NCBI GenBank assembly: GCA_964016885.1 | Contig: OZ024740.1 | Coordinates: 362,948,001-363,012,000, forward strand | Length of the DNA stretch: 64,000 nucleotides | DNA from: Eledone cirrhosa | Taxonomy: Eukaryota | Direction of reading: 5' to 3' | Shown: positions 1 through 64,000 of the stretch, piece after piece | Position numbering within the stretch: position 1 is the first letter of the stretch | How the letters are laid out: each line of letters starts with the position of its first letter | Translations under genes and position numbers: made by a program | The notes under the pieces: generated by a model | Told to the model about the DNA's origin: nothing | The model's input: the letters and a program-made list of their open reading frames with translations, nothing else | Databases searched by the model: none

Positions 1-1249
1 TATTCATTAAAATATTTTGCAATATTTAAAATTGCAGACCTGATAGATTTCAGGCATTCAGACGTACCAGAATATTTTATGGATTCTAAAACAAACCTAT
101 TTCGTTGTTGCTGCACAATTTCGATGGTAAATTTAATGCATCTTTCATGTACTTCATTTTCTGCTTTTTGAAGAAATTTACATTGGGAAAGTTCATCCTT
201 AAATTGAAAACCATGATAGGATTAAGTATTTTCTGGTTATAACAATAATTGGACTAAGAGAATCTATAAAATATTGTAGATCATCCAATACCTTAGTCAG
301 CTCTTGTGTCGGAGCCTCAAAACTATTAAATCGTTGGACATGAGGATAAATTTGCTTAAAAATAAACACTGAAAAACAAAAACAAGCATATCTTGTTATT
401 AAACAAAAATTATATTTTAATTGTATAGTATCTTTCCGAATTTCTGACTATGCTAAAATGACAATATAATTCAGTCAAAAATCCCCGTAAGAGAAATTTT
501 ATTTGAGAACCATCTAGTTAGTCGCACTAGGACAGACAGACTTTATAACGGAAAACATATTGGAAATTCTTGCTTAAGCTCTATTATTTGTATATATATT
601 ATACTCTGAGCATTGACTCCAATTAGATATTAATTATTCTCATTCTAGTGTCGATAGTGAATTTACGAAAGAAGCAATATCAGTGAAAAGGCATCTTTTC
701 ACTGGCGGAATCATAGAGTAGTCATATATGATCCAGGTTTCTTCTGAGATCAAATTTATATAAAAATTATATAAATACAGTTGTTATCAAAAGAGTGCTC
801 AAATCGGATTTGAGTCTGGCTATCATTTTAATAACTAAATTTGCATCGTGATAAGTCTTATGAAAGACAAAAACGTTAGATTAAAATTATAAACAATGTT
901 TTATTATTATAAACTTTTACACAACTGATAAAGATTATATTATTACTTTATTACTTCTGATAATTACATTTTATTAATACAATATATTATTCTGAAAAAA
1001 GAGATATATACCTAGACATATGTGTGTGTGCGTTTAGATATAGCAGCTAATTGCTTCCAATGTCGTTATAACACAAATGAATATATATCTTGAGGGTGGG
1101 GGATGGGCAGAGAGAGAGAGAGACAGATGCTGCCACTTATAATAGATACTGATAGCTACTTATAATTGATACTAAGCGAGTCTTATAATAAATATTCATA
1201 GATGTGAATTTCCGTAAGGGATTTGACATAATTATTATTTACAAACGAA

Positions 1250-1415
1250 TAATTGTTTCTACTTTTGACACATGGCCAGCAATTTGAAGGGAAGGGGGAA
1301 ATTGATAAAATCGACCCAGTGCGTTTCTGGTACTTTATTTCAACTGCCTCGAAGTGAATTGAACTCAGAACGTAAAGGGCCGTAACTATATGTCGCAATT
1401 GCCAATCCACCGCCC
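1250..1415 (-). mobile_element. tRNA-derived SINE, family A
   Basis: Reverse complement of the family A consensus (GGGCGGTGGATTGGCA head, GAGTTCAA B-box, AAAATAAAGTACCAG, GCTGGCC..GTG tail); internally deleted. Confidence 0.75.
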
Positions 1416-2160
1416 TTATTTACCAACGAATAATAAACGACTTTATATCTAAACATTAATGAAAAGGTTTGAACTGATGAGTGTATATGAATTTTCATAG
1501 AATTATTGTATTCTCAGCGCGAAGGATAGCCATAAACAGCTGAACACTGTATGCATAGTAAGAAGTTAGGTTAAGATATAACCTCATATCGAACGGATAG
1601 TGGGAGAGAAAGGAAGAAAGAGAGTCTAATATTTATGAGGGACCATAGAAACGTGCCAAAACATATTAAAATAAAATACTATAGCTATAAAATAGAATGG
1701 CTGCGCGCTTAACCCCAACTTTGCGCTTTACGCGCTGCGAAAACGCGTTTCGCGCTAAATTGGCAACGCTGTTGGAGTTATTTATGTAAAATAACAATCC
1801 TAAACGTTGTTATATATTGAACTGTTCCCCCAAGAATAACAGTTTTCATGAGGGCTGGAAACTTTCGTGATGTCAAAAAGGAGATACAAGATTATTCACC
1901 CGTATCCTTATAATTTAGATATCCCAAAAGAACAATCTCACTTTCATATTAAATCAATTTGGATTCATTAAACTAAAATTTGAAAACTACTGGTTTCATT
2001 TCACTAACTAAAACGTAGCATTGCCTATTGGAACATCGAGCTGCCAAATGCTGCATATCTGTAGAAACCTTAGAAACCAAAAAAGAGTTCCTATAATTTT
2101 ATCACTCATATCCAGGAAATATTTATTGAAAATGGACGAGAATAGAGAATAAAAACTAAC

Positions 2161-2302
2161 AGCAGCCCGTCTGAAGAAGGAGCCCCGTGAGGTGGGTGGC
2201 TGTTGCATCGCGTGACACTGGCCATTGTCCGTGGAAATGCCTTTACCATTTTGACAACGGGGTGCAGCTGAAACACCGCTCTGACCTAGGTGTAAAGTCT
2301 GT
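2161..2302 (+). ncRNA. Degenerate large hammerhead ribozyme candidate
   Basis: CTGAAGA 2171-2177; long stem II with CCCCG/CGGGG; GAAA 2270-2273; stem III CACC/GGTG; GTA triplet ending 2294; stem I pairs poorly. Confidence 0.4.
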
Positions 2303-2399
2303 CGCGCTCTCTCCTTTCCCATTTCTTTCTTCCGTTATGTAATAGTCCTTGCTCTTTTCACCCTTTTCCTCTGATGTATGGCATTTGTAGTCCTTTTCA

Positions 2400-2900
2400 A
2401 TACTACTTTCTTTTTCTGTGTATTTGAGTATTTTGAAATATATTTGAGTATTTTGAAATAAAATAATTTGGTTCAAAAGGGGTGAGGGTAGAAATAACAA
2501 GAAAATATGCTGGAAAACTTTGTTCAATAGAGATTTTTTTATTCCATCATTGATATCAATAATGTTTCTTTCTAGGTAATTTATTAACAAAATGGTATCG
2601 ACCTAACAGTATTATTGAAATATTTAGACATGAAATACTATTTGAATAGAAAATAGAAAATATTAGATTAAAATAAAAATGAAAGTAAATTGAGAATCCG
2701 TGGATGATAGAAAAAATGAGGATATTAAATTACTGGAACACATCTCACAGATCATAAAGATACAATAGTCACTCTTAAATTGTTTTCCCACTTAATGGAA
2801 ACTGCTTGGAGAAATCTGTTATATATGCAATTACTATCACATCAAACATTAACCAAAATAACATTATTTCACTAACTATGACGACAAAGTAAAGTACCGT
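2400..2900 (-). pseudogene. Highly decayed PLE RT C-terminal remnant
   Basis: LINYLERNIIDINDGIKKSLLN resembles LISRNYTPSLINNGYQRALKLN of the PLE at 40234-40662; DILI/TDS-like remnants upstream. Confidence 0.35.
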
Positions 2901-3884
2901 ATTTTTTCGTGTATTATTGAGTAATTTTTTAACTGAAATTAAAGGCAAACATTTGGAGTGGTTTTATACACGAGTGAACGTTTTCGGAAATGCTCACTGA
3001 ACTTAAAATTACTAATTTCAAATTGCAAAATTGCCCGCTGCTACACAAAATGATAAACATCCCGTTGCTCTAAATTCGTTAAAGTTATAAGAAACTGAAT
3101 ATTTTGAACTACTATTTTGAACACCAAGCCAGCCCTTATGAGATGCACCTTCAGAGGAGGCCAGCTAAGAGTTAGCTGTAAATTTCATTTTTCTCATCTC
3201 CATAAATTTTCGGTATATTGTATAGAAAAATATGAAATATAATATAGGAAATTCCAACTATCCATTACATATGCGCATGGTGAAGCGTTAGAATGCGGGT
3301 GCTAACTTCTTTATTGAGGTATTTGATAGAAATATCGGAAAGTCGAGTATTGAAGAAGTTATTCGACTGAAACGAAATAGCTTCTAGATTATCAAATGTT
3401 TATTGGATGATTTAAATATTATAAACCTACTATCACCTAACCCCTTCTACATCCCTACTCATGACAAGTTTTGACAGCTTTTCATTTCCATTTTAAATAT
3501 TTAATTTTATATAGAATTATGAAAGCAGAAATTGTTAATAAACTTCAATGTCTCCTTATTCAACATTATTGTAACTTTGATCACTACTTCAAGATGGAGA
3601 GATAATATTATACGATATTTGATCGCAGAGCAGAAATATTCGCTCTTAAAGATTACAAGAATAATCTATTTCGCTTGACTGGAGCGACTTCACTTGAAAT
3701 GAAACTTTAGTACTAATGATCATATTGATTTTTGTTACATTAAAACAACTTAATTGGTTCCAAATTACTGAAGAATTGTGGGTGAGACGAGTCCACGACG
3801 CTGCAGTCAATATGTATAATTTACTTCATCCATCTCTGTCGTTGATAGTCCTTTTAGAAGTATATTTATATATATTTTGAAAAC

Positions 3885-4420
3885 GGCATGACCGAATGGT
3901 TAAGGAGTTCGCTTCGGAATGGTTCCGTCTCGGGTTCGATCCCACTTGGCAAGTGTCATTTACCATATCCTCGGGTTAACCCATGTCGTGTGAAGGAAAT
4001 TGAGTAAATAAAAATTGTTTGGAAGCCTGACGGTTTTAATGCTTCTGTAATTCAACTGGTCAGCAGTGTCACGTACTGCGTCATGATGAATCTCCTTGAG
4101 AATTACATTACTGGTATACGTGCTTGTGAACTTATCAGTCACTTGCACCTTAAATTCAGAAGCATATTGTCGAAATATATGGAGGTCCATTCCATATATT
4201 TATACAATTACATTTTCCCTTAAAGTAGTTCACGAGGAAATTCAAGGTAACACGGTGGGCAATATGGCTAGACTTTTAAATTTCAGGTACAACTCATTTT
4301 TGTTACCTGGGTGGACTTGAGAAATGTGGAATAAAGTGGACTGCTCAATGACACAGCCCGCCGCCGGGAATTGAAATCATTACTTTGCAATCGTGAACCC
4401 AACACCCTAATCACGAATCC
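3885..4420. mobile_element. Cluster of decayed tRNA-derived CORE-like SINE fragments on both strands
   Basis: A/B boxes (GAATGGTTAAGG...GGGTTCGATCCC) followed by TTGGCAAGTGTC; an antisense family B head at about 4280-4420. Confidence 0.6.
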
Positions 4421-5527
4421 TATTTAATTAAAATATTTACCCTTGATATTAGTAACCAAGGTAGCAAATTGACAAAGTCTCTAGAACGTCGGATAGGATG
4501 CTTTGCAGTATTTATTTCGAGTTTCTGCTCTCTGAGTTTAAATCCCGTCAAGGTCAACTTTGCTTTTCATCCATTCGATATCCATAAAAAAGTACCAGTC
4601 AAGTAGTGGGGTCAATTATTACTCTATGTCTCTTTCTGACTTCCATTCTCTCGCCCTCTATCCTTCTCTGGAAGACATCTGCTGCATACAGACCTGGAGA
4701 GGAGATGGGCTCTGCTAAGTTTTAAAATGCCCTAGAAACGCCGTATATCAATACGGTGTCCCTACGACTCCATAAGGAGTTACGGGACCATGCCATGACA
4801 TTAGTGACCAGTAAAATAACCAGTATTGTTTATATTTAATATCAATAAACAATATATTTCCAATAACTACCTCACCGTAATGAGTATAAGCAAATGATTT
4901 TTAATCATTTTGTTACCACGAAAGACTCTACCTATAGTTTTTATATCATTCTGAAAATAATCAAGAATTTTGAGATATTTAATAATATAACTCGCTTTCT
5001 TATACTTGATTTTGTATTTGGAATATATATTAAGAAAGGTTCTCGCATAACGTTTCGATTGAAGGTTTTTAGATAAATATAAATACTTTTTTAATAATGC
5101 TTAGAACCAGGTATCAAAATCGTTACTATGAAGTTGGTGGTTGGTCAATATTCTTGTAAAATGTTCAATAACCAGTTAGTTTATTCGATATAATCCTAGT
5201 CGTCATTAATACGTGTAACTAATGTATACAAAGTAATATAAGGCTTAATCTCTCTACAATAGGAGTGTACTGTAATTCCAGTATAATGGTTGTCTGGTAG
5301 TTTTAAGAAGAAACTAAAGTTACATATATTGGGAAATAATTTTGGATGGTTATCTTTATATTACGTCAGAAATTTGCTAAATTAAAAATTAGATCTGTAA
5401 ATACCATACCATAAAAAAAGCTTTTCTAATGTACTTCCACTTCCTACGTCTGATATCATAGTGTTTATATTCTAAACACACCCATCAGGGACTCAAATCT
5501 GAGTTTAAAACAAAATATTGTAATACA

Positions 5528-5620
<93 letters not shown>

Positions 5621-6389
5621 ATATTAGTCTTGGGTATTTATTAGCTGCAATAAGCTATTTCTGCAATGAAACTCCAAACTTATTTCCTTAACGCAAAATG
5701 CGTAAACACTCACAAATGCTTAAGAAATGAAAATCAATGGATTTTATATTAAACACCTACGCGTGCTCGCGAACACACAGACATGCACGCATTTAAATTA
5801 TATGTTTATGTATGTGCATGTGTCTGTGAGTGAGTGTGTTAGTCTATGTGCGTGTGTAAGTCTCTTTACAAAAACCATAAGGCGATTATGTCTTTCATTC
5901 TTCTGCATCAGTGAGTAAGTAAATGTATGCTAACGAACAGTAACGACAGTAAAATGCATACATCCACCTCTCTTACCCCTGAGGTGGCTATGACACGATA
6001 ACAGCTTAAAATACTCACGGCGACACAAGCTGTTACATTATTATATTGTATATTTTTTCATATACACCTTTATTCTGAACCGCGTTTTTTAGTACGATCG
6101 CTAATCAATTATACTTGTTTAAGTTTATCGTAATGGGGACTCAATTACCTGACTTTCGCCATGAAAGCAGTATGATTTAGCGATACTGAAATTAAATTGA
6201 CTGAATTATAAAGCTTCCTGCTGAGATAACAAAATGATTAAGGTTTTGTAACACGTAATCGTCTTTGCACTGTTTCTCACAAAACAATGTAACTTTCAGT
6301 GAACCAGACTTAGTAGTTGGACATCCTACAACTGATTTGCAGAATGTTCTCTTCAATAAAATATATATTGAGATCAAAATATGAGGGGA

Positions 6390-6680
6390 AACCTGTTGTG
6401 TTGTACCTCCGGCGATTTCAACGAGTGATTGAGTTATTTGATTAACAGAAAAGCCTGCTCGTGAAATCAACATGCACGAGACTGAATATTTCACGATCAT
6501 GCGTACCCTAAACGTAGTTCCTGAGGACATTCAGCGTAACTGACTGTATGAAAATACTGGTCCTTTAAATTACATCTACAACTTATTTTTACAAGCTGAG
6601 TTGCCAGGAGTAATGCGAAATAAGTGTCTTGCTCGAGGATACATCACATTACCGGGAATCGAATATACGGCTACGCGTCT
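6390..6680 (-). mobile_element. tRNA-derived CORE-like SINE, family B
   Basis: Matches the copies at 34020 and 55146 (GCCTGCTCGTGAAAT..., CGTACCCTAAACGTAGTTC..., TACAACTTATTTTTACAAGCTGAG). Confidence 0.7.
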
Positions 6681-6774
6681 TCATAAAATGTTTGTATCCA
6701 AATAACTGCAGCGTGTTTTATTATATTGCACTATGGTACTTAATGTTATATTAAACGTATTGTAGTTCTTCCCA

Positions 6775-6950
6775 ATAATTGTTTCTACTATAGGCACAAG
6801 GCCAGCAAATTTGAGGGAGGGGAGAGTTGATTAAATTGACCTCAGTGATTTATTTATTGGTGCTTTATTTTATCGACCCCCAAAAGGATGAAAAGCAAAG
6901 CTAAACTCAGACTGAAAAGGACCGTAACTCGATGCTGCCAATCCATCGCC
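6775..6950 (-). mobile_element. SINE family A
   Basis: AATAATTGTTTCTAC...GGCACAAGGCCAGC...TTTATTTTATCGACCCC...GGATGAAAAGCAAAG. Confidence 0.75.
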
Positions 6951-7459
6951 AATAGTGTCATGTAATAAATTTCAGTAACTTTCAGAAAATATCCGCATTT
7001 ACAATAGATGAGTCTATTATTGTTTATTAAAAGAAACTGCCACCTTTGCAAATTTTAATGTTTAATTAGAAATAACTGCCAAAGAGTAAATATCAACAGG
7101 ACATTTAAAATGTTTTTTTTTTTAATTTAACTTGCTCGTTCGAAAAACCGATGTTAAATGATGATGATGATGGTGGTGGTTAAAAGAAATAAAATGAAAT
7201 CACACTACTACTACTACTTCTAGTAGTATTATTAGTAGTAGTAGTACAGTGGATTAGCATTATTGATAGAGCTGCAGACAAAATGATTTGTAGTGTTACT
7301 TTCTACCTTCTAAATTCAAATACCATCGAGGTAAACTTTGCCTTTCATCCTTCCAGCGTCGATTAAATAAAGAACCAGTTAAGTACAGAGATCGGTATAA
7401 TCGACTTCCTTATTTCCCCAAATTACTGGCCTTGTGAAAATACTACTACTATTACTGCC

Positions 7460-8130
7460 TGTCCGGCTCTGTCTAGCGGATATGGCGAATGATGTTGGGA
7501 AGTGAATGAGACGAAAATGAGACGAATGAAGACAGACACATTCCTTTTAGGCATGTGTTCATTGATGGCGGACGTGATGTACGTCCAGCGCTCGACGATG
7601 CTGTTGGAAGGCATTGATATGCCTCTCCAGATGCGGAACTGCAGGCCATTAACTTTTCCTGGTTAAATTTTGTTCCTGTTATAGGTTCGTACTCTCTGAG
7701 AGTAGTGCATCATCTCAATGTCTTTGGTGTTCCACACTACTACGGTGATGTCGTTGCGTTGAACACGTCAGCTGCGATGCCTTTTCTAGGGCTTCATTTA
7801 GTGTTCTAACTAGCTCTCATTCTTGTCTAGTTTTTCTATCATTACTCCTTTAATAAACCTTATCGATTCTACTCTTTTCAGGACGAAGTTCTCAATGCGT
7901 CAGAAGAAATGAGGTCGCTCTGCTTCTGTAAGGGCATAGACAACCACAAGCCTGAAAGCATGCTCTTCTCTGCTGATCACGTCCAGCACCACCAACTTAG
8001 CTCTGGATCCAGGAATATAGTCCAAATCGTGAGATCCAGGCTTTTAAGAAATAACTGAGCGACTACGCCCCAAGATCCAGGACGGCTTGGGAATGCGTAC
8101 ACCTCGTAGCCGCCGAAAATGAGTGCAAAA
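7460..8130 (-). pseudogene. Probable 5' fragment of a non-LTR retrotransposon (start of APE endonuclease)
   Basis: GC-richer segment; the minus frame contains ITVVVWNT, resembling the APE N-terminal xxxxWN motif; broken frame. Confidence 0.3.
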
Positions 8131-8894
8131 CTTCATGCATCGGAGATTCTGGTTTTAATACATACAAATAATATAATCATCTAGGATTTAAAAAAAGAAT
8201 TTAGGCGTTGCTGCTACAACCCATCACCACTAGCACTCCCTCTCTCTCTCACACACACACACATACACCATCTTTCCATATAACATGGGATTAAACAAAA
8301 TGTTCGGTGTTACTCCATCCACGACCATTCTTTCTCTGTCACACGCATGCTCACACATTCTTACCATCCTCTTTTCAGCGTTACCAATGTTTTACACGAA
8401 ATATACAATAGCTTTAATCTAATAGATACTTCTTTGGTTTGTTATCTGAGATTTAGACAAACCTTTTTCAAAGAAAAACGAGGCAACGAATTGCTATCTA
8501 AGCTTATCAAAAATAATATTTTAGACCTTGTCCGGAATATCAGTAAATGGAGAACAAAGACAGAAATCTCTAAACTGTACATATCTTCCCGATAAAAATG
8601 ACTGGTTCAACGCGTACAGATTTGGTGGCATAATCACATGCCCTAACACGAAAATATATTTAAAACATTGTAATACATGAAATAGAAATTCATCCTTCAA
8701 GTTGATTTTCCTGAAACTAATTTAAAAACCATACTAATTCTGTGTTACTAAAATTATTATACAATAACATGATGAATGAACTAAAATGGAAAGAAAAAAA
8801 CATTATTTTCTTCACACCATTTCGTTCGACTTGTCTAGTATTTAAACTCAGTCATAGATGATGTGTATCACTGCAGAAATGGACAGGATCATCC

Positions 8895-9302
8895 GAGTAA
8901 CAGACTGCTGACTGCCCAATACCTGAGATGTGTCTTCACTATTCAGCTAAGATGACACTAACTAAAAGACTGCTGACTGTTAGGGTCAAAATTGTTTTCA
9001 CTACTCAGCTAAGACGACACTGACAAATGACTGCTGAGGGCCATAAGTGTGTTTTCATCGTTCAGCTAAAGCCAAACTGACTAAGAGACGGCTAAGGTGT
9101 GTTTTCACTTCTCAAGTAAGGTGACACTGACTAACACACAGCTGACGGCTGAAAAGCAGAGGTGTGTTTTCTCTTCTCGGCTAAGACAACACTGACTAAC
9201 AGATTGCAGAGAGCCAATGGCGTGTTTCACTACTCATCTAAGGTGACACTGATTAACAGACTGCCGAGTGCTTATGATGTTCTTTAATTGTTCGGCTAAG
9301 GG
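8895..9302. repeat. Degenerate minisatellite, about 7 units of 50-65 bp
   Basis: Recurrent CAGCTAAG.TGACACTGACTAA.AGACTGCTGA...GTGTGTTTTCACT at about 8944, 9007, 9063, 9113, 9178, 9236 and 9292. Confidence 0.8.
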
Positions 9303-9864
9303 ACTCCTCTGGCTCTCGAGTGAGGAGTGTTTTAGTAAAGGCACGTTCCATTTTCGCTTCACTCAGTTTTTCGAGACATTCTGTTCGACTATTTGGGTGG
9401 GGGTGGGGTGGGAGGTTAGCCATAGTGACCCACCCAGTGTCTAATTATCCATATGGCCAGTCCACCTGTTATAATGAGATAAACTTTTCAAAATATGTCG
9501 CGGAACGCGCCTGTGTAATTATTATACATTTCCTAAACCCGACAAATCACTTTAGATTGTTCGTTGGGAGCAACATGACATAAATAATTGTTTCTACTTT
9601 TGGCACAAGGCCATCAATTACCCAGTACATTACTGGTACTTTATGACATGTACTTTATACAACTGGTACTTTATACAACATGACATAAATAATAGCTTCT
9701 GTTTTACATCTATCGTAAAGTAGGCACGTCATCTTGTTTCTACATGAACATCCGACCACTTAGATAGTGAGGATTTAGTTGTGACTCTTAAAATTAGGGT
9801 GGTGGGCTAAACTAATTTTTTGATTAGACTGCTAAATAGCTTTCTATATATATATATGGCTATT

Positions 9865-10360
9865 GCTTATCAATTAATTCTATGAAGGTTTTACCGATAT
9901 TGGTTTTGACGTTTAGTTAGAAAAGCGACGTGAACCAGATTGCGTTTCTATACTTATTTCTTTCTAGCAGCTTTGGGCTCGGGTTGCAGCCAATTTTCTT
10001 CTTAAATCCACTCACCTTTAGGACATCGTTGTAATAGGGGACTGGATTATCGAAAATATCTCTGCTAGAGGGGAGGTCGGAAATCCTTGTACATATTTTT
10101 ACTAAATCTTTAAAAAACATTGAGTATAACAGCATCCAACCTTGATATGATATAGTTTTTCATTAAACTTCCTAAAGGATTTGTATACTTTGTTATTTAC
10201 ATCTAGGGTAGCATATAGAAAGTTTACAGGAGCTAGGTTAGTGTATGTAATAATTTTTATGCCAAAGGATTTCAAGGTTTATATTATGTCTTGCCTTGGT
10301 ATGGCCGTTGGTATTGCTTAAGATAGGGCAAGGATTGAATAGACACCAAGGGTATTTAAT
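9865..10360 (-). pseudogene. PLE RT thumb and linker, inverted 5' part of the element continuing at 10361
   Basis: Minus frames give YTNLAPVNFLYATLDVNNKVYKSFRKFNEK and RISDLPSSRDIFDNPVPYYNDVLKVSGF...RNAIWF...NVKTNIGKTFIELIDK, typical of the PLE RT C-terminus. Confidence 0.8.
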
Positions 10361-10415
10361 ATGTTTAACCTAACCAAACCACACACGTCCGCCCCGTCAA
10401 ACGAGCCCATGCATA

Positions 10416-10470
<55 letters not shown>

Positions 10471-10920
10471 TATATATAAAAGTGAATGCCCATTACAAGG
10501 TAAATGCAACACCAAAGCCATTGTATATGCGGCTAAAGTGACAACCATCAGCAACAACCATCCAGCCACCAGTGAACAATATGTGGGTATGACGCAAGAC
10601 AAATTCAAAACGCATCCTTTCTACATCCAGAAAAAAGATTTACAACAGCTCTGGCTAGCAGAATATGGGATTTGAAAGACCAAGGTATCCAATATAAATT
10701 GGATTGGTCAATTTTGAACCAATCTAAAGAATATGCAAGAGGAACAAGAAAATGCACGCTCTGCATAAATGAAAAATATTGGATCTTGCAAAATCTTAAA
10801 TCACCAAAGACCTGCCTGAACACAAAGACGGAAATTTTCACCAGTTGCCCACACATGAAATCACACCTGCTTTCCAGCTCATATAAACTTAACACACTTT
10901 CAGATACTTATCCTCCATAA
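10361..10920 (+). pseudogene. PLE GIY-YIG endonuclease, frameshifted and interrupted by (TA)n
   Basis: ECPLQGKCNTKAIVYAAKV...QYVGMT (GIY/YIG equivalents), then LDWSIL...CTLCINEKYWIL...LNTKTEIFTSCPH. Confidence 0.85.
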
Positions 10921-11336
10921 ACTCTTATTATTCTCTTTATAACTACCCTTTCTGATTTACTTTCATTTTTATCCTTATTAATTTCATTTTTATTTTTATT
11001 TTTATTTTTATATTTTTTTATTTTTATTTTTACTTCACATCCACCAATAACCCCCCCCCCCCCCTTATTCTCCGATTCACTTACCTAATATCTTCACTTT
11101 CCACTTTTTACTTCCCTACTTTCTTCACTAACTGATTACGAAGGTCACTTGCGTTTTCCACTCCAGATATTTTTTATTTTTATTTTTTATTTTTTCGCAG
11201 CCAATCTTATAATTTTATATTTGTACTTACTTATCCACAAGTTTTTTACACCCTGTATCTATGTGTCTGAACGCCTTAATGTGTGTATACTTTCTATATA
11301 TGTACACGAGCGCCCCCGTATGTGCGCGCGCGTGCG

Positions 11337-11367
<31 letters not shown>

Positions 11368-11500
11368 ATGTATATGTGTCTTTATATCCGTGTTTTTACA
11401 TCTATGTTTTTTTGGTTTTTTTTTCTTCTTCCTTTTTTTACATCCTCATTTTTATGCGTGTGCATGCAAACAGGTCAATATGCGTGAGTGTATGTATGTG

Positions 11501-11531
<31 letters not shown>

Positions 11532-12289
11532 ACGTACCGAATGTATGGATGAGTAAGTGTGCGTGTGTATCTAAGCATGTATATTTTTGTGTGTGTGTGT
11601 GTGCGAGTGTGTATACAGTCGCGTGCGTGCGCGTGATTAGATATACATGGGTCGAGGCGTATATGGGTATATATGTGCATCCTGTGTGTGTAGATGTGCT
11701 TGCATACGCTTTTGTCTGCATGTTTTTTGCGTGTATATATATATATATTTCTTATAGATATACGTTTCTTGTAGATATACGTGTGTGTGTACGCGTGTAC
11801 CTTGTTTGTCTTCTTTTCTTTAATTTTTTCTTTCTAAATTATTGTTCCATTTTTATAAATATATCGAGAATGATACTTTCTTTTAATTATTACACTCCCT
11901 TACCTCTTTTACTTCCGCATATAAGTGTACGTGCGTGTGGGTGTGTTTATACGCGTGCCTTCATATTCTTATAATGTATCTATTACCCTATTTTTTCTGT
12001 GTACCTGCCAAACAGAAAACCACATCATGTCTGTCTGTAGTTTACAGATACACAGATACACTTAACATATATATTTACGTACACTTTTTCACTATACGTA
12101 TACATTTGTACATACACATATATGTACATCTGTGAGCGTATATACATACATATACACACACCTAACTATATTTCTTGAAAGATTTTTATATATTTCATAT
12201 GGCTATTGTAATTCATTTGTCTATATTTATATAACATTTTTTTTTTGCTTTTCTTGATGAGACTTTCCAAGTATTTAGCCATGTTTTAT

Positions 12290-12367
12290 ATTGCCTCGTC
12301 TGACGAACGAATGAAGACGTTTCTTTCGTATTCGCCTCATTCGGGAAACCTCTGGTAATGAGGTAAT
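12290..12367 (+). ncRNA. Type I hammerhead ribozyme, intact core, in the 3' terminal repeat of the upstream PLE
   Basis: Stem I ATTGCCTCGT/ATGAGGTAAT (10 bp, 2 G-U); CTGACGA 12300-12306; stem II CGAATGA/TCATTCG; GAAA 12345-12348; stem III CC-tct-GG; GTA, predicted cleavage after 12357. Confidence 0.85.
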
Positions 12368-12463
12368 TATGTATTGATTTTTATACGTTAAATTTTGCTC
12401 TGGTACTTACATAGAGCACTCTTCATTTCTATGACCTTTTCTGTTTTCAACGGAAATTTCAAT

Positions 12464-13098
<635 letters not shown>

Positions 13099-13394
13099 AA
13101 ATTTATAAGATAAAGTAATTATTAGACTTGATATTTCTCCAAAATACTATAAAAATAAAAAGTGGTTTCATTATAGAAAAGACAACTACAACAGCACAAG
13201 AATATAATAAAGATATCGAATAAAGATAAAAAATGAAGAAAATATAGTGTTTTCATGAAAATGTAAGACAGCTTTCTATACTGTTGTTAATTTCTTGCCA
13301 GAAATTTCCGAATCATTTGACTGACTTTATTATGAAAAGAATTGGATATTTCCATAAGCTTCGGAATATGGCTGTATATGTGTTAGTTTTAGAC

Positions 13395-13968
13395 CTCCAT
13401 CGGTTACGACGAGAAGTGCTCCAGTTGATGTAACCAACGGAATATCTTGCTTGTGAAATTAACGTGCAAGTATTTGCGCATTCCACAAACAAGTGTACCC
13501 TTAATATACAGGGTGGTCCGAAAGTCTTGTCACCCCCTACTAAAAAGTAATGAGAAACAGTTTATGTTCCCATCGCAGTATCGTCCTCTTTGGAGGAGTT
13601 GGTTTGCCCAATCTTGCAGTGAAGTCATGTCGCATATCCTCCATGCTCTTGCTAGAATGCACACGATCATGTGCCCATACACTTGCAAGCAGCCTCTCTT
13701 CTAAATTGTTGTAGCTCTGAAATAGAAAATTATATTATTATTATTATATATTATAATTAATGATATTATTATATTATTAAAACAAAAAAATAATGTTAAA
13801 AAATAATAAGTTAAAACAATATGTGACAAGGTGTGACAAGACTTTCGGACCATCCTGTAGTTCTCATGGGGAATCGGCGTGATACAGAGTGGGATCAGAC
13901 TGATCCTCTTGAATTAGATTCAACTCATTTTTGCCAGCTGATTCGACTGAAGCAACATGATATAAAGT
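13395..13968 (-). mobile_element. SINE family B interrupted by a mariner insertion
   Basis: Flanks GTACCCTTAATA and TAGTTCTC rejoin into the family consensus ACCCTTAACGTAGTTCTC. Confidence 0.75.
13509..13857 (-). mobile_element. Internally deleted Tc1/mariner element with an HTH (DUF4817-like) transposase fragment
   Basis: 25-bp TIRs CAGG(G/A)TGGTCCGAAAGTCTTGTCAC with 1 mismatch; TA duplicated on both sides; minus frame LEERLLASVWAHDRVHSSKSMEDMRHDFTARLGKPTPPKRTILRWEHKLF. Confidence 0.88.
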
Positions 13969-14277
13969 GACCTGCCAACCTCTAATAGCCGAAACGGGGA
14001 GTGCCATGAAATAAGTGCCCCAAAACGGAGAAATTAGGTAAAATGGGGAGATTTTACATAATGAAAGCTATTCTTTTGCTCAGTTCCAGAAACAAGAGAG
14101 AAACTCTAACATAAACAGTAAGCTAAGATCGTGATGAAATAACTAGCTATCTATAAGATTAGAACTGTTATACACTGTATCAAGGAAGGAACAGAAAAGG
14201 CCTTAACTCCTGATGGAATCATAGTGGTAGCATTCTGACATACGTGCCATGAGAATTTTAAAATTGACGGAGTCTAA
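13967..14277 (+). mobile_element. MITE related to 50487 and 53637 (GACCTGCCAAC end)
   Basis: Shared start GACCTGCCAACCTCTAA...AAACGGGGAGT..CATGAA..AAGTGCCCCAAAA; right end degenerate. Confidence 0.55.
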
Positions 14278-14320
14278 CCCTCTCCATGTCTGAACACAAC
14301 CGATTACTTCCAGGGAAGGA

Positions 14321-14360
<40 letters not shown>

Positions 14361-14364
14361 AATA

Positions 14365-14576
14365 ACCGTTTCTTATATAGGCCATTAATTTGGGGGGAGG
14401 GGAAAGTCGATTAAATCGACCCCAGTGCGTGACTGGTACTTTATTTTATCGACTCCGTAAGGATGAAAGGCAAAGTTAACCTCGACAGGATTTGAACTCA
14501 GACCGTAAAGGGCTGTAAATCTATGCTGCAAAGCATGGTGTTCAACTCTCTACCGATACTGCCAATCCACCGCCCT
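14365..14576 (-). mobile_element. Full-length SINE family A inserted in a (GA)n tract
   Basis: Complete consensus from head (GCCAATCCACCGCCC on plus) to tail; GAGAGA on both sides. Confidence 0.85.
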
Positions 14577-15269
14577 AGAGAGAGAGAGAGAGAGAGAGAG
14601 AGCGACTAATAACGAGAAGTAGATGAAGAATCGGCCCGAGTACTGGTACTTTATTTATCAACCTAAAAAAAAAAATGAAAGGCAAAGTTGCCGTCGGCGA
14701 GATTTGAATTGAGCAAGTGAGCTGGAACAGATACTGGAGCCTTTTATTCCACACTCATACGATTCTGCCAATTCACCACCTCCAATGCAACTTGATGAAA
14801 TACAAAACTTTGATAGTTGGTTGAAAATAGGCTACACAATATAAGATTTATAAAAAGAAACAAAAAAAAGAAAAACAAAACAGCGTGATCAATGATTTTC
14901 AAATTATTTGCAATCGATGTGATCCAAGTTCTAAAGAACTACGTTCTCGAGAAAAGAATATATTTGGTTCTATTGGTTCTATAGCTAGGCACTCAATTCG
15001 AGCGTCGTTAAACCGTCATTAAATGGTTTAATACTCCCAATTGTGTAATACAACAAAGGCGAACATTGTCTGAAATGGTTTGGTTCAAAAGAGCAGCAGA
15101 ATTTTAATTAAATTGCTGTTTTTCACCATTCCTCTGGTCATTATTTTATTTATAAACAGGCTTTGTTTTTTATTTTTATTTTCATGACATGATAGGATAT
15201 TTAGTGTTGTTGAAAAAGTATGTTGAAGTTTTCTACATAGATATTAGGTGGATGATTAAGTGATTGTTG

Positions 15270-15600
15270 TCGGTTGTGGTGGTAACGGTTATGATGATAT
15301 TTATGACGATGATCATGGTGATGATGATGGGGCAGATAGTGGTGGTGGTGGTGGTGGTGTAGCGATGATGGTAGGTATTGGTGGTAGTGATGATGAAGTT
15401 GGTGGAGGTTGATAATGACGACGACCAAATTGATGATGACGATGACGACGACAGTGATGTTGATGATGGTTATGATGTCGGTGGTGGTGGTAATGTTGAT
15501 GATGATGATGAGGAGGAGGATGACAACCAGGGTGGGGATGATGGTGATGTTGTTGATGATGCTGATGACGATGATGAGGATAACGATGACAACGAGGATA
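15270..15600. repeat. Degenerate (GAT/GGT/GAC)n trinucleotide tract; similar tracts at 27045-27110 and 35960-36170
   Basis: Directly visible. Confidence 0.9.
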
Positions 15601-15724
15601 ACTCAAATTTGTCTTAATCTAATCAGAGTTTGCCAATTACTCGTTCTTGAAAATGATATCTATTTTTAATATAATTAGAATGTGTTCATATGTTCATGTT
15701 AACGACATTTTACTATTGTTGGGA

Positions 15725-15822
15725 CCTTAATGTGGAGTAGTGAATACAGCCTTAATGTGGAGTAGTGAATACAGCCTTAATGTGGAATAGTGAATACAGC
15801 CTTAATGTGGAATAGTGAATAT
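15725..15822. repeat. 25-bp tandem repeat, about 4 copies
   Basis: CCTTAATGTGGA(G/A)TAGTGAATACAG at 15725, 15750, 15775 and 15800. Confidence 0.95.
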
Positions 15823-16509
15823 AACATAAACGGAGCTACTATATGCTAAAATGTCTTTATGCTTTAGATGTTAAATATGAGGATATTTTAATGATTTATT
15901 AAATTCACAGCCAGGTTGTTCTATTGTTCGAACAACTGGATAGACAATCTCTTTCTGCTGCCTACTAAATTTCGATACTGGTAAATTACAAAAGTTTCTT
16001 ATTTTCTCAATATCAAATTTTGTTACCAAAATTGATTCAGTGGAAATGTTGTGTTTATCTATTGTATATTCAATTTTGCCGTTGAAAGTCAGTCATTGTA
16101 GAACACACTTTCTAGACATTGATAATAACATTTAAAGACAGATGAGATATCAGACCTTTTCTTACAACTTTTAGTAAAATTAGCCTAGTATCTATTTATA
16201 TAGGAGTAAAGTAGATTTACTTGTAAGAAAATATTGATATATTATTATTAAATTATTTATAGAATATATTCAGGCATTACATATGTGTGGACACATGGCT
16301 TTAGAAATTCACTTCGCAATCATTAGATCACTGATTCGATCCTACTGCGTGCCATTGACCATAGCGTCGGGTCGGCCGAAATTTGATTGAAGGAAACTGT
16401 TTGGAACTTAGTCAATCTTGTCAAGAACAGTGTCACACTGAATCTCTTAAAAGTACTCGTGTCAGTGAAAAGCTCAGCCACTTGCATGTTAATTTTACAC
16501 GCATGCACA

Positions 16510-16664
16510 CGTTTTGTATACAATCTTTTGATAAAGAAGAGAGGCTACACGCATTTAAATATACAACTACTACTACTACTCGTAGTAGTAGTTGTATATT
16601 TCAATGCGTGTAGCCTCTCTTCTTTATTAAGATTGTAAACAAAACGTAGTGGTAGTAGTATTAG

Positions 16665-16697
<33 letters not shown>

Positions 16698-16755
16698 GTT
16701 TTGTTTACAATATTTTGATAAAGAAGAGAGGTTAGTAGTAGTACTACTACTACTC
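16510..16755. repeat. Serial overlapping palindromes pivoting on (CTA)n/(TAG)n
   Basis: CGTTTTGT.TACAAT.TTTTGATAAAGAAGAGAGG occurs forward (16510), reverse (about 16612-16646) and forward again (16697). Confidence 0.9.
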
Positions 16756-17019
16756 ATTCTGCCGCTACTAGTTCGGTTGCAATATTTTTAATGTTTTCAC
16801 CTTTACATTAAACGAAAAGTAAAGTTCAAATATTGTCCCCTAAGGCTGAGATGTTTTACGTAAAATGTTACACAATAAGCTACAAATTCTGAGAAAAATT
16901 GAAAAACAATGTAGGAAAATATCTTTGCAAAACCATAGATTTCACAGCAAGTCAGACTCAGTCAACACTCAACAATATTGATTTCTAGTATCTATGTTAA
17001 ACAGATGTTAATATTGTAT

Positions 17020-17740
17020 TTATCATTAGTACAAGGCCAACAACTTGAGGATAGGGAAAAGTCAATATATTGACCCTAGTACTTAACTGGTCATTTATTT
17101 TGCTGAAACCAGAAGTATGGCAAAGCTGACCTCGTAACTTAGAAGGTAAGGAGTCGTAACAAAATAAGAAACATTTTCTCCAGATTTCTATCGATTCTAC
17201 TAATCCACCACTTGACGATGATAATGATTTCCCATTGAGGCACAAGGCCAACCATTTTGTGGGGAGAGAAAAGTTGATTAAATCGACTTTACTGAAGCAC
17301 TGGTACTTTATTTTATCGACCCCGTAAGGATGAAAGGCGAAGCTAACCTCGGCGGAATCTGAACTAAGAACGTAAAAGGCGGTAACTATATGCCACAAAG
17401 CATGTTATCCGCTGCTCTACCAATACTGCTGATCCATCATACCCGATGATGATGATAATAATAATGGTTTCTGATTTAGGCACAAGGCCAACTATTTGGG
17501 GGGAGGGGAAAGTCAATTAAATCGCCCCTAGTGCATTACTAGTACTTTATTTTATTGAGCCCGTATGGATCGAAGGCGAAGCTAACCTCGGTGGGATTTG
17601 AACTCAGAAAGTAAAGGGTCATAACTCTATGCCACTAAGCATGATGTCCAAAGCTCTAATAATAATATTAATGGTTTCTGATTTAGGCATAAGGCCTGTC
17701 ATTTCGGTGAGAAGAGAAAATTGATTAGATCGATCCCATA
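17020..17740 (-). mobile_element. Head-to-tail array of about 4 family A SINEs
   Basis: Tail motif (GG)CACAAGGCC recurs at about 17030, 17240, 17480 and 17687, each followed by SINE body. Confidence 0.85.
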
Positions 17741-18119
17741 GTTTGTAGCATGATGCATATAGTAGAAATTATTATTCTTATTATTGATTGTTTTTTGTTT
17801 CAATTATTGCTGATGTGGTCGTCGTGACTGTTTATATTTAACCATTCCAACAGATAATTACATAACTAATATTTGTAAATTGTAATTTTACGATAACAGC
17901 TCAGATAATATATTTCTGCATTAAGACAATTGTAATCCGCGGGGAGCTCTCTTTAGACTAACGTATCATATGATCTTCATAATCGGTTACATTAACAACT
18001 AAACACAGATGTGTTGCGTCGAACAATATGCTGCAGTGTTGTATGTAGTGGGATGTTTACTGAGAATTTGGAAGACAATGAAATAATAAATCTATTGCAC
18101 AACCCACTTTCATTTTATA

Positions 18120-18576
18120 CTGTATAAACTCGTGTGAAAGTCAAATTTCTAGACTATTTTTGCGTGGTCGATACTACTTTTGAAAGGCTGTAATTCACAT
18201 TAAAATCCAAAATACTCTATCAATAAGCAGAGGACAAGCGGAAACTAAATGAATATGTGTAAAAGAATGAATTACAGTAATATATCTGATATTTCTATAC
18301 AAAATACATTTTCTACAACCAAAACACACATAAATAAGACCACATAGTATTTATACCTATTTTCACTTACATAATAGTGTAGGAAAATGACTTTCCTCGT
18401 CGTAACATTCAGGATATTACCTTGATACACTGGTAATCTGTTATCAATGGTAATCTGTTATCTGGAAAGAATTGGGGTCGTCTATTACATGGGATACGTG
18501 GAACTATCCAAGTTTGGGGGTAAAAAATAGGAGGTCGTCTTTTATATGGAATCAGCTTATGCACGGGCATATACGG
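18120..18576. mobile_element. Decayed pogo/Tigger-like MITE
   Basis: Imperfect TIRs CTGTATAAACTCGTGTGAAAG and reverse-complement CCGTATATGCCCGTGCATAAG, each flanked by TA. Confidence 0.45.
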
Positions 18577-19474
18577 TAATGGAAAAAATAACTGAATGCA
18601 ATTGACTTGGATTCCTTGAATACTTTCTGAAATACTTTCTTTTATCAGTTATCAACGATAAACATCAAATATTTGCAAGATCATTCACCCACCCAACGCC
18701 AAGATAAACCAAACAAACAAAGGAGCTTCTATGTGGTCGAACTACCTACATATTGAATGTTACACCACTAACTATATTCATTTGACAATCTACATCAGAA
18801 CCGAGAAGCATTTAATTTTCAAAAATGTGTTGTGCGATCTTTAGAATCGAGGTAAGCTTTGTGTGAGCTGAACCGTCGAATTGGTTTTCAGTTTCCATTT
18901 GACGCCATTTCCCCTTGATTGCTTCAGAGACCTTCCAAACAGAAACATGAACATAACCCAATCTAATTTCATTCTTCCCCTACACTAAACCCACTAAATC
19001 TCGTGTTTTTTACTTATTTTTCATTTATAATCGGATATTTCTGCAAGATGGTTTTCATTTTTTGTCCCTTTGTAGAATATGTAAGTTTAGTTGTATATGT
19101 GTACCGATGTCGATGTTTGGGGGATTAAAAGTCGTAACGTGTGGTTTAAATGTTTTTTTCTTTTTTGCTTTTGTTTATTGAAGTTCTTGTGTCAATTTGT
19201 CTTAGTTTTTGAATACTATTACTGATAAAATTCATAGAATATTTCTTCAAATAAAAGGCCGAGTTAATAACTCATACTGATACCCTGTAATTAACAAGCT
19301 CAAATATAAATACTGAGCATTTTAATAATACATGTAGTAATAAACACAGTAAATCATGTGTCTAAAATTACGAGGGTTGAAATACCACATTTGTTTGAGA
19401 AATTTAATCAGAAGCAAACGGAATATACATAAAATAAAATAAAATTTATACAGACCGCCTCAATAACTATTACA

Positions 19475-19560
19475 TCACCCGGACAGATTAGGGATTTAAT
19501 CTGTTTCGCCCTGAGAATTGTTTTTGTAACAGATAATCCGTGGGCATCATCAGCGAGAGA
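19475..19560 (-). ncRNA. Type I hammerhead ribozyme, inverted copy, intact core
   Basis: Minus strand: TCTCTCG-CTGATGA-T-GCCC...GGGC-GAAA-CAGATTA-aatccc-TAATCTG-TC-CGGGTGA. Confidence 0.88.
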
Positions 19561-19877
19561 ATAGATTAAATTTCTCAAACAAATGTGGTATTTCAACCCT
19601 CGTAATTTTACAACACGACTTACTGTGTTTATTACTACATATATTATTAAAATGCTCAGTATTTATATTTGAGCTTGTTAATTACAGGGTATCAGTATGA
19701 GTTATTAACTCTGCCTTTTATTTGTATTTCGGCTCCCTACTAGGTGAGCTTATAAGTTGAGTGTATTAGGTCATTGTTTCTAGCCAATCCACCCACACCA
19801 CTTTTGACTTCTAGCACACAAGGTGAAATATTCATTCGTGTGGCTTTTGGCTTAGGTGTTTGTTTCATTTAATCTAT

Positions 19878-19963
19878 TCTCTCGCTGATGATGCCCATGG
19901 ATTATCTGTTACAAACACAATTCTCAGGGCGAAACAGATTAAATCCATAATCTGTCCGGGAGA
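19878..19963 (+). ncRNA. Canonical type I hammerhead ribozyme
   Basis: Stem I TCTCTCG/CGGGAGA; CTGATGA 19885-19891; stem II GCCC/GGGC; GAAA 19931-19934; 7-bp stem III CAGATTA/TAATCTG; GTC, predicted cleavage after 19956. Confidence 0.92.
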
Positions 19964-20279
19964 TGTAATAGTTATTGAGACGGTCTGAATATATTTTATT
20001 TTATTTTATGTATATTCCGTTTGCTTCTGATTAAATTTCTCAAACAAATGTAGAATATTTCTTCTTAAGAATTTTCCCATAACTTCTGGTCTGCAGTCGC
20101 TTCCGTTTGTGACATTGTGCAGATTTGATTAGATAAATTGAATAGATTATTGGTCCGGTTATGTTTGGGATAACATGGTATAAAAAGGAAATATTGTCAG
20201 GTGTCCGTAGGTTTAATATACATTAGTTTCTAGTTTTACGTTTATTTTTGTTATGTCTGTATCTATATCTAACAAGCGG

Positions 20280-23208
20280 GGTTTTTCATTGCTGAAATTC
20301 AATGCGAGTTAATTTAGTGTTAGAATGGTGTGTGGATAGTGTGAGTGCGTGTATATATGTACAGGTGGGTGTGTGCGCGGGTGTTAGGAGGACGGGGTGT
20401 TAGTGTTGTTAGTTGGGGGTGGGCCAAGGGGTGGGGTGGTGAAATGGAGGAGTGTGTTAGTGGTGTTAGTGGAGGATGTGTGTGTGGGGGGAAGAGATGG
20501 TGTGTTGTTCGACCGTGAGGCGGTTGGCGGGTGTCCCATGGCATTGGAGCAGGCCACAGACTGTGAGGTGGTGAGCGGAATGTCCAGGGGAGCCGAAGTG
20601 GCGGGCGATGGGGGAACTCCCGCCGAGACGAATATCACGGAGGTGTTCCGTGAAACGATAGGCCAGGCGACGTCCAGTCTGTCCGATGTAGGCTGCGCTG
20701 CACGGAGTGCAGCGAAGTCCATAGACTAGGTTGGAGGAGGTGCAGCAGAAGGCGTGCCGGACAGAGAGAGAGTGGCCGTTGGGACCCTGGAAGGTGTTGG
20801 TGATGTGGGGGCAGGTGTGGCAGCGAGGCCTGGAGCTGGGAAGGGAACGGGGGGCGTAGGGGGTAGGGAGCTGCGGACGAGGAAGGTGCGGAGATTACGC
20901 GTGCGTTTGAAGGAGGGGAGGGGTGAGGATGGCGGAGGTGGAGGGGTCGGACTGGAGGCATCGGAAGTGGCGGAGGATGGTGCGGTGGAGGGGTGCAGTG
21001 GAGGGGTGCGGTGGAGGGGTGGTAGGTGATGGGGAGGGGGACACGGTGGGTGTGCGGTGGCGTGGGGTGAGGGCGGTGGAGCGGTGGACAGCACGGGCGC
21101 GAGTGAAGGCAGTGTGGACGAGGGAGGGGGGTTAACCTCTCCGGATGAAATGGCTGACTAGGGAAAGGGCCTGGGACTCAAAGTCAGCATCTCGGCTGCA
21201 GAGGCGGCGGATCCGGAGGAGTTGGGAGTAGGGAATAGAGTGTTTTGTGTGTGTAGGGTGGGAGGAGGTGAAGTTGAGGTAGGAGTGGGAGTCGGTGGGT
21301 TTGAAGAAGGCGGAGTTGACGAGGGAGCGGTGGGAGGGGGGGTCGATGGGGACGGAGATGTCTAAGAAGTGGACGTGGGTGGTGGAGATAGAGGTGGTGA
21401 AGTGGAGGGAGGGGTGGAAGGAGCAGAAGAAGGAGAGAAAGGAGTCGAGCTGTTCTCGGGTGAGGGTCGTGGCTCCGATACAGTCGTCGATGTAATGATC
21501 GTACAGTTGGGACGTGGGGCCGGTGTACTGGACAAAGATTTGGGTCTCAACATGGCCAACGAAAAGGTTGGCATAGTTTGGGCCCATTCTTGTGCCCATG
21601 GCTACCTCTGTGACCTGTTGGTAAAACTCACCCGAGAAGGAGAAGCAGTTGAGGGTGAGGACCAGCTCGGCGAGGCGAATGAGGGTGGGGTGGAGGGGAT
21701 AGGTGAGGTGCGAAGGTCGAGGTAGTGCCGGAAAGCACGTAGGCTATCGGTGTGGGGGATAGAGGGACTTGATATCTAGGGTGAAGAGGAGAGGGTGTGG
21801 GCCGGGTGGGAAAGTGAGGGAGTCGAACAGGAGTGGGGCGTGGTTAGTGTCGGAGATGTGAGAGGGGAGGGTGGTGATGAGGGGGGGGCGAGGATGGAGT
21901 AAAGAAAGGCGGAGATGAATGAGTTCGGTGGGGCAGTTGCAAGCGGAGACGATGGGGCGGCCGGGGTTGTCGGGTTTGTGGAGTTTAGGGAGGAAGTAGA
22001 TAGTGGGGGTGCGGGGGGTGCGGACAATGAGTTGGGAAGCGGTGGGAGGGAGGAGGGAGGAGGAGACAAGGTGTTGGATGGTGGAGGAAACTTCTTGTTG
22101 GTATAGGGGTGTAGGGTCGGAGGGTAGAGGGCAGTAGAAGAGGGAGTTACGGAGCTGCCTGAGGGCTTCGGCCGTGTAGAGGTCAGCGCGCCACACCACC
22201 ACGGCGCCTCCCTTGTCCGCCCATTTAATGACGATGTCATCTCGGCTACGGAGGGAGCGGAGAGCGAGCAGTCCGCCCGTGTGATGCTATGTCGGTTGGA
22301 ACGGTGGCGGAAGTCGAAGCGATTTACTGCGCTACGGCAGGCGTCGACGAACGTGTCAAGGGTGCTAAATTGCCCTGGTGCCGGCGTCCGAGACGATGGT
22401 CGTCGGCCCAGGGCGAGAAACGGGTCTGGGGAGTTCGGAGCCGGTGGGGTTTGATGAAAATGTGCCTGTAGCTTCGTGCGTCGTACGAATCGTTCGACTT
22501 CCGTTCGGGTGCGGAACTCGTCGCTGTGCGGAGTGTGGGGTAAGAAGCGAAGGCCTCTACTGAGGAGTGAACTCTCAGTTGCGGAGAGGGGGAGGTTATG
22601 GGATATGGTGACAACAAATGGGAGGCGGGTGTGGGTGCGGTTTGGGTGTTGGCAGGGGTGGGGGAAGGAGACGTTGGGTGGAGGAAGAAGCGGAGGGGGA
22701 GGTGTGGAAGTGTAGTCGGAAGCCAAGGGGGATGAGGTGGAGGTGGAGGAAGCGGCTGAGGATGTGGCTGGAATGCCGGGTTTTGGCGAAGAGAAGGTAG
22801 GAGAGTTGGAGGGCCGACAGGGTGGGAGGAGGGAGGTGAGGAAAAGTTTAAGGCGGGTGTGGAGTTGGTGGAGAAAGGATTTAAGGCTGGGCATGGTGGG
22901 CGTGGAGTTAACGCAGGGGAGGAGGGGGAGGGGGGGGACAAAGGGTAAGTGCAAAAAGGGTAGACAGAGACGGGGGAGGGAAAATCAAAACAAAATTATC
23001 ATAAGGAGGTGAAAGTATACACAGGAAATCATAGACAAAAATTCATGAGCAGAAATAAACAGTAAAATATCAAGAAATAATACAATAGAATAGAAAAAAA
23101 ATAAACAAGGAAAGAAAAGGTTTGTGGGAGAGTTTGGGGAAAGTTCAGAGGTCGGTCACAGCGGATTAAATCGGGGTTGAGCCGGTGATGAAGGTGGTAT
23201 TCCAAGGT

Positions 23209-23210
<2 letters not shown>
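20280..23210 (-). mobile_element. Near-complete PLE (Neptune-like; RT, Cys-rich linker, GIY-YIG), frameshifted
   Basis: LLSRGLRFLP; YFLPKLHKPDNPGRPIVSACNCPTE; LFTLDIKSLY; MGTRMGPNYANLFVG; YIDDCIG; FLDIS...KPTDSHSYLNFTSSHP...SIPYSQLLRIRRLCS; NLVYGLRCTPCSAAYIGQTGRRLAYRFTEHLRDI. Confidence 0.95.
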
Positions 23211-23272
<62 letters not shown>

Positions 23273-23509
23273 TAAAATAACAGATTAAAGTTTAAGCAAA
23301 GAATCGCTGCTTTCACTCTTAACGGGATCTTCTGAAACTAACAAAGTCAATCTGTGTAAACGCAGAAGTGGATATTTCAAAAAACGTTGCAACCGAAACG
23401 TAAAATTATGTGTGTGTGTGTACGTGTGTACGTGTGTGTGTGCGTGCTTGCGTGTGTTGTGTGTATATATATATATATACATATATATATATACAGACAC
23501 ACACACACA

Positions 23510-23586
<77 letters not shown>

Positions 23587-23797
23587 TATCGTGAACTCGT
23601 ACGCCGATTTTTCGATACTCGATCATTCTAATATATATATATATATAGGCTGACCAAGATACTCACAAGGAGTGACCAAATGAGGTTTATTTTTTGACAT
23701 AGTCCCTGGAAAGAGACAATACAGTTATTAATAAGAAGAGTTGAAATTAAAGCCTGTAAGATTTCACAGAACTAGCAATCCTTCATAATCAACTGAC

Positions 23798-23875
<78 letters not shown>

Positions 23876-23883
<8 letters not shown>

Positions 23884-25043
23884 CACAATTATCAAAGTTA
23901 TGTTCAAATCATTTTATTGCTGACAATCGTTTCTTCCAAACTTTCGTTTGGAATCACCGGAGCATTAGCAATGTTTGTACATATAATTAACCTCCTATTC
24001 AACTGAACAATCATATAGATACATATATATTGATATTGTGAACAACAGTTTCGTATTTACAGGGTGGAATGGATGCGACATATATTATACGAGAATTGTA
24101 CAATAATTTAAATTAAAAGTAAAAGCACAGATTGAAATACATGCGACAGATAATACAAGTGATAAGTCTAATAATTAAAGAGGCATTGAGGAAGAATGAG
24201 GACACTAGCAGTACATATGCAAGCGTGTAGAGAGTGCGCATGCGTTAGTCATATATATGAAGGAAACAAGCAATACGCATTATCTCCCCTTAATTTTGGA
24301 TCTCATACTCACTTCCGGAAATTATACCGTTAGAAAAACTCGCTGTAGAACAGCTCTAATCCATGGATAAGAATACAATAAGACCAATTTACAATCCATT
24401 GCTGTAACTAACTAAAAACATTCAATATAAACATTTACTAAAATATAATTTAACATATGTAATGGAAAAGCCAACAATAACTTTGATACTCTCAACACAT
24501 ACACATTTGAACACTACAGAAACAATCATCACATTACATCCACCATAAATTTTAATACACTAACACCTTTGCTTGATATGCTTGTATACCTGTGTTATTT
24601 TATGTGATACCTTTGCCATACAGTATTTATTTATGCCTAATACCTTTGCTTGTTTCCTTCATATATATGACTAACCCATGTGAACTCTCTACACGCTTGC
24701 ATATGTACTGCTAGTGTCCTCATTCTTCCTCAATGCCTCTTTAATTATTAGACTATTCCCTTGTATTATCTGTCGCATGTATTCCACTCTGTGCTTTTAA
24801 TTTGAATTTGAATTATTGTACAATTCTGGTATAATATATGTCGCATCCATTCCACCCTGTAAATACGAAACTGTTGTTCACAATATCAATATATATGTAT
24901 CTATATGATTGTTCAGTTGAATAGGAGGTTAATTATATGTACTAACATTGCTAATGCTCCGATGATTCCAAACGAAAGTTTGGAAGAAACGATTGTCAGC
25001 AATAACATGATTTGAACATAACTTTGATAATTGTGTAATTTAT
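23876..25043. mobile_element. Fold-back insertion with about 400-bp inverted arms carrying an HHR motif (truncated PLE-like)
   Basis: 23876-24273 is the reverse complement of 24646-25043 with few mismatches; flanked by (TA)n. Confidence 0.85.
24955..25001 (+). ncRNA. Minimal hammerhead motif with CCGATGA core variant; inverted copy at about 23918-23964
   Basis: TGCT-CCGATGA-TTCCAAAC-gaaa-GTTTGGAA-GAAA-C-gatt-G-TC-AGCA. Confidence 0.7.
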
Positions 25044-25108
25044 ATTCCTGCTCTGTAAAACACCTGATGTTATTACATTGAGCTATTTCTCTTACTGGTA
25101 ATAAGGTA

Positions 25109-25250
25109 GTAATAAATTACTGACTTTCCTGTTTATAGTTCTTTATAGTATATACATAACTATAAATAGTATCATTATATATATATATATAATGATACTA
25201 TTTATAGTTATGTATATACTATAAACAACTATAAACAGGAAAGGTCAGTA

Positions 25251-25257
<7 letters not shown>
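25109..25257. repeat. Near-perfect palindrome centred on (TA)n
   Basis: ATAAATTACTGAC...ATAGTATCATT (TA)n AATGATACTAT...GTCAGTAATTTAT. Confidence 0.9.
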
Positions 25258-25282
<25 letters not shown>

Positions 25283-25284
<2 letters not shown>

Positions 25285-25810
25285 ATAATAATAAATTTGA
25301 TAACTAAAATCCAAAGAGGGCTCGATAAGGATAAATATATATCAAATATATAAGAACCGTAGAGCAAATATTTATTAAAATAACAGATTACAGTTTAAGC
25401 AAAGAATCGCTGCTTTCACCTTTAACGGGATCTTCTGAAACTAACAAAGTCAATCTGTGAACGCAGAAGTGAATATTTCAAAAAACGTTGCAACCGGAGG
25501 AAGACAGGAAGACGATACTTTGGTTCGTGGAAACGTTCCCTGGCAAAGAACGGGAAAGAACGAATATAATACGTCATTATTTGGAGCGGTGAAAAACAAT
25601 TACACACAAAGACAAAACCACGTTTATGGTATAAAAGAAGTCGTAGACTAATATTCTATTAGGTGGTTCATAGAGACGTTCTCTGGCAATGAACGGAAAA
25701 AACGAAGAAAATACGTCATATGTGGAGTGGGGAGAACAATTGCACGCAAAGACAAAACCACGTAAATGGTATAGCAGAAGTCGTAGACTAAAATTCTAAC
25801 TAGGAGACCG
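25283..25810. mobile_element. Unclassified (TA)n-associated repeat family with an internal direct duplication of about 145 bp; fragments also at 23270-23400, 33505-33670 and 46735-46845
   Basis: ATTAAAATAACAGATTA(A/C)AGTTTAAGCAAAGAATCGCT and CCAAAGAGGGCTCGATAAGGATAAAT are shared among the loci, some in locally inverted form. Confidence 0.75.
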
Positions 25811-25835
25811 AATGATTCTCGGCTTCAGAGTTAAG

Positions 25836-26033
25836 AATAAAGTAAATAAAATACAGAGGTAATTGAAATTAAATAAATACATACACGCATCCATAAACGT
25901 ACATACACAAGCATTACGTCTCCGAACATATGTGTATTTACATGTAGGTATGTGTGTGCGCTTGTTATATACGTATTTATTTATTTATATACGTTTATTT
26001 ATTTATATACGTTTATTTAATTATATGTATACA

Positions 26034-26121
<88 letters not shown>

Positions 26122-26327
26122 TATATGTACTTGGTGTATACATTCGTATGCGTGCGGGTAATGCGTTGCGTGGGTTCTGTAAGTGCGTGCGGGGTTTTTT
26201 TTTGTGTACGTGCGTGTATTTGTATACCTGTGGCGAGTGTTTTCGCGTATGCTTGTGTATGTACGTTTATGGATGCGTGTATGTATTTATTTAATTTCAA
26301 TTACCTCTGTATTTTATTTACTTTATT
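25836..26327. repeat. Inverted repeat with about 80-bp arms
   Basis: 25836-25914 is the reverse complement of 26249-26327. Confidence 0.85.
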
Positions 26328-26365
26328 CTATATATGTATGTATGTATATATATAAATATATATCG

Positions 26366-26433
<68 letters not shown>

Positions 26434-27259
26434 TTGTATAAATTTTACATTACAGGTGATAAATGAAGAAAGAAGGAGAAGAAGAAGCAGTGAACGAGTT
26501 TGATGACGAGAAGTATACATTTTCATGGAGAAATAATATATATATGATATATATATAAGTATAATAACGATGAAGGTGGTGGGAGAGAGATGGGTTGTAT
26601 TTTTTTAACACTGGGTATAAGAGACGGCAGAGCAGACGATAGAACGTTTCTTCCCAAGCCTAGCATTTTTTTTGTTACTCTATGGTGTATTATAAATAAA
26701 AATTCTGAGTCATAAAAGACAAATAGAAAACCTGCTTTATAACACAACGTTGGGATAATATTCTCATTTTGCTTGGAAAATTATTGACTTGACAGTAAGG
26801 TGTTGAAGATTATCATTTGAGATAGCAAGTTGGTGATTAACAGTTGTTTATTAGGTTTCTTAATCCCATGAGGTCGATAAAATAATAAGTATCAGCAATA
26901 TTTTCTGGATTCAATTCATTCGACCTGACTGAGTTCTATATTTTAAAATACGGCCCTGCAACTATTCCGAAGAAAGAGTTATTGATTTTCATGAAAGGGT
27001 TAATGGTAGAAGAAGCTTATAATAGTTGTTGGTTTTGTTATTGTAATGGTGGTGATGGTGGTGGTGATAGTGGTGGTGATGGTGGTGGTGGTGGTGGTGG
27101 TGGTGGTGGTATGGTCGTTCTTGTCGTGAAACTGTTGCTGTTATTTAGCTCCAAGTCTGCTCTATCGAGCAAACATACGATTTAAAGTGTTCTAGCAATG
27201 ATCATAGGATGTTTTAAGACTTAGTGTATATACCAGGATATCATTATATATACCAAGAT

Positions 27260-27450
27260 AGGGCGGTGGATTGGCAGTATCGGTAGAGAGTGGGACGCCA
27301 TGCTTTCCAGCATAGTTACGTCCCTTTACGGTCTGAGTTCAAATCCCGCCGAGGTTCACTTTGCTTTTCATCCTTACGGGGTCGATAAAATAAAGTACCA
27401 GTAATGTACTGGGTAATTGCTGGCCTTGTACCAAAAGTAGAAACAATTAT
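27260..27450 (+). mobile_element. Full-length SINE family A
   Basis: GGGCGGTGGATTGGCAGTATCGG (A box), GAGTTCAAATCC (B box), TTTCATCCTTACGGGGTCGATAAAATAAAGTACCAG core, GTAGAAACAATTAT tail; TATATACCA(A/G)GATA on both flanks. Confidence 0.92.
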
Positions 27451-28384
27451 ATATACCAGGATAACCAATGCATCTTTTTTGTTAAGGCTGATAGTAGTTT
27501 GAGTCTTATTTGCTGCTGCGTCTAAAATTTCAAGGCCCTGAATAATTTCTAACAGAGACAAAAGACAAGAATTTAGGAATTAGTCGATTAAATGGATCTC
27601 AGTATTTGATTTGTACATTATTTTATGGATTTTGGAAGAATGAAAAGCAAAGTTTACCTCGGCGGGATATGAAATAAGAACGAAAAGTGTCGGACCAAAT
27701 ACAGCCAGGCATTTCTGCCTCTTTTACAAATTTAGAAATTATTAACACACCTAAAAAGATGATTTAGTGGCACTATATTGCTGTTCTTTAGCTTCAGATC
27801 AGCCCTGATCGTGCAGACCTATGATCAACTGCATTTTATTTTTTACACGGGACTATAATATCCAAAGATCCTTTCTTTTTTGAGACACTAGCAAGATTAA
27901 ATATCTAGTAGTATCTAGATTCGTTTCTTTAGGGTATGAGTTCAAAATGTCAAATACTGACAGAGTTCCTCTTGCCTTTCGTCCTACCGAGGTTGATAAA
28001 ATAAAGATCAGTAATGTACTGAAATCGATTGGAACGACAAGACGCTTCTTGAATAAATCTGTGGCCTTTTGCCATAATAATTGTTTTTGCATTTGGAATT
28101 GATTATGAGACTAGCGCGCTGCCTACTGCGTTACCGTTGCGCCATAATGATAATCTATTGTTATTTACAAGCCTCTGCCTCTGCCCGACTAGCTAGAATT
28201 AGCAGCTAAATCCTCCCTCAAACTATACCCCACCGTCTTTAAAAGAGGACATTTTGGATAATGTTAACTCAAATACATTATGACTAAATAAAGAACTGTC
28301 TGAAATCGTTTAATCATATAATATCTTAATCTGGAGCTAAACAAAACAATAAATATCTTTTATACATACATACATACATACATA

Positions 28385-28798
28385 CATGGTGGCTGCCAAC
28401 TCGTTTTCGAGTACGGCCACTACTTTATATCCATGTAGGAGAACCCCTACCGATGCGCTGAACGAGTGTGACTTTTTAGTCCAGCCAGCGACTTGAAAAC
28501 TCTGGTACAAACACTACACTTGTGACAATTATTGACACATATTGCTGGGCCCATGGTACCATGTAACGACAAGTGCAGAGAGATCTCCAGATATAAAGCA
28601 ATGCCTGTGCCGTGAAGCTTTTATAGTGAGCAAAGGCACTGCCCAAAGCCAGTACCACTCTCTTAACCAAGATGATATTTACCAAAAAGAAGAACAAGTC
28701 TACATCATTGGATACCATCAGAGTTGCAGGTGTTATATCAGAGTTTTCCTTCTCCTAGAATTCTGCCTTGACAAATGCTAAGGAGTCATCTCTCCCGG
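28385..28798. mobile_element. Unclassified interspersed repeat, near-identical to 43303-43715
   Basis: Both copies give near-identical translations in the ORF track (MVSNDVDLFFFL...); both lie within microsatellites. Confidence 0.8.
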
Positions 28799-28799
28799 A

Positions 28800-28853
<54 letters not shown>

Positions 28854-29073
28854 CTGAGTGGTTAGATAATTGTTAGATTCGCAATCGTGAGGTTGTGAGT
28901 TCGATTCCAGGACCGGGCGATGCGTTATGTCGTTCAGCAAGATACATTATTTCACGTTGCTCCTTGTACATGGAGTTGCGACCGATAGACAGTAATAGCA
29001 ATTGGAAAGACCAATGGAAACATTGTTCCCTCGGTCCGATTTGACGAAAGTCGATCGTTCCTTTCTCTCTTTC

Positions 29074-29151
<78 letters not shown>

Positions 29152-30099
29152 TTTACAATTGGAAATTTGTTAGGGCTTTCATACAACTGAGGTCAATAAA
29201 TTAAGTACTAGCCATGTTGTCGGGTCGATATAAACAAGTAATTCCCATTTCAATCAAATATGCGGCCGTGTGATAATGTAACAAATTACTATTGAGTTTT
29301 CATGAAGTAAAGCAAGTTAGAGGAATATATTAGGTTATCTTTAAAACCATTTACTCACGGGGCAACGTGTGTATCGAACATAAAATGGTAAAGAGAATCA
29401 ATTTATTCGTATACTCTTTTACTGGTTTCAGTCGTTAAACCACGGCCACTTTAGAAAAATGGCGGCGCATATAACAAACATTAAAGGTACAGAAATGATT
29501 TTCTGTGCAGTAACAGTCGCATTGATAATTATAATGTTTTCTTAGATAATAATGATTTAATGCATTGAAGTAAAAAAACATCAGAAATAAAGGTTGTTGC
29601 CAGCAATACCAATAACAGAGCAAAGTAAAAAATAAAACAAATTCCTTAAAAACATAATTGAGATATTTTTTATTAACACTTAATTAGAATTTCAATGTGA
29701 TGTCATTTAGTTTCCAAAATTAAAATTTATTGACATATTCGAGGTTTTTATTTTTCGTTTCTGAAATGTATCACTAGCTAAGTGTATTGTGATTTTATTC
29801 ATAACATTTATATTATGTTTGTATAAATATAGAATAGTTATTAATTATTTATAACCGGACAAATATCCATCTCTTTCGATCTCGAAAATCACCATAACTG
29901 TTTGTTATAGTGATTCAAGGATGTTGTACATATAATAGATATATATAGATATGCAATGGTACAATGGGTTAATATAATATCGTGGGTTGTTGATGTTTAC
30001 TCCTTAATACTTAGTGTATAAATGTAATTTAAATCAACCCTTGTCATGGACTGAGAACGTGATAACCAATGGGTGTTTGTTCTTATTATCTCTCTCTGA

Positions 30100-30184
<85 letters not shown>

Positions 30185-30279
30185 ATATATATATATAATA
30201 TATATATATAATATATATATATAATATATATATATAATATATATATATAATATATATATATAATATATATATATAATAT

Positions 30280-30315
<36 letters not shown>

Positions 30316-30389
30316 ATATCGCTACTTGGCAAATAACTATATGTATCACCTATCCTCCCCTTTTTATTCTCTTTCTCGATACGTAAATA

Positions 30390-30494
<105 letters not shown>

Positions 30495-30578
30495 AGTTAT
30501 TCCGGGTTGAATCGGAGGTAACCACAGTAAGTAAGGTACTCAATACATAGCAGAGTATAACAGTTTTAATATAGATGA

Positions 30579-30627
30579 AATTCTACAGGACTAGAACTGT
30601 TTCATTCTTTAGAAATCATCAGGAATC
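30579..30627 (-). ncRNA. Type I hammerhead ribozyme, left member of a back-to-back pair
   Basis: Minus strand: GATTC-CTGATGA-TTTCtaaaGAAT-GAAA-CAG-ttctagtc-CTG-TA-GAATT. Confidence 0.78.
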
Positions 30628-30633
30628 CCTGAT

Positions 30634-30682
30634 GATTCCTGATGATTTCTAAAGAATGAAACAGTTCTAGCCCTGTAGAATC
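30634..30682 (+). ncRNA. Type I hammerhead ribozyme, right member of a back-to-back pair
   Basis: GATTC-CTGATGA(30639-30645)-TTTCtaaaGAAT-GAAA(30658-30661)-CAG-ttctagcc-CTG-TA-GAATC; predicted cleavage after 30677. Confidence 0.8.
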
Positions 30683-30775
<93 letters not shown>

Positions 30776-30799
30776 CATACGCGTGTGTGTGTGAGTGCA

Positions 30800-31000
30800 T
30801 TCTATGAGGATCATTCAGATATTTGTTTGGAAGGAGTATCTGTTGTAGAGGTAGCTGAAAATTATATACACATGTTGAGTGTACAATCCCATACTGGTGA
30901 TGTTGAAAAATATGTCAAAACTAGATTAGCAAAAGCCATTTCAGTTTTCAAACGACTCAAAATCTGGGCATCGAGCCGAAAGTGGCAACCAGTTTACTAA
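30800..31000 (+). pseudogene. RTE-like LINE RT C-terminal fragment
   Basis: LEGVSVVEVAENYIHMLSVQSHTGDVEKYVKTRLAKAISVFKRLKIW fits the RTE pattern V..F.YLGS.....G....EI..RI.KA...F..L..IW. Confidence 0.65.
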
Positions 31001-31368
31001 TGACATCCTGCACTACCCTGTTAGCGTTTCTGATATGATTGGTATGAAATGGATAGCACATGGTGGCAAGAGACCTTGTGCCAGATCAATAATTACTTGA
31101 TGTGCAACAGTGAAAGATCTGTGAAAGAGAAAAGCCAACTGGTATCAGGCTCCAAAACCTGCTCAAGACCGATCAAAATTGAGATGGACCTTAGTTGTAC
31201 ACCAGCTGGAGTAACAAGGTAGTTTTTGATTCCAGAGTCGAGCCCGATCGACACAGATCGAACCTTGAACTGATCAATCACGATATGCGCGTGAAACCTC
31301 GATAAATGTAATGTAAATTTGACACCTCGTCCATACTATCCCCTCAATCTATCTTATTTCTCATTCTT

Positions 31369-31404
31369 TCTTCTAATGAAGGAGTAGCGTCCGAAACGTT
31401 AAGA
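31369..31404 (+). ncRNA. Minimal hammerhead motif with a core mutation; same family as 60346
   Basis: TCTT-CTAATGA-AGGAGtagcGTCC-GAAA-CG-TT-AAGA. Confidence 0.6.
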
Positions 31405-31509
31405 CCCTCTTCCTGCTATATCAAGCGTTAACCTAATATATCCCTTCCGTATACTGTATCGATTGTGTTGTTATTTCTGTTTACCTTTTACATACATACA
31501 TACATACAT

Positions 31510-31575
<66 letters not shown>

Positions 31576-31622
31576 TAACTATATTTCCTTATGTTTTTAT
31601 ATATCTCTTGTATTACTTTTAT

Positions 31623-31654
<32 letters not shown>

Positions 31655-31712
31655 TGCCCGTTAAACTTTTGCCTTTCTTCAGGAGATTTTTCAAATATTT
31701 CACTATGTTTTA

Positions 31713-31790
31713 AATTGCCTTGTCCGATGAACGAATGAAGACGTTTTTTATATTCGTCTTATTCGGGAAACCACTGGTAATGAGGTAATT
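31713..31790 (+). ncRNA. Hammerhead motif in a solo copy (about 31620-31890) of the 12290 PLE terminal repeat
   Basis: AATTGCCTTGT-CCGATGA-A-CGAATGAAGACG...CGTCTTATTCG-G-GAAA-CC-act-GG-TA-ATGAGGTAATT; about 100 bp downstream also match 12368-12466. Confidence 0.75.
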
Positions 31791-31990
31791 ATATTGTATT
31801 GTTTATTATACATTAAATTTAGCTCTGGTACTTACATAGAGCACTCTTCACTCCTATGACTTTTTCAATTTTCAACGGAAACTTCAATACTTATATATAT
31901 ATATATATATATCATATACTGAGTTAGAAACTCAAAATAGTCTCTTACAATTAAATAGCTCTAAGAAAGAAGTTTTTCTGAGTCGTGTAA

Positions 31991-32168
31991 TATAGTTGAA
32001 TATACTGGAGAGATAAACACAAATATAAACATACATGTGTTTAAATTAAGCCTGGCAAACCATATTGTTATAGTTAGTATTTTTTCCACCCTAGCAAAAC
32101 TGGTCCTTTACAATTCGAACACATGTATGTTTATATTTGTGTTTATCTCTCCTGTATATTCAACTATA
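31991..32168. repeat. Inverted repeat with about 55-bp arms
   Basis: TATAGTTGAATATACTGGAGAGATAAACACAAATATAAACATACATGTGTT and its reverse complement at about 32118-32167. Confidence 0.85.
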
Positions 32169-32321
32169 TATATATTGGTAAAAGGAAAAGAAAATGCTGA
32201 CAAATTGTTCCCAGTGAAAAATAGTTTAATTAGGAATAAGTAAAAATTAGTAATAATATATATATATACTAATATATATATATACTAATAATATATATAT
32301 ATATACTAATATATATATATA

Positions 32322-32572
32322 CTAGCAGATTTACCCGGCGTTTCTCGGGGTTTGAAATTAAGCTAAGAATATACAGCTAGGAAGTAAAAGAATTAAATAA
32401 GCAATAATATATATTTAATCAACAGCTACGAAGTTTAGTAGATAAATTATGTAATATTCATTCATTATTTATTCAAAGTAATCCAACTTATTTTACAAAC
32501 GGGATAAAAAAACAATATTCTGGACGCAGTCTCGCACTCCTTTCTTTATTATTGTTAAGATATCTATATAGA
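32322..32572 (-). mobile_element. Short non-autonomous Helitron
   Basis: Minus strand ends CCCGAGAAACGCCGGG-TAAATCTG-CTAG|T (GC hairpin plus CTAG) and begins TC(TATAT); inserted in an AT tract. Confidence 0.6.
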
Positions 32573-32696
32573 TGGGATTATAAGGGACTGATAACTGTCA
32601 GGCTCTGGCCAAAGAACTTTTGGTGTCAATGGTTTATTGACACCTGTCAAATAAATTAGTGGTGACGGTGGTGGAGATTGCAACAATAGCAGCAAA

Positions 32697-32731
<35 letters not shown>

Positions 32732-33106
32732 TGTATGTATGTATGTATGTATGTATGTATGTATGTATGTATGTATATAAATATATATATATATATAAGT
32801 TTGAGTAAGTGTTGGTTAGTTACTGACACTTCAGTATGCAGGGTAGCACACTCAACGAAGTGCGCAGGTGGATCTGTTTTTCTCCGGAGTAATTGAAAAA
32901 CATTTAAAGTGTCAGTGAACAGGTTAATTTTAATTAAAATCATTTGATATGCCCAGTTCGGAAGTATGGTGCTGTTTTCTTAAAGAACTGGTGGTAGGTG
33001 AGAAGACAACACCATACCTCGAGACTGGGCATATCAAAAGATCGAAATAACAGAGGTAAATTTTGTTCCATCATAATGTTTTTTTTTTTTTACTATTCAA
33101 GTTCTA

Positions 33107-33165
33107 GCTGTCTGATGAGGTCATGGCTGTTGAATAATGGTTAACACAGAAATATATATAACAGC
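33107..33165 (+). ncRNA. Minimal hammerhead motif, related to the 52.6-kb pair
   Basis: GCTGT-CTGATGA(33112)-irregular stem II with TGTTGA/TTAACA-GAAA(33149)-TATATA-TA-ACAGC. Confidence 0.6.
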
Positions 33166-33269
33166 AAATAGACGAAGTTAATCTGATCCTGTTGACATAC
33201 ACTTCTTGTTTATATATATATATAGATAGATAAAAGAAATCAAAGAACGCCTATATACTCAAACAATTA

Positions 33270-33325
33270 TTATTCGCTGACAATGTTTTATCCATACCGT
33301 GGGGCAGGAATCATCAGAGTGTTAT
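33270..33325 (-). ncRNA. Degenerate hammerhead motif resembling the 24955 family
   Basis: Minus strand: CACT-CTGATGA-TTCC...GGAT-AAAA-C-att-G-TC-AGCG (GAAA mutated). Confidence 0.45.
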
Positions 33326-33440
33326 AAACAAAAACATAGTGTTGAATATAAGTTCTATCAAGCTTAGTCACCAGAAAAGTGGAGATATTGTACAGGAATA
33401 TAAGAGGGAGATTGGAGATGAGAAGGATGGAGAAAATGCG

Positions 33441-33505
<65 letters not shown>

Positions 33506-33674
33506 AAAATAACAGTTTCAAAAGATCCCGTTAAGGGTGAAAGCAGCGATTTTTTGCTTAAACTTTAATCTGTTATTTTCATAAATATTTGCTCTAGGTT
33601 TCTTATATAGTTGATATATATTTATCCTTATCGAGCCCTCTTTGGATTTTAGTCTTCACATTTATTATTATTAG

Positions 33675-33709
<35 letters not shown>

Positions 33710-33834
33710 GATATCTAAATATACATATACATATACACGCGTACACATATATACATACGCACACATACATATATATACACATAAACATATATATACACAC
33801 ATATATAAATAGAATTTTATATAAGTTGGATGTA

Positions 33835-33895
<61 letters not shown>

Positions 33896-34019
33896 CCAGT
33901 ATACATACACATACAAACAAACACATAAATATACATACATCTAAATACTCACACATACATACAGACAGACAGACCCCCCCCTCACACACACACATATGTA
34001 TATATATATATACATAAAC

Positions 34020-34300
34020 CGGCACCTCGTTTGTTACGACGAAGATTGTTCCAGTTGATTCGATCAACGGAACAGCCTCCTCGAGAAATTAACGTGCAGT
34101 GGCTGAGCATTCCATTGATACTCATACTGTTAATGTAATTCTCAATAAAACTCAGCGTGACAAAGAATGTATGGGTACAACTCATTTTTGCCAGCTGAGT
34201 GGACTTATACCACGTGAAATGAAGGATCTTCCTCAAGGATCCAACGCGACGCCGGGCCTCGAACTCACGACCTTACTATCATGAGCCGAATATCCTATAT
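34020..34300 (-). mobile_element. SINE family B; further copies at about 28850, 35030, 36235, 36770, 47270, 49600, 53425 and 55146
   Basis: tRNA-like head on minus (GATATTCGGCTCATGATAGTAAGGTCGTGAGTTCGAGGCCCGGC), then CCACTCAGCTGGCAAAAATGAGTTGTACC body. Confidence 0.8.
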
Positions 34301-35996
34301 AACAATGCGGAAAATGAATAGAAAGATTCATTAGGGATATCGAGTTAAACCAAGAAAGGAAAGGAAAGGGCTCTTTACTTCTGATGGAGTGGTAATTGCA
34401 CCGTCCTGATACATGACATGTCTTGAGAATGTTAAACCTAGCAGAGCCCATCTGTCTCTATGGCTGAACAACAGATGATTTCTTCCAGAAATTTGGAGGG
34501 AGCAAGATAGACAAAGTGTGAGGGATACATAGGGGGGAAATCGACGACAGTACTCGACAAGTACTTCATTTATCGACCTTGAAAGGATCAAAAACCAAAT
34601 TGATCTCAATGAGATTTGAATTCAGTGTGTACTGAGCTAGAACAAGTACCAAGGTATTTAAACTGATGCAGAAATGATTCTGCCAATGTGATTCAAAGTG
34701 ATAACTTTTAAATTCAAATGAAGGCAAATAAATGTTGTAGGAGAATGTGTAAATTGCAATAACTAATATTTGATACTCACTATTTAATGGAATGAAAACA
34801 CTAAAAAATACAGTTAATACAAAGCTAGAGCTAGCAGAGAATAATACATTAAGAGTTGAACATACATTGATTGAGACCGCAGGGAAATATGTAAAGAGTT
34901 ACTGGATATTTACAATAACATATAATAAAAGAGAGAGATATAAGCACAAATAACAGATATCGGAATGATATCAGAAGCTATTGTTCTACAGAAAATGCTT
35001 TTATTGTTTTTGTTGCTGTTGTTGGACCTTCGTCAGTTCCGAAGACGAGTGATCCAGTTGTTCGAGCAACAGAAAAGTCTGTTCATAAAATTAACCTGTA
35101 AATGATGGAACATTCCACCGACACACGTATACCCTTAACGTAGTTCTCGGAGAGATTCAGCTGGATACAGTTTATGATAGGGATGACCCTATGAATTACA
35201 GGAACGATCCATATTTTTTCCAGTTGAATACAGATGAGTCAGGGGAAATAAAGTATCTTACTTAAGAACACATCGCGTCGCTCGGATTCAAACTCAAAAC
35301 TTACGACAACGAGCTAAATACCCTAACCACTAAGGCACGTACCTTCAGATTGAGTTCATAAGGAGATATGTAAAGATTCGCTGAATATTTCCCAGTTAGC
35401 CATTGTTCTACAGAAAAGGCAGATATTCCAAGACTTCATATAGATGTAGGTGGAGAATTGATAGAGTAGTTAGAACGTCGGCTAAAAGTTTTTGTAGAAA
35501 TTGTCCATGCTCTTTGCACTCTTAGTTCAAATAACCTCTGAGGTCAACTTTGTTTTCTATCCTTTTGGAATCGATATAATCGACTTCCCCCATTTCGATA
35601 TTGCTGGTATTGTGCCAAAATTACTGACCATTATTATCTTGGATTATCATAACCGTTAGAGCGCTGGGAAAAGGTATCATAGTAATTAGTTATGTCTCTT
35701 TACATTCTGAATTCAAATCTTAGCAAAGTCACTTTTGCCGTTCATCCTTCCGGTGTCTATAAGATAAAGAATTAGTTAAGTACAGGGGTCGATTTAATTG
35801 GCTAAGTCTTAACCCCATTATTGCTGACCTTGTGCTTAAATTAGAAACTATCATTATATTTAATACAGTTGGGAAATGTTCACCTTCCAGTGTAACCTGG
35901 AGACTTCGTGACTATATAAAAACATGGTTTTGTTCTTCATCATTCTTTTTCTACTCCTCGTTCTCATTATCACCACCACCACCCCACCAGTCGTTG

Positions 35997-36027
<31 letters not shown>

Positions 36028-38447
36028 CAACAACATCATTACCCTCACCGATACCGCCACCATACCACCTCCGTCGCTGTATCATCGTCGTCGTCATCAT
36101 GATATTCATCACAACCAACCATCACCGCCACACCTGCAGTCTTTGCAATCATTGCTACTACCACCAACACCCTCGCAAATTAGAGTACAAAATGATTAAG
36201 TGGTGCCCCTCATATTACTAATATATTTAATTGCGAAGGCACGTGTCTTAGTAGTTAAGGCGTTTGGTTAACGAACCCAACGTCGTAAATTCGATTCCCG
36301 ACAACACTTTATCTCCGAGAGCAATACATTTCCTGTCATGTTACTCCACACCATTCAGCTGTGAAAAGGGAGTTGTACCTGTGATGCAAAGGAATGGAAT
36401 GGACATTCGTTAGTTTCGACGATGAGTGTTTCAGTTGTTGGATTAATGGAATTGACTGCTCATGAAATTAACGTGTAAGTGGCTGAATATTCCACTGACA
36501 CGTATACACTTAATGTGAAATTCAGCATTATACTGTATGGCAAGACTGGTCATTTGAATTTTAGGCACAACCTATCCAACGGACTTGTAAACAATTTCCA
36601 TTTATCCAATTTCACTCACTAGGATGTATCGTCTCTAAGCTATGGTAAATGACACTTACTCAAGATGTGACGCAATGGAGTCGAACTCAGGACCTAATGT
36701 TTGCGAAGCGAACTTAACATTCAGCCATACCACGCCGACTAATTTAAAGATCATGCTTTGTCACACTGGATCTCTCCGAGAAATGCGTTACGGGTCGGGT
36801 ACACGTGTCTATGGAATGCTCAGAGCCTTACACGTGAATTTCACGAGCAGGCTGTTTGGCTGTTTGTACAACTGGAACGCTTGTTGTCGGAACCAACGAA
36901 GCTCCAGCAACAAACACCATCTTCAACTATACCCACATTAAATGAATAACAATTTTATCTACTTTACCATGTATCCAACACCTACTTTTGGCATGTCAAC
37001 CGTCTTATCTTGTTTTGATTCTTAACATCGTATAATGATTTAGCACAATAGATCTAAAAACGGGTTCTGTTATTTCAAATGTTTGTAGTAACTTTACAAG
37101 TGGAAAGATTCATGTGAAAATGTGTAGTATTAGAATATGTACGTTATTGTTGACTGTCATGTAGTCATAGTGCTGGTTCATACTTTTCAAGAATATATTG
37201 CTAATTTGTTTTCATGTGATTTGTTAATTCAAATATTTATAGAATTATTACTAAGACGGATTGCTATGCTCATATGCAATATTAGAGTAAATACTTTAAT
37301 TTTTTATGCGATGAGATTGTCTTACAGGACGTAAAGAGTTAAAGTTTTTTCTAATCATTTGTACTGTGCTAAATAAAGGTTTCTCTTCTTTTCCTTTAGA
37401 CTTCCTTGGCATGTGTTCTCTTTGTCTGACAAATTGTCCATGGAACACTTTTTCTTTCCAGTTTTCTCTTGTTTTATTATGTATTAAATCTTTCTGATTC
37501 TATTCATTCACCATTGATTCTCCTGGCTGACATCTTTAGTTCTGTAATTGTTAAGTGTACTGTGACTGTTGCAATGAATAGTATCTCCCTTCCTCTGTTT
37601 TCTTTTGTGATGTGCAATCTACCAACACTACTTTTGTATGTGTGTTTAAACTATTGGGATTGTGGGATTGGTACTTATTAAGTGTGTTTATCGATTTCCT
37701 TAAATTCGATTTCCGTTCAAGGAAGACCACCAAATATCACAATGCAATGCTTAGGTGTTTTCCTCTTTATTGTTATTATTTTCGTTTAGCTTTGACACTA
37801 TATTCTTCCTGAACACACGTCCTTCCTTACTTCCACCTTCTCTTCCTGCCGTCTCTCCTACTCCTTTTTATTATTGTTGTCTCCAGTTTTGCCATTTATT
37901 TCGTTTCCTTTTCTTTCATCTTTCTCTAACACTAATACGGTTAAGCCTCCCCTACGTGACCTAATTGCCTTGTTATCAATTTCCGTATTAAAGTCCACTA
38001 GCCTCTCCGATCCATCAGTTTGAAACATTTAAGAAAAGTGCTGGCAGAAAGTTCTACATACATCTCCTTAGAATCGAATAACACCCGGGGTCCCGCTCTA
38101 GCAAAGACAGAATTGTAAGTTTCTTGCCACTTGAAACCACAAACACCTGTCCATTCTTTGACCACACACCTTAGCTCTGGCAACGCAACTTTATTTATTG
38201 TATGGATAATATGGCTTTAGTAAGAACGATAAAAGATTATTGTTATTATTCAGGGTTACTCTTGCTTAGTGGTCAGGGTAGCCATGTAGTTCTGTGAATT
38301 TTTCTATGAGTAGCCCTCTTTTTTGTTTGATTTTATTGTTAATCAATTTATTTTTGTTTCGCTATTTTTAGACTTTTCATGTAAACCTACATTGAATCGT
38401 CCTAAATATTTTTGGAACCCCCTGTGCTTAATACAGAAATTTTTATG

Positions 38448-39080
38448 CGGTGGATTGGCAGAATTGTTAGATCATCAGACAAAATCTATTGTAGCATTTA
38501 GTTATAGCCCTTTATGTTATGAATTCAAATCCCGCCGAGGTTAGCACTGCATTACATCCTTACGAGGTCGATAAAATAAAGTACCAGTCACGCACTGGGG
38601 TCAATTTGATCCACTTTCTCCTCCACCAAAATTGCTGGCTTTGTGCCTATATAAGAAACCATTATTATTATGTATGAGGGCGGTGGATTGGCAGTATCGG
38701 TAGAGAGTCGGACGCCATGCTTTGACGCATAGAGTTACGGCCCTTGCCATTCTGAGTTCAAATCCTGCCGAGGTTAACTTTATCTTTCATCCTTTCGGGG
38801 TCGATAAAATAAAGTACCAGTAATGTACTGGGTACTTGCTGGCCTTGTGCCAAAAGTAGAAACAATTATTATGTAGGAGGATCATTAGAGCGTCGGATGA
38901 AATGCTTTGCGGTATTTGTTCCAATACTTTATACTTTAAATTCAAACCCACCGAAGTCAACTTTACCGTCCATCCTTCTGAACAATATAAAATAAAGTAC
39001 CAGACAAATACTACGGTCGATGTAATTGACTTTTCCCACCCATCAAAATTCCTCGCCTTGTGCCTAGATTAAAAATTATC
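38448..39080 (+). mobile_element. Head-to-tail array of 3 family A SINEs
   Basis: Heads at about 38448, 38678 and 38880; each has a GTTCAAAT-like B box and the ATAAAATAAAGTACCAG core. Confidence 0.88.
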
Positions 39081-39354
39081 ATTATATTTAATCGGAAAAA
39101 ATGAAACAAAATTTGATTTCCCACTCTTAGTACGGCTGTTACTTAAATATAAGTATGTACACGTACATACTTATATGTATACAGACGTACAGTAGTATGT
39201 ATATATATATACATACATGCACACATATATATATGTACGTATGGATTCACCGAACATTTATTATAATGCTCGGTGTGTTTGTAAACAAACATCCCGTATT
39301 AAGCCGTAGTATCTAGCAACCATCATTGCTCGTTTGTTCAACACTGACAAAGGA

Positions 39355-39397
39355 ACGCTGTACTAGTTTCAAGCTTATTAGCTATCGTCAGCAACGT
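39355..39397 (-). ncRNA. Minimal type I hammerhead ribozyme, intact core, inside a repeat (39100-39470) shared with 45200-45840
   Basis: Minus strand: ACGTTG-CTGACGA-T-AGCT-aata-AGCT-T-GAAA-CTAG-TA-CAGCGT. Confidence 0.85.
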
Positions 39398-39485
39398 ATA
39401 CCTTCCTGCCAGATTGTTGAACGTATATACTTACCTTATGCATATTAACGGCTGAGTAGCCCAATTTGCATACTCTCTCTCTCTT

Positions 39486-39517
<32 letters not shown>

Positions 39518-39519
39518 AT

Positions 39520-39593
<74 letters not shown>

Positions 39594-39603
39594 TATATAT
39601 AAT

Positions 39604-39661
<58 letters not shown>

Positions 39662-39662
<1 letters not shown>

Positions 39663-41640
39663 GCATGTGAAACCCACCGCCTAAGCAACTTCCTAAATAT
39701 TCTGCTTAAACCTTTCCTAAAACACATAAAAAGCTTCATATTGGAGGACCATGACATGCTCAACCACCTGCCAACAACACTTAATAATGAACATACCCTA
39801 CTTGTAACCTTTGATGTCATCAATCCATATTCCAATATCCCACACAACCTAAGTATAGAGGCAATACAATTCTGGCTTGAAAATATTTCTAGTGAACTTC
39901 CACAGCGCATCTCTAAAGAATTTGTATTGGAGGGCTTCAAATTTATCTTGGAAAACAACTTCTTCGAATTCGATGCCAAACACTACAGACAGAAATCTGG
40001 GACTGCCATGGGCACAAAAGTAGCCCCTTCATAAGCCAACCTTGTCATGGTATATTTGAAAACCACTCTCTACCGCAAAGTTCTAGACAAATACGGTAAC
40101 CACTTCTACCTACACAGAAAAAAACTGGAAGAGATATCCGGACGACTTCTTCATCCTCTGGCATGAAAGTTTAGAAAGACTGATTGAGTTTAAAGCCCTT
40201 CTAAATGGACTCAACACAAACTTACAATTTACAATGGAATACAGCCATGAACAACTCCCTTTCCTCGACATCCTCATCAAGAACACAAACAACAAAATAG
40301 AAACAAAAATATACTACAAACCCACAGACTCCAAACAATATCTTCCATTTAACTCGTGCCACCCACGCCATACCAAAATGGCAATTACTTATAACATAGC
40401 CAGAAGGATCTGCACAATTGTTTCAGATAAATACACATGCTACACACGACTAGAAGAATTAAAGAACACACTTATCAGCAGAAACTACACACCATCCCTA
40501 ATCAACAATGGATACCAACGTGCCCTAAAACTCAACATCCAGGAACTCAGACACCCCAAACCCAGGAATGAACCGAAACAGAAATTCTACCATGCATCTC
40601 CACACACAACCCCCTCAACAATGAGGCATTCGACACCATACTCCAAAACATCCCTTTACTAAAAGAGACCCAAGAATGAACGAAATCCTCCAAACACACA
40701 ACATCATAAAGAGCAAAATCCATAAAAAACATCCTCACACAAGCCAAAATCCAACCAACCCCCACGATGAACCCTACAGTAAAAGAATGCGGAAGGCCCA
40801 ACTGTGGTATATTCATAAATCTAATAGAAGGTTCAACATTCCACTTTAAACAAGGACAACATTTCACAGTTAAATCAACTTACATGTGCATCTGAAAACC
40901 TAATCTATGTTTTGACCTGCTCAGGTTGTCGAGAGCACTACATAGGACAGACAAAAAACAGCCTCCGACAACGTATGACCGTCAATCGATCACAAATCAA
41001 AATACAGGAATACAGAAAGATTTCTTTTAGTGAAAATATCGCCAATTGTGCACCTAACCAACATCCAAATTTAAAAATTTTCCCCATTTACAAATTCATA
41101 GACAACGCTTCATTCATCCATCGTACCAATAAGGAAACGTACTTCATTAACAAATTCCAACCTCTACTTAATGGACTAAACTTCCGACTAAACTAAAACT
41201 GGAACGAACAATGAACCAAAGCCTCAATTCCTATGGTTTCTAAAGAGTTACCTCCTTTACACCTTACCTAATCCTTTTTCTTATATGAATTACCCCCTCT
41301 CATCCCTCTCTCTCGCCTCCCTGACCACCCTGAATTACCCCCCCCCCCCCTACATATTAACGCTCTAAAAAGAGAAAACATATCCAACCCCAGACTACCA
41401 TTTGCCTCCATCATGGACCAACCAAGCGCACTTGCCATAATAACACTTTTTGAACTGCTTATCCTCAAGAGAACTATGCCTGTAAATAATATTATTCTTT
41501 CTTTCCCATTTCCTTAACATGTTCAACATCACATTATCTTCTCTCCAACATTATACCAATATAAATTCCCCCTTTGATAATGCATAACATGCTGAAACCG
41601 GTAATAGACAATTATTAAATAAATAAATAAATAAATGCCA
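39662..41640 (+). mobile_element. 5'-truncated PLE (Neptune-like; RT plus GIY-YIG) with stops and frameshifts
   Basis: LVTFDVINPYSNIPH; GTAMGTKVAPS; RYPDDFFILW; LPFLDILI...YYKPTDSKQYLPFNSCHP; CGRPNCG linker; NLIYVLTCSGCREHYIGQTKNSLRQRMT. Confidence 0.95.
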
Positions 41641-41793
41641 TTGTTAATTAATAAATAAATTAACTAATACCTTAACACTTCACACAAAGTAAAATATTTT
41701 GTTTTAAACATTTTCTAACCCAGAAAAAAGAGAGAAAGGAAAAATAAGAGGAAAAGAAATATTTTTCTTCCTAATAATCGTCTTTTTGTCCTT

Positions 41794-41877
<84 letters not shown>

Positions 41878-41915
41878 TATATATATATAATATATATAAT
41901 ATATATATATATATA

Positions 41916-41991
<76 letters not shown>

Positions 41992-42234
41992 CATATCACA
42001 ACTAGTTATCGTTCTACATGGCTTCAGAAAATATCATATATTTTCACTAGCGCTGACAGCAGGCAGGTAAGCAGGAAACTGCACTAATGAAGGGTAATCA
42101 CCCAGAACCATTAGTCTCTGCAGTTCTACTTGCATGCCAGCACAAGAGCGAGAATGAGGAGATCATTCTACTGACATGGCTTATAAATGAGGCTGTTTGC
42201 ATAATTGCAAACGAATCGAATATTATTATAATAA

Positions 42235-42420
42235 GGGCCGGCAGAATCGGTAGAGGGTCGGACACAATGCTTTGACGCATAGAGTTACATACCTTTATGT
42301 TCTGAGTTCAAATCCCGCCGAGGTTAACTTTATCTTTCATCCTTACGGGATCGGTAAAATAAAGAACCAGTAATGTACTGGCTAATTGCTGGCCTTGTGC
42401 CTAAAATAGAAACAATTATT
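42235..42420 (+). mobile_element. SINE family A
   Basis: Consensus head, B box GAGTTCAAATCC, core and tail. Confidence 0.85.
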
Positions 42421-42446
42421 AATATTCTAAAAACTCATATCACATT

Positions 42447-42533
<87 letters not shown>

Positions 42534-42604
42534 CAATGCGGTAAAAAGTATATAAAACCAACTTGCATACTGCGGTGTTGGTATACAACCAACATATACA
42601 CAAA

Positions 42605-42708
<104 letters not shown>

Positions 42709-43069
42709 CATCCATACATATACATACATATATATATATGCACATCCACACGCATTCGTGTGTGTGTGTAAGTGTCTGTGTGTGGGTGTGTGCGTTTGTG
42801 CGCCTGGTTGTGAGTACGCGAGTTGGCTCGAAGTGTAAACACGGATATATTGAGAGCGTGTCTAAAAAACTTTCTATCCGGAATAACTCTGCGTCATAGG
42901 GAAAGTCGCCAAAATAATTATATTGATAGATACAGTGAATAGGCATTATCTAAGCTGAGTTCAATTTGTTAAATAATTGCTTCTTTCCTACAAACATATC
43001 AAATTATCTGATCTCGTCATAATATTTAAGATTTATTGATGTAAATTTCATGTAGATTATCTGATATAC

Positions 43070-43147
<78 letters not shown>

Positions 43148-43302
43148 ATGTATATATAATATATCTATATAGATACATATATACACATATATATATATAC
43201 ATATATATATACATATATATATACACATATATATACATATATATATACATATGTATATACATATATATATATACATATATATACATATAGATATATATAC
43301 AT

Positions 43303-43914
43303 ATGGTGGCTGCCAACTCGTTTTCGAGTACGGCCACTACTTTATATCCATGTAGGAGAACCCCTACCGAAGCGCTGAACGAGTGTGACTTTTTAGTCCA
43401 GCCAGCGACTTGAAAACTCTGGTACAAACACTACACTTGTGACAATTATTGACACATAGTGCTGGGCCCATGGTACCATGTGAGGACAAGTGCAGAGAGA
43501 TCTCCAGATATAAAGCAATGCCTGTGCCGTGAAGCTTTTATAGTGAGCAAAGGCACTGCACAAAGCCAGTCCCACTCTCTTAACCAAGATGATATTTACC
43601 AAAAAGAAGAACAAGTCAACATCATTGGATACCATCAGGGTTGCAGGTGTTATATCAGAGTTTTCCTTCTCCTAGAATTCTGCCTTGACAAAGGCTAAGG
43701 GGTCATCTCTCCCGGTGATTTTGGATGGCCATTGACTCTTAAGAGCTCCTTTGACCTTTGACAGGTTTTGTTTTTAGTCCTGCAGGATGTCCAAAGTCAC
43801 CCTCCTCACCAAGAAACCTTGGTGGGGTTGCCAGTTTAGTCGCCAACGACCCGACCATGAGACAGGTTGTACTGGGATACATGTTACCAGTAGCACCAAC
43901 TGGTGACCTGACAT
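43303..43914. mobile_element. Longer copy of the 28385 repeat, with a GC-richer structured end
   Basis: 43303-43715 matches 28385-28798 and continues about 200 bp to a (TA)n tract. Confidence 0.8.
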
Positions 43915-44013
43915 AATATATACATATACATACATATATACACACATACATATATACACACATACATATATATACATATACATATATATATATATATGTA
44001 TACATATATATAA

Positions 44014-44063
<50 letters not shown>

Positions 44064-44074
44064 ATGTATACATA

Positions 44075-44114
<40 letters not shown>

Positions 44115-44152
44115 AGGGTGTTAAAGTTTGCTTGAAGCATTGTGAAATGTGT

Positions 44153-44409
44153 AAAATACGTAGTTAAGAAAGCCACAACAATGCAGAGGGAAATCTCGAG
44201 GTAGGAAGTGAAAGATAGATAGGAAAAACAGGTGAAAGTGAAAATTGAGAGAGACAAAGATGAAAACAAAACAAAGGGTTAACCCTTCTACCTTTGTTTT
44301 GTTTTCATCTTTGTCTCTCTCAATTTTCACTTTCACCTGTTTTTCCTATCTATCTTTCACTTCCTACCTCGAGATTTCCCTCTGCTTTGTTGTGGCTTTC
44401 TTAACTACG

Positions 44410-44416
<7 letters not shown>
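44153..44416. repeat. Near-perfect fold-back with about 125-bp arms between (TA)n tracts
   Basis: AAAATACGTAGTTAAGAAAGCC...AAACAAAGG and its reverse complement; left flank resembles 59971-60040. Confidence 0.9.
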
Positions 44417-44459
<43 letters not shown>

Positions 44460-44475
44460 ATGTATATATATGTAG

Positions 44476-44582
<107 letters not shown>

Positions 44583-44741
44583 CATACACATATATATACA
44601 TATACATACATATATATATATGCATATACATACATATATATATACATATACATACATATATATATATACATACATACATATATATATACATATACATACA
44701 TACATATATATATATACATATACATACATATATATATACAT

Positions 44742-44782
<41 letters not shown>

Positions 44783-45140
44783 CATACATACATATATATA
44801 CATACATACATATATATATATATATACATATACATACATACACACACATATATATATATATATATATATTAATATAGTTAATATGAAGTATTGTGAGTTA
44901 GGTAATAAATGATTGATACGTATTCAGAAAGCCGGTACAGTGCGGTAAAAAGTATATAAAAGGCAAAGGATGACAAATAAAACAAAACAAATAATGTTTT
45001 TCTTACCCTTCAGCATAAAAACCCTCTTTACAAATGCAAAACAAACATGATGTAAAACAAAAACGAACGGTTTGTTCTTCCTTCACTGGTCCAAATGTCT
45101 GGTTTGCGCATGCTTGGAGCATCCATAGAAGCATAGAAGC

Positions 45141-45199
<59 letters not shown>

Positions 45200-45204
<5 letters not shown>

Positions 45205-45836
45205 AACGGAAAAAATGAAACGAAATTACGGCTGTTACTTAAATATAAGTATGTACATGTACATACATATATGTATACAGACGTACAGTAGTATGTATAT
45301 ATATATATATACATACATGCACACATATATATATATATGTACGTATGGATTCACCGAACATTTATTATAATGCTCGGTGTGTTTGTAAACAAACATCCCG
45401 TATTAAGCCGTAGTGTCCACCAACCATCGTTGCTCGTTTGTTCAACACTAACAAAATGAAATTTCGTTTCATTTTTTTCCGTTTATCGTTTTCGGTGCAC
45501 CCGGCCGATTAACCCACTCGATATGCAAATTGGGCTACTAAGCCGTTAATAAGGTAAGTATATACGTTCAACAATCTGGCAGGAAGGTATACGTTGCAGA
45601 CGATAGCTAATAAGCTTGAAACTAGTACAGCGTTCCTTTGTCAGTGTTGAACAAACGAGCAACGATGGTTGCTGGACACTGCGGCTTAATACGGGATGTT
45701 TGTTTACAAACACACCGAGGATTATAATAAATGTTCGGTGAATCCATACGTACATATATATATGCGTGCATGTATGTATATATATTTACATACTACTGTA
45801 CGCCTGTATACATATATGTATGTACGTGTACATACT

Positions 45837-45840
<4 letters not shown>
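45200..45840. mobile_element. Fold-back insertion of the 39100-39470 family with an HHR copy at 45591-45633 (CAGACGA core mutant)
   Basis: 45245-45455 is the reverse complement of 45637-45840; ACGTTG-CAGACGA-TAGCTAATAAGCTT-GAAA-CTAG-TA-CAGCGT. Confidence 0.8.
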
Positions 45841-45873
<33 letters not shown>

Positions 45874-46301
45874 ACAAATATAATTTCAGCAAGATCGTAT
45901 TTCGTTCGTGGTCAAAAACAAACTGAAACGCAATTTTCGAGATATGCGGCAAGCGCTCAATGAACTAAAAAGAAGACGAGAGCAATTAACATACGTTATA
46001 GAGGCCAGACAAACTGAAAACGGCGGTCATGAAGCTATCAGCCACCGGAGCCCAAAAAACGAAGCAAGCTAAACAGGTTAAACAAAAGCATTTACCTGGA
46101 CCTCCTGGAAACTAATGGTATAATCCAGTGTGAGGTTTCTGTGACACCTAAATCAATTATACTGTTTGCTTTCATTGTATGGTTTTGGTATAACGATCGA
46201 ACAAGGCTGTCATTTAGTCAACAGGTATTTTGTCCTCAGCCGACGAGCAGGTTCCAATGCATTAGTAGTGTTGGAGTGATTACCCCACGTGTTTACCCTG
46301 C

Positions 46302-46484
<183 letters not shown>

Positions 46485-46486
46485 AA

Positions 46487-46540
46487 TGGCTTCTACAGGA
46501 CTAGAACTGTTTCATTCGGAGGAAACCATCAGAAAAGCCA
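46487..46540 (-). ncRNA. Hammerhead motif of the 30.6-kb family (CTGATGG mutant) in a small fold-back
   Basis: Minus strand: TGGCTTTT-CTGATGG-TTTCctccGAAT-GAAA-CAG..CTG-TA-GAAGCCA; 46570-46650 matches the reverse complement of 30495-30575. Confidence 0.6.
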
Positions 46541-46650
46541 AATGAAACAGTTCTAATCATGTAGAAGCCATTTCTATATTAAATATTTATACTCTGCTAT
46601 GTATTGAGTACCTTACTTACTGTGGTTACCCCCGATTGAACCCGGGATAA

Positions 46651-46741
<91 letters not shown>

Positions 46742-49700
46742 TAACAGATTAAAGTTTAAGCAAAGAATCGCTCTACGGTTCTTATATATTTGATATATAT
46801 TTATCCTTATCGAGCCCTCTTTGGATTTTAGTCTTCAAATGTATTATGTGTGTGTGTGTGTATGTGTGTGTGTATATACTTTTATGAATTACATTGATTA
46901 ATAGGGATATAAATATTTATACATTATTTATTTTGTGTGAATCTGTCTGAACATTAACACGAATTTCTACATAACATAAATGTTTATATGGAGACATGTT
47001 AGAGTTGTGTTTCTATATAACCAGACATATAGATATAAGATGTACATAGATACTTACAAAACTCCGTATACTAGCCATTTATTACTCAACCTTTATGCAT
47101 ATTAATTTAACCGAAGTATTGCCAAATGATCAAGAATCTCACTTCACAATCATAATGACCTGGATATGATCCCACTGTGTGGTATTTTGGGCTAGTATTA
47201 CTTACCACAGGTTCGGATCGACTCAAGTCTTTTACGTGACACAGGGCATATAAAACTCCGTGAAAACCCCTGAGTTCGATTCCCACAAGCACGTTGCATC
47301 CTTCACCCAGATACTTTATTTCACATTGCTCTAGTCCATTAAGCTTGATAAAATTAGTTTCTATCTGTAATTCAGAGGGTCAGGCTTGACTGTATCATTC
47401 TGTATCTCCTTCATAATTGCATTAAGGGCACATATATCTGTTGAATGCTCAGCCACGAGCACGCTGTTCAGTTGATCAATCAATTGAAACATTCATCATC
47501 TTAACCGGCGTAGGTTCAACACACACTGCATATGTATTGCCATTCGTTATTATGGTATTTTTTCATATAACATATTAGCATGACGGTATTGTCAGAGAAT
47601 CGGATTAAATGCCACCACATTTGTTCTGGTTCTCTGCAATCGGTGTTCAAATTTCATCTACGGTCAACTTTGCTCTTCATCTTTCGGTATCAATAAAAAA
47701 AAGAAACAATCTAGAAGCGGTGATTTGGAGAAATTGTAAAAGAGTCCGTCGGAATGTTTTGCGGTACCTGCTCTGTCTCTGACTCGTTTTGAGTTCAAAT
47801 TCTACCGTCTACTACTGTAAAAGCAGTGACGCTTCTCTCTGAAGTTACGACCAGCAAATAGTATAACCAGTAAACTGACCAGCCTCTCGTGGGAAGTAAT
47901 TGGCCTAAAAAAGCGATCACGAATATTCTCAAATAGCAATTGAAATATCTTTATGACTATTCCCACAGCATTGGGGGAATTGTGCCTCTGTCAGAAATTA
48001 TTGCAATTATAATAGTGAGGATGGTGAATTAGTAGAATTGTTAGAGCGTCGGACAATATGATTTGTGATATTTGTTCTGGTCCTTAACGTTCTAAGTCCA
48101 TATACAGCCGAGATCAACTTTTTCTTTCATCCTTCCAGAATCGATAAAATAAAATACCAGTAAAGTTGATATAATCAAATTTACCTTCCCATAAATTGCT
48201 GGCCTTGTGCCCAAATTATATGCTAAATTATATGCTAAATTGTATGCTAACACTGCGCTGCGTGTTTTGTGTATATGCAAAGTCATGATTTTGTATTGTC
48301 GTTTCTATCTTATTGGGTATATGCAGTGCATATTATTGCTATTTTCTGTATGTTCTACATTCATGTAGTCCTACGGGTTTGGACTGATGTAGTGTTATTT
48401 TGGTATTGTAGTTTCTATTATATTAAATGCATGCAGTGCCTATAGTGTTATTTTCTGTATGTTTTGCATATTTGTAATTTCTGGGAGGTTTGGTTATGTA
48501 TTTGTTTGACGTCAGATGATGTAATGATACGCAAGTAAATACTGATAACCGAAATACAAAAGAAAATATCTTCATAAGCTACCAACATGCTAGCCAACCA
48601 GTCAATCAGCCAATGAATCAACCAATTAGTACAAACAACATACGGAACATAATATATCTATTGATGACCTACCTTGTGTAAATTAGCTGTTACGTGACGG
48701 AAAAAGTATGATTTACTAATTACAGAAGAGAGGGAAGAACGACAGAGGCAGAGAGGGCGGTAGAAAGATGATAGGCGAAATAGATAAATAGATAGACAGG
48801 TAAATCGATAGAGGAAGGGAGACGAGACAAGAGTAGATATAGATAGATAAAGAGGGAGAGAGAGGTTAGAGATAGTAACGCGAAGGAAAGGTGTGAAGGA
48901 AAAAAAAAAGAGAAAGAAAGAGAACGAAAATGTGTGTGCATGCGTGTGTGTGTGTATATATTGTGTGTGTGTGTGCGTATACTGTGTGTGTGTGTGCGCG
49001 TGATAGAGTGAAAAAGTCAAAGACTAATTTAAGGTGTCAATTTACATAAAACTACTTTGCCCTACGCAACAGTTTAATGATACTGAAAACACTTATGACA
49101 TAATAGTGAAGATGGATTAACACCGTACAAAGTTCAAATTCGTGATAAGAGAACTTTTGGGATAAGGCCACAATAGGTGCCCGAACATTAATAGAAACTG
49201 TTTATATTAAGATAAATGAAACCTGATTCATTTATCTATTTATGATGGGTTAAATATTTTCTCAGTTGAATCAGCAATACGGTTTCCATTCTCGTTTGAA
49301 TCCGTTTCAAGATACCTAAGCTGATATGGCTTCTGCGAAAGACCAGTAAATATCAAAACTAATGCAGAAAACCCAGTGTAAAAGTATATAGAATGCTCTG
49401 CCTGATCAAACAATATTTAAACTAGTTCATATTTCTCAAGGTGAAGGAGCACGCCTCACCTGTGAAACATGGCAATATTTTGGTGGGCCCATTGTTTGGT
49501 ATCTTAGGCAAATGTTATTTATCATAGCTTTGGATGGAGCCATGTCTTGTGAGTGATATTAGATAGACGGAAGCTGTTTGGAAGCCCGCCAATTTACTGT
49601 ACTTGTAATTCAAAGGGACAGCCTTATCCCACATTGAACCACGATGAATCTCTCTGAGTTTAAATAAAACGTACTCGTGTCAGTGGAATGCTCTATCACA

Positions 49701-50486
49701 TGTTAATTTCATGATCAGGCTGTTACATTGATCAAACAATTGGAAAACTCATCGTCTAAACTAACGGAGGTCCATTCCATTCCATATTCTATGGTATATT
49801 TAGGCTCTATACTTTGAAGAGTAGAATCGAAATTAGATTTGGGACAGAGAAAATTCAGAACCGCTTATCGTGTGCGTCCCAATGCAAATGAATATAATAA
49901 CTGATGCACCTGGAGACCGAAAAACGGACAGAGGCGCCTATGAAGAAGCAAATCCTACATCTGTCCACTTTTATCTGTCCCCAAGTTACCTTAACTGATT
50001 TTCCCAACTATTATTTATTGTGTTCTTCTATTGTTATTATTATGGTCATTTGCGATGGGACGAACACATTTGTAATTTTCAACATTTCCCAATGTTTCTT
50101 AGATCAACCATTGTTTAATGTTTTTTACTTTATTCTTTATTCATTTTATGTTTTTATTAGATACTTTCTAATAACATTATGAACAAAGCCAGCTAGAAAT
50201 ATGAGGGGAGGAAGTAGTTGATTAAAAGGGTCTCAGTACTTGAATAGTATTTTATTTCAACGAGCCTGAAATCATGACAGGCATAGTTGACCTTGGTGGG
50301 ATGTTAACAAAAAAGGTTATAGGTCAAAATAAATTTCACACACAAAGCAGGGGTTGACCCGAGGCAAATAATAAGTGAAAATTGCACAAGATGCCACGCA
50401 GTGGGATCGAAGCTGCGTCCTAATGATTGTGAAGCGAACTTCTAAACAATTCGGCCTTGCTACCTCCACCATGACAAGAACATAGG

Positions 50487-50680
50487 CAGACCAGTCAACT
50501 CTCGCCGTTGGACGTGGAGATCTCCCACCCACTTTGGGGTGGGTTAGATATCTATGCTCTTGTGAAAATGGGTATAACTTTCATTAAGTAAAATCTCCCC
50601 GTTTTGCCCCATTTCTCCCCATTTTGGGGCACTTTTTTCATGCTACTTCCCGTTTGGGTGGTTAGAGGTTGGCAGGTCTG
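50487..50680. mobile_element. MITE with CAGACC(T/A)G(C/T)CAAC TIRs and a 6-bp TSD
   Basis: CATAGG at 50481-50486 and 50681-50686; ends CAGACCAGTCAACTCTC / AGAGGTTGGCAGGTCTG. Confidence 0.8.
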
Positions 50681-50909
50681 CATAGGGCTAACCGAAAATG
50701 CATTCAAATATCACCTATGCCAGTATAGCATCTCACTCTGTGTCTCTCAAGTATAAAACAACACCTTTCTAGACCAATATCTTTCGAGATCAGAGGATTA
50801 ACATATTTCAATTGAGCAATACTGGACAAATCTGACGCAATGAATCAAAGTTTTATCAATTACTCTATTGAGTAACGTTATATCAAATACGTACACCTCC
50901 TACACTTAA

Positions 50910-51129
50910 CCCTGTTGATACCACACCAATGGAATCCGTGTTTCTACAATACAAAACTATTTATTTTAACTGTTTATATTTATCAAAAAACCTTTTAATA
51001 TAATTTTATATAAGAAATTTTGTTATTTTGTGTTCAAAATATCACATAACTTCCAGATTCTTGATAATGTTCAGCATTCTTTGAAAATCATAGGGAATGG
51101 CTTTCATTAGATATATAGTAACGAAAGGG
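50910..51129. mobile_element. Possible piggyBac-type MITE
   Basis: TTAA|CCCTGTTGATACC ... TAGTAACGAAAGGG|TTAG; imperfect TIRs. Confidence 0.45.
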
Positions 51130-51365
51130 TTAGAAACCAGAACTATTTTCTGTAAGTGTAGGTATAACAACATTCTTTATAAAATGATGAAAATGTTTTG
51201 TGGCCTATGTGGAAAGTCGCTTGACGGCACAGAAAACATCTTTTTTAATCTTCTGTCAATTATACTACCATAATAACTGTCTAATATAAATAGTGAATCT
51301 TAAGGTTGGTTATATGAAAAACTTGGTGTGGGTTTGTAATCTGGCTTATAATAAAACAAACACAC

Positions 51366-51415
<50 letters not shown>

Positions 51416-51483
51416 AAAGTCTGCAATGCCGAGAACTGGGCGACTACAAATAAGATTAATACTCTGTGCAATGGAAGGAGCAG

Positions 51484-51579
<96 letters not shown>

Positions 51580-51833
51580 GTTATTATTCTTCTTCTTCTT
51601 CTGGATCTGGCGCATGTCTCGGACATGATTCCCTTAATTTAATTTTGGATATATACACGGCCCCTTCATTGTAGAGCTAATACAGTTGAAAGGACTCGAC
51701 TGCTATTTCTAGCTGTAGATAATCCTATTCACGCCACTGGGATGACGCTGGCACGATGTGTGTAGTTTTAGAAATGCAACACGTGCGACGGGTCATTCGC
51801 AGATTTGCATTTGATGTGTAAACACAGATAGTT

Positions 51834-51934
51834 AAATCTTCTCCCTTGCTGAAGATCCGTATTTTTTACTACTGTGAGTTTACGGATTAATGGTGAAATA
51901 TTTTTATTTAATGAGATATATACAAGGAAGATTT
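51834..51934 (+). ncRNA. Large hammerhead candidate
   Basis: AAATCTTCTCCCTTG-CTGAAGA(51849)-TCCGTA...TACGGA+8 nt-GAAA(51895)-TAT...ATA-TA-CAAGGAAGATTT. Confidence 0.55.
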
Positions 51935-52175
51935 TTAAAAGGTATCTATATTTGAAGTTCTAGTTAAAATTTAATTGGTTACCTACCTAGCTGTGTGTGC
52001 TTACACACTTTACAAATTATCCCCTGTGATTGTTTCATGTGTTTATTTTAGATATATATATATGCCAATCAATTTCTAGTTGATATAAAATGCTCGGATC
52101 TATTCATTTGAATCTTTGAGCATATTCTACGGTGGCTCTGGCGGATGTCTCGGACATGACCCCTTAATTTAATTT

Positions 52176-52223
<48 letters not shown>

Positions 52224-52477
52224 GAGAGAGAGAGAGAGGGGGAGAGTGAGGGAGATAGATAGAATAGATAGATAGATAGATATGTATATATATATATGTA
52301 TATGTATATGTGTGTGTGTACATATATATATATATATATACATATATTGTACAAGAGTTACTTTATCTTAGTTGTTACGTTATACTTTCCTGAGGATAAG
52401 GAGGTTCTAGGGACCAACAGCACTACACGTCAGTAGTTTATCCCAGGTATGTGATAATGAGTGACAGAGTATTTATT

Positions 52478-52985
52478 TATCAAATAATTGTTTCTACTTT
52501 TGGCACAAGGCCAGCAAATACCCAGTGCATTACTGGTATTTTATTTTATCGACCCTGGAAGGATGAAAGGCAAAGTTAACCTCGGCGGGATATGGTAGTT
52601 ATTACGGGATTTAATCGCCATAATTGTTTATTGCATAATATATATTTCTGTTATATGGTTATTCGTGTGACTTCTTCAGATTGCATAACTGCACCAATGA
52701 TTGTGTGAGTATCTGACGAAGTCACATGAATAACTGTGTAACAGAAATATATATTGTGAAATAAACAATTATGGTGATTTAATCCCGTCTTAACTACCAT
52801 TGGCAGTATCGCTAGAGGGTCGGAGGCCATGCTTTCTAGCATAGTTACGTCCCTTTACGGTCAGAGTTCAAATCCCGTCGAGGTTAACTTTGCCTTTCAT
52901 CCTTACGGGGTCGATAAAATAAAGTACCGGTAATGCAATGGGTAATTGCTGGCCTTGTGCCAAAAGTAGAAACAATTATTTGATA
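52478..52985. mobile_element. Fold-back whose arms each contain an HHR-like motif fused to a family A SINE
   Basis: HHR-like motifs at 52632-52685 (minus, CTGAAGA...GAAATATATATT) and 52708-52760 (plus, CTGACGA...GAAATATATATT); SINE at 52483-52591 (minus) and 52800-52980 (plus). Confidence 0.75.
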
Positions 52986-53636
52986 CACACACACACACAC
53001 ACACTGGGTATATATATATATACCCAGGGGGTGTAACTTGGAGTTACTGCAGGTTCACCCGGGAGAGCACTCGATGTTTAGGTTCACTTCTGTGATGAGG
53101 TGTAGAGCTATATATATAATATCCTTCCCTATCATATTTGGATAGATATTATACGGAAATAACTGGTATTTGCTGTGAAAAATAGCTATATAGGAACAGA
53201 TATTTTGATGTAGTAGTGGTAGTGGTAGTAGTAGTAGTAGTAATTTTTTTATTGTTGTTCCTGGTTTTACAGTAATTTATTGTTGTGGGTGCAGTACGGC
53301 CAAGTTCGCTTTACATTCTTAGGTCCCATTGCGTAGTATCTTGGGAAAATCTCATTTACTTCAGGTTGACCCATGTCTTGTGAGTGTGATTGAATAGACG
53401 GTAACTGTTTGGAAACTTGTCAAATAGGTTGTGCCTATAATTCTAACGGACAGCCTGTGTCACGCTGAATCTTTCTGAGAATTACGTTAAGTATATATGT
53501 GTTTCTGGAATGCTCAGTCACTTACACCTTAATTTCCCGAGCAGGCACTTCTCTTGGTTGCACAACTGAAACACTCACCGTTGAAACCAACGGAGGTCCA
53601 TTCCATTACTATTGTTATTGTTATTGCAACAGACTT

Positions 53637-53818
53637 CAGACCTGCCAACCTCTAAAAACTCAAACGGAGAGTAGCATGAAGAAAAGGGCCCCAAAACGGG
53701 GAGAAATAAGATTTTACATAATGAAATCTATACCCATTTTCACAAGAGAAGACATCTCTTACCCACCCCAAAGTGGGTGGGAGATCTCCCCGTCGGACGA
53801 GGAGAGTTGACAGGTCTA
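53637..53818. mobile_element. MITE of the same family as 50487, opposite orientation
   Basis: CAGACCTGCCAACCTC ... GAGAGTTGACAGGTCTA; flanks AGACTT/TCACTT. Confidence 0.75.
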
Positions 53819-54394
53819 TCACTTTCCTAGTGAACTTAATTACCGAAATGTCGATATGACGTCATTCCATTTGCTGTAATGATCTGTAACACTTGAGTCA
53901 ATAAAGGAGGAGGGGTGGCTTTACTCGGTGGTTTTGTATGCTAGAAATCGCGGCAAAGTCTGCAAAAATATTAATATCTTCAAAATGACAGATACATTCG
54001 ATAATGTAATCTTAAATATAATTGGCGCCAGCTCGATTTCGATCATTGTTTGCTTTTAGATTCTTTTAATATTGTTCTTATGATGCCTATGACGAACATG
54101 GCTGGACAGTCACAGTCATTTTTAGAAAGCTGTATTTTTTCAGAAACGTATGACTATATATTTTGTAAGTACAGCTTACTTTGTTAACTATATATTCCGT
54201 TGATGATATAGAATAGCTAAACTAAGCCTTTTGTTTTAATAATATAAAAAAGTGATAAAGAATTTAATGTTTAGTCAAAAATATAGAAAATTTAATGCTA
54301 TAAATGGGAGGAAAACGAAGGAAAAAGTAAGGATTATTTGGCGACAAAAAAAAAAGAAAGGGTAAAGAGGAAAGTGTTACAGATTCTACACCTA

Positions 54395-54640
54395 ATTTAG
54401 AACGGTGTTTCGGCTGCATTCCACGGACAATGGTTATCGACATCCGCTGCAACATCCACCTCAAGAGGCAGGGTTTCTTCCTCAGGTGGACTGCTGTCAT
54501 TTCAATTTTATGAAGGAGGTCAGCTATACGGAGTCCGAGGATGCCTGAGGTCTCGACGGCGTCCAACGGCATACGTCGCACAATAGTAAAGGAAGGTTTA
54601 GTTCGTTCATCCTCACTATCCTTTTAGGGCGTTGTTGATC
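54395..54640 (-). pseudogene. C-terminal fragment of an RLE-type (CRE-like) non-LTR element
   Basis: LDAVETSGILG...DLLHKI...WMLQRMSITIVRG matches the pattern AVETxGxxG...LxQRxSIxIxRGNA. Confidence 0.55.
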
Positions 54641-55463
54641 CTCGTTGGCTCTTCGCTGATTTTCAAAAGCAATTAAAACTTCAAAGCCTCCAGGTTTTAC
54701 GATCTTCAAAGGTTTTTCTCATAAATAACTGGGTTGATTTATGTTCTTCCGGTGATCGATCAACTAGAACATGCATCGCCGACACCGACTGGGGATCTAT
54801 TTATAATTCATATGCATGAATATGTGTGCGCGCGTTCGTGTGTATACGCCTGTTTGCTAAATCTATATTTGTACGTATAGAGTACAGTGTTTAACCGAGA
54901 TAAATGTATATAAAAATACACATGAGTATATAGACATATAGACATGTCAAAACCTTGTTCCCTGCAACATGGAAAATGGATGAATATTCTTAATCAATTT
55001 TCGACCTTAGATATGGTTTTATCAGACGGCTAAATAATCAAAAGCCGAGTAAACATGGTAGCAATCACAAAAGGACGAAATAATGGGTATATTTCTAGTG
55101 CTTGTGTTGGTAACTTATACTCTGTGCTGTATATGTAGTATTAGCGGCACTCCGTCGGTTACGACGACGTGTGTTCCAGTTGATACAATCAACGGCACAG
55201 CCTGCTCATGAAACTAACGTGCACGTGGCTGGGCATTCCACAAACACGCGTACCTCAACGTAATTCTCAGGGAGATTCAGTACGACACAGAATGTGACAA
55301 GGCTGGCCCTTCGAATTATAGGTACAACTCATATTTTACCAGCTAGGTGGACTGGAGCAACGTAATGTATATATTACTTCGTTTATGAATTTGTTTTGTA
55401 AGATTTCTTATCTGAAAATATGTGTTGAAACAGATATTGTTATACTTTGGGAGGATGACCGTC

Positions 55464-55540
<77 letters not shown>

Positions 55541-55601
55541 GATGAGTGTTTTTAGGTATAGTTTCCTTGGAGGAATATATATGTATATATATATATATAT
55601 A

Positions 55602-55784
55602 TATTATAAAGAAAACGAAAAATCAGAGATGCATCTGGACTTAGTTTATTGCGTGTTACAAATGTTTCGCCGGCAGGTAAATCCATACAGTGACCATGTC
55701 TTGAGCTACCTGCCGGCGAAACATTTGTAACACGCAATAAACTAAGTCCAGATGCATCACTGACTTTTCGTTTTCTTTATAATA
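55602..55784. repeat. Fold-back with about 75-bp arms and a decayed HHR at 55695-55734
   Basis: Arms are reverse complements; CATGT-CTTGA(2-nt deletion)-GCT..GGC-GAAA-C-attt-G-TA-ACACG. Confidence 0.75.
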
Positions 55785-55891
55785 TCTGCATTCTACACTG
55801 GTGAATATCGAGTGCTAATTTTCGTATACCGCCTATCGAAGCACCATAGCTACCATTATACACAATTTTATATATAGTTTTAATATAGATG

Positions 55892-55943
55892 AGATTCTAC
55901 AGGACTAGAAACTGTTTCATTCTTTAGAAATCATCAGGAATCT
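55892..55943 (-). ncRNA. Type I hammerhead ribozyme of the 30.6-kb family, intact core
   Basis: Minus strand: AGATTC-CTGATGA-TTTCtaaaGAAT-GAAA-CAG-tttctagtc-CTG-TA-GAATCT. Confidence 0.8.
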
Positions 55944-56207
55944 GGCTTTCCAAAAATAAATGTAGTGGTATTTATATATTTTCAGGAGGTAGGAGAGGGT
56001 GGCGAGTGGGATGGGTGGATGTCATTGGTTGAAAGAATAGGGAATTCATTAAAAGCTAATGTATATATGTATATATATATATATATGTATATATGTATAT
56101 ATGTATATATCTGTGTGTATATGTATGTGTAGATGTATGTATGTATATATATATATGTATATATATATGTGTATGTATATATATATATGTTTATATGTGT
56201 ATATATA

Positions 56208-56264
<57 letters not shown>

Positions 56265-56273
56265 GTGTGTGTG

Positions 56274-56304
<31 letters not shown>

Positions 56305-56387
56305 ATATATATATGTGTGTGTGTGTATATGTGTGTGTGTATATATGTATGTATATTTGTATGTAAATATATGTGTGTGTATATATG

Positions 56388-56468
<81 letters not shown>

Positions 56469-56477
56469 GTATATATA

Positions 56478-56590
<113 letters not shown>

Positions 56591-56839
56591 GTTTACATAT
56601 ATATATATATATAAAGTCATAGATATATGTGTTTTACAACGGGTTACTTTGTGGCTCAATGAAGAATTAATAAATTAAATAATCAGAGCTATATTTCATG
56701 AAACATGTCTATAGAATTATTAGATAAAATATATACCGTTTCCTCTCCCAATTAGCATAATTAACCATATAAAAAATCAATTAGACCAAGCTATAAGAAT
56801 AAAGGCTCCTATATTTTATCTGGTGATTTTATATATATA

Positions 56840-58121
56840 CTAGCATTAAAGCCCGGCGTTGCTCGAGGTCATTAAGTTACCAAAGTTAGGTTGCACCACC
56901 CATTTTATGGCAGCACTTTTTTGTCTGCCAGGCATTGGGTGAATGAATTGTAGACCTGGAAGCAGGAGCTGCGCCAGCAGTGACAATTGTAGTTTCGCCT
57001 ATGGATATTATCTCTGTGCAAAAAAGTTATGAAATTTATTGTTTCACAGTACTTGGGCAACACGCGCGTAGACGATGCCAGCCGAACAACAGAGCTGCGA
57101 TGGAGTTGTTCTGCATGGTTGTCTGTGTATTTTCTAAATTTAAGACAGTAGGGAGGGTTGTGATATGAGGGAGAGTTAGCTGTTGTTTCTAGCAGGTTTA
57201 GTGACCTCATAGAGGATATGTGTTTTCTAAATTTAAGACAGTAGGGAGTGGTGTGATATGGAGGAGAGTTAGCTGCTGTTTCTAGCAGGTTTAGTGACCT
57301 CATAGAAGATATGTTTTCTAAATTTGAGACAGTAGGGATGGGTGTGATATGGGGGAGAGTTAGCTGCTGTTTCTAGCAGGTTTAGTAACCTCATAGAGGA
57401 TATGTGTTTTCTAAATTTAAGACAGTAGGGAGTGGTGTGATATGGAGGAGAGTTAGCTGCTGTTTCTAGCAGGTTTAGTGACCTCATAGAAGATATGTTT
57501 TCTAAATTTAAGACAGTAGGGGGGGTAGGGGGGAGAGTTAGCTGCTGTTTCTAGCAGGTTTAGTGACCTCATAGAAGATATTATTGTTTATCATTATCTA
57601 TAAAAGGCAGATTGTTGTTGTTGTTGTTGTTGAAGTGAGTGTGTGTTTGTATGCGTTTGGAAAAGAGGTTTTAAAAAAGTTTTATCGCTTGTTGTTGAAT
57701 AAATGTATCTGTTGCTTTTGAATAATTGTCGTTTCGTATGAAATGTAATAATTTGAAGTATAAAAGAGAAAGTAGCAAAATGTGTGGGTTGTAGATAGAG
57801 GTTGGCAGATGATATGAGAGAATAAAACGGACAGTATCACCATCAAGCTTGGAAAGAGAAAGTAGCAGAAAGTATGTAGTTGTATAGAATTTGAATGGTA
57901 GTGGAAAGAGTTAGCAGTTTAAATGACAGAGAAAAATCGTAAAATATTGAGTTTTATCTATTTTTTGCGTAATTGTGGGTGAAATTGAAAAAATTACCTG
58001 TGCCAAGACGCAAACGAAATTATTTCGAATACTGAATTGTAAATTTCAATTGAAGAAATTCTATATCGTAGATTTCTATAAGAAAGGAGCATGACCATAC
58101 ACTGAGCTTTATAGATTATGA
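56840..58121 (-). mobile_element. Non-autonomous Helitron with an internal tandem array
   Basis: Minus-strand 3' end CTCGAGCAACGCCGGG-CTTTAATG-CTAG|T; 5' end TCATAATCTATAAAGCTCAG; AT target, no TSD. Confidence 0.7.
57130..57581. repeat. Tandem array of 5 units of 91-93 bp
   Basis: TTTTCTAAATTT(A/G)AGACAGTAGGG starts at 57130, 57223, 57314, 57407 and 57498. Confidence 0.95.
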
Positions 58122-58340
58122 TATATATATATATTTGTGTATGTGTTTATGTATTTTGTGTATGTGTATATATATGTGTGTATATATGTGTATATATGTG
58201 TATGTGGATGTATTTGTATATGTTTGTGTATATGTGTATATTTATATTGGTGTGTTTGTATATATGTATGTATATGTATGTGTACATATATGTATATGTG
58301 TATGTATGTATGTATATATATATATATGTATGTATATATG

Positions 58341-58417
<77 letters not shown>

Positions 58418-58424
58418 ATGTATG

Positions 58425-58459
<35 letters not shown>

Positions 58460-58472
58460 GTATGTATGTATA

Positions 58473-58525
<53 letters not shown>

Positions 58526-58704
58526 ATGTATATGTGTGTATATATGTGCATATGTATGTGCATATATGTGTATATATATATATATGTATATATGTATGTG
58601 TATGTATGTGTATGTGTGTATGTGTATATATATGTATCTATATGTATATATATATATATGTATGTATGTGTATATATGTATGTATATATATATGTGTATA
58701 CATC

Positions 58705-58737
<33 letters not shown>

Positions 58738-58836
58738 GTGTATATGTATGTATATGTATATGTGTGTGTATATATATATATGTATGTTTGTATATATATA
58801 TATGTATGTATGTATGTTTATATATATGTATATGTA

Positions 58837-58916
<80 letters not shown>

Positions 58917-59169
58917 GGAGGTGAGTTTTATTGTAGTACAATAAAGCAATGCATCTCTCCTCCCATCTAATCCTTCCTCACTATACTCCTCCCCCCCCTC
59001 CACTTTTTACTCTCATCTCCTCCTCTTTTTCATCCTTTCCAACCTCCCCCCTCCCCCCTCAACATTTTTTTTTCCCAATATCACACATCAATCTAAAACT
59101 ATTTTTCATATGTTGATTTAAAACTGCACTATCCACAAGTGTTTTTTTAACCTTCATATCATGTCCTCC

Positions 59170-59240
59170 TATTTTATCTGATGAAAACACAAGTGTTATT
59201 GCATGATAATATTTGTTTTTGAAATGCGCATAATAAAATA
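59170..59240 (+). ncRNA. Type I hammerhead ribozyme with palindromic stem III, intact core
   Basis: Stem I TATTTTAT/ATAAAATA (8 bp); CTGATGA 59178-59184; stem II AAACA..AGTGTTATT/GATAATATT..TGTTT; GAAA 59221-59224; TGCGCA; predicted cleavage after ATA at 59232. Confidence 0.82.
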
Positions 59241-59270
59241 CATGGAACTCATTTAACCATCTTTTGATCT

Positions 59271-59331
<61 letters not shown>

Positions 59332-59339
<8 letters not shown>

Positions 59340-59970
59340 TATAGAGAAAAATACTGCTGGTAGCACATGGGTAACATGTAATAAAATAAGTCCCTCATCA
59401 GTGATTTGCCGAAGATCATAGATATTTCATTGCATTAAAAATCATATATCTCACTTCGGTGCAATAATAACCAAAATAAGTTATTAGGACAATTAAAACG
59501 CGTAAAGCGAGTGAGACAGGAGAACAACAGAAAATATAGCATACCGTAGGGGAGAAACAAGCTTCAAAAATTATTCTGTTTAGCATAAGCTAGGTGAATA
59601 TATGAGCGCTTAGAGAATAGAACCTACACGAACGAGGGCTATGAGCAGAGAGAGAAAAAATAGCGTTCGTGAGTGCAGGATGAAATGAAGAGAAGAGGGA
59701 GAAAACAGTGAGTGAGTGAAAGTGTGAGGAAGAGTTAACGGACAAGACAGAGGGGGAGAAACAGAGAGAATGGGGGAACAGTAAGAGAGAGAGAAAAAAC
59801 GCAGAATCGCAGTGGTAAATATATGTATTAAAATATAGAGAAAAATACTGCTGGTAGCACATGGGTAACATGTAATAAAATAAGTCCCTCATCAGTGATT
59901 TGCCGAAGATCATAGATATTTCATTGCATTAAAAATCATATATCTCACTTCGGTGCAATAATAACCAAAA
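59332..59970. repeat. Two apparently identical 145-bp direct repeats 494 bp apart
   Basis: 59332-59476 equals 59826-59970 by eye. Confidence 0.9.
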
Positions 59971-60345
59971 AGTGTTGAAGTTTGCTTGAAGCATTATGGA
60001 ATAATAAAATTGGTCGTCTTGGAAGCCTCAACATTGCAGATGAGTAAATATGCGGGTAACAGAATCAGGTGGTAATGAAAGCGTGTAAGAGGGAATGTAG
60101 AATGAGACGTATAGGGTGTAGACTCTACACTGTAGAGAGCGTAGAAAAGTGTAAAAATAATAACACGAGATAGAGTTACCTTGGAAGTGATTTAATTGTC
60201 CCTATATTTCGGATTTCGCACTCATCAATTGGCGGTTTTCCGCGGGGGAAAGTTTTTAGTCGGAGAGGGACAACACGTGGCCTCTGTTGTCTATCGTATG
60301 TGTACAACTCCCGCCCATCTCTTCAATCTTTTTTTTCTCATTCTT

Positions 60346-60381
60346 TCTTCTGATGAAGGACTAGCGTCCGATACGTTAAGA
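60346..60381 (+). ncRNA. Minimal hammerhead motif (GAAA mutated to GATA); same family as 31369
   Basis: TCTT-CTGATGA-A-GGAC-tagc-GTCC-GATA-CG-TT-AAGA. Confidence 0.65.
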
Positions 60382-60789
60382 CCCTCTCTCTATATATATA
60401 TTACAAATTTCCAGTCGGTTGGTTTAATAACCGGATGGTTGTTTATTTATTGTCAAAGCTCTTTCGTCTCACATTCTGTGATCTCCTCAGTGACTAATAT
60501 ATTATTTTGTGTCTCTCCTTTGTTCTGTTTTTGTGTGTTGTGTGCTGTGTATTCGGGTTGTGCATCCGATATATCCGAGTGAATGGTGTTATTTATTTAT
60601 TTATTCATTTATTTATTTATACGTTTATTTATTTGTCACTAGTTGTTTGCTTGTCCCATCTGTGTGTGTCTTGTTTATTTTATTAGTTTGGTTCTTATGT
60701 GTCTCTGTATGACCTTATCTTGTCCTTAATTAGTTTGTTTCTTGTGTGTCTCTGTATGTCTTTATCTTGTCCTTAATTACTAGTTTATA

Positions 60790-60828
<39 letters not shown>

Positions 60829-61869
60829 ATACTTGGGGAGGGTAATATTGTTGTAATATTATTGCCAGAATTAATAACAGAACACACTCACTGTTTGGTT
60901 GGTTTTCGCTTCTGTATCTTTTATATCAGTTAATTCATTCAGTCCTCAATGTTTACCATTGACTGACCAACGGTCAAAAATACAGATATAATATAGATAT
61001 AAACACATGTATATATAGTCTAACAAATTTCTTTCATTGCACATCTGCAACATCGTCAGTGGTTCTACTATGTTCCTCCTGTTGTATTGTATATCTTACG
61101 CCATCTTGGTTTGTTTAAGAGCTTGCACATATAATATAGTAAATATTATAAACATACCGGTTTTAATACATGTATGGCTAGAGAAGTAAAGGGATATAAA
61201 ACTAGAGGCAAGGACGTTATGCAATAGAAAGATTAGATAATAAGGATTTCTTTATTATCCACAAAGAGTCAACAAGAGGGAAATATTAAAGTGGATACAG
61301 GAGGATACAGAACATTGCAGGACGATACAATGTGATTAGGGTTTTATCTTATATAACAAAACCATTAAATTAAAAACAAAAACTCTCGTGCAAAAAGCTC
61401 ATAAAAATCTAGAGCAAATGCCCATTCACAGTTGTCCTCTTTCAATATACAAGCTTATACTCATAGAAGGCGCGTTCATACTCGACATTCTCATCTACCT
61501 TTCAACAAACCGACAGGAAGGCAGCATTGCCTTCTTCACCCTGATTGTCTTCTTCAATTGAAACTTGATAAAGGTTAATCAGGGCTTTGCTGAACGGAGC
61601 CGATTAGTAGGCGTTCGTGGTGGTCAGCCAAAGACGGAAAAAATGCTTTGCTGCAGTACTACTCCCCCACTACACGAGCCTATTGGAAGTCTGTAATTCT
61701 TTGTGCTTCGTAGCATGCGCCTTAGGTCTGACAATGCCAATCGCATGTTTTTCCTAAATTGCTCTTCTATATGTCTGATTAGGTCTCCCTCTAACCAATT
61801 TTAGCTAGATGTACCTATTTCCCGTCACCGAAGATGCTTTGACGCCGGGAAATACGGTAGTTAAAGTTA

Positions 61870-62590
61870 ATTTTGGGAGGGACATGTTTTCGAGTGTTGT
61901 GTTATGGCTGGAATATTCTGTTGTTGTCATTGAAGAAGTTGCTGTTGTTGTCGCTGCAGATTTTGATGTTGCCGGTACCTGAGTTGTCTCTGTCGCTGTT
62001 GCTGCTGCTATTGCAGCTGGTTTGGTCCTCTTATCTGGTGACGGTGACGGCTAGGCCACCAACATATGCTGCAGAAGATTTTGGCACATTTCCTGCTACT
62101 GATGTTGCAGCTAGTGTCGTAGTCACATGTGTCGCTGATTACCCAGGTAGCTGGGGGTTAAGGCGCTAGAAATAGTTATTTTTCTCCTTGCAGCTAGTCT
62201 TGCGTAGACGATCTTTAAGTGAGTGACGGCGCCAAAAATGTGAACCGCCGCCTTCTCTCGTCCGCTACTACTGCCAGATGGGTGCCGCTTGAGCGGTCAA
62301 TCACCTCGATAATGGAGTCGAGGCATTGATGGTCGGTTTGAATGAAAAGCGCCATTCCCATTCCAAACAAGTTCTCCTTTCTCGTCCTCTAGTTTTCGAG
62401 GATAGTAGTGTGATCCTCGATGTCAGCAATGACGGTCACCATTAGCAAAGCGAAATCTATTTTGAATGGCACTGGGGTCACTCTGACTTTGGCCTATCTT
62501 TGGGTGCAGTACGAGGACATGAGGATCAGCTCTTCGATCCTCAAAGTTGTGAGGGAGTTGGAATTAGTCTCTTCTGCAGTGGCAAGACCC
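61870..62590 (-). pseudogene. Possible non-LTR ORF1 (gag-like) remnant
   Basis: AKVRVTPVPFKI...LAVVADERRRR, then HIFGAVTHLK (degenerate zinc-knuckle-like), followed by a low-complexity T/A/S region. Confidence 0.35.
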
Positions 62591-62591
62591 A

Positions 62592-62667
<76 letters not shown>

Positions 62668-62879
62668 ATACACAGACACACACACACACACACAAACACG
62701 CTGTTTCAGACATTTTGCTTCAGGTGGTGTGGGTTTCACGCTCTTAGACGTACCATGGGCATTTTGAATGGTTGCTTCCATGACACATTCGATTCAAACT
62801 TTCATCACTATTTGCAGAAACCTTTTTCGATAATTTTTCGTTTATAGGACCCAATACTAATTACAAAGCTCCTATCCCT

Positions 62880-63480
62880 CTCACTCCAAATATAGACTTC
62901 CCTCTTATTATTGAACAAGAGCTACTAGCAGTTAAGGATGAGTTAAAAGAGGAAACGGCCGCAGGTCCAGATAGAATATCTAATTTAATTGTAAATGTAA
63001 TATGGAATGTAACACAAGTAATAATGCTAAACTTATTTGATAGTATAATTAAATTTCAACATTATCCAGATATAGGGAAATTTACCCATACGTTAGTAAA
63101 ACTTAAACCACATAAGGGCAACTATATCATCCAATAGCTCTACTAAGTAATCTAGAAAAATGCTAGAAAAATTGGGGGTAATAGATTAGCTTATTTAGGA
63201 GAAACATTGAACATTTTCCTCAAATCTCAGTTCGGATTTTGAAAATATAGAAACACTGAAAATTGTGTACATAAACTAACCACATTCATCAGAAACTCAA
63301 AACTCTTTAAAATATCAACCAATTTGATCTCATTAGACATAAAGGGAGCTTATGTTAACGTAGATCATGACACTCTTAGTAAAATAAAATATATATGAAT
63401 TTGAAATACCCATCATTGCAACTGGGTTGAATCCTAAAGAGTCTCCCAAAGAGTTCTCCCCTCGTACCCATTTTCTTTCT
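62880..63480 (+). pseudogene. Non-LTR (LINE) reverse transcriptase fragment
   Basis: KEETAAGPDRISN...LNLFDSIIKFQHYP...KPHKGNY..PIALLSNLEK...SQFGF...LISLDIKGAYVNVDHDTL, with frameshifts. Confidence 0.85.
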
Positions 63481-63616
63481 ATATTACACAACGGCCTTGT
63501 TTACATCTCTAAATAAAATTGTTGAAGTATCAGGTTTTGCAGAACTTATATACTTCCTTGAGTATCATCAACAACAAAACCAAAACATCTACAGACCTAT
63601 CAACTGCAACTGTATA

Positions 63617-63762
<146 letters not shown>

Positions 63763-64000
63763 TATCCACAGTAAGTTGTGGGGTTTATTCTGCATGAAGA
63801 ACTCAATGTAATCCATATGTTGAAAATGTTGTAGGTTAAGATAAATCCCCGAAGACAATAAAACATTAAAAGGAAAACAGTCATGATATAAATTAAAACA
63901 ATGAAATAAAAAATTAAGTCATTAGAGATATACTTCACTGCTTTACGATCGTTTCTAGGTGATGATAATACATTGTAGCTATACTTCGTTATTGATCTAT

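Follow-up and report, generated by a model that had tools for sequence, protein, structure and literature searches.

The window analysed here, a 64-kb stretch of the Eledone cirrhosa genome, contains an 802-bp insert (19249-20050) that splits an old host repeat. The insert consists of two back-to-back arms derived from one 465-nt unit, numbered here so that u1 is position 19564, and it includes the following features.

19007..20350, no strand assigned: old host repeat split by the insertion, with copies elsewhere about 66-72% identical
19235..19248, no strand assigned: left target-site duplication (TSD), 14 bp, present as a single copy at paralogous empty sites
19249..19571, minus strand: inverted arm, u305-465 followed by u1-160, with its outer end at fixed site B (u161-164)
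19298..19318, minus strand: inverted copy of hairpin 1 (GCTC..TGAGC), called from sequence and family pairing
19475..19560, minus strand: inverted copy of a type I hammerhead that keeps its core but has lost one helix I pair, with the cut predicted at 19482/19481
19564..19571, no strand assigned: 8-nt microhomology joining the two arms
19564..20050, plus strand: plus arm, one 465-nt unit and 22 nt more, with its outer end at u22 and not at the usual site A
19644..19649, plus strand: site A (u81-86), a frequent, TA-rich arm end
19654..19674, plus strand: hairpin 1 (u91-111), starting 5-10 nt 3' of site A, a predicted priming signal
19725..19727, plus strand: site B (u162-164), a frequent arm end
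19732..19749, plus strand: hairpin 2 (u169-186), located some 5 nt beyond site B on its 3' side, a predicted priming signal
19878..19963, plus strand: type I hammerhead with an 8-bp helix III and an extended helix II, its cut predicted to fall after 19956
20051..20064, no strand assigned: right TSD, 14 bp, a perfect match to the left copy

The duplicated sequence, TAGAATATTTCTTC, matches at 14 of 14 positions and has no third occurrence in the window. The host repeat has 24 other matches; nine other copies were fetched, and in six of them the left and right flanks are contiguous, with a spacing in two (L219 and L220) that fits exactly one copy of the TSD. These paralogous empty sites establish that the 802-bp element is a true insertion with a genuine TSD. 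Its longest stop-to-stop frame is 84 aa, in agreement with the first-pass annotation, which had described a perfect 14-bp duplication around an insert lacking a credible open reading frame (ORF). The proposed architecture was also recovered: the plus segment is u1-465 plus u1-22, and the inverted segment, which differs from a doubled unit at 13 of 322 columns, runs through the unit end into about 160 nt of the unit start. The microhomology at the junction was real but had been measured one base short, at 7 nt; it is GATTAAAT, 8 nt. Compared for signs of two separate templates, the arms differ from each other at the family-polymorphic positions u384 and u417 and show no difference at linked markers. 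Three contig sets from one sample, possibly the source sample, contain many divergent copies and a contig that spans the right junction.

The core of the plus-strand hammerhead is made up of CUGAUGA (19885-91), GAAA (19931-34), and GUC, with the predicted cut directly after it. Helix I has 7 bp, helix II has 4 bp and an extension, and helix III comprises A15.1-U16.1 plus 7 bp. When this segment is folded in isolation, the active three-helix structure is the minimum free energy (MFE) fold (z = -1.92, with 7 of 200 shuffles equally good). In the inverted copy, an A-to-U change disrupts a helix I pair and the MFE fold differs from the active one (z = -1.14). Both copies had been considered canonical; the core is indeed kept in both, but the inverted copy has lost a pair and its MFE structure departs from the active one. 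Because an Rfam scan at E<=1 returned no hammerhead family (and one chance miRNA match), the hammerhead call draws on motif, fold, and conservation across the family.

Among 100 distinct family copies, the core columns are 97% conserved compared with 90% overall. The common substitutions within helices I-III are one-sided and keep pairing, and two-sided covariation is almost absent. The core is kept in 63 of 97 distinct copies, and in 50 of these 63, A15.1-U16.1 is followed by an uninterrupted run of 7 or more pairs. Loop III has been swapped (AAUCCA, GGGA, and others, with GGGA in a sister subfamily) around a constant 7-bp stem. The higher conservation of the core, the pairing-keeping substitutions, and the exchange of loop III on the same stem argue, at the level of sequence comparison, that the ribozyme is under constraint across the family. 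A pairing between loop II and loop III (GGAUU/AAUCC) was also considered; the alignment allows it, but no two-sided changes back it and it would use bases of the helix II extension, so we do not claim it. The conserved 8-bp helix III is unusual among animal hammerheads, in which this helix usually has 1-2 bp; long versions are described for the monomer-active type I hammerheads of fungal and protist Penelope-like elements (PLEs) (Cervera and de la Pena, 2014; PMC4209133). Self-cleavage of the unit transcript is predicted. When the whole unit is modelled as a circle, helices I and II do not form (probability 0.0), whereas helix III and both hairpins do, so cutting would need to be co-transcriptional.

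Searching the genome with the unit gave 2119 first-look candidates, 40 of which were scored, with 126 matches. An exact hammerhead pattern has 718 matches genome-wide and a pattern across site B and hairpin 2 has 204, compared with 0 for the reversed control in each case. Across subfamilies, identity spans about 95% down to 72%; all of them keep one and the same non-coding unit, which has a GC content of 34%. The 465-nt unit is thus a dispersed, protein-free repeat family, as the initial description of a dispersed ORF-less hammerhead repeat had anticipated. The family is new, and its kind (animal non-LTR retrozyme or non-autonomous PLE) is already known. We found no literature on cephalopod retrozymes; paper supplements, which could list the family, and repeat databases (Repbase, Dfam) lay outside the scope of this search.

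Other tandem repeats were seen in passing. Two hammerhead-like arrays on the same contig, with 484-nt and 523-nt units (L259:1051-2221 and L260:1639-3509), are 98-99% homogeneous; they have no BLAST match to the 465-nt family and were ruled out as members. The window itself holds a 93-nt repeat (57126-57581, 5 copies) and a 140-nt repeat (25521-25798, 2 copies).

Family-wide, the outer ends of the arms are fixed at two sites 80 nt apart, and the inner ends are variable. Among 104 arms of at least 45 nt from 59 loci, 94 have outer ends at u76-90 or u154-166, a count that may include up to nine ends (at u86) created by SINE-made breaks. The first-pass annotation had expected varied permutation start points, and this holds for the inner ends but not for the outer ones. 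Layouts were compared over 98 loci (de-duplicated by their central 80-mer; counts are approximate). Two arms pointing outward are present at 63 loci, 44 of which have one end of each class, and the other 35 have a single arm or another layout. Either arm may be the longer one. Both end classes are followed, a few bases further 3', by a GCTC..TGAGC hairpin with a conserved outer stem; subfamilies differ in the inner stem of hairpin 2, and no two-sided covariation was found in either hairpin. Two fixed ends, each before such a hairpin, are the Penelope 'tail' signature.

Most copies lie in (TA)n, and 86 of the 98 loci are bordered by a simple repeat on one or both flanks. In the window copy, the left end is of the B class and the right end, at u22, is unusual. 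Duplications of 13-14 bp outside microsatellites were also found at L015, L090 (one mismatch), and L198. Overall, a TSD scan was positive at 5 of 98 loci and in 26 of 970 mismatched controls, about twice the chance level.

A separate observation concerns a 184-nt SINE-like repeat, which lies inside 21 of the 98 family loci, nearly always antisense and at u86|u87, at site A (L014:1897-2080, L025, L080, L185, and others). It also occurs in the window at 27262-27445, 38679-38864, and 52799-52974, with 17 BLAST matches. We take its boxes to be of tRNA type; ARAGORN detected no tRNA in it. Truncations and duplications of this repeat vary between loci, including differing 5' truncations, which rules it out as an inherited part of the unit and indicates repeated, independent insertion at site A. 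Such recurrence reflects either a strong target preference or the use of a nick made there.

We conclude, with a probability of roughly 0.8, that the insert is a copy of a protein-free repeat, likely a non-LTR retrozyme copied in trans by the reverse transcriptase (RT)-endonuclease of a PLE, likely of the Hydra clade. In the mechanism we propose, source loci with at least two hammerheads on one strand would be transcribed, the monomer-competent hammerhead would free a 465-nt monomer, and a host ligase would close the circle. A PLE protein could then bind both hairpins and make a target cut staggered by 13-14 nt; from each target 3' end, cDNA synthesis would start slightly 5' of one hairpin, by a few bases. 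These cDNAs would meet back to back and be joined at a short microhomology. For the window copy, the left arm would have been primed at site B and the right arm off-site, at u22, in a non-TA target; the arms would since have diverged by about 4%. A more specific version, which we put forward tentatively, is that the 465-nt circle, excised by a monomer-active hammerhead and then held in a non-cleaving fold with two exposed hairpins, may be all that a Hydra-type Penelope enzyme needs as substrate; a cut staggered by 13-14 nt would prime a cDNA before each hairpin, and the two cDNAs would roll around the circle and fuse.

Several observations bear on the form of the template. Arms continue past both the end of the unit and the cut site, which indicates that it was head-to-tail, a point on which the window arm and the family arms agree with the original interpretation. 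The cut site is crossed by 67 of the 104 arms at the 59 loci, and twice by four of them, although our queries favour such arms. Of the 120 inner ends at 60 back-to-back junctions, 7 fall in the bin that holds the cut site; this is no enrichment, and RT run-off there was not seen. Given the read-through and this lack of enrichment, templates must have been uncut or religated. Rolling reverse transcription had been suggested earlier; the head-to-tail component stands, but two separately primed arms fit better than one rolling cDNA.

Copies longer than one unit are informative in this respect. A close relative of the window copy (L027) is a 1.9-mer, and sister subfamilies include 2-2.8-mers and a 5.6-mer. 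Young dimers can be near-identical (0 of 230 differences in L256, 1 of 228 in L254), and agreement at polymorphic sites is 343/404 (85%) within an insertion compared with 26516/35579 (75%) between loci. Repeated passes within one insertion carry the same subfamily variants. At L002 (1341-2136) the arms differ at the linked markers u5 and u457, which suggests that this single insertion used two different RNA templates. We lean slightly toward a circular template over an uncut linear multimer in general; for the window copy, a linear transcript of several units would serve just as well. Each strand of this copy carries a single hammerhead, so double cleavage could not free a monomer from it, and it is probably a dead-end offspring.

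These considerations bring into play the most serious competing account, in which the family is a PLE passenger that makes no circles: uncut linear transcripts of tandem arrays would be copied, unequal exchange would renew the arrays, and the hammerhead would trim transcripts or be idle. We regard this as a real but minority possibility. The 5.6-mer array at L258 (1070-3731; G000:C1:42756869-42759530), built from a 472-nt sister unit, has an ABAB variant pattern in which units 1 and 3 are identical (0 of 472 differences) and unit 2 is a recombinant of units 4 and 0. The pattern and the recombinant unit indicate that this array grew at the DNA level, and linear multimers would therefore be renewable; the other 2-2.8-mers point the same way. 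Uncut RNA was, in addition, the dominant substrate reported for an anole PLE in vitro (PMC11167929). Against this, long arrays are rare, with a single case among the 120 distinct loci examined and their extension, and the extra units of L258 bear a helix II-breaking change, found in four units. A tandem pattern of the window subfamily type gave 3 matches, none of them consecutive. Purely linear copying would be expected to lose one unit per round because copies stop before hairpin 2, and the ribozyme core and helices are conserved across subfamilies.

A different account would make the copies 5'-truncated ends (pLTR plus tail) of an unfound autonomous PLE, with no independent non-coding replicon. 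The end geometry is that of PLE stubs, and first-look candidates are far more numerous for the hammerhead and hairpin parts than for the unit middle (2572 vs 467). Arms longer than one unit, however, re-enter the non-coding unit (up to 1.9 units in close relatives, 2-5.6 in sister subfamilies). Beyond hairpin 2, none of 30 position-ordered read-through loci enters an ORF; 26 reach the hammerhead and 4 break off. A PLE ORF running into or out of the unit was likewise found at 0 of 33 and 0 of 34 further loci. The first-pass annotation had named, as one finding that would count against it, a unit that always forms the terminal repeat of an ORF-bearing PLE; no examined locus enters an ORF. We therefore consider truncated PLE ends improbable.

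Comparably improbable, and marginally more so, is twin priming of a hammerhead RNA by a LINE of the RTE or L1 type, with the TSD and inversion produced by an AP-endonuclease LINE. Twin priming leaves a 14-bp TSD, a 5' inversion, and microhomology, all of which are seen in the window copy, and RTE-like LINE ORFs and an abundant SINE lie near many family loci. The insertions nevertheless lack a 3' tail of poly(A) or simple repeat, the longer arm may be on either side, and the outer end of the inverted arm is fixed at site B family-wide, unlike the variable second priming of LINEs. Finally, inverted repeats are difficult to assemble, but a local DNA rearrangement or assembly artefact is very hard to reconcile with arms that differ at 13 of 322 columns, dozens of loci that repeat the layout, and the existence of empty paralogous sites.

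Returning to the PLE-copied retrozyme that we favour, we infer that the mobiliser is a PLE-type enzyme; integration by such an enzyme, as first suggested, is supported by the two fixed ends, the (TA)n targets, and the inverted arm. Placement in the Hydra clade comes from the (TA)n target bias and the hairpins, with two of many PLE families compared, neither of which matches. These two are a GIY-YIG PLE family found from L003 and a Hydra-type PLE family found from L146 (L092-L120 and L155-L183). Both are young and abundant, with frames of about 780 aa and 97-99% identity among top matches, and the L155-L183 family has the Hydra DKT and RWK motifs. None of the 29 loci examined in either family (the best 30 of 150 scored matches in each case) shares sequence with the unit, and a simple pattern detected no hammerhead in the viewed flanks of L092-L120 and L155-L183. 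Within the window, a broken Penelope/Poseidon-like ORF on the minus strand (20466-22984) ends 400 bp right of the insert and retains RT motifs and GIY-YIG despite several frameshifts and stops. It was ruled out as the partner because it has no similarity to the unit.

Among known systems, the family most resembles the animal non-LTR retrozymes, in which circles were demonstrated for coral, mussel, and axolotl and for which PLEs were suggested as the likely mobilisers (Cervera and de la Pena, 2020; PMC7229834). It shares with them an ORF-less head-to-tail repeat of 34% GC, one type I hammerhead per unit, a range from monomers to multimers, TSDs longer than 4 bp, and PLEs in the same genome. Like them it lacks LTRs, with no terminal direct repeats other than the unit overlap. 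It departs from them in its 465-nt unit (expressed circles of 170-400 nt and repeats of 150-450 bp are given in PMC7229834, and a consensus range of 51-972 bp by Li, Clavereau and Pollet, 2026; 10.64898/2026.07.22.740005), in its mostly 0.7-2-unit, two-armed (TA)n insertions instead of long arrays, and in its 8-bp helix III. Relative to those retrozymes, the present family is described here from DNA sequence, and the window copy is not a dimer. The 2026 preprint also argues for a PLE origin of vertebrate retrozymes and describes nine Xenopus retrozyme dimers, eight of which failed to cleave (10.64898/2026.07.22.740005).

The insertions also resemble those of endonuclease-positive (EN+) PLEs of the Hydra clade, which are described as having partial tandems, an inverted 5'-truncated arm, a one-sided tail, (TA)n targets, and a hammerhead near the end (Craig et al., 2021; PMC8557442). 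In that account a tandem, inverted, one-sided-tail layout is a property of PLEs more widely, elements of the Hydra and Naiad clades insert into (TA)n, and the hammerhead of Hydra-1_Obim is listed with a 4-bp helix III. Unlike these elements, the 465-nt unit has no ORF, and its tail is 80 nt compared with 30-40 bp (PMC8557442). For the anole Poseidon element PAc, in vitro work identified two RT start sites whose spacing equals the tail (Frangieh et al., 2024; PMC11167929). The 465-nt family is similar in having two predicted internal RT starts that would set the tail and AT-rich targets; PAc differs in being autonomous, with starts in an AC-rich stem-loop inside the ORF and a dispensable hammerhead cut (PMC11167929). 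A large helix III and the lack of an obvious loop 1-loop 2 contact recall the hammerheads of fungal and protist PLEs (PMC4209133), although here the hammerhead lies in an animal non-coding repeat. The green algal element Chlamys MRC1 is likewise non-autonomous, with pLTRs and multicopy head-to-tail insertions, but it has 3' sequence in common with an autonomous partner (PMC8557442). Plant LTR retrozymes, which have a type III hammerhead in their LTRs and a 4-bp TSD, are unlike the present family with its type I fold and 14-bp TSD.

The existing case for mobilisation of animal retrozymes by PLEs is built on their co-occurrence and on similar pLTRs, and not on how the insertions are laid out. 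In the 465-nt family, an ORF-less unit bears the two-start signature of PLEs, and its rare insertions outside microsatellites, such as the window copy, give a measurable 13-14-bp stagger that is hidden in (TA)n targets. With its long helix III, the unit lends itself readily to assays of cleavage and circularisation. If the more specific, circle-based version of our proposal is true, the family would connect retrozymes directly with PLEs and offer a compact system in which to study three unexplained steps of PLE integration: the tail, the inversion, and second-strand synthesis.
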